This document shows, piece by piece, positions 1 to 44,965 of a stretch of DNA of 44,965 nt (the first letter of the stretch is position 1; each line of letters begins with the position of its first letter). The position numbers and the translations under genes were made by a program. Source of the DNA: Folioceros fuciformis (taxonomy: Eukaryota); assembly GCA_049999805.1 (NCBI GenBank), contig JBNGIO010006186.1:52401-97365 (forward strand). The letters are read 5' to 3'. Under the pieces are notes generated by a model. The model was not told the DNA's origin. It searched no databases and saw nothing but the letters and a program-made list of their open reading frames with translations.

Positions 1-86
1 ATGTTGAAGTCCTCTTTAAGATGCTTATCCAGGTTCCGAATCCAGACCATCTTTCGTCGTGACCGAAGTATGCTTGTGCTTTGCAG

Positions 87-640
87 GCAGACAGAAAACA
101 AGGACCTAACTAAGATACCTCTTGTTGGCGGAAGGCAGATGCGGAAGAAGTTGTGGCGTGTTCGTCAGAGACATTGAGAGACGGTGGGGTGAGCACAACC
201 AAAACGAGGCTCCGTACGGGCCTTAGCTGCCTTCCTTCTGCGCTAAGCGGAGGTTGGCTTCTAACCTTGAAGCACGTGCGATTGTGAACAGATGGAAGCT
301 AACATCGTCTACGGTGGGCACGCTAGTCTGGAAGTGTTGCCAGCAGCAGCGGTGAAAGGAGAGGCCATGGCTTACCTTGTGCGCAGGTACGAGGCGGAGG
401 GAATTTCTCCACGGATTACAATCCCCTCGTATGTGGTGATTCTGGAAGTGATGCAGAACTTTTCAGTGTGCCAGGCGTTCATGGGGTCATGGTAAGACAG
501 ATCAAACTATAATGCATGAGAAGCTTCAAACATTCTCTGTCCAAATGGTGCGGCTCACGGCAGTCTCTTGGCTACATTCAAGGAGGAGTTGCAGCAATGG
601 CATGACCTGAATGCCAAAAACAATGCCATTGCAAAAGTCA
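87..640 (+). pseudogene. SPP: Sucrose-phosphate phosphatase (SPP, HAD family) pseudogene fragment
   Basis: Exon 292-491 reads [35 protein letters not shown]. After a frameshift near 425 it continues [22 protein letters not shown], then a GT donor at 492. The next piece is EELQQWHDLNAKNN. These match plant SPP motifs (IIYSGG..LDILP..AGKG.AL.YL; LVCGDSGNDAELFS; EELLQWH). Upstream exon 87-188 carries an in-frame TAA at 111-113. Confidence 0.85.
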
Positions 641-1530
641 TCTTCCTTATGCTTGCCTTGTTGTCCAGCCTGCCAGCAGCACCATGGTTGTCTCCCATGA
701 TGACATATGATGCAGCGATGGTTGGGTCTAGCTTAAAGATGGCCTCTATGAGAGTTTTCCTATGTCCACGTTTCTGTGGATCCGGCTCGCTCCCTGCAAA
801 GACATCCACAGACTGCTGCCTGCACAGGCAGACTGGCGATGAAGTCGTGAGCTTCGTCTAGGCGACCTGACGGGCCTAACTTGTCGGTCATGCATAAATA
901 GTGGTCCATGTCAGCAGCCACACCGTATTGCTCATACATGGCCTGAAAGAGACGGGTTCCTTCCTCTAACAGGCCACTGTCAGTGCAGGCAGACAGTGAA
1001 CAGACGAATGTGACCTTGTTGGGACGTACGCCCTCCCTCCGCATTTGATAGAAGAGCTGAAGGGGCATCTCACCATCTCCATACTGGGCATATCCACCCA
1101 TCATCGCATTCCAAGACACCAGATCCTTCTCTGCCAGTCCTTGGAACAAGGTTCTTGCATCTTCCAAACTCCCACATTTTCCATACATGTCAGTCAGAGT
1201 GTTGCCCACATACACATCTGTGTGAAGGCCAGTCTCCACTGCGGGACTGACGTTCACTTCTGATGATAACGGAGTGAACTCGTCTGCCCACATCCAAATC
1301 TTTCTTTTCAATGCACCTTTGCAGGAGACTGTCCAGGATGTTTGTCGAAAGACGAATGCCTTGCTGTTGCAAAGCTTCCACAGCCTGGATTTTATGTTCG
1401 AGCTGCAGCCAATCCTGGTCCCTTGTGTGCAACTTTCCAACTCCACAACTGTCTTCCCGTCCCAATCTGCAACATTGCATGCAAAAGGTGGGGCCCTGGT
1501 CAGTAACTGAGCACACAGGAAGATGCACAT
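640..1530 (-). pseudogene. PLS-class PPR gene relic with E domain, frameshifted and internally deleted
   Basis: Three frames give LLQRCIEKKDLDVGRRVH; VYVGNTLTDMYGKCGSLEDARTLF..DLVSWNAMMGGYAQYG..VTFVCSLSAC..DHYLCMTDKLG; and E-motif AIFKLDPTIAASYVIM..AAGRLDNKASIRKM. Confidence 0.9.
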
Positions 1531-2189
1531 CCAGAAATGTACTTGCCTCAAACCAATTGCTCCTTGGGAAACTCCTGATGCTGCCGTTTGCTGACCTCTA
1601 ACTGCTTTTCTGCCATTCCATAGCCACCCCTTTGCTCTGTGTTGCAAAAGGTTGAAGAGTTCTGATGCTGCCTGTAAGTGCTTACGATTGTGCAGGCGAT
1701 GCAGTGTAGCAACCCAATCTGCAGGACGCAACGTATCTGCCGATGCTGGACATTCCAGGTCGAACACCCTACAGTCTGCTTGGCTTTTCACCAATTCAGG
1801 ATTTGCCATGAATTTCAGTCGTGCGAATGCTCCAGCAGGACATTGAGGCATGGTTTGTGGCAGTTGACAGTTGCTGATCACAACAGAGAACCTTCAAGTA
1901 TCTGGACATGGTGCACGGCGATGGAAGAGCGGGCTCACATGATCACCCGACCCCTAGATAAGAGCGCTCGTTGAGGACTTCTCAGGGTTGGACGAAGTTT
2001 TTTCTGCTCCTTTTGCAGAGTCCTCCCTAGTAGATGAGGAACATGGGTTCGGCAGAGACAAGAAGAATTTTGTCAGGTATCCTTATTTTCACAGATGGAA
2101 TCCTTGTACATCGTTGGGATATGGCAAAGCTTTTTGCTGGTATCATATAATGGCTAGCTTGGTCTGATGCTTTGCTGGTACTTTCAGCC

Positions 2190-2911
2190 AAGTGTGCGAA
2201 GATGACCAGCTGTTCGAAGCAGTGCGGGCTTTGGACCTCATGTGCAAGCAGGGAATCCAGGTGTCGGTGGGTATTTGGTATCCTTTGTTGAAGAGATGGC
2301 TAGGCTCACAAGAGCCTAGCCATGGGACGGTATGTGCATGCCCTTGGATACAGACGTGGGTACAGCCGCAACATTTTTCTGGGAAACAACATCATCCCCA
2401 TGTATGCCTCTCAGGGTACTCTAGCAGAGGCCAACGAGGTGGTCAGGACACTTCCGGCACCCAATGCTTTTGTCTGGACTTCAATGATTACAGCATACGC
2501 GCAACATGGGGAAGCTGAGCAGGCCATAAAACTGTATTTGCAGACGCGGCAATCCAGTGTGAAGCCAAATGACTACACGTTTGTGGCAGTGTTGAAAACC
2601 TGTGCAGACATCGGTGATTTGGCATCAGGGAAACTGTTACATGCTGATTTGGTGGGCAGCTGCTTTGAGGTGAATGGGTGTGTGGTGAGTGCATTGGTGG
2701 ACCCGCTGAGAAGCTTGCAGTAGCTCATGGTCTCCTCAACACACCCGAAGGCACCACCTTGCTTGTAACGAAAAATCTGCGGATGTGTGACCATTGCCAC
2801 AGAGGCACGAAGATCTTCTCCAAGATTGAGAATAGGGAGATTATGATTAGAGACGCCCACCGAGTTCATCACTTCAAGGGTGGCGTTTGTTCGTGTGGAG
2901 AACACAATTGA
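2190..2911 (+). pseudogene. PLS-PPR-DYW pseudogene with a DYW:KP-like (U-to-C type) deaminase C-terminus
   Basis: Three frames: QLFEAVRALDLM; FLGNNIIPMYASQG..NAFVWTSMITAYAQHG..YTFVAVLKTC; then AEKLAVAHGLLNTPEGTTLLVTKNLRMCDHCH..REIMIRDAHRVHHFKGGVCSCGEHN*. E domains and the first half of the DYW domain are missing. Confidence 0.9.
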
Positions 2912-4315
2912 GAGCTGTCAGTACGAACAGAAATTCAGGATCACACTCATCCTATTCAACGAGTGGGAGCTAGCTGACTGACACCATAGGTCTGGCACTG
3001 ATTGCAAGATCTGTAGACACAGGACCACAGCCTGGAGGAGCCGTGGACGGAGCACGCCTTGAAACTCGTGACAACATGGTGGCCTGAACCATGGTGACAA
3101 ATTATGTCAATGCATACATGTGCATCTCATCTCAGCACTCTTGCCAACCTTCCTGCCCTGCGTGAAGCGCAGTGCAGACAGAAACATGGAGAGTCCACGT
3201 GGTTCATCAGAGAGCCTTGTGTATGCAAGCCCAAGGGGGTTTCTCATTCACGACTCATGTCACGACTCAGTGAAACAACGGAATCATGTGGATGTGTTGA
3301 GGATTCTACACTACAAGCATGATCGGCAAGCATCGTTACAGAGACAGGGCACAGTGCAGCTTCGAATTCTGAAGCATGCACCACCGTCTGCATCGTGCCT
3401 CGATTGTGACCCATGCACACACACGGACAGGGAGTTCCAGGTCAGCTGTGGAAATGAAGGTGAGCTACAGAGCCACAGCAGGTGCTTCTAGACATGTTGG
3501 GATTCCATCCCACACCTCCAGTGCAATCTGTCCCACACTCTTACCAAACCAACCGGAACCACGAATCCTCTACCTACGACTTAAACCTGAACCGCCTTGC
3601 CACATCGGAGACTGAACGTTTCGCCCCCTGCAACAGGCTGTGCTTGCCAGACACGTTTTCTTGGAACACTAGCATCCTGCTGTGGAAGAAACGTATAGGT
3701 GCAGATACTCACCTTGTTTTGCATTGCTTTGTCCTTGCAAGCAAATGTCTCCTCAACAGTGTCTGCGTTCGTGGCTCAGGAATGCATTCACCACAGGACG
3801 TCACTCAAAGCAGGAATGCACTTGTCGTTTGTGATCGTAGTAGAGAGCAGGAAACTACCCACTTCATCGGAATCTCTCACTCGCGTCCAACACATGAACC
3901 TCAAGATTTGTGCCCTGCATCTCTTTGCTCTCGTCCTGCCAGAAGAACAGTAACTGTTGCACAGTGTACGAGGAAGCAACACACAATCGACTACACTCAC
4001 CCCATCACTTGCGTATACTTCCCTGCTGGGACTAATAAAATCACATGAGGAACTGATCACTCTGCCAGCCACTCTCCTAACGAATCTGCGAACCACTCTC
4101 CTTCCAACCATCTCCTCTCTGCTCCGCCCTGAGGTGCCAACCACCTGATGGACCGCCTCGTTTCCTCACGTCATGCCCGAAATGCGAAGGCAGACAGTCA
4201 CACACGCCGAATGTGAGTCACGCCAACGCCAAAATGGATGACAGAATCGTCGGTTCCACCAAGTCCGGTGCGAACCACATGGACCACCAAGGTACAAGAT
4301 TCGCAAGGTGGTGTT

Positions 4316-4343
4316 TAAACCCTAAACCCTGAATCCTAAACCC
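4316..4343. repeat. Short interstitial plant telomere-like repeat (AAACCCT)n, about 4 units / telo-box
   Basis: t-aaaccct-aaaccct-gaatcct-aaaccc. Confidence 0.75.
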
Positions 4344-4720
4344 AGGCATCAGAGCATTCCATGTCACCACATCCTTGGTGGCCAAGCTGTCAAAAACCTG
4401 GCGTGCATCTTCCATGGAGTTCGCAACATTTTGCATACATGTGGACACCAAGCAGTTGCCCTGCCCAACACCACGTTATCCACCAGTTTTCTTTCAACAA
4501 TCTGTGAGTGCAGCTGCCTGCCTTCCCATCCATCTGTAAGGCACCAGTGCTTGCACATGCGTCCAGAAGACAAGCAAAAGTAACATGGTTGACCAAAACC
4601 AGCCCCTCCTGCTCCATTTGTCCATACACAGCAAGAGCCTCATGTCCAAGCCCTTGCTGGCCATACCCAGCAATCAAGGTGGTCCATGTCACCACATTCT
4701 TTGTGGCAAAACCCCACAAC
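4344..4720 (-). pseudogene. PLS-class PPR fragment with multiple frameshifts
   Basis: ATKNVVTWTTLIAGYGQQGLGHEALAVYGQM..HVTFACLLDACASTGAL; GRQLHSQIVERKL; SMEDARQVFDSLATKDVVTWNALM, in three different frames. Confidence 0.9.
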
Positions 4721-5954
4721 CAAATCCTTCTTAGCTGTACATTGCTTTAGCACAGTGTATATCAGAGACTGTGAAATGGCAGTTTTTTCGTGCGCCAAAG
4801 AATCCAGGACTCCAACCGCCTCAGAAATCTTCCCCTACTGACATTGCATGGTCACAGTTGTAGCCGTTACCATGCCCTTTTCCGAACCTATATGCCTGCC
4901 ACGTTCTGGCTTGAAACGAAAGCACTTGGACGGAGAGACATTATGACTCATCTGTATACGTATCCAAGAAAAAGAGCTGCTCATCCACCCATGCTGGCCT
5001 GGCTTATACATGCTGTGTAACCAGAGGACCTCGCCAAATCCCTTACGCCGGAAGTCATGCGAACGGGAGCTCCTGTTATCTCGTTGCTCTGTTATCCCAC
5101 CACATGGCAGAGTCCAAGAAAAATTGTTGCCACAAGTGCTTCTGCTCCTGGCGACGACCATCCTTGCAAAATCCGTCCCCACCCACACTACTCCTCGGAA
5201 GTGGAACTGCTGGGCTCCTTACACATGTACAGTACTCAGGTTGGCACGTCATGATACTCATGGTTGTCGCAGGAAGCTACAGTCATGGTTCAGGATGAAA
5301 ATTGCGTGGGAGGTGTTGGAGCGATGAATCTCGATTATGGTCCAGTATAGTTACCTTTCCACTTTCAGTAAGGAAATATAGGTGCCAGGAACAGCAGTCA
5401 GTTCCCTGATCAAATTTGGAACTGAATCAAGAGGTTTCTAGAATCCCGGTCTATTTTGGTTGTGGAATTTCAAAGCTAGAACATGCCATGTCTGCAGATG
5501 TCCCCTCTATCCACTTTTGTTCCTTGGTTCTCGATTTTTTGGCCGCAGATTCAAGCCCCCAGCCCTCAAAGAGATGCAATCTGACAATGAACCTTGGAAC
5601 AGGTTCACCCAGGAGGGTGCTGGGCTTTACTACTGATTATTTTAAAGGTTGTTTATGGATTGTAATTGTCCCTGATGAAGGAGCTCTTGGTCTTCAAGTT
5701 TGCCCTTTAGTTAGGGCTGATTCTTTCGGGACATGTGTATGGGATTACTCATAATTAACCTAACCTACATGAACCGAACTCTTAATTTGAATATAAATGA
5801 ATCAAACGTGTAACCATAAGAAGAAGTAACCCCAAACATGTAAGTAACAATAACGAACCCAAATGAATGAAACGCATAATAACAACGATATATAAATCTT
5901 AAAAAAAAAATATTGTGGACTGAACTAAGCTTTTGCACCTAGCGCATCCACCGT

Positions 5955-6070
5955 CACTGAGGCACCAGTGCTTGGACAGGCCGTCAGAAGGCAACTGGCG
6001 GCCTGTACCGCGTTCCCCTTTGTTGCATCCATATGAGGGGCTGGAGCATGGCTGTCTGCAACTTTCCAAT
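5955..6070 (-). pseudogene. Possible very small PPR remnant
   Basis: Minus strand gives GKLQTAM..MQQRG and, shifted, LLTACPSTGA. The DNA (gcaccagtgcttg..cagaag) resembles 4541-4569 of the neighbouring PPR fragment. Confidence 0.35.
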
Positions 6071-6329
6071 TCAATCATCCCAACGTGATCCGCCGGGGGT
6101 GCATTCTCTCTGGACGCAACCAAGCGGTCCAGGAAGAGCTCCCGATTACCTGATTTCATGGCACAAGCCAATAGCAAATTACGAATCCGCGAGGTTCAGC
6201 ACCTCTGCAGAAAGGCCAACTCGTGCAGTAGGGCATCTGAATGGACCTGGATCCAGCGGCTCGGAACTTTTGTATTCGCAGCTTGCTCCTCTGCACACCT
6301 GTCATGTCATGACTCTGGCAGGCCTGCAG

Positions 6330-8175
6330 GATCCGTCACAGCTGAAACTGTGAGCAAACTTTGTCGGCAGGGAAAGCTCGCTGAGGGTGTTGATGCTCTG
6401 GGACCTCTGGTACGCACCGAGATTCCTATCTCTAATGCCCTCTTTTACACCATATTCAAGGAGTGTGTGGCTAAGAAGAATTTGTGTCTGTGTGGCCAAG
6501 AAGAACTTGTGTCTGTGTGGCCGTGTTCATGCTCTCGTGGTGGAGAGGGGGCATGAGTCGGACACGTTCTTGTGCAACCACATTCTGCGAATGTATGCTT
6601 CTCATGCCATGTTGCAAGAAGCGTTGGATGTGTTCGCTGTGGTTTCCAGACCCGATGCCTTCACGTGGTCCGCTATGATATCTGCGCTCGTTAAACATGG
6701 ACAGGACAAGCAGGCCGTGCAACTGTATCGTGGGATGCGCAGGTCGGGTGTGAAGCCAGATGGCCATGTGTTTGTAGCACAGCCCTTCAGGCTTGTGCCA
6801 GGGGAGCAGACCTGGAATCTGGCAGCAGGTGCATGCTGATATTATGGCTACTGGAGTTGAGCCTGACTTGTTTGTCTGTAGTGGCTTGGTGGATATGTAT
6901 GCAAAGTGTGGCAGCTTGGAAGAGGCTCAAACAGTCTTCGACGGGTTTCCCAACAGAGATGTGGTGACATGGAATGCCATGATGGCAGGGTATGCCCAGC
7001 AGGACATGGGGCTGGAGTGCCTTTGTTTGTAGAGGCGTATGCAAGAAGAAGGTACAACTGCACCCAGTTCTGTGACATTCGTGTGCCTCCCTGCAGGCAT
7101 GCGCAAGATTGGGGAATGAAGTGTTGGAACAGGGTAAGCAGCTTCATGCACATATTCGAGAACGAGGACTTGAAGCTGATGTAGTTGTCGGTGGCAGCCT
7201 GGTGAACATGTATGCAAAGTGTGGAAGCCCAGAGGATGCTCGCGGCGTGTTTGATGGACTTGGTCAATGTGGTGGCGTGGAATACCCTGATCGCACTTTA
7301 TTCCCAGCAGAACATGGGGCATGAAGACCTGCGTCTCTACAGGGCTATGCAACACGACGGCATTGTTGCCCTCGATTCTGTGACCTTTGTGTGCCTTCTT
7401 CATGCATGCGAAAGTGTAGGAGCTCTGCAATTGGGACGCCAGCTGCATGGACAAATCAAACATCAAGGGCTACAAGTTGATACTACTGTCGGCAACAGTT
7501 TGATAAACATGTATGCAAAGTTGGGGAGCATGGTCGACGCACAGCAGGTGTTTGATCTTTTGCCGGAAAGAAACATTCTCACCTGGAGTGCACTGATTGC
7601 GGGCTACGCCCGTCAAGGAGACAGTGGTGTGGTTTTCAACTTGCTTCTCAGAATGGGCAAGGCTGGCATACAACGAGACGGAGTTACTTTACTTAGTGTT
7701 CTCACAGTATGCAGTCATACGAGTCAGGTGACCAAAGGGCAACAGTACTTCGAGGCCACGAGCAATTATTACGGTATTACTCCCACAGTGGATCACTACA
7801 CATGCATGGTGGATCTCCTAGGTCGCGCAGGACGACTGGAGGAAGCACTAGGTTTTGTAAGGACAATGCCTGTAATGCCTGATGCTGCAGTGTGGCGCAC
7901 TCTCCTGGGTTCTTGTAGAAAGTGGACCAATGTGGAGGTGGGACGTCATGCTTTCGATGCAGCAGTGAAGCTAGACAAGCAAGATCCCTCAGCATATATC
8001 TTGATGTCGAACATATACACTGGTGCTCAGATGTGGGAGCAGGCAGAGGAGATGCAGGCAAGAAGAGTAACCCTTGGGGCGTGGAAGCAGCCGGGGCAGG
8101 GCTGGTGGACAGACATGGACGGATCTGTGCATAGCTTTTTCAGCTGGGGATAACAAACACCCAGCAAGACGGGGA
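6330..8175 (+). pseudogene. Nearly full-length PLS-PPR E+ (WW-type PG box) pseudogene
   Basis: Serial P/L/S motifs across ORFs 6158, 6387, 6793, 7109 and 7212, broken by frameshifts and a TAG at 7030-7032. It ends with E1/E2 (AAVWRTLLGSC; SAYILMSNIY) and KQPGQGWWTDMDGSVHSF, then a frameshift to AGDNKHP. Confidence 0.92.
6464..6513. repeat. 25-bp tandem duplication inside PPR pseudogene
   Basis: tgtgtggctaagaagaatttgtgtc followed by tgtgtggccaagaagaacttgtgtc. Confidence 0.9.
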
Positions 8176-8463
8176 CACCTTGTTTCAACATTCGATCTCT
8201 AATCCGGGTTCTTCCACACTGTGTGCTCACCAATATAAAGATCCTAGGCTGCGGCGGGCCCAATTGTTCCTGATGATATATACAGGTTCGTCCTCATGTG
8301 CATCGCAATCAGCATCAACGTTTTGATGATCAATCCTAGGATCGCAAGGCACGTAATACTGGGAGTGGTGATGAGGGACACCTTGTAACAACGGGAGTCA
8401 AGAGGGAAGCAGTGGCTGTGTTGGGAGAGCATGCATTTTGGGGGTAGGTGAGGAAAATCAAGG

Positions 8464-8610
8464 CTCTTCCACCATGCATGTTTCCCTGGCATGGAAACAT
8501 GCATGGTGGAAGAGTACCATGGCATCACAGTTTCCTTGCCATGGTAACCTTCTGGCTATAGGTCACCATGGGAAGAAACCATGTGTGGTAACCTAGGTTG
8601 CCATGCACGG
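8464..8610. repeat. Inverted-repeat/hairpin cluster with a perfect 22-bp stem
   Basis: ctcttccaccatgcatgtttcc (8464-8485) and its exact reverse complement (8493-8514). Also a 10-bp inverted repeat 8515-8524/8537-8546 and an imperfect palindrome 8579-8610. Confidence 0.9.
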
Positions 8611-8673
8611 TGGAATGTTATCATGACAAGAAAACATGTGATGCGACAAACATGCCCTCTTAGGAAACCTGAA

Positions 8674-9375
8674 GGAGTTTGGGCTTTTGGATGGACGTGT
8701 CATGTGGTGTTTCGTGCCAGGAGAGTTGTGACTGCATTTTGGCTGATGAAAGAAGGGTTTCTATACACCGGAAACCGTATGCGGGCATACGACTGTACTG
8801 TAAGTACCGCAGGTGAGGAATCTTCGGTGAAGGCCTGCCCGCGAGCTTAGCTTTTTACTCAGGAATTTCTGACAGCTTTGATTGTTTCATGGTTGGCTGA
8901 TTGAGAAGGGACATCTGGCAGAACATTTGATTGTGATGTGGTGCAGAGTGGCTTTCCTCCCGAGTTGTTTCTTGGCACCAACCTGGTGGACATGTATGCA
9001 AAATGTGTTGAACCGAAAGATGCACGATAGGAGTTTGGGCTTTTGGATGGACGTGTCATTAGGTGTTCCGTGCCAGGAGGGTTGTGACTGCATTCTGGCA
9101 GATGAAAGAAGGGTTTCTATACACCGGAAACTGTATACAGGCATACGACTGTGCTGTAAGTGCCGCAGGTGAGGAATCTTCAATGAAGGCCTGCTACTGA
9201 GCTTGGTTTTTTACTCAGGCATTTCTGACAGCTTTGATTGGCTGATGGACAAGGGAAATCTGACAAAACATTTGATTGTGATGTGGTGCAGAGTGGCTTT
9301 CCTCCCGAGATGTTTCTTGGCACCAACCTGGTAGACATGTATGCAAAACGTGTTGAACTGAAAGATGCACGACAG
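8674..9375. repeat. ~356-bp tandem duplication (2 diverged copies)
   Basis: Both 8674 and 9030 start ggagtttgggcttttggatggacgtgtcat and stay alignable to aaagatgcacga. Copy 2 has a short deletion. Confidence 0.92.
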
Positions 9376-9436
9376 GGTTTTGACAGCATGGCCACAAAGA
9401 AAGTCACTGTGATGTGGAATGCCCTGATAGCTGGGT
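8930..9436 (+). pseudogene. Duplicated PPR remnant
   Basis: DVVQSGFPPE.FLGTNLVDMYAK.VE.KDAR occurs in both repeat copies. The second continues QGFDSMATKKVTVMWNALIAG. Confidence 0.8.
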
Positions 9437-9574
9437 CTGAGAGACTGCCGCCAGGCTGTTGACAGCAAGGACAGAAAGGTTGTGGTGACATGGAATACTC
9501 CCTGATTGCTGGCTAAGCACACTGAGAACTCGGCCCCAAGAGGCCCGTGTTCTGTTTGCACAGTACTCAAAAGT

Positions 9575-10530
9575 AGCAATATGGACCCTAAACCCAATGT
9601 ATGTTATGAGCAAGGCATAGTGTGGACCACATGGCGAGCGAGTAGTGTGGACTGGATGATTCTAGCAAGGCGTAGTGTGGACTACATATTCTAGCAAGTG
9701 TGAATTGCATGATTCTGGCAAGGCGTAGTGTGGATTGAATGATTCTAGCAAGACATAGTGTGGACTCCATGATTCCAGCAAGGTGAGTGTGGATTGAATG
9801 ATTCTAGCAAGACATAATGTGGATTGAATGATTCTAGAAGGACATAATGGGGATTGAATGATTCTAGCAAGACATAATGTGGATTGAATGATTCTAGCAA
9901 GNNNNNNNNNNCCCCAATGGCAAGCGAATTGTAGTGTGGATTGAGTGTAGTAGTGTGGCAAGTGGGTAGTAGTGTGGATCAAATGACCCAATGGCAAGCG
10001 AGTGGTGGATCAAATGATCCAATGGCAAGCAAGTGGCAAGTGAGTTGTAGTGTGGATCGAATGACCCAATGGCAAGCGGGTAGTAGTGTGGATCGAATGA
10101 CCCAATGGCAAGCGGGTAGTAGTGTGGATCGAATGACCCAATGGCAAGCGAGTAGTAGTATGGATCAAATGATTCTAGCAAGGTGTAGTCTCGACTCAAT
10201 GCTTTTGAGAAGGACCCAACTTATAATGCCTAGCAAGGGATAATGTGGATACAACTCATATATGTGGCAAGGGAGGTGCACTATAGACCCAACTTTTTTC
10301 ATTAGGAAGGCTATAGTGAGAACGCAATGTCATTGGCAAATTTAAAGTGTACAATTTGTAGATCTAATATTACTAGCAAGTCAAGATGTGGACTCAATGT
10401 TAATTGCAAGTGGTGGTGAGGACAAAATGTTAAGGGCAAAATCTAGACCTAGATTGCCTGGAGTCCAACCTAATGTTAGTAGCAAGGGCTAGACTATGCG
10501 GACCTGATGTTGCATGCAAGATGGATGTAT
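9575..10530. repeat. Minisatellite array with 30-bp and 36-bp related units, spanning an assembly gap
   Basis: acataatgtggattgaatgattctagcaag (30 bp) before the N gap at 9902-9911 and tagtagtgtggatcgaatgacccaatggcaagcggg (36 bp) after it. Degenerate tgtgga...gcaag units lie on the flanks. Confidence 0.9.
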
Positions 10531-12287
10531 TGGACATAGTTTGTAATTGTTAAAATAATGAGTAGCATATAGTTGGTTATTTGGTATCTATACTATATAT
10601 CTTTTGGTTCCTTAGCTGGTAAACTGCGCTACATCTTTTTGTGTACGGAATGCATATCTTACAAAGACTAGTTGGAAAACTTGTTTCTTTATACACTACT
10701 TGAAACATTTCAGAGCGCTTCACTTGATCTGACCGATATTCCATACATGGTATGCGATTAGTCACCCTACGGTGTGGGAATCATTTTCAGGGCTTTTGAT
10801 CGGCACCAATGAAACGGTGATGCACTTGGTCATTTTCCTATGACTGAAAGAGCATTCTCTCGTCATATTTCTGAGGAAGGAAGCTTGAGGTGATGTGCGG
10901 ACTGGCGGGCCAGCTTGGAATGCTTGCCATCAGCGAGGGAAGGTGGGGGTGTTGCGTCAGTCAGGTCGTTTGGCGGGCCCATTCGAATTCGTTGCTTCAA
11001 TCTCCTCAACGCATGCCCGACCTCAGTCGATCATCTGGCCTTTGCCTCAGCTGTCAGAGAGGTGCGAAAGGAGGGTGGCAGCGTCTGGAGGAGCAACCGT
11101 TGCTGACACGGACTACGAGAGCTCGGAGTGACAACGTGACCCATTTCTCTGCCTTTGTGAATGATGTAGGTGCGGTAAGGTACTTGGCATGACGGTTAGG
11201 TGCAAGGAGGGCTTCATTGTGGTCCCGTCTGGTGATGTCAGAAGCTACTCGAGAGACCACCATTCCGTGGCGTTGCGGTCACTCTTGAAGCGAAGGGATG
11301 CTGGATGGAGCAAACACGCGAACGGGGAGGTTGTCGTGCGTGCTTGCTCTTTATGTTTTCGATTTCCACTGTGATGTAGGGTGGAGGGGTGGACACTGAC
11401 CACAGGAGGCCAGCTTTGGTTGTAGGTGCAGGTGGAACTTGGCCAGCCTCACTCTAGTGTTAAACACTGGGTCTGCAATACGTTCAAGTCTCCTCGTTCA
11501 GCCTTTTGCTGTTCTCAACTCCAGAAGATTAATTACATCATCCAAGGGCCCTGTGAACCGTTGGTTCTACTCCGGGAACACCTGTACAGGCCATTCATCA
11601 TTCCCCGTCAAGAGAAGCTGTCGTGGAACGACATGAGACACTATCGCTAAACCAGCCACTTCCATGACCAGGACTGGGCCACTAACCTTGTGCAACTCGA
11701 TGACTTTGTGCAACACGCGTGACCTTGTGCAACACGAGTTGCCAGACAAACTTGTGCTACTCTGGTCAAAAGCTTCTAGACTAGTTCTCTCAAGATGGCA
11801 CAGCAAACTCACGTTTCAATTGGCACTTGCCGGGCATTGGAACTGTGCACGCCACCTTTTCACTACACGTAAGGAGCATGCTATTACAGACCTCGTTGCA
11901 GAAGCAAAGATACCGTGATATGAATTGGAAGTCCAGAGCATATCTCCACGTAATAATATCACACAAATGCTTCCTGTCACCCTGGATACCCGACCTGCCC
12001 CTCTGCCATAGATAGGGAACATGATAGGACACAGATACCTTTTTGAAAGAAGCCTCCCCTCCGTCTTCCACGGACGATACAACGATTATTGTGGAGAACC
12101 TTATATTTTAAAAACAACTCAATGATGGCGAGGGACAGTTCCGACTGCCTGCACCCAGACCTTCTGCACAACATAAGCCAGAGACCACATACACCCGCAT
12201 CAACCAAAAGCGCACAGAAATGACAAAGTAATTTTCATTAGGTGAGATCAAAAAAATTGCTCAACAGGAACGTATGAATATGTTGTA

Positions 12288-14135
12288 TCAGTCCTCATCC
12301 ATCTGTGTCCTTGACTTTCGGATGCTATTTACTTTTCGACCACTAGCTGGCTTTTTCTTGCTTCTCCGGACATGGTCCTCTAGCCTGTCTAACCTCTCAC
12401 TCAAGTTGCACATGGAGGTGGTTTGCTGATGCATCATTTGCTCAAACATCCGCTTCAGCAGCTCGTTCTCCTTCTTCAACTGCCGAAGTAGGTCAATGGT
12501 ACTGCCCTCTCCCACATCGGAATCTTCTAGCTTTCTTTTCCTATCACAATCTCCCCGTGCCGTCTTCCTACCCTCCGTATCTACATCTCCAGAGCTTGGG
12601 TTTGTACTCAGAGCGCAAGCGTTTCTTGTCTCCACATCTACAAGGACCTCGTCCCCCTCTGCAGATGTGGAGACACTGTCTGCTCTACTGTTATGCACAC
12701 CAGGCAACTCCATTTCAGCATCAGCATCAGTACCTAGAAACTCGTGGCCGCTGGCTGCTTGAACTCGATGTGCCGTCCAACCCTCCTCATTCTCGTCATG
12801 CGAGAGAGCGCCTGTTTCATACTCCGCTCCATCGTTCGCACGCGCATCAGATCCTTCGTGAGAGAGAACTGGAGTATTAACTTCTTCCATAGGCTGCTCT
12901 TCAACCATATCTGCGGGCCTGTGAATATCAAGGGTAGTCTCCTCCGTCACCCCTTCCTTCCCATCATCGATCTCCATTCTCCGAACTCCGGCAGCTGCCG
13001 CCTCCTCGTCCTCCGTCGTCAAGGGCAGACTGTCCTCTTCCACGTTGCTCTGTTGGACCGGAATTCTGTCCTCTTCCATGTTGCTCACGTGGACGGGACT
13101 ACTGTCCTCTTCCGCGTTGCTCTCTTCGACCGGCATACTCTCCTCTTCCACGTTGCTCACTTGGACGGGAATACTGTCCTCTTCCACGTTGCTCTCTTGG
13201 ACCGGAATACTCTCCTTTTCCACGTTGCTCACTTGGACGGGAATACTGTCCACTTCCACATTGCTCACAAGGACGGGAATACTGTCCTCTTCCACTTTGC
13301 TCTCTTGGACCGGAAGACTGTCCTCTCCGACGTCGCTTTCTTGGACGGCCATTTCATCTTCCGTTTCGCAACTTTGTGCAGCATCATCTTCATCCGCACT
13401 GTTGACAGGAGTTTCAACGAATTTCAAGTCATCAGCAGTAGGTGTCCGGCCGGAAGCAATTGCGGCCTCGGTGACATCCTGCAGCCTGATCAACTCCCGA
13501 GTAACTGCCTTCCGCATATCCCGCACCAACGGATGCACTCCTTGAAGACTGTCCAACTTCAGCAACTGATGCATAATCATCTCGTTAAACTTCAGTCGCT
13601 CCATGTTGATCTCTCGGAGCTTCATCAGATACTCAGGGTCACACGCCTGCATCTGAAACTCCTTCAACTTCTCCCCAACCTCCTTGATAATCCGCAGATG
13701 CTTCAACGACTGCGTCTTCTGCACCAGATATCCCCGATACCTGGATTGCACATACCTCGCCGCATCATCCGCGCTGTCAAAGCATTTCTTCGGAGACTTC
13801 TTGACTTCCTCCTTCACACGGGGGACCTCCTTCGTGGCCTCCTTCCGAGCATCCTTCCCGTCTGTCACAACAATCTTCCGCACAGGCACCTTGGCCGTCT
13901 GTACAGGCGGATTGTGGCCCCTGCCATACCTCTGCGGAACAGAGGGCATCCGATGATACCCATTCAGACCTCCATTGTAATAGGGCTCGGCAATGTCTGT
14001 CGCCTCCGGCTCGGGAAAGTAAGGACTTCGCACAACATTCCTCGATCCCAAGGGCGAGCCCGTGGGGTACCGCCTTACCCCCATGGAAGGTTTGTAAGCG
14101 TAGTAAGGCACATCATCCATGAATCCTCCACCCAT
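12288..14135 (-). CDS. BAG-domain co-chaperone with IQ calmodulin-binding motif (BAG5/BAG6-like), single exon, ~615 aa
   Basis: IQ-like AARYVQSRYRGYLVQK, then BAG-like ERLKFNEMIMHQLLKLDSLQGVHPLVRDMRKAVTRELIRLQD. Acidic repeat region and a C-terminal coiled coil. First ATG in the ORF (MGGGFMDD) is at 14135. Confidence 0.88.
   Translation of the reverse strand: MGGGFMDDVPYYAYKPSMGVRRYPTGSPLGSRNVVRSPYFPEPEATDIAEPYYNGGLNGYHRMPSVPQRYGRGHNPPVQTAKVPVRKIVVTDGKDARKEATKEVPRVKEEVKKSPKKCFDSADDAARYVQSRYRGYLVQKTQSLKHLRIIKEVGEKLKEFQMQACDPEYLMKLREINMERLKFNEMIMHQLLKLDSLQGVHPLVRDMRKAVTRELIRLQDVTEAAIASGRTPTADDLKFVETPVNSADEDDAAQSCETEDEMAVQESDVGEDSLPVQESKVEEDSIPVLVSNVEVDSIPVQVSNVEKESIPVQESNVEEDSIPVQVSNVEEESMPVEESNAEEDSSPVHVSNMEEDRIPVQQSNVEEDSLPLTTEDEEAAAAGVRRMEIDDGKEGVTEETTLDIHRPADMVEEQPMEEVNTPVLSHEGSDARANDGAEYETGALSHDENEEGWTAHRVQAASGHEFLGTDADAEMELPGVHNSRADSVSTSAEGDEVLVDVETRNACALSTNPSSGDVDTEGRKTARGDCDRKRKLEDSDVGEGSTIDLLRQLKKENELLKRMFEQMMHQQTTSMCNLSERLDRLEDHVRRSKKKPASGRKVNSIRKSRTQMDED
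13023..13346 (-). repeat. Coding tandem repeat, 9 x 36 bp (VQESNVEEDSIP)
   Basis: Nine consecutive 12-aa units in the BAG protein. Confidence 0.95.
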
Positions 14136-14513
14136 GCCTCTGCCTCCAAAAAATCCCGCCAGCTTTGCGATACACAGCGCGCTCCCAGCTCCAAACCACA
14201 CTGAAAACCCAAAACGTAGAGCAGACACCAACCTCAGAAAGGATCCGCGACTTCTAAGCTGAAATGCGAAGATGCTGTCAGGGTAATACGTGACGCGTAT
14301 GATGTGCCAATTTATAACGCCCTGAGAAGTTGCACCAGAAGCCACTGCATCGAAATCTCCAGAACGTCTCCAGTGTTCGCAGCGAGTCGGGAAGGTGCGA
14401 GAAGCGCGGTAACCCGGGAATCTCCTCACTTTCTAGAAGGTTTCTTGTTCCACCTGAGCAATCAGGATCCTCATTTCTAACCTGCAACCTTAACTATACC
14501 TTAACTTGCAATC

Positions 14514-14590
14514 TTATTCTTATTATTATTATTATTACGATTACTATTACTATTACTACTGCAGCTGCCACTAATAATAATAATAAAATT
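14514..14590. repeat. (TAT)n/(AAT)n microsatellite
   Basis: tattattattattatt...aataataataa, directly visible. Confidence 0.85.
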
Positions 14591-15120
14591 TAACCTATAA
14601 CTAAATCTTAGAGCATTTTGATCACAGGAGAATAGTCATTATCATTAACACTCTTCAGAGTGTTTAATTAAGAGGGCCTCAAAGAAACGAGAGACATGCT
14701 AGTGAATGCTTTAGGAGTGGTTCTTTGGAGATAAAAAGAGAAAACTTCAGCAAATCCTTTGGGTGTTGTTTGGTAAACCTCAACCTTGTCAACTACAAGA
14801 AGAGATGGCTACCAATCTTTGGATAGCGTTTTCCTTGACACAATATCCTAATGTGGATGAAATACATGAGATTAGGCTTATGCTTCATTCAATTAGCCTT
14901 GATCTAAAAAATACATTGTGGCCTCAAGGCTTGCTCACATTTAGTTTAGCATTCATCCCTAAATCTAACACTCCCAAGTAGTAGACACTAGATGTAGTTA
15001 ATGTGCCTTAAACTAAGCATGCACTATGACTATTGGCATACAAGGCACAAGTTAACTTTTGTAAACTGACCTTACAACCTTGCAACCATTCTAATAATTC
15101 TCAGACCCATGAATTGTGAA

Positions 15121-15681
15121 CTATTTTTGAGTTCTGTATGCACATTCCTCTCTTGCTTGCTGTCTATACTTCTGCAGCAGCTTCTGATTCTTAGTGAGGA
15201 TCCTTTTCGTTGTCTTTGGGGGCTTCACCTTGTGCTCCTTGACTTCTTCCTCAACGGGGAGATTTGGTTTTTTCTTTGGGAGTTCCAGCTTACGCTGTTT
15301 TATTTTTTTTCCTTCAAATTTTTCCTCTTTGATTTCTTTCTCGTCAACTTCTTGCCCGACAGGAAGACCATGGTGAGTTACTTCCACAATAGAAGTTACC
15401 TGTAGTGCAGCCCCTTGGGAGGAAGAAGGATGTTGTGCAATTCTTGCATGTTGCTGAGCATGTTTTTTTTCAAACTTACGACGAGATTCCAAGACAGTTG
15501 GTGTTTGTCCTCCTTCAGCTTGTGGGTTTTTCTTCTTCATTTTTGCATCATTTGCTATTGTGTTACTCCTACATCCTTCAACCTTTGGTGATGTTTCATT
15601 GCCTGAGGCATGTGCAGTGTAAGGCACCTCAATCCTCTTTCTCTTGGAGTCCTTCTTGGAAACACCAAAATCACGATCCAT
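15121..15681 (-). CDS. Lys/Glu-rich ORF of unknown function, 186 aa (possible orphan gene or transposon relic)
   Basis: ATG-initiated open frame in AT-rich DNA. No domain recognised. Confidence 0.25.
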   Translation of the reverse strand: MDRDFGVSKKDSKRKRIEVPYTAHASGNETSPKVEGCRSNTIANDAKMKKKNPQAEGGQTPTVLESRRKFEKKHAQQHARIAQHPSSSQGAALQVTSIVEVTHHGLPVGQEVDEKEIKEEKFEGKKIKQRKLELPKKKPNLPVEEEVKEHKVKPPKTTKRILTKNQKLLQKYRQQAREECAYRTQK

Positions 15682-16267
15682 GATTACCTCTTTGTTCTAT
15701 GAGAGGTTTTTGGGAGTATTGTAGAAGGATATGGCTCTAAACCTCAAATAACTTTTGTGTAGCAGAATAAGAACATGAAACAGTACCTCACCAAAAAATT
15801 ATATTTTGGGTCAAGATAGAACTTGGCATATATATTATACAACCTATGCATATATAGATCTTAGGTTTCTCTTGTTTCTCGGAAAAGGGAAGATTCATTA
15901 AATATTCATAAATATAATTAATGATATTAACTTAACTTAATAAGTTTGTGGAGGATGGGTCATGTGAACCGTATGTGAATGGTATATTAGGGTTAATGAC
16001 ATGGAAAACCTTACAACAACCATAGCCCGTTACTAAAAGCTCTATATCATGATTCTCCTTCTTTTCTATATTGTGGCCTTTCGATCCAACACGTATCTAT
16101 TCATTTTTTTCAAAGAGCATGTGGCCAAAGCGATTTTTAGAACAACAAGCTGCACATATCAAGTGGCAAGCATGCCTCATTAGATCAAGTGGCAAGCATG
16201 CCTTTTGCTATTCCATGTCATGACATTTTTTGAGAATGATGTTCCAAAGGACCTAATTGTGGACTCC

Positions 16268-16617
16268 TCCTTGTTCTCCAATCTTTGGCCCTGCTCCTTG
16301 ATCCCCAATCTTTGACCCTGCTCCTTGATCCCCAATCTTTGGCCCTGCTCCTTGTTCCCCAATCTNNNNNNNNNNNNNNNNNNNNNNNNNNNNNNNNNNN
16401 NNNNNNNNNNNNNNNNNNNNNNNNNNNNNNNNNNNNNNNNNNNNNNNNNNNNNNNNNNNNNNNNNTCCCCAATCTTTGGCCCTGCTCCTTGTTCCCCAAT
16501 CTTTGGCCCTGCTCCTTGTTCCCCAATCTTTGGCCCTGCTCCTTGTTCCCCAATCTTTGGCCCTGCTCCTTGTTCCCCAATCTTTGGCCCTGTTCCTTGT
16601 TCTCCAATCTTTGGCCA
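16268..16617. repeat. 27-bp minisatellite spanning a 100-N gap
   Basis: The unit ccaatctttggccctgctccttgttcc repeats on both sides of the N run 16366-16465. Confidence 0.95.
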
Positions 16618-18082
16618 TGCTTGGTGGAGTAGATGGACTTCCCGTCTCTTTTTCAATAATATAAAAGGGGGAGGGGGGCAAGGATGCTGTCCGTCCATCG
16701 GCTGGCAAGTAACACAGTACAGTTGCTCTGGGTGCGAACCTCGGGGGTGGAGATGATCTGCCAGTCGATGATGCAGGAGGGCTGCTAGCGTATAAAATAT
16801 GCGATCTGAGGGGAATCCGGTGGGAGAGAGACTCACAGGCAGATTCCTTGCGTGCCCTCTGCATAGCACAGCCAAGCAACAAGGGGCAAATTTTGCTTGA
16901 ATCCTATTCTTCTCCAGGTGTGCAGCCACAGGAGGAAATGAAGGTCGAAGACTTGCGTGGGGGAAATGTGGGAAAAGGGACATTGGGGACCATTGATGAG
17001 AAGGAGTGTAATGCACCATTTGGTGCCGTGGTTCAAGTTGAGGGCAGTGTGTGGTTGTCTGGCTCTACCAAGAATGTGTATTGTTCAAACGATGGTGGGT
17101 CCAGGAAGGGGGAAATATCCTTGAACATCATTGAGGGGCTTTAAAAATAGGGGAAGCTTTTGGGGTAGAGTAAACCAGTACCGTCCATGTACCGAGCAGG
17201 CAGAAGGCAGACGCAGAGGCACAGGCAGCAGGCAGCAGGAGGGTCTTCGGGAATCGAGCCTGCACCCTCCAACTTTTACGATCTTGATACGTATGCAGGT
17301 GCAGAACCTCTGTTGAGCAGCAGTCAGTGCAGCTCCTCGGCTCCTGCGTGTGGGGGCAACAAGTTTGTCGTTGAGTTTGAACTGACCTCAGCAGGCTGCA
17401 GCGTCAAGGGGGAGCGTATGAATGTCCGGCTGGAACCTCAGGCCGGGCCTGTTGTCTGCAGATGGGCCGAGGGTGGGGCCACCACCCGAGCTCACACTTT
17501 TTTGGTTTTTGTTTTCTCCCTGCCACTCCCTTTGCCTTCCCCTTCAGAGCTCGGGAAAGGAGCTTCCTATCTGCTTTCTACCTTTCCTCTTATCCACCAC
17601 CTCAAGACAATAACATGTACCATGTACAGTGTGCCACATGACAGAGGAGAAGCCCAAGAGAAGAAGCCCCCAAGAGAAGCCGAGAGGAGAGAAGAAAGAA
17701 GAAAGGAGGTCTGGCAGCAGTCTACCAATTCCAGCTCCAGCTCCAGCCCCAGCCCCAGCCCCATTCTAGTGTGCAGAGTCCAGGCATCCACTGCCCCTCT
17801 TCACGAGAGACGCAGCCATTGAGCGGTCCCACCTCGGATACCGCTCTGCTGCTGAATATTGTATTGTAGAACGGTACGAATGAGTGTCATGGATTCATCC
17901 CTCAGGTCGGTCGGTGTCGTCTCCCAGTCTTCGCCTCTTTCTTCGTTCAGGACGCCCCATGTGAGCGAGGGGCGAGGGGGGCGAGGTGCAGAAAGCAGGG
18001 TCCCAATGATGGGATTCTCTTCTTCCTTCCCAAGCGAAAGGGCCCCCGCACCTGGGGGCCCAGGAGGCAGGCAGGCCGTATG

Positions 18083-18146
18083 GCCAAGCTAAGCTAAGTG
18101 AGCAAGCAAGCCAAGCCAGGCCAGGCCAGGCCAAGCCAAGCCAAGG
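18083..18146. repeat. Pentamer microsatellite (GCCAA/GCCAG)n
   Basis: gccaagctaagctaag...gccaagccaggccaggccaggccaagccaagccaagg. Confidence 0.75.
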
Positions 18147-19247
18147 CTAACCAGCGAGAGAATGGGGTGATGTGAGCTCAGAACCTGACACCGGCTCTTA
18201 CCCCACCCCACGAGACCATCCCCATTTGTCCTGACTTGACTCCAGTGCACACGCACGGCCTTGTCGTCACTTCACCAACTTGCTCCCCCCCCCCCGCCCG
18301 CGCTTGCCACGGCCCGAAGTTCGTCTTGCCGTTGCGCAAGGCAGAGCTGGATGGCGGGGCAAATTGCAATGCCGATGGCAGCTTCTCGTCAGCTGTGACA
18401 CTTGAGGGCCAGGCCAGCATTGCAGTCTGTATCGAAGGGTAGGTATGGTGACCCACCGAGACGAGAAGCGAACCCACCATCGGCAGTTCAATTTGCCATG
18501 ACTCCATCAGTGCCAACTTCTTCTCGACAGCTGAGAACCGAACGAGGGTTCGCGTGGCATGGCATTGCCTCATGTCACCGATCAGAAACGCGAGAAGCAG
18601 AAAACGTGAAGATGGCATTGGCTTGTTCAGATTATGTACACAAAAGAGGGGATAGTCTGAAGAAGCGCTTCCAGGGGTCCGGGACATCCATGGTCCCATT
18701 TAATAAGTCTCAGTTACCAAAGCCTAGCATGTGCAAAGCAAGCAATCGGAGCAAGCTAACCAGTCGAGAAAAAGCAAAGCAATCAAACAAGAGCTCCCCG
18801 CAGCAGTCCGGTGTCGTATATCTTGACGATTGCCGCTGTTGCTGTAGCTGCTGCTGAAGCCGAAGTGAAGCCGCTGCTGCCCGTTATCTCACTGTTCAGA
18901 TGCTGCCCGTGATCTAACTGTTTAGCGGCTGCCGCTTGCTGCTTGCAAGCCGAAGCAGGCCTTGAATGGTAACATCATCTTGGGAGGAATAAAAGGGAAG
19001 GGGAAGAGAAGAGACAGGAGACAAAGAAAACAAGAAGATGGTTCGAAGCGCTATCTACTAGCTATCCACCCGAGTCCGGCAAGGCATGGATTCCTTTCCT
19101 CGCACGGCCCGAGCAGTCCGTCCTCACTCCCCAGCCGATCCAAAATTGGGTCTCTCTGCAGGCCAGAATGCGCGCAGGAAGAGACGAGACGGGAAGCAAA
19201 CACTTGCCTTGCCTTGCCTTCCCTTCGCCTACATCTTCCCGACATCG

Positions 19248-20336
19248 CTAGGCGTCCAGGAACCCGGTGCGACGCAACACAGCATTGCGGACTTCCAAAA
19301 GATCGCGGCCCTTGAGAGTGCGTCCCACGCCCTCGCACATGGAGAAGGTGCTCACCTGAGAGCGCGCGTAGTCTCGAGCCACGATCTCGTGGGGATGAAG
19401 ACGCTGCTTGCGCCCGGTGCCATCGTCCTCATCCTCGTCGCTGCTGTAAACCACCGGCTTCGCCTTGGGCGCCAGCCTGTAGATCTTGCTCCAGTCCGGC
19501 ACGTTCACAGGGGCAGACTGGTTGGCGGTGGCTATGGTGGAGCCCGTGTAAGAGGAGGACAGGTCTCCGGGATTCTGCTGCTTTTGCTTCTGCAGCCGCC
19601 CGGCGCTGGCCATGGCCGCGCTCACTCCACCGATGGGGATGGCGGACCTGGCGTGCCCGGAGCCAGACAAGGACCCGACAACGGCAGCCCCAGCCCCCGG
19701 GGCAACCTCGAAGCCCTGCGATGTAGGGATCCTGCGGGAGGCCGAAGAAGGTGCTGGGATGCTGAAACCCTCGGTGGAGCCTCCGAGAGACGGGCGGCTG
19801 GAGCTCCCGGTGCTAAAGGCTATGGCGCTCCCGCTTCCCCTGAAGCTGCCCACCGGGGGTTCGTCGAAGCCGGAACGGCGGCGCGGGCTCTGAGTCTGGG
19901 TCTGCAGACCTTGAGCTTCCTTCCGAGCTTGGAGATGGTGCCCGTTCCCCAGATACCTAAGCGGGTCGCCGGCTTCCAGTTGCTTGGCGGAGGAGGCGGG
20001 CACATGGCCTTGCCCCGCGTAGCGTCCATGGCTGAGGCTGCCATGGAGGCGGCCTTGGCCAACACCGTAGCCGTATCCGGCACCGGAGCCCACCAAGTCC
20101 GGCTCCCCGTCATCCTCCTCCGTCTCCCACACGTCCTCCTCCTTCAGCTCCTGCAGATCGTCAGCCTCCTCTCCCAGCGGAGAGTGCACTGTCGGGGAAG
20201 GGGAAGTGCCCAGGGAGGTGCCCAGAAACATGTCTGCTAGGCTCCCCACAGCATGGCCGCTGCCCCCCTTGTCCCGGCCGGAGCCCCCAAATCCGGAATT
20301 GGGAGCCACCGGGATGTTCCGCATTCTGCTCATCAT
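19248..20336 (-). CDS. Senescence regulator S40 family protein (DUF584), single exon, 362 aa
   Basis: Diagnostic motifs ELKEEDVW, QSAPVNVPDWSKI, LHPHEIVAR and TFSMCEGVGRTLKGRDLLEVRNAVLRRTGFLD. Confidence 0.93.
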   Translation of the reverse strand: MMSRMRNIPVAPNSGFGGSGRDKGGSGHAVGSLADMFLGTSLGTSPSPTVHSPLGEEADDLQELKEEDVWETEEDDGEPDLVGSGAGYGYGVGQGRLHGSLSHGRYAGQGHVPASSAKQLEAGDPLRYLGNGHHLQARKEAQGLQTQTQSPRRRSGFDEPPVGSFRGSGSAIAFSTGSSSRPSLGGSTEGFSIPAPSSASRRIPTSQGFEVAPGAGAAVVGSLSGSGHARSAIPIGGVSAAMASAGRLQKQKQQNPGDLSSSYTGSTIATANQSAPVNVPDWSKIYRLAPKAKPVVYSSDEDEDDGTGRKQRLHPHEIVARDYARSQVSTFSMCEGVGRTLKGRDLLEVRNAVLRRTGFLDA

Positions 20337-21681
20337 GGTGGGAAGGACACAAGCTCACCGCTCGTCTTCTCTCTCTCCTCCGCCTCGCAGCCTAACGTGC
20401 TCTGCTGTCTTGTCAGTTGTGGAGTCCGTGAGCAGAGGCAGTGGTTGCAAACGGGACTGAGACTGACACTTTCGGCTATCTTCCCTCCAGAACCCGAGCT
20501 CTCCCACACACAGCTCAATGCTCATGCACTAGAAGCAAGCAGGGATAGTAAGTAACCATGGGAGTGTGCGGATGTCACCGGCCTGGGCACATTCACTACC
20601 CACAAGCCTCAATCCCACCCTAACAACAAACCCACAATCAGCTGCCTCCAGATGGACCCGGGAGCTATACAATTTCGTCAGGGATATACAACAAAGACGA
20701 GGCACACACCCAAAACTTCTTATCCAACTTTCTGTTCACAATGTGAAGAATGACAACAACAACAACCACAACAACACAAAACTATCACCCTCAACAGCAC
20801 AAAACTATCACCACCGAACTCGCGAGAAGACAACAGACACAAGGAGCCAACAAGCACGTCTCACACTTCCACAACAACCCACAGAGCCCAACCCAGCTCA
20901 ATAAAAGAGAGAAACCGCAGCTCCGGAGAAGCTCAAGCGACCCACGACCGCCTTACGCACCACAAGGCCCGAGCGGTGACAGACGCTGGTAGCGGCACTG
21001 CAAGAGAAGCAGGAGAGAGCAAGTGGAAACGAAGGGCGAGAACGGGCCGGGAAGAAGGAAGGAGGGAAGCAGGGAAGGAAGGAAGAGAGAATGTGCAGCA
21101 CTGAGCGTCTGTGAGATGCTGCGGCTTTAAGGCCCTGCCTGCCAGATCGCAGTGGCAGCAGCAGCTGGGATATGGAAAAAGGATTCCCTCTCTTGTGCTG
21201 CTACCGCGGCCCAACTAGACTAAAATGTGGCTTGGGCTTCCGGTTGTCATGAGCCTGCTGGGCCTGCTTGCTTGCTCGCCCAGCCCACCACCCTGGCGGA
21301 GTGCTGTCGTACACGGTAAACCCTCCTCTCCCCCTCTCCCTCCACCACTCTACCAGATGACTCACCTAGGCTGCATACATACGGACGTAACACACGCCAA
21401 GGGCAAAACCATAACCACCGCTGGAACCCGGACCTGCAGTGCTGGACCCGGTCGCCATCGTCGTCTGCAATTTGCGGTCCCGGGCATCCGGGCCACTGCG
21501 ACGGCCCGAATCGGGCTGCCGTCACTCTTGCGTCACTCACCCGCGTGCCCCAGATCTCTCTGCCCTCCGTAGTTTATGAGCCACAACAAGGCCACGCGAG
21601 GCTGGCCAGCGCAGCGCAACGGAAAAGGACGGAATGTAACGGAACACCAAATAGTGGAAACGGAACGGGACATCAGGGTGT

Positions 21682-21722
21682 CCAGTCCCAGTCCCAGTCC
21701 CAGTCCCAGTCCCAGTCCCAGT
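21682..21722. repeat. (CCCAGT)n hexamer microsatellite, about 7 units
   Basis: Directly visible in the GC-rich region upstream of the S40 gene. Confidence 0.9.
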
Positions 21723-22763
21723 TGCTCCCGGGACCGGCCACCGGCGACCGCACGGCGCCGCCTCGCCACTCCGCCGCCGCCACGATGGCCGGTTTCGTGC
21801 CGGCCACGCTCGGGCCGGCAGGGCGGCGTGTGATCCCATCCGGTCCAGCCGGTGCGCAATCGCGGGCTGCCCGGGCTGCCGGCCCACCCCGAGTCTGCAC
21901 ACCATGGGAACACGCTCCGCCTCCGGCGCGCCCGGGCAAGCGGGTCACACGACACTCTCCCGTCATCTCGCATTGCAGCTGCTCGGCTCCCTCCTCCTCC
22001 GTCTGTCAGTGCCAAGCAAACAACGGAAGGCAAAGGTGTAAGCAAAGCAAAGCAACGCGACTACTGTAGTCTCCTGACAGTTGGACACTTCGTCCTCACA
22101 ACTTGCCTGCACCTGCTCCCTTCCCCGTAACGACGGGGCCTGCACTCACCTCCGATTTGCTCATTCAAACTCCTACTCCTGGCGTTCCGTCTTTTAGGGG
22201 CCTAATTCCAGCCTGCCACTTTCTAGAATCATCCTCTTTAATTACACGACTCCGCCCTGTCCTCCTGCAGCCCGACGCACCATCTTTGTTTCCAATGTCC
22301 CCGCACTCTGAGACCTCAGAGCAGGTTCCACATGCTGTAGGAAGGACTCCGCTAATTTTTTTTCTTGAGGGAAGCGGGCAACCCCGCCGGCCGCCTGGTT
22401 AGGGTTAGCCATAGCCCTCGTACGAAGTCGAGGAGGGGAAGGACGGTTTGGAGATAGGCGTTGGCGCGCTTGGCAACTGCGTGGTGATGGTTCCGTGAAG
22501 CTTCGTCTGCGATGACGTGCCCGTACTCTTGGCCTTAATGGCGTCGGGAGACTGATTGAACACCTTGCCATGTGTGTCGGTATGTATGTACACTTGTACC
22601 CTAATTAACCAGCATACACCTTGTTTGGCCTCTGGAGGCTATGTGTGTCATACAAGAGAACTTCAAGCGTGAGAGAAGTTAATGGGCTGAGCCTGTCAGT
22701 AGAAGGCGGAAATGTTGGAGAGAGTCCGCATCCTAGGATTATACAATTCGCAGCAGGTATGTA

Positions 22764-24533
22764 CTATGTTCCAGCCGGGCCTCTGGCGGCAACGGGGGGA
22801 CCATAGGAGAATCTCCACTGGCCACATGCCTCACAAGTGTCTAGCAGCACTGTGTTTTCCAGAGTGCACTGTCTGCAGGTCCAGGTTTTCGAGGACTTTG
22901 AGGCTTTATTAGGGAGTGGAGGAATGGTTGGAGCAGTTGAGGTGGTGTGGGTTTCGTGTTTGTCCTTGACTGCACTGCAAGCTGCACAGTTGGTTAATAC
23001 GACTGGATTTTGGAGAGTGCACCGACTGCACGTCCAGATTGTGTCACTGTCCTGCTGCTTTGATGTTCCACAAGCGCCACACACGAGGGCAGTTGGCTGA
23101 AAAAAACATTGACACCAGTTTGATGAGTGAGGCATCCAGCACTGCAAGGAAGGGGCTTGATTGCAGACACAGTTAGAATGTCGTGACTGAGATCGGAACT
23201 TACATCGTTCAGGAGTGTGCATGTCGAGCATTCCCACATGTCTGATGAGTGACGAGTTGCTTGTGGATGAGCGGTTAGTGGTGTTCGTGGCGGAGAGCTT
23301 CTGCTGCTGGTGCCTTGCCCGAGACTTTGCTGCCCGTGAGAGCTTGATGCAGCATCACGTTCCACCGCTTGCATTGGTGATGTCCCTTTCCCTTTCCTAT
23401 TGGGAGCCTGGTATTGATCTAGGGCTCCTAGGGCTCTCGCATTTTGCTCCTTCCCTGTCGAAGGGCTGTCCGTCAATTCCTGTGCCTTTCGAATGCCATC
23501 TGGTCCCGAGGTTGCAGGAGCTCCACACCAAATATCGTCTCTGAGCCGCCGTTCAGCTGCCATAGCGGCTGCTTGTAATGGGCTCAGATCCCTCATGATG
23601 CTACTGTCCCCTCCTAGCCGGCGAGGTCCTGATGGCATCAGTGCACTTGTGCGGGCTCGCTTCTCAGCGGCAGCCAGAGCTGCTTGGCGAAGTCCAGTTG
23701 GGGGTGGGTTGTGACGAAAGCCTCCCAGTCGTTGGCCTTGGGCGTCGAATCCTGCACCTGTTCCACCGGTGCCTTTGGCAATGAGCTCCTCACATTCCTG
23801 CCAACAGCAAGAGGGAGAATCAGGGACATGGAGGTGGCAACAGCCACTCCAAAACAAGCTGCTTGGATCCTGCTTTCTTGTTCCAAAACCCTGCAACATG
23901 AGTGCTTACCGAAGTGATCTCATCAAGGAGCTTGTAGAACTTGGCATCGTGAGGGCCACACTCAATGTGTGTCAGCTCATGCAGCAAGGTGCCTAACACA
24001 GACTCGTAGGGTAAAAACTCCGACTCTGGCCCGTGCCTCCTCAGCCTGACCAGGATCTTCTGCCCTCCGTTCACGTTCAGTCCCAGCAGCTTCCCATCTC
24101 TTGGACTGCAAGTATTCCAACAAATTCAAACATGAGAGCAAGCAGTAAGGCCACCATCAAACGCCGGACATCACAAATCTCACCACAATCATTTTCACGT
24201 ACTGCCCTAGAGGCTTCCGTTTCAGGCACATCCGCATTGCAGGCTCCTCGCCAAGGAAATCAAGGGTAACGTGGACAAAGTGAAGACTTCCGAACTAAGT
24301 AGGGTTTCCCTACAGTCGTTCCCGCCTGAAAGCTTTACACGCAAAATAATCAGGCAAACCCCCTCTACTCACCAGAATTCACACAGCAAGGGAACCTGCC
24401 ACTTCCGCTTCCTCATGACGGGCTCAACCTGCCATGCTGCATCCTGCAACATCTTATTGGCATCGGCATCTCGCTCCCCTCCAAGGGTTTTGATCTCCCA
24501 TATCTTGTACAAGGCTCCCTCAGCAACAACCAT
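22764..24533 (-). CDS. WSS1: WLM-domain DNA-dependent metalloprotease with three RanBP2-type zinc fingers (WSS1A-like); exons 24533-24373, 24105-23910, 23797-23204, 23096-22764
   Basis: QVEPVMRKRKWQVPLLCEFC..LLGLNVNGG, an HELTH zinc motif, GPHDAKFYKL, AAAMAAERR and three W-x-C-x2-C-x3-N-x6-C-x2-C fingers. GT-AG introns keep the frame. Confidence 0.93.
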
Positions 24534-24932
24534 GATGAGTCCCTGGAGACAGTTCACTCTCTCCCGCTCGGACTTCCTCGACACTGTGCCACTCCTGGCG
24601 TTCCTCGCACATATGTACGAGACGAACGCATTCGAAAAACATTCCTTTCTAGCAACTTCAGAGCAGATACCGTTGCTCCCGTCGGAAAATGCGTACGCTC
24701 CTTCCTCTTCGTTTGCGTGGGCAACAAGTTTCCGACTTCCAAACTCTTCGATACCAGCCCTGCTACATGGACACTGCTGATGTTTTACCCCTCCGCACCT
24801 CGATTTCATGACGACCGCTACTTTCAACTTTTCTCCGGGTGGGATTCCCTTCTCATGCTACCCTCTGTCATGATCAAGTTGCCTCCATCTTGATCACCAC
24901 CGGTCCAGGCAGTTAGTTCCCGTCCAAGAGAC
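24534..24932. promoter_or_regulatory. Probable shared bidirectional promoter/5' UTR region of WSS1 and LHCB7
   Basis: Divergent start codons at 24533 (-) and 24933 (+) are only ~400 bp apart. Confidence 0.6.
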
Positions 24933-26695
24933 ATGGCGGCTGGATTGTGTATCGCGCCTCTGGGAACCAGGCATCTGCACGTAAGTGCGACCTTTTGCGG
25001 CTTGTTCGGGACGAGAAGACTTCGCGGGTTTTGCTGCGTGGCACGTTGACATTGTCGTGATCTGTGTGTGCTAACCCTCAGAACGTGCTTGTCCTCAGAG
25101 CCACTGGACCGGGCAGCAGATTCGAGTTAGGAAACCGCATTCTAGACATCCACGTTATTCTCGAAAATCTGGCGTGGTGCCATGCAAAGCAGCATGGCAG
25201 GAGGTATGCGACGGATGCCGAACCTTTTCTGCCCGCTTAGAAGCATGGATAGGGGCAGCTGCAAAGGGTTTGATATGGTTGAGGTGCCATCGTCTGATTG
25301 GCGTGGAGCACTCATGGACCTGGAGTGGATGATGAATTCTGTGTGGACTAGCTAGCTGGGGTTTTGGTGTTCTCTGCTCTACCTTTCACGGTGGTGAAGG
25401 CCATCGCCAACAGCTCTCTGGGAGAAAGTATGCAAAACCGTATGAACGAGACCAAAGTAGCTGCTCAGCTGGATGCAGCGAGGATTGAGGCTGCAGAAAG
25501 GCAAGCCCGAGAGGACAGGTGGGCAGTATAGCATCATGCTCCTTTCCACCGTTTGAGTATTGAGGTTTATATCCAGCAAAAAACCTCTCCCCCTCTGCTT
25601 TTGTCGTTGTCGATGATCAGCCTCTTGACCTCCATTCGACATGTTCCTATGGTGCAGCCCTTGGTATGGAGTAAGCAGACCACGCTGGCTGGGACCCATT
25701 TCTTTTGATTATCCTAGCCACTTGAAGGGCGAAGCGCCAGCTGACTACGGATTTGATCTTCTGGGTCTAGGAGAGGATCCGAAGAAATTCAATGTGTATT
25801 TCAAGTGAGCATGCCTCGTCTATGTGTAGAATGGTTTGTGGCTTGGCACTATTCGGTTGTTCCATCTTCTGATAGTGGCATCTGCTGCAGCTCCTCACAC
25901 CTTGGGATCTGGTTTGTTCAGCTTTGAGGTGCTGCATGCACGATGGGCCATGCTAGCAGCTCTGGGTGTAGTGATACCTGAAATACTGGACCGTTTTTGT
26001 GGAGTGTCGTTTTCAGAGCCTGTATGGTGGCGCGTTGGGTACTCTAAGCTTCAGGCAAGGCAGCACACAGCTAGGCTGCATTGTAGGTGTTTAGTTCAGC
26101 AAGATGACGTTTGTCCTGACCGATGGCCACACGTCATCTCCTCCCTTTTAGCCAAGCAGCGTCAATGTGATCTGTATTTGACCAGTTTGCGATGTCGTGT
26201 TGTTGCAGGGAGATACTCTGGACTATCTTGGCATACCAGGCCTCCATATTGCCGGGGCCCAAGGCGTCCTTGTCATCGGCATCTGCCAGGTCCTGCTGAT
26301 GGTATGTAAGAAATGGGATTGGTATCCTGTGTAGAGGAAGTGGTGACATCCGCGAACATGTTCTGATTTGACCTCCATTCCTCCACCAGGTTGGCCCTGA
26401 GTATGCCAGATATTGCGGCATCGAGGCTCTGGAGCCCTTGGGAATCTACCTCCCAGGTGACATCAACTACCCAGGCGGCTGGCTGTTCGATCCTCTTGGT
26501 CTGTCCAGTGACCCAGCCGCATTCCAGGAGCTCAAAGTGAAGGAGATGAAGAATGGACGATTGGCCATGGTAGCATGGCTGGGCTTCTACATACAAGCCC
26601 TGGTCACCAAAGAGGGCCCCGTGGAGAATCTTGTCAACTTCATTGAGGACCCAGAACACAACAACGTGCTAGCGTACACCACCAGCTTGTTCTAA
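24933..26695 (+). CDS. LHCB7: Light-harvesting chlorophyll a/b-binding protein Lhcb7; exons 24933-24980, 25099-25203, 25352-25518, 25658-25804, 25922-26054, 26209-26301, 26390-26695
   Basis: Lhcb7-type N-terminal extension [30 protein letters not shown]. Also [43 protein letters not shown] and [16 protein letters not shown]. The spliced frame is continuous. Confidence 0.95.
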
Positions 26696-28584
26696 CAGTT
26701 CTCGGATTCGGTGAATCCCATATGATGCAGCGAAACGACTTGATTGTGGCTCGTTCTCTCGGACTGCATCATCAGCGTGTCAGAACAGGCCCTTTTTGCA
26801 ACCCATCATATCCCGGCCTGACGGTGGGTTTGGCTTGGGCTGCGTTGCACCGTGCCGGCTTGGCACAACCGGATATCACGGGCGTCCTTTCCAGTCAGCA
26901 AAACGAAGCAAAACCGACCTGGTATATACTGCATCACCGACACACCACCAAACGCTTATAATGTGCATCACAGTGGCGATGCACCAACCACTGTTCTTCA
27001 CTCGCGTACGACCGGCTTTTGGCCCAGCCTGCACGCTCGGCGCATAGGCAACCCGGTTTTCAACAAGGATTCCGAGGACTGCACGAAGCTGTACGACATC
27101 CCCATAAAATATATTTGACACAAAGCTTGTGGGAGCGGTGGGAAGGGAGTGGCCCCGAGATGGGTCATGCATGTTGTAAAGCACATCAATGGCTGCACCT
27201 GCTATGGGTATTCGTAAAGACCAAGACCCGATTCTCCATCCAAAAAGCGGGATCCAGGAAAGCCAAATGTCAGGGAGGGAAAATAGGACAGAATATTACA
27301 CTAGATGCTGCGAGACCAAGGCACAATAGCAGCAGCAGCAAGCTGGAGAGGGACCTCCTTCGAGTTCAAGCAGGAAGGCCTTCAAAGCTGCAGTAGAAGG
27401 AACTCCTTGGGTGCGTGAAGCCCAAGGTCCCCTATGTTTGACGGTGTTTGGCAATGTCATGGGTGCCCAGCCAACCTCCCTCCCTACCCACGCCCCATGT
27501 CCGATGTAGCACTAGAGCATCGAGGGTGGGTAACAAGAGAGCCGGTTTGGCATAATAACTATGTGCTTGTATCTCTGAAGCTTATCGGATTCTGAAATGA
27601 GAGGGCTACTAGACTAGATACATAAACCGGCCCACAAGCCACGAAACCAACCAGACTTCCAGACTGGAAGCGATCGAGGTGGGACGCTGCAGCGCGACAG
27701 GTCGTGCAGTTTCCCGTGCAGAGCGTGAGAGGAGGCATAAACAGGCGAGCAGTGAAAGGGAGGGAGGCGGGGTGACGTGGGCTCTGTCCCTCCAGGCCAT
27801 GTGGAGCTGTCTGGTAACAGTCCCTGGTTCCTGACCATGAGGGTAAATTTGCGTGGCACGCAGTAAACAGAACGTGGGTGGGTGAAGCTTATGCTGGGTT
27901 AATGCACATGGAAGCAAGTGCGGGCTGATTCAGCGGCTAATCTGGGAGATTCGTGGCTACTGGGCTGGCCTGCCTGGATCTCGCTCGCCCACCAAAATTA
28001 CAGCGCCTGTCGCACTGTTGACAGCCCGTGCCGGCCCGTGTATGTACACACATCCTTTCCTCCCAGAGAACTGCAACAGGATGCATCAAACGAGCTGTAA
28101 CCCTACAATCCCTGTAACATCCTCGATTATGCTCGCCTTTCGGTTACCAACCCTCCGCCTTTTCCTGGTCTGTTCGCCTCCTCCGATGCCTGCACCTCGC
28201 TCCATTTCTCGATCACCTCAGGCATTGAAATCCCCAAACCACGTGCCGCCTGCCTGCGGCACGTTACCAAAGGAGTTTGAAGGCCCGCCGCTCGCCTTAC
28301 CTTCCATGTGTTGGAAATTCTATGTAAATCAGCACAAAAGACAAGCCCCGGTATTTAATGGCCTCCCAATTCCTTTGCTCCTCCCATGCGCATCCGAACC
28401 AACCCCTTTCTACGCTCTCTCTTGCATTTTCCATGGAACTCAGGTGCAAGGTGCGAGTAGTCGTACACCGCATACATACGCTACAATATTTTTCATGGGA
28501 GAGTTAGTAGCGATGGTTATTTACACCATGAACAACCGGTATAATATTCCTGTGCTTATTTCTCATACATGCAAACATACATAT

Positions 28585-29410
28585 ATGAGATTCCCAACGT
28601 GTTGGAGACAACTCTCATATAACCCGACAGTCCTCTCCTCTATTGCGGTAGAGGACACTATTGACGGTCCTTTTCTTTGTTAAGGTGGAGGTGCAACACC
28701 TAAGATAAGATGAGATTCTAGCGTGTTTGAGACAACTTTTAATCTATCGGTCCTTTCTTTATGTGAGAGATGAGGTAAGGTCTTGAGGTCTTACGAGGTA
28801 AGGTCTTGAGGTCTTACGAGGTGAGGTCTTGAGGTCTTACGAGGTGAAGTCTCCACCTCAAGATTCTAGCTTGTTTGAGACAACTCTTGATTTGGTTGTC
28901 CTCTCCTTTGATGATAGGTGAGGTGTAATTTGTCAATCCTCTTCTTCGGTAATGGATGAGGTGAGGCCTCTTAAGGTAGAAGCACACTAAGTGAGATTCT
29001 AATCGGCCTCTTAAGGTAGAAGCACACTAAGTGAGATTCTAATCGNNNNNNNNNNCTAATCGGCCTCTTAAGGTAGAAGCACACTAAGTGAGATTCTAAT
29101 CGTGTGTGAGACAACTCTTAATATGACATTCCTCTCTCTTTAGGTGAGATCAGGTAAGACAAGTGTCTCTATGAAGATATAACCAACCTCCAACACCTGA
29201 ATGGACCAATGAGGATGAAGAAAACAGATCGCACCCAAGGACTCTAGGTGGGTATATGTCAGACGTCCTCCAAGTGGGTGATGTCGGACTCCATAGTCTG
29301 GTACTTGGCGTATGTCAGACACCCTCGTCTCAATACATCTCGTACTTGGTGTATGACAAACACCCTCGTCTCATACTTGGTGTATGACAAACACCCTCAT
29401 CTTGTACTGA
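28585..29410. repeat. Nested tandem/dispersed repeat block, probable transposon relic
   Basis: Motif gagattc...gagacaact recurs near 28588, 28712, 28861 and 29090. A 23-bp unit x3 (28772-28840), a 40-bp unit x3 around the gap 29046-29055, and ~31-bp tacttggtgtatgacaaacaccctc units at 29300-29410. Confidence 0.8.
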
Positions 29411-31309
29411 AGATAATATGTGTGCGTGTACGATTCTTTTGTCTCCACAACTCTGCTCGCATTATCGCTCCTAGAATCGCTATCCCCGCGAACCCTTCCC
29501 ACCCACGAGGAGTGCGCAGCTAATGTCTACCATTCTTCTCTACAACCTTAGTCAAAATTGAGGATGGTGGGTACTAGAAGATGAAGATGTGTTAGTCAAA
29601 CATCGTGATTATGTCATATATCTAGATCTAATGTGTGCTTCATATGGATTAGATTTATGAGACACTTGAAGAAGATTATTTTATGTTTACTTAGTTCTTA
29701 TCTATGAGTGAAATCATGAAGATAAGTGTGGTGTACTCAAGAAGGATGGCAACAAGAAGGATGGCAAGGACTGGATGATCTAGTGTTGGACAAGATATTA
29801 TATTAGATGGGGATAGACACTTTAGATTGTTTAAGTGCTAGATGATTAGGTGGTAAGATACGTAAGAACGGAAGGGATGTGAGGTGAGTGGAGGTGATTG
29901 AGGGCGGGTTTGAACGGTTACCATAATGGTGGTGGAGTCAAAAGGCCGATGGGAGCTGAGGGGGGACGGTGTGTCTACCGTCTTTGCCTAGGGGAGTGAT
30001 TAGCGGGTGAGAGAAGGAAGGGAAGGCGAGTGTGCGTTGGAGTCAAGTTGAACAGGGTGGCAATAAAGTGCGAAGAATCGAGGTTTGCGGAGAAAGGGCC
30101 AAAACCGGACGGGGCCGGAGGCCAGGCCAGGGGCCCGGGACGGAGGAAAGCAGCAATTTATTTTTGGGTGGGAAAGAACGTGTGGATCATTCAGCCAGGG
30201 CGCTCGCCCCGGCCCGCCCATCCCGCCTCCTGCTGCTTGCGTTGGGTGCCTTTGGCTGTTCTGCGGTCCGCCACCCTTCTGCCGTCTCTCCTCCAGATCT
30301 ACCTTTGGCTGGCCTGCGCTCGGCAGCGCTGCTCTGCTCTCTGCTGCTCTTCGCCTTCTCCTCTCTGCTGGACTGGACTTGAGTCGGGCCGGATCGGATC
30401 GGCCTGCTTCCTTACTGCCTTGCTTCCTGCTGGCTGCTAACTTTGGCGCGAACCTGCTGGTGGGCGAACTCGGGAGCTGCCGGGTCGAGCCGGGGAGTGT
30501 CTCGGAGGTGGTTGCTGGCTTGGCTCGCTTGTGGGTGTGTTTGTCTTTCGGGAGGATTGCTGGGGGGCGCTTGGATGGTCGCCTGCCTGGTCCAGCATTA
30601 CACTTACACGGCGCTTTCTGCGCCGAGAACGTGAGAGTGTGGCATTGTGGTTGTGGGTGCTGGATCGAGTGGGGGAGGGCTTTGTTGGGCCTCTCGGGGA
30701 GGAAGGGCGCCGAGTTGGGTGGTGTTGTTCCCGCTTCTTGCATGTTGGTGGGCTGTGCGAGTGAGTCTATGATGCAGTGATCTTGTGAGTGTGTGTGCAT
30801 TTTGCCTAACAGATCGCTGCTTCTGGCAGTGGTTTTGTGGGCGGTAGCGTGTTCGGAGCGGGGCGGGAAATGCTGATTTTTGTCGTGGTTTGCAGCGATG
30901 GTGATCGCAAGTGCTGAGGCCAGAGGTGCGAGGACGATGGTGGGCGGCGGCGGCTCTGCTAGAACACGCGTGGTGGGCGCCCCCAGGCGGGGGAAGAATT
31001 CAGGGGGCCTTTAGTGCTTTCCAGCCGGGCTCCATCCAAGCGCTTGATGGTGTGGAGCTATGCTGTTGGAGGAGCTGCCTTTGCCGTCGCAGTGAGGGAA
31101 TTGGAGAGCAGGGGATGCGGAGACGGCACCGAGCCTTGGCTTTGTAAGGTGGTGGGTGCTGCGGACTTGGATGGGTTGCCACGGGCGAAGCATATGCAGC
31201 AGCGTTATCGGGGGAGGCTGTGACGCAAGCTGAACTGACCATATTCTGCTCCAGCATTTCTTGCTCGGGACGGTATTGGATCACGCTCCAGCTCAAGGAT
31301 ACAGGAATC

Positions 31310-34300
31310 ATGGGTGGTGGCAGGAATGGCAATGTCGGTGTCCAGAGTTTGTTCTGCTCCCTGCTATTGGGAGCCTTGCTAGTCAGCGTCTGCCATGGGC
31401 TCACCAACAACATGGAGGAGCTTTCGGATTTCTTCTCTGGCCTCAGCCCGCAGTCCAAGTTAAACTGGCCGCAGTCCGATCCCTGCGGGAGCTCGTGGAA
31501 CTTGGTGTCCTGCACCGGAGCCGACGTGACTGCCATTTTCATCAAGGGCCTGGGCCTCACGGGGACGCTCCGACCTAGCCTCACGCAGCTTCCCATGCTC
31601 ACCAGGCTGGATGCGCAGGTGAACTCCCTGGAAGGTCCCCTGCCCACCTTCAATGGGACCTCGGCGCCGCTCATCACCACGCTCTTCCTCGGTAGCAACC
31701 AGTTCTCGGCCATCCCAGCCGACTTCTTCAAGGGGCTCACCGCGCTGCGGATTTTCTCTCTGGACAAGAATCCACTGGCTGCGTGGCCCGCCCCGGATCT
31801 GTCCAACAACCCCATGCTGGTCAACTTCACTATCAGCAACTGCGGCGTGACAGGCCCCATTCCCGACACCTTCGGCTCTCTCACGTCTCTCACGACTCTC
31901 TCGATGTCGTACAACTCTCTCACGGGGCCTCTTCCCCCGAGCCTGGCCTCGGGGCGGGCTCTCAGCGTGCTGCAGCTCAATAATCAGGCGCCTCCTGGCT
32001 TGTCCGGAAATCTCAGCATTCTCGGGGATCTGCTGGGACTGACTGTTGCGTGGCTTCATGGGAACAGCTTCTCCGGGCCTCTGCCTGACAACCTGCCGTC
32101 TGGGCTGCAGGACCTTAGGCTCAACAACAATCAGTTGGTGGGTCCTCTTCCACCCTCCATGGCCTCACTCACTGCCCTCCAGACTCTCTACATCCAGAAC
32201 AACCATCTCAGCGGGCCTCTCCCTTCCTTCCCCAACAACAAACTGGATCTGACGAAGGACGATACTGACTTCTGCGGGGCAAGCTGCAACCCTGAAGTCG
32301 ATGCTCTGCTGGTCTTCCTGGCAGATTTAGGTTACCCCCAGAGCCTGGCTATGGCTTGGGTTGGTCCTGATCCATGTGCTCCATGGAAGGGGATCGTGTG
32401 TGATACCGCCGCAAATCCCAGCATCACGGTTATCAACCTCCCTCTGCAGCAGCTCACAGGAAGTATTTCTCTGGCTCTCGGCAATCTCACCGGTCTTCAA
32501 CAGATAGTGTTGTACAACAATTCCCTCACTGGCACCATTCCTGATCTGTCTGGTCTGCCCCAGCTGGTGAAGATGGACGTGAGGTACAACAGCCTGAGTC
32601 CACCCGTGCCTTCTTTCCCTCCCAGGGTCACTGTCCTGACAGTTGGGAACCCGGCGATCGATGCTCTCTCCATTCCTCCCAGTGTTCCCCCGTCTGTTGC
32701 TCCTGGAGCTACTCCTCCTGTGTCTCCTGCAGCTCCTCCCTCGGTGTCTCCTGCAGCTCCTCCCTCGGTGTCTCCTGCAGCTCCTCCTTCCGTGTCTCCT
32801 CCTGTGACTGCTGCCCCTGGCTCTGCCCCTGGTTCTGATGCCCCTGGGTCGGCTCCTGGTGGGACCTCAAAGCCTTCTCCTCCGTCTGGCACACCACCCG
32901 GAAAGACTGGTGCAGCGCCGTCATCAGGTGATGCAGCTGGTGCTGTGGCAGGAAGTAGCAAGTCTTCTTCCATACCCGTGGCTGCGGTTGCTGGACCAGT
33001 TGTAGGAGTTGTTTCTTTTTTGGTTCTTGCGGGAGTCCTATTCTACTGCTGCTATCAGAAGAAGAGGAAGGGATTCCTGAGGGTCCCGAGTAGCACCACC
33101 AGTGTCATGATCCACCCCCGAGACTCTTCTTCGGATCCGGAAGTGGTCAAGATCGTTGTGGGAGGCAGTGCTGGGGCTGCAAGTAAGACCCACAGCAGGA
33201 CCAGCAGTGGGCCAAGTGATGTCACGGTTGTGGGAGAGCCTAACAATCTGGTGATCTCCATCGAGGTTCTGCGGGACGTGACCAAGAACTTCAGCGACGA
33301 GAATGTGTTGGGAAGGGGCGGGTTCGGTGTGGTGTACAAGGGACAGCTCGAGGATGGAACCATGATCGCTGTGAAGAGGATGGAGGCAGCAGTGGTGTCC
33401 AGCAAAGGGCTCAGCGAGTTCCAGGCCGAGATTGCCGTCTTGACTAAGGTGCGACACCGTCATCTGGTGGCATTGCTGGGCTACTGCGTGGAGGGCAATG
33501 AGAGGCTTCTTGTGTATGAGTACATGCCGCAGGGAACATTGAGCCAGCATCTCTTCGACTGGAAGAGCCATGACGAGAAGCCTTTGCCCTGGAAGAAGAG
33601 GCTCTCCATCGCCCTGGATGTGGCTCGTGGGATGGAGTATCTGCACGGGCTTGCCCACAAGAGCTTCATCCACCGTGACTTGAAGCCATCCAATATCCTT
33701 CTGGGAGATGACTTCCGAGCCAAGGTCTCGGACTTCGGGTTGGTGAAGCTTGCCCCTGAAGGCAAGTACTCTGTGGAGACAAGGCTGGCAGGCACATTCG
33801 GCTATCTTGCTCCAGAATATGCTGTGACAGGACGGGTGACCACGAAGGCAGATGTGTTCAGCTTTGGGGTGGTGCTGATGGAGCTGGTCACCGGTCGGCG
33901 GGCACTGGATGAGACCCAGCCAGAGGAGAACATGCATCTGGTGACATGGTTCAGGCGGACCAACACCAACAAGGATAACTTCATGAAGGCCATCGACTCT
34001 TCCATCGAACTCAACGAAGAGACTCTCCAGACAGTTCTCATTGTTGCCGAGCTTGCAGGACACTGTACTGCCCCCGAGCCGTACCAACGTCCAGACATGG
34101 GTCATGCTGTCAACGTCCTTGCACCCCTGGTGGAGATGTGGAAGCCCTCCAACTACGACCCCGAGGACAACGCCGGCATCAACATGGAGCTCTCCCTTCC
34201 TCAGGCGCTCAAGCAGTGGCAGGCTCTGGGAGACCTTTCCATGACCAGCAGCCTGGATGACACAAAGACCAGTCTTCCAACAGGTTTTGCCGACTCCTTC

Positions 34301-34321
34301 ACGTCAGCAGACGGTCGTTGA
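31310..34321 (+). CDS. TMK: TMK-type (LRR-IX) leucine-rich-repeat receptor-like kinase, single exon, ~1003 aa
   Basis: Signal peptide, then two LRR blocks split by a Cys pair (DFCGASCNPEVDALL..WVGPDPC..WKGIVC), with QLNNQ and WLHGNSFSGPLP. TM helix, then ISIEVLRDVTKNFS..GRGGFGVVYKG, HRDLKPSN, DFG and GTFGYLAPEYAVTGRVTTK, ending TGFADSFTSADGR. First ATG is at 31310. Confidence 0.96.
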   Translation: MGGGRNGNVGVQSLFCSLLLGALLVSVCHGLTNNMEELSDFFSGLSPQSKLNWPQSDPCGSSWNLVSCTGADVTAIFIKGLGLTGTLRPSLTQLPMLTRLDAQVNSLEGPLPTFNGTSAPLITTLFLGSNQFSAIPADFFKGLTALRIFSLDKNPLAAWPAPDLSNNPMLVNFTISNCGVTGPIPDTFGSLTSLTTLSMSYNSLTGPLPPSLASGRALSVLQLNNQAPPGLSGNLSILGDLLGLTVAWLHGNSFSGPLPDNLPSGLQDLRLNNNQLVGPLPPSMASLTALQTLYIQNNHLSGPLPSFPNNKLDLTKDDTDFCGASCNPEVDALLVFLADLGYPQSLAMAWVGPDPCAPWKGIVCDTAANPSITVINLPLQQLTGSISLALGNLTGLQQIVLYNNSLTGTIPDLSGLPQLVKMDVRYNSLSPPVPSFPPRVTVLTVGNPAIDALSIPPSVPPSVAPGATPPVSPAAPPSVSPAAPPSVSPAAPPSVSPPVTAAPGSAPGSDAPGSAPGGTSKPSPPSGTPPGKTGAAPSSGDAAGAVAGSSKSSSIPVAAVAGPVVGVVSFLVLAGVLFYCCYQKKRKGFLRVPSSTTSVMIHPRDSSSDPEVVKIVVGGSAGAASKTHSRTSSGPSDVTVVGEPNNLVISIEVLRDVTKNFSDENVLGRGGFGVVYKGQLEDGTMIAVKRMEAAVVSSKGLSEFQAEIAVLTKVRHRHLVALLGYCVEGNERLLVYEYMPQGTLSQHLFDWKSHDEKPLPWKKRLSIALDVARGMEYLHGLAHKSFIHRDLKPSNILLGDDFRAKVSDFGLVKLAPEGKYSVETRLAGTFGYLAPEYAVTGRVTTKADVFSFGVVLMELVTGRRALDETQPEENMHLVTWFRRTNTNKDNFMKAIDSSIELNEETLQTVLIVAELAGHCTAPEPYQRPDMGHAVNVLAPLVEMWKPSNYDPEDNAGINMELSLPQALKQWQALGDLSMTSSLDDTKTSLPTGFADSFTSADGR
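32712..32802 (+). repeat. Coding 24-bp repeat (PPSVSPAA)n in the TMK extracellular juxtamembrane linker
   Basis: gtgtctcctgcagctcctccctcg occurs three times in tandem. Confidence 0.85.
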
Positions 34322-35284
34322 TGCCATGCCACACTTTGTTGCAGATTCTGTACAGCAGATCCTACAACCCACCTTCGCTATTTCTCCATGGGCTCATGGA
34401 GTTTGATCAAGACCGAGACTGTACTGTCCTTGTGTGCGTGCTGCTATGGCCTCCTCTTTGCTCCTTTCCTTAGCGTAGTCCCTTTGCACTAGCTTTTCCA
34501 GGACTTGCGGAGTTCAGACAATTGGCCTTCAAGGCTTCATGCAGCTCTTAGATCGCATGCAACATATCAAGTATATCATATGCTAAGTTGTATTGTATTT
34601 TCAAATTTGCATTCCTGGACGTCGACCTCTTCCTCCTCTTCCCCACTCTTATCCTGACCTTGCCACCCCAGTCCCCAGCTGTTCAGCAATAACTAAGATA
34701 CCCGCAAGTGGGTTTTGTATCTTCCGCATTTCTGGTTGAGCCTCTATTTACCTTCCTCTCTTCTGTCGATTCAGCCTTGCTTAGCCCTTTTTCCAATTTC
34801 CGACGTAAATGGCTGTCTCAGGTTTCAGGTGCTCAGGGTGTACGGATCATAAAGTCATGAGGTCAGCTGTTCATACTCATCAGAAGGGAAGAGAACTCCC
34901 CCTTCCCTAGTCAACTGTCAGCTCAGAAATTTAGGACCGGTACGAGACAAAAACAGCAATAGTCTAGACTTGCACCCTCGAGCCTCCAGGTTTCATGCTG
35001 CTTCATCTTCACCATTGTAACCACCTACAAGCCTGACCATTCTGCATTTCCACATTGCTAAAAACCCAATGGCCGAAACTAGTTCTCAGGGGTTTTACGT
35101 CACCTTCGCCTTGGAATCACCCTTGGACACTTCCTCGTCCCGCCGACACCCGACCCTGGCATTTCCGCCACTCCCCTCGCCCGCGATGAAGTTTCAGATT
35201 CACCGACCAATCGCTCGCTTCGCGGGACCGGCCTTTTCCAGATGGGTACATTCAGTCGACCCCACTGCTGTGCTGTCAGTTCTT

Positions 35285-35552
35285 GCTACCTCCAAACCTT
35301 TGATGTCGTCTTCCATAGTTTGTCGTAGTAGGGATGGCATTGTCGCTACCTCTTTCATGCCATCAAGTCCGTCGCGGTAGGGGTGGCATAGTCATTACTT
35401 CCCTCATGCCACATCTTCCATAGTCAATCTTTGTAGGAGGGCCTTGTCGCTACCTCTTTGATGCCATTAGTCTCGGGTGGTATGGTCGCAATTTCTTTGA
35501 TCCACATCTTACATAGTTTGTCATAAAAGAGCTGGCATTGTCACTACCTTCT
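35285..35552. repeat. Degenerate tandem repeat (about 50/100-bp periodicity)
   Basis: Recurring cttccatagt and ggcattgtcgctacctcttt(c/g)atgcc motifs. Confidence 0.6.
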
Positions 35553-36974
35553 CTTCAATACTTTCGCGCAGCTTCTATTTTAACAGCACGAGGGAATAGT
35601 GAATCTCACATTTCGTATTTGTGTGGAGCAAATAGTATCTCTATTTTTTTTTGCTGGTCAAAGTTAACACATTCTTAGTAGTCATGGTTTCATATCTAAT
35701 TATGTGTAGGAAAAATGGACTTGGTCTTCCTCTTTTACATAATGGGTTTGCCCTATAGGACGACAACATTTGCAGGTGACAACATTTGCAAGTCCTCTAC
35801 AAGATGACAACCTTTGCAGGACAGGACAGGTGGTGACAACGTTGGTAGTAGGAGAGGCAGCGTCAACAACCCTAGTGGTAGGTAGACCCTTCTCCTCCCA
35901 GACCATGATGTTTTAGGTGCTATTGATAGTCTTTAAGCTTCAGGGGTTAGTCCTTAGTGTTCCTCTCATAGTTTATCTCCTTCTCTAAGTAGTGTGGATG
36001 GGTTTTTCCATCATGATTAATTTTTTTAAAATAAATAAAAATTAATTAAAATCCCTAAAAATTAATAAATAAATTACAAAGTTGGGTCAAGAATAGGTTT
36101 AGTAAGCCCCCTTTTTTTTGGACTGTTTCTAGAGTTATTTTGTGTTTAATGTGTTACAGAAAACTAAAAAAAAGCTGGTTCGTCTATTTAGGATGGAGTG
36201 ATGTAAAGTGGGGGTCAATCGACTCACAAAGGTGCGAAGTGGGCATCAATTGACTAACAAAGGCGGACACTTGAACGAATAATAGGATGGGCCTAAACAA
36301 ATCAGAGGATGAGTATGAAGGTGAACACCTAAAAAGGTGAACACCTAAATGAATTGTAGGATGGGCTTTGAGGTGCATCGAAGGAATTGGATAATAAAGT
36401 CACTTTGTTGAAGTTGGGTATACTCCAAAAAAGTTATTTGTAGTACTCCAAAGTAGCATCGTGTAACTAATGTTGAGAAGGAGTGGTAGTAGGTAATAGA
36501 GACGCTCTTCAATAGTATTAATGGTATGCTAGCAATGTTTTAACAACGGGAACTGGAAAGCATATAGCACAACTAATGCTAATACAAATTGGTGTTAGCT
36601 ACAATGGATGTGAATCAATTCCAATCCACCACCTACATCCTTTTATGCCTTTTATTTCAAATCATTACTTGAATTTATTCTATTCACAGCCTCTGCTAGC
36701 AGCATTGCTACCTCTCATCTTTCTTACGCCACTTGCTTTGTTATCAAGCTCCTCTCATAATCATTCTTGTCTTTGCTTCCTAGTCTTATGTTGCAATAGC
36801 ATCCACTAGAGGCCTCTAGATTGGCATGCCTTGGAATTTAGAGAAGTGCAAAGTTCGAGCGCACTATTTTGCAAGGTTTGCACCATGGATAGAAGAAACA
36901 GGCCACCTAATGGATAAGTAGGTGACCTAAGTGAAGGTTTTGAATCTTCCATACATGTTGGACCTCCAACTGCA

Positions 36975-37398
36975 TGTCAACATTAAGAAAGCACGACCAC
37001 AACCTCCATGCTTATGCTATGGAAATGAGGTCAAAGAGCATTTGAGCCAATGCTTTGTAGGAAAGAATTGTTTCGAGCACCTTTGAAGAGTCCTCATGTT
37101 CTAATAAGTCTATGAGTGGCCAACGAAAGAGACTAGAGGAATGATTAGAAACTCTTGTCGGAAAAAGATGGCAAAAGAGTCAAGATGAATGATATTCTAC
37201 TATCCTCCTACTTTGTGTCAACATTGAGAAAGTGCAACCACAACCTCCATGTATCATAGATGAATGATATTCTATTATCCTCCTACTTTGTGTCAACATT
37301 GAGAAAGTGCAACCACAACCTCCATGCTTATGCTACATGGATCTGAACCAATGCTTTCTAGGAAGGAATTGTGTAGAGGACCTTTAAAGAGTCCTTAT
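36975..37398. repeat. Local duplications in AT-rich relic DNA
   Basis: A 69-bp near-exact direct repeat at 37183 and 37258. An older copy (tgtcaacatt..accacaacctccatgcttatgcta..ccaatgcttt..agagtcct) starts near 36975. Confidence 0.8.
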
Positions 37399-37580
37399 AT
37401 AGAATTTGAGGGCTTTAAGCTTCACTTCGTGGAGAAGCAATCACTTGGTTTATTTGAGTTTGCTTGCACTCATGCACAAGAAAGGAGCCCATAACAGGGC
37501 ATGGACTCTGGCTTCCAACAGAACCATGCATCTAGGCTTTTCAAATCACATCTGCCTTAGTTTAACCCAATTTTCTTAAT

Positions 37581-37762
37581 AGGATGAGGTTTTGCCTTAG
37601 CATGAGGTTTTGCATTAGCATGAGGTTTTGCATTAGGATGAGGTTTTACCTTGGTTTAACCCAACCTCCGTTGCTGGATGAGGTTTTGCCCTAGTTGAAG
37701 GCAACCTCGAGCTTCCGTTGTTAGGATGAGATTTTGCCTTAGTTGAAGGCAACCTCGAGCTT
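37581..37762. repeat. 19-bp tandem repeat (atgaggttttgc(c/a)ttag) plus longer derived units
   Basis: Four short units at 37581-37655, then two copies of ggatgag(g/a)ttttgcc(c/t)tagttgaaggcaacctcgagctt. Confidence 0.85.
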
Positions 37763-38058
37763 GCTCTCCCTGGACATGTAGCTGCGAGGCACCCCTTGAC
37801 TTGTCAAACACACAATTAGTGCATGGCTTGGTCGTTCTTGATTCAGGGGTAGACTGACGGTTTGTAGATCGCACTTAGACTGTCTCGAACTGCCCTGTAA
37901 ACTAGCAGTCGATTCTAAGGGGCTACTTGGCAATAAACACATCCTGGACGGGAGTTCTAGTACACAGGGAGACTTGTATGGCACAAAATACAAATAATCT
38001 ACTCAGATATGTCTTTCTTCACCTTCGGAGGTGTTCGTCTCTCCTTGCAGCTTGAGTC

Positions 38059-40442
38059 TTACGGTTCAAGTTCATCCTCGTTGCTCTCTAGTTTGAAATT
38101 TACGTTTGTAGGCTCATCTGCAGCTGGAGCTGATGTTTGTGAGTCGATCCTTTCGTAAGAATTAGTTATTCGTGCAAGTTCTTCATTTAAAGCCGGATCT
38201 CCCCTGCATAACCCCATACAAATCTCAGCCTCTTTGTACGTAAGGTTGGTTCCACAGCCTCAGATTACGTGCAATAAGGTCTGCCAACTCATGGTAGAGT
38301 GCAAGGAAAATGTTGCATGTCAAATCCAGCGGGGTCGACGCAGTCTTACTTGATAGAATATACGACGAGTCCGATCGTCACAACGGCAAATGCCACAAAG
38401 TAAAGCCAATCCACCTGCAGTGCAACGGACAGGTTGAGATAGAGGGCGGTCCCTAATAATTTCAACCCTAAACCCGACAGCCATATACTCTGACACGTCA
38501 TACTGAAATGAGAAACGGGGGAGTACGAGGTACCGTTTGGTGGTAGAGTAAAGCGCGAATTGCCACAGCCCACATATCCGATGTCAGCAATGAAAGATTC
38601 ATCATCGCGGAACCGCTGAGCTGTTGCATTTCAGAAGAACTGCATTCAATGAGCCTTCACTGCAAATTGCTTTGAAGAAACAATCAATACTACGGCCTTG
38701 TTGTCAAGCTCACAAGCTTGGAGACAGTTCCCGGAGGCCAGTATGCACAGGATGCATTCTGAGGCAAGTACCTGGAGGATGACCGGAACTGATGTGTAGA
38801 ATGCAAAAAGGAAGACAGCGAAGGAAATGAAAGGAAGGGCCTGCACACACCATTAGCAGCGGTGTAAGGTTCCGAACAGGCACGTTTAGAGAACACGACT
38901 TGTTAGACCCATCATCTTGAGATCACATGCAACATATGGAACCCTACCGCATCTGCCCGGCGTCTATCAAGCTGAGATCAACTGTAGGGGATGTCTGGCT
39001 TCTACAAAAGTGTCTAATACGTCACAAAGACACAGAGGTTAACGCCTTACCGCACTTATAGTCCATTGAACTGATTGCACCTCATTCCACTCCAGAAAAT
39101 ACCTTAAGTTGATATAGTCAAGGCATGTTTCCGACAGACACGCAAAACTAGCAGTTCTAGACAGGATTAAGAATGCCGCTCTCAAGGCAAAATGCACTGG
39201 AACAGACCCATGGATACAGTTGGCAGGCACTGATTAGGGAGCCAAACACCCCAATGAAGGCCAGGAACTCGATCCTGTCACTAGTTTTGACCAGAAACTC
39301 CTGCACAGACCCGATCACAGTCAGTGGACAGTAACCACGAATGTCATTGCCAGAACCATGACAAAGGGGTCGTTATTGACAGTCAACAACAAACCTCGCT
39401 GACATTGGTGAAACCATACAACGTTGCAGCTGAAAGCATTAGCAGATCTCCAAAAAGAGGATGGTTTCCTCCTGTGCACACAGAAGCAGCCTGAGATCAA
39501 CAGACGACATATACGACGGCCACAAATACAGAAAGTCTGCAATGCTGAAAACGATGAAGACTAGCAGCAATCTGCAAGTACTGGTTGGTGAAAATAGCAC
39601 ATACCAGATCGATCAGCAGAATGTACATCAGAGACAACTAAAAGAACCAGGCCCGTGACACACAAAGCAATGCCAATCAAGTGGCTGGGTAGGTACTTTG
39701 TTTTCAGCAGCAGCCATGTCAAAAATATGACACAAGGAATGGTCCAGCAATCCAGCAGCATAATACTTGTGATGGATGTGTATTGATAGGCGCACACCGC
39801 TGTGATGGCAAAGAGAAAAAGAAGGGTGAATGAGGCACAAACTAACCCTCTCAGCTGTAAGAAAGTCCAACATTGAGTAGTTACGTAAACCGGAACAACG
39901 ATAACAGACCCAAATAGTTGGCCTCCACATCGATGAAGGCCAGGAGCAAGTAGACATACCACGGCACCTGTCAGGAGCAAGCCACTGTAAAAATCCACCA
40001 ACAGCGAGTTGCCAACTCATAAAGAAGGTGCAAATGCATCTGGTTTAGAAATCCAAACTACATGAGAGAAGCAGGCCTGAACTACAAATGTACAAGCAGG
40101 AAAACCTGACATCTGTTCGGGCGTCGTAGAACAATAGACCCGTACACAATTGCAAGGAGGAGGTACACGAAAAAGCATTGCAAGATAGGGGCATTAATAC
40201 CTGCCAAACACCGAAATTAAACGAGTTCAACCATGCATCATGCAACCAGCACTCTGCACGACCTCGCTTTTCCTACGGTCACACAGGGGAACGAAAGCAT
40301 GCGCAGGTACACAGCACGAATCGCGTGATGGCATACCTTGGCGAGCCAATTCTGAGGTAGAGAAGGCAACGCCAGTGAGCAACAGTGAAATGAACTGGCC
40401 TAACCCCAGCGCCAGAAGCGTGCGCCCATGGGTCAGCTCCAT
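38059..40442 (-). CDS. SLC35F family (DUF914, DMT superfamily) membrane transporter, 11 exons: 40442-40337, 40200-40106, 39967-39910, 39799-39605, 39471-39395, 39300-39218, 39102-39051, 38840-38772, 38620-38534, 38414-38350, 38203-38059
   Basis: LALGLGQFISLLLTG..SELARQGINAP, YLLLAFIDVEANYL, AYQYTSITSIMLLDCWTIP, SDVHSADRSGG.HPLFGD, LYGFTNVSEEFLVK, SGSAMMNLSLLTSDMWAV and VDWLYF. All introns are GT-AG and frame-consistent. Confidence 0.92.
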
Positions 40443-40751
40443 GCTTACCCAACGGCCCTGTCCTCAGTGGCTGGCGTCCATAGCAGGTCTTTGAAAGGGA
40501 CCTTGCCATGGCTGTCATATTGAAAATGCATTGCTCTTCCTCGAAATCTACCAGAATCCGGGCCGACAAGAGTACTCTTGACAAAGTCCTCCTTCTCGTT
40601 ATTACCTTTAATGAAAAGAGCGCGAATAAGGTTGCGTGATGCCGAAGTCAAGCTGATCAACTGTCTGGACCTGCTGCGTGCTGCTCCACGGAGATCACAC
40701 TACGTAACACATCATGAGTTGTCTTTGCAGGATGGCAGTTTGCGTGTTGCG

Positions 40752-40766
40752 TAGGGTTTGGGGTTT
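40752..40766 (-). promoter_or_regulatory. Telo-box (AAACCCTA) upstream of the SLC35F gene
   Basis: Plus strand tagggtttggggttt equals aaaccccaaacccta on minus, ~310 bp before the SLC35F ATG. Confidence 0.4.
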
Positions 40767-40778
40767 ACAATGCGACAA

Positions 40779-43700
40779 TTAAGCACATGACCAGCTGATG
40801 TCGAGATTCTCGCCCATTGACAAGTGAAGCCCAGATATGTCTGCTCGCAAGCGGGAGGGATCATGGGACACTCGGACCTGCGAGGATGGGGCAGCATTGT
40901 TGATCAAGACATTCCCGGGCAAGGTTGCCACTCCCAAGAGTACCACATTGTGCAGGTCCAACTGCTGGTCAGTAGCATAGGTCCCGGTGGCTCCTACTCT
41001 GGCTTGCAGGCACCCTTGAGTTGGAGATAAGGAGGCAGTGTAGGCAACCATGGTGGACTTCCCTGGGGTGAGCTTCATCTGTGTCTCGCTGTCGTCGTCG
41101 AGGAACAGTTGGCCTCTGGCAGTTTGAGTCTCTGATGTTGGTGCTTCCAATGAGAAGGCGATGAGCAGCGAAAAAGGAGTCTTGCGGCAAAGGGTGGTAG
41201 TCAGCCTGCTTTCTTGCATGGGGACAATGGCGCCCTCGTGGACATGGACGTTCACGACTTGTAGAGCAGCTGACAGTGTCTTGTAGGCGCCTTCGGAGCC
41301 AGTGACATGTGAGGAATCGAACAGATTGTACCACGTACCCCTTGGAAAGTAGGCGTTTACAGATGAGGCCCCTGCTTCCAGCACCGGTGAAACCAAAATA
41401 CAGGATCCCAGCAAAAACTGCTTAGAGATGGTCAGAGACTCTGAATCTTCAGCGAACTCAAAGAAGAGAGGCCTGGCAATAGGATGGCCATGGACGTGAG
41501 CTCCGTAAGCCAAAGTGTAGAGGAAAGGCAGCATGCGGTACCGAAGACCGAGGGCAGTCCGAGCAGACGCGGCCACCGTTTTCCAGAGGTAGAGTTCCTG
41601 GTGACTGCTGTCGATATGCGAATGGTTTCTAGCGAAGGGATAGAAAGCACCCACCTGAATCCACCGATTCATCAGCTCCTCCCCAGCATCCCCCAGAAAC
41701 CCACCAATGTCTGCACCCACCATCGGAATGCCGAACAGCCCCGATCCCAGGATTCCTACCACAGAGTAAGCCAGGTCGTCGAAGGAAGATGCGTTGTCAC
41801 CTGTCCAGTGGGCGGCATACTTCCCAGACCCGACAAAAGTGGATCGAGAAAGGATGAAGGGGCGCTTGCCTAGAACTGTCCGGAGGGCCTTCTCAGTCAC
41901 GATGGCCTCACACAGACCATACAGGTTATGAGCGTCGTACTCTAAAACTCCATTGAAGTGCCGGGCACTGGTGGCAATAGTGTACATTCCCAGATTTCTC
42001 CTGGTGCCTCCGTCATTGATGCTGTATGGAGGATTGTCCCAGCGTGACGGGTTCTCAGAAGCGCAACTCAAGCAAGGTGTGGTTGGAGAGCTCTTGTCAG
42101 GGCAAACCCGGTTCACAGGATACGTACACGTCAGGCCGGTGGAAAAGTTGGATGCCTCGTTCATATCAATCCACAAACCATCGAAGGGCACTTGGTCATG
42201 GAAGTCTGCAACTTCTCTCGTCCAATACGAGGCTGTGTTGGGATCCAGAAAGTCTGGAAAGTTGACAGGTCCCGGCCAAACTTGTCCAAGGTAGTTGTCA
42301 CCATTGACGTCCTTGATATAAATGTCAGCCTGAAGACCCCTGTCATAAGATGGGTAGTTGTCCACAGCATGGATGCCTGCACAAAATTGATTGTGGAAGG
42401 TGAGAGTTTAACTTTCAGACGAAGTCCTGACAGTGACAACTTCCTGATTTCGCATTCACGAGTTTCGTGTTCGCAGTTTGGCAGTTTTGGGTGAGGGAAG
42501 CTTACCAGGGTCTACGATCATGACGTACTTCTTCCCGTCTGCATGCAGCTCATCAGCAAATTTCCGAAGCCTATCCGCTGGATAATTGACAGGGTCGAGT
42601 GTGAAGTCTCTACTGCTGTCCATGTAGTCAATGTCCGACCACATCACTTCGAGAGGAATATTTGATTCCTTGTACCCAGAGACCACGCTCTCCAATTCAT
42701 CCACGTTTTTGTAGCCCCATCTACACTGATGGTAACCTACACACTCGAGGATTTGTGGCTTCACAAAACAGGAGAACATGCGGAGCACACCACGCTGATG
42801 CGAACATAAAGGAAAGGAACAGCGCCTAGAACACACGACCGGTGCCTGCAAACAGGGGAGGCGAAGCTTTACCAAAAGACCAGTAAGGCATGGGCGCAGG
42901 CCTTCCTACGAGTTGGGTGTACTGTGACACCACAGACAAGGGCGAGCCACCCCCAAAAAAATAGAAATCCAGTACACCTCCAACAACTCGGTAGGTCAGA
43001 CCGTGGGATGAGTAGGAGACATCCATGCCATTACTGTTGAGGAGAAGCACACCATGAGTTGTACCACCTCGTCTTACATCCATGTAGAAGGGAAAGGCAC
43101 CGTACAAGTTCACATCAGTGGACAGGCTGGGAATATCTGCGGCCCATAGTGTGTAAGTCTCTCCTTGCGTTAGCCGCAAACCTTTGGACCGTGTGCTCTC
43201 ACCCAACCCATACAAGGATGCATCCTGAGGAATCTCAGTTGATATCTCCAAATACTGATCCTTGAACACCAAGCTCGCAGGACCATGATGACCCCTGGCT
43301 GTGTTGAAGAGGACCTCACCAGTGCTTTTCCTACTCACTGTGAAGCTGAAAGGATCCAAGATGTACGAGAAATCCAAGCTACGAGAAGAGAAGTTGTCTT
43401 CTCCTGACTCCCCCTCACCACCACTCCGGGGTATGAGATCTTCCGGAATTTCCCATCGTTCCTTACTACTATCGGTGATCTTCACATGGACCCTGTCAGG
43501 AGTTTCGTACCTGAGCAAAGAGCTGGTGTTAGACCAGCAACTTCCCGTCACACACACGATAAAATGCTTGAACCGACAGGTCTGGAGCCGACACGCAGAT
43601 GGACAGACCTCACGGTCAGCAGCAGGTCCGTTAAATCCTGTCCATACGCCTGGGTACCTCGGATGAGCTTCAAGTTTGCAACAATGCAACTTCCATCTCC

Positions 43701-44118
43701 AGCTTCCGAAACAGACGTGACCCGATAGCCATAACCCACTACATAATTTGCAGGGGCACGAACCAAGTGCAATAGAAGAAAATCAGGAACATCTGACGAT
43801 GAAGACGGAAGCAAAGGAAAAAATGTGGACACGCTTCCTACCATTCGCGTCGATAGGAGGCTCAAATTGCGGCGTTACTGCCTCTGCCTCCGAACTCCCG
43901 TTGCCTGGAAGAGAGAGCGTGAGCGCCGAGCTGCCAGCCAAGAGCTGTCTCCTGCTCACAGTGAACGCAATGGGTCCTTGACCGTCTTGATCCACAGAAT
44001 CACTTGCCCCGCAAACCGAGGCTGTACGTGGTATGGAAGAAGCCTGCACTACCAGGCTCCGAGAAGCGGCAGGTACGGGCCTGCTGGGGCAACAGGCGCA
44101 GGAGGCTCTGAACGCCAT
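40779..44118 (-). CDS. Glycoside hydrolase family 31 alpha-glucosidase/alpha-xylosidase; exons 44118(or 44136)-43842, 43738-43609, 43510-42873, 42736-42506, 42376-40779
   Basis: [59 protein letters not shown] and WSDIDYMD. Catalytic DGLWIDMNE and HWTGDN, then GIPMVGADI and [14 protein letters not shown] introns keep the frame. Confidence 0.95.
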
Positions 44119-44504
44119 GGCTGGCCGCTGCAGCATTCCTTTCCCCGGGGCCTGTGGGAGCAGGCAACAGCCAGCCAGCCAACTAGCGAGGAGGGCGAGG
44201 TGCGCTGGGGAACTTTTTGTTTGCACGAACCCAGGTGGATCACAATTCGGAGGCTCTGCTCATTCCTGACACAAATTTGATGGCCACTTGATGAAATGGA
44301 CGCACTTGCAGATACGATGAAGATGGAAAGGAGCCCAGCGCGCCCTTTCTCTTCGACTGCTGCGCTTGAGGTGGGCGCTGGCCTAACGGAACTGTTAGAC
44401 GGAGCGACCTTGGTTGGAATTCAAAGAAGCAGGATGCAGGCGGTGGTGGTGAAAGGCAGACCGTTGCGGGACATCAAAGGAGGAATTGATGCATTGGGCT
44501 GGCG

Positions 44505-44965
44505 ATGGGGGACCCGGGAGACGGAGACGATGGCCTGGGAGAGGTGGATGGCTGGCGCGCGGCGCAGGCAGGGCATCCGGAATGGCAGCAGGATGGTCAT
44601 CCCAGGGCTGCGCTGGGGCATCACAGGAGTGGGAATGCGGGCGGGAACGCACCTGGGCCTGGAACCTCGGCCTCGGACTCGGCGTGGAATTCCCTGGTGC
44701 AGCAGGGCGGGCATCTGGTGGTCACCATCCTGTCGGCGCAGGGCTTGAAGGACGTGTGCATGTTCGGGAAGATGAGCCCGTACGCCGTGGCCTGGATCGA
44801 GCCGCAGGAGAAGCAGGCCACCCCGGCGGCCCGCAATGCCGGCAAGACACCCTCCTGGGTCGCCAAGCTCTGGCTCCGTTTGCAGCCGCACCATGTCCAA
44901 GCCCACGCAAGGGACCATGCCAACTCCCACTCCCTGTCCATCCAGATCTTCAACGGGGATGGCGC
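44505..44965 (+). CDS. C2-domain protein (SRC2/BAP-like), 5' part, runs off the window
   Basis: ATG at 44505 (after an in-frame TGA at 44487) opens MGDPGDGDDG...HLVVTILSAQGLKDVCMFGKMSPYAVAWIEP..NAGKTPSW..LSIQIF, a plant C2 pattern. It is absent from the ORF track because there is no stop in the window. Confidence 0.85.
   Translation, partial: MGDPGDGDDGLGEVDGWRAAQAGHPEWQQDGHPRAALGHHRSGNAGGNAPGPGTSASDSAWNSLVQQGGHLVVTILSAQGLKDVCMFGKMSPYAVAWIEPQEKQATPAARNAGKTPSWVAKLWLRLQPHHVQAHARDHANSHSLSIQIFNGDG

Follow-up and report, generated by a model that had tools for sequence, protein, structure and literature searches.

A spliced and expressed hornwort GH31 gene with a bipartite plastid-type presequence, probably captured from HCF136

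Structure, transcripts and neighbourhood of the locus

The window analysed here is a 44,965-nt stretch of the hornwort Folioceros fuciformis (GenBank assembly GCA_049999805.1, contig JBNGIO010006186.1, positions 52,401 to 97,365 of the forward strand). On its minus strand lies a GH31 alpha-glucosidase gene of five exons joined by GT-AG introns, which together form a 957-aa open reading frame with a single terminal stop. Exon 1 (43842..44118; 92 codons plus 1 nt) starts at ATG 44118, with a further in-frame ATG at 44136, and encodes a bipartite presequence that was probably captured from another gene. The phase-1 intron 1 (43739..43841; 103 nt, ATG|GTA donor) represents the putative fusion junction and links exon 1, with the frame kept, to the VGYGY start of the GH31 N-terminal domain in exon 2 (43609..43738). 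Exon 3 (42873..43510) continues this domain (PF13802), exon 4 (42506..42736) opens the TIM barrel, and exon 5 (40779..42376) encodes the catalytic barrel and C-terminal domains (PF01055 and PF21365) and aligns with 3W37. All three Pfam domains (N-terminal, TIM-barrel and C-terminal) scored above their cut-offs. The original prediction had described an Ala/Ser/Arg-rich, acid-free start, an acidic spacer and an RR...AxA stretch, spliced in frame to an intact GH31 enzyme, and this is the arrangement seen from ATG 44118.

The runs X1 and X2 were treated as RNA on the basis of their GT-AG joints; neither is recorded as RNA. Run X1 contains 0.89 of the window's words and shows all four intron joints of the gene. 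Exon 1 is covered by an X1 contig (43853-44288) that is spliced to exon 2 and extends 170 nt upstream of ATG 44118. The 43842/43738 junction expected in transcripts was recovered from an X1 contig that omits 43739-43841 (CT..AC ends) at a depth of 7.1, next to depths of 4 and 5 for introns 2 and 3, contig depths being unsuited to ranking isoforms. The joint of exon 2 occurs in both X1 and X2, and those of exon 4 were found in transcript contigs. The chimeric hornwort GH31 gene is real, spliced and expressed. A whole protein requires exon 1, as downstream of it Met does not recur before residue 279.

In the relative X2, introns 2-4 are jointed; intron 1 is retained in a contig, with no spliced joint listed. 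This contig reaches into the neighbouring gene and may thus represent DNA or pre-mRNA. The X2 indels within exon 1 (3 and 27 nt) are in frame, and one of 4 nt lies upstream of both ATGs. The 27-nt insertion, read by hand and located in the transit-peptide-like segment, adds neither a stop nor an acidic residue.

Run X1 also has contigs across intron 1, and an intron-retaining isoform may exist. A short or intron-retaining transcript, read from ATG 43844 through intron 1 into VGYGY, would yield a cytosolic or weakly secreted enzyme, and the loss of disulfides described below would fit the cytosol equally well. The frame permits such a product: read in the exon-2 frame from the ATG at the donor site (43739-43844, minus strand), intron 1 contains no stop, 35 codons separate this ATG from VGYGY, a distance also seen in the P0003 homologue of Nothoceros, and the retained intron of the X2 contig carries a net 6-nt deletion that preserves the exon-2 frame. 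However, one stop-free frame is found in each of the gene's four introns, so that intron 1 is not special, and the resulting signal peptide would be poor (12-residue hydrophobicity 1.6, as low in only 4 of 81 homologue N-termini). Furthermore, intron 1 bears no DNA likeness to the signal region of the paralogue (P 0.99), its ATG|GT is accounted for by the HCF136 donor described below, and X1 splices the intron, with a contig that begins well before ATG 44118. We consider a non-plastid product improbable. The stop-free frames in 4 of 4 introns, the absent DNA likeness and the ATG|GT shared with the HCF136 donor also led us to reject, as unsupported, the idea that intron 1 is a former signal-peptide coding region.

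A C2-domain gene (PF00168; 44490-44963, plus strand) and the GH31 gene are arranged head to head. Because the X1 contigs of the two genes end at 44288 and start at 44351, respectively, both probably share a very short bidirectional promoter. On the other side, an SLC35F transporter gene (PF06027; 38346-40463, minus strand) starts about 300 nt past the GH31 stop, and one X1 contig runs from the 3' part of GH31 into spliced SLC35F sequence, so the two transcripts abut or overlap. Further away in the window, an AT-rich non-coding element (16053-16247) is about 74% like a stretch downstream of the GH31 paralogue L048 and adjoins a short repeat unit that extends into an assembly gap (16366-16465); it is probably a dispersed repeat and no sign of synteny. 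The window contained no match to any Rfam family.

The GH31 passenger and its relatives

Both catalytic motifs, WIDMNE (494-499) and HWTGDN (615-620), could be aligned to 3W37 and 9KZ6. From the roles of the homologous GAA residues D518/D616 (PMC5653652), the nucleophile is assigned to D496 (42167-42165, minus strand) and the acid/base to D619 (41798-41796, minus strand). The closest named homologue, P0003 of Nothoceros aenigmaticus, is 62% identical in exon 5. We built a midpoint-rooted tree from the catalytic half (from residue 440; 35 of 88 aligned rows), in which the gene is sister to P0001 (100/100; 75% identical) and joins L048, P0002 and P0003 in a five-member hornwort clade (100/99), ungrouped with the alpha-xylosidase 1 row P0067. 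As had been proposed, this placement indicates that the gene descends from the secretory AGLU/XYL-type plant GH31 clade. P0001 spans the last exon only, and exon 1 of this orthologue is unreadable there.

With the secretory clade, as represented by sugar beet alpha-glucosidase 3W37, the Nothoceros protein P0003 and the paralogue L048, the enzyme shares its three domains and both catalytic motifs, and introns 2-4 lie at identical places in the gene and in the close paralogues L048 and L049. Unlike this clade, it has no ER signal peptide; an additional exon gives it a bipartite presequence of 92 residues, and four otherwise invariant cysteines have been lost. In L048 and L049, a signal-peptide-like hydrophobic stretch is encoded by the same exon as VGxGY. 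Because both paralogues are without intron 1, and the RR pattern occurs in the first 120 residues of none of 117 full-length GH31 homologues, the N-terminal extension is, by these comparisons, new in this lineage. In the first 40 residues, 12-residue hydrophobicity reaches 0.88 against a median of 2.67 in 81 homologues, which indicates that the ER signal peptide was lost from this GH31. Both the gain of a new first exon and the loss of the signal peptide had been anticipated by the original prediction.

Among 120 matches listed above 930 aa, none exceeded 52% identity, and the best identity in a metagenome scan for an orthologue was 61%, neither blank being proof of absence. L049 (G000:C4459), the third paralogue of the secretory type, contains a long insertion within its N-terminal domain, and its gene model includes one GC-AG intron of uncertain border.

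Two pairs of cysteines have been replaced in the passenger. Pair 1 (42075..42143, minus strand) has become S504 (42143-42141) and P526 (42077-42075), with Ala and Gly at these positions in P0001, and pair 2 (41670..41705, minus strand) has become G650 (41705-41703) and M661 (41672-41670), with the same G/M in P0001. Each of the 85 full-length homologues compared, of which 83 came from databases and two are the paralogues, has Cys at all four positions. The change is old, because it is common to the gene and P0001, which are sisters at 100/100 and 75% identical. At 650/661, C/C was found in 217 of the 218 motif matches obtained from 240 fetched proteins, the exception being P0001 (27 proteins were unmatched by the pattern); in the metagenome, 71 of 77 loci matched and all 71 were C/C.

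This paired loss suggests that two presumed disulfides were given up, as expected off the ER folding route; a literature search found no support for disulfide pairing of the lost cysteines. The change in the passenger fits a departure from the ER route, yet it marks no single compartment, because pair 2 is likewise missing from L149, which has a signal-peptide-like start and which we take to be glucosidase-II-like, and from L148 and L150, which are presumably HGL1-like. Four other cysteines in the same region (509, 517, 527 and 530, ending in C-x-x-C; residues 509-530, 42063-42128, minus strand) are kept, in P0001 as well, next to two neighbours that are lost in both; they could form two retained disulfides or a metal site. 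The four N-glycosylation sequons compare with a mean of 7.2 and are uninformative, as the hornwort paralogues have 4-5. Of five conserved sequon columns, none is occupied here and one is occupied in P0003 and in each of both paralogues.

The presequence and the likely donor of exon 1

The presequence opens with a transit-peptide-like segment, residues 1-38 (44005..44118, minus strand; approximate end point), which comprises 8 Ala, 7 Ser, 4 Arg and no Asp or Glu and gives way to an acidic spacer. Its composition is compatible with the stroma-targeting peptide of cpTat substrates. The putative twin-arginine lumen signal S55-A80 (43879..43956, minus strand) consists of S-R-R-Q-L-L, a 12-residue hydrophobic core, a polar stretch and A-E-A. 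S55-R-R-Q-L-L has the S/T-R-R-x-hydrophobic form of cpTat substrates. A78-E-A80 has the form of a thylakoid peptidase site, and four HCF136 proteins have their A-R/K-A site at the same place in the alignment. RR and AxA are 20 residues apart, as in the HCF136 protein P0252. The linker V81-N92 (43843..43878, minus strand) contains a PID motif and is a probable remnant of the mature HCF136 start.

The bipartite signal is thus present as predicted, and so is the weak hydrophobic core against which the original prediction had cautioned. Measured over 15 residues, the hydrophobicity of exon 1 is the lowest of 16 presequences (0.91 vs 1.34-2.09), because the core is followed by six residues that are without exception polar or helix-breaking; over 12 residues it is the third lowest of 21, its value of 1.59 lying between those of two FKBP presequences of the genome (1.52 and 1.73). 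The Pfam TAT_signal profile matched residues 54-67 only below its cut-off (13.3 vs 22.7 bits).

HCF136 is usually single-copy. When the genome was searched with exon 1, the sole additional match was HCF136a's first exon (L002; E 0.064, 53% over residues 27-80), a gene identified by PF14870 in its next exon, and a degenerate pattern built from this pair matched at these two places only. The genome has another HCF136/YCF48 paralogue at L038:1345-3252 (G000:C6232), which has diverged strongly but retains an intact RR presequence; where its exon 1 could be matched, it is 51% identical to HCF136a. Outside the genome, a protein search of 1.84 billion representatives with exon 1 returned 11 matches, all of them multi-stretch proteins at 31-39% identity, a blank that is not proof of absence, and an ESM Atlas look-up returned clusters without names and one PsaN cluster (0.86), which serves as a lead only.

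Between T53 and A80, 19 of 28 residues are identical in exon 1 and HCF136a of the same genome. As controls, we used 15 RR presequences of this genome chosen by pattern (15-17 across tests), including PsbP-domain, PsbQ, FKBP, MPH2 and polyphenol oxidase presequences, two of HCF136 and one unidentified; 103 unrelated Tat-signal pairs of the same genome served as the null. Exon 1 and HCF136a scored 71 at the protein level (null mean 30.2, sd 9.3, max 59) and 52 at the DNA level (null mean 22.3, sd 4.6, max 36), the latter about 6 sd above the null, which overstates significance as the HCF136a pair had been picked as the genome's best match. The true paralogue pair HCF136a/HCF136b scored 52 (protein) and 53 (DNA). 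Identical codons encode 10 of the 19 shared residues, compared with 5.0-5.5 expected (P 0.012-0.023), or 9 of 19 with an alternative gap placement. Furthermore, exon 1 ends in a phase-1 ATG|GTA donor in the GH31 gene and in both HCF136 genes (CATG|GTA in HCF136), and P[IV]D, placed 20-50 residues after RR, is shared by the GH31 gene and the two HCF136 paralogues but by none of 15 other presequences. This motif belongs to the mature HCF136 start and follows the A-x-A site in GH31 exon 1.

The likeness is confined to this part of the gene. No DNA similarity to HCF136a was detectable in the transit-peptide part (shuffle P 0.30) or in the upstream DNA (P 0.67), a blastn search of the genome with exon 1 and its upstream DNA returned only the self match, and the window holds no further HCF136 remnant. 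Among the genes neighbouring the GH31 gene, none was found to be common to the HCF136 or paralogue loci.

Alternatively, the presequence could have arisen independently or from another Tat gene, with convergence on the Tat motif accounting for the HCF136 likeness. The genome-wide E-value of merely 0.064 is in keeping with this, as is the failure of an HCF136 presequence profile built without HCF136a to separate exon 1 from the polyphenol oxidase signal (17.7 vs 16.9 bits; 14.7 vs 16.2), and the controls comprise just 15-17 pattern-picked presequences of one genome. Convergence does not account well, however, for a DNA score equal to that of a true paralogue pair, for the excess of identical codons, for a donor site common in phase and letters, or for a PID that, among the presequences compared, is confined to the HCF136 genes and exon 1. 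By these measures the likeness of exon 1 to HCF136 exceeds a generic Tat motif, and we regard convergence as unlikely. A capture event is likely on these comparisons, and with the same assurance we name HCF136 as the probable donor. The donor gene that the original prediction had proposed to look for among lumen proteins is most likely HCF136, and not PsbP or PsbQ.

Destination of the product and related systems

Our preferred reading, which we hold to be likely on the whole, is a re-routed chimera of a GH31 duplicate and an HCF136 first exon that gives rise to a plastid-imported alpha-glucosidase. A duplicate of a secreted GH31 alpha-glucosidase would have lost its ER signal peptide, and a shortened copy of the HCF136/YCF48 first exon would have been joined to it via a new phase-1 intron. 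The transit peptide would carry the precursor into the chloroplast, a step that appears likely. The chloroplast product would be an unglycosylated retaining alpha-glucosidase without the two Cys pairs typical of the secreted form. Judging by the family, maltose or short alpha-glucans are its most likely substrates, and their conversion to glucose its most likely reaction. Given plastid import, a location in the stroma or at the stromal face of the thylakoid, the site of starch breakdown products, has a slightly better than even chance, and full cpTat transfer to the lumen a chance slightly below even.

HCF136 itself is a Tat substrate with a bipartite presequence that is imported into the lumen (PMC4823308 and PMC3813922). 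With its first exon captured, the GH31 enzyme could be a true cpTat passenger, a 96-kDa hydrolase that crosses into the thylakoid lumen. Folding would then take place in the reducing stroma, a possible reason why two Cys pairs were lost, and the enzyme would work in the lumen once light has acidified it. We see this as a tentative possibility. Likeness to HCF136a persists in RR, in the initial half of the core and in A-x-A and is no longer detectable in the flanking transit peptide, as expected if selection maintains the signal. The RR-to-AxA spacing equals that of P0252, the 12-residue hydrophobicity is within the range of the genome's FKBP signals, and Tat cargo reaches up to 150 kDa (PMC6708511). 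The four kept cysteines of the same loop would also suit the lumen, for which a thiol oxidase is described (PMC3813922). On the other hand, the 15-residue hydrophobicity is the lowest among the presequences compared, the mature mass is 96 kDa, and words starting with 'glucos' or 'hydrolase' are absent from the main text of one lumen review. We know of no lumenal alpha-glucan or other lumen substrate for such an enzyme.

Alternatively, the transit peptide alone may work, with the Tat part decaying or serving as a tether to the stromal thylakoid face, so that the enzyme would act as a stromal maltase and convert maltose to glucose inside the plastid. This is plausible, although we stop short of giving it an even chance. 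The short core and polar C-region fit such a function, and maltose is one of the main products of chloroplast starch breakdown (PMC4747157). The identical codons that remain suggest a capture perhaps recent enough for a functionless signal to survive. Against this, RR-x-L-L and A-x-A are intact next to an unalignable transit peptide, and the split from P0001 is old, with 25% divergence in the catalytic half.

Full-text searches, in which subscription papers were little covered, found no plastid- or lumen-targeted GH31 of this type and none in hornworts. If lumenal, the re-routed enzyme would add carbohydrate chemistry to a compartment described for photosystem assembly, proteolysis and redox control, provide a natural 96-kDa test of the cpTat cargo limit, and point to an alpha-glycoside substrate, so far unrecognised, that lies within the lumen or faces it and is cut upon light acidification. 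If stromal, it would be a dedicated hornwort plastid maltase recruited from the secretory pathway and would alter the way in which hornworts degrade their starch. Either location would provide a traceable ER-to-plastid re-routing with a likely donor exon and a matching Cys loss in the passenger. As hornworts are transformable, the location is directly testable.

A pyrenoid role of this GH31, suggested in the original prediction, is not supported. According to 10.1101/2024.06.26.600872, hornworts alone among the land plants possess LCIB, and an LCIB family match is present in this genome, which, together with the Nothoceros homologue, identifies the host as a hornwort. In Anthoceros agrestis, RbcS-STAR, a C-terminally extended RbcS, condenses Rubisco (PMC13655443). 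The LCIB-bearing genome analysed here has at least five RbcS genes (L052-L056), and a C-terminal extension was absent from the last exon of all 5 loci read, of 6 found, with the best candidates scored; the host may be without a pyrenoid.

With HCF136/YCF48, a PSII assembly factor (L002, L038), the GH31 exon 1 has in common the RR signal, the A-x-A spacing bar one gap, PID and the phase-1 ATG|GTA donor. Unlike HCF136, it has a polar end to the hydrophobic region, and its passenger is a 96-kDa hydrolase instead of a 37-kDa assembly factor (size from PMC4823308). Transit-peptide capture by exon shuffling is already known. In Populus, rpl32 acquired its transit peptide from a duplicated Cu-Zn SOD1 gene by exon shuffling (PMC8018952). 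Both cases gain plastid targeting via exons of an existing plastid-targeted gene. In the Populus case, however, a plastid gene moved to the nucleus and its product returned to the old compartment, whereas here a secretory enzyme would gain a new one, and the captured signal includes a thylakoid part.

The presumably HGL1-type, non-secretory GH31 proteins L148 and L150 resemble the passenger in the absence of Cys pair 2, and no signal-peptide-like start was seen in L150. They belong to a distant subfamily, however, and with only 29-33% identity an HGL1-type gene was rejected as the source. Unlike the intron-bearing GH31 genes, L148 and L150 (G000:C934 and C6304) are uninterrupted frames of 709 and 825 codons, respectively, and are possibly retrocopies or of foreign origin.
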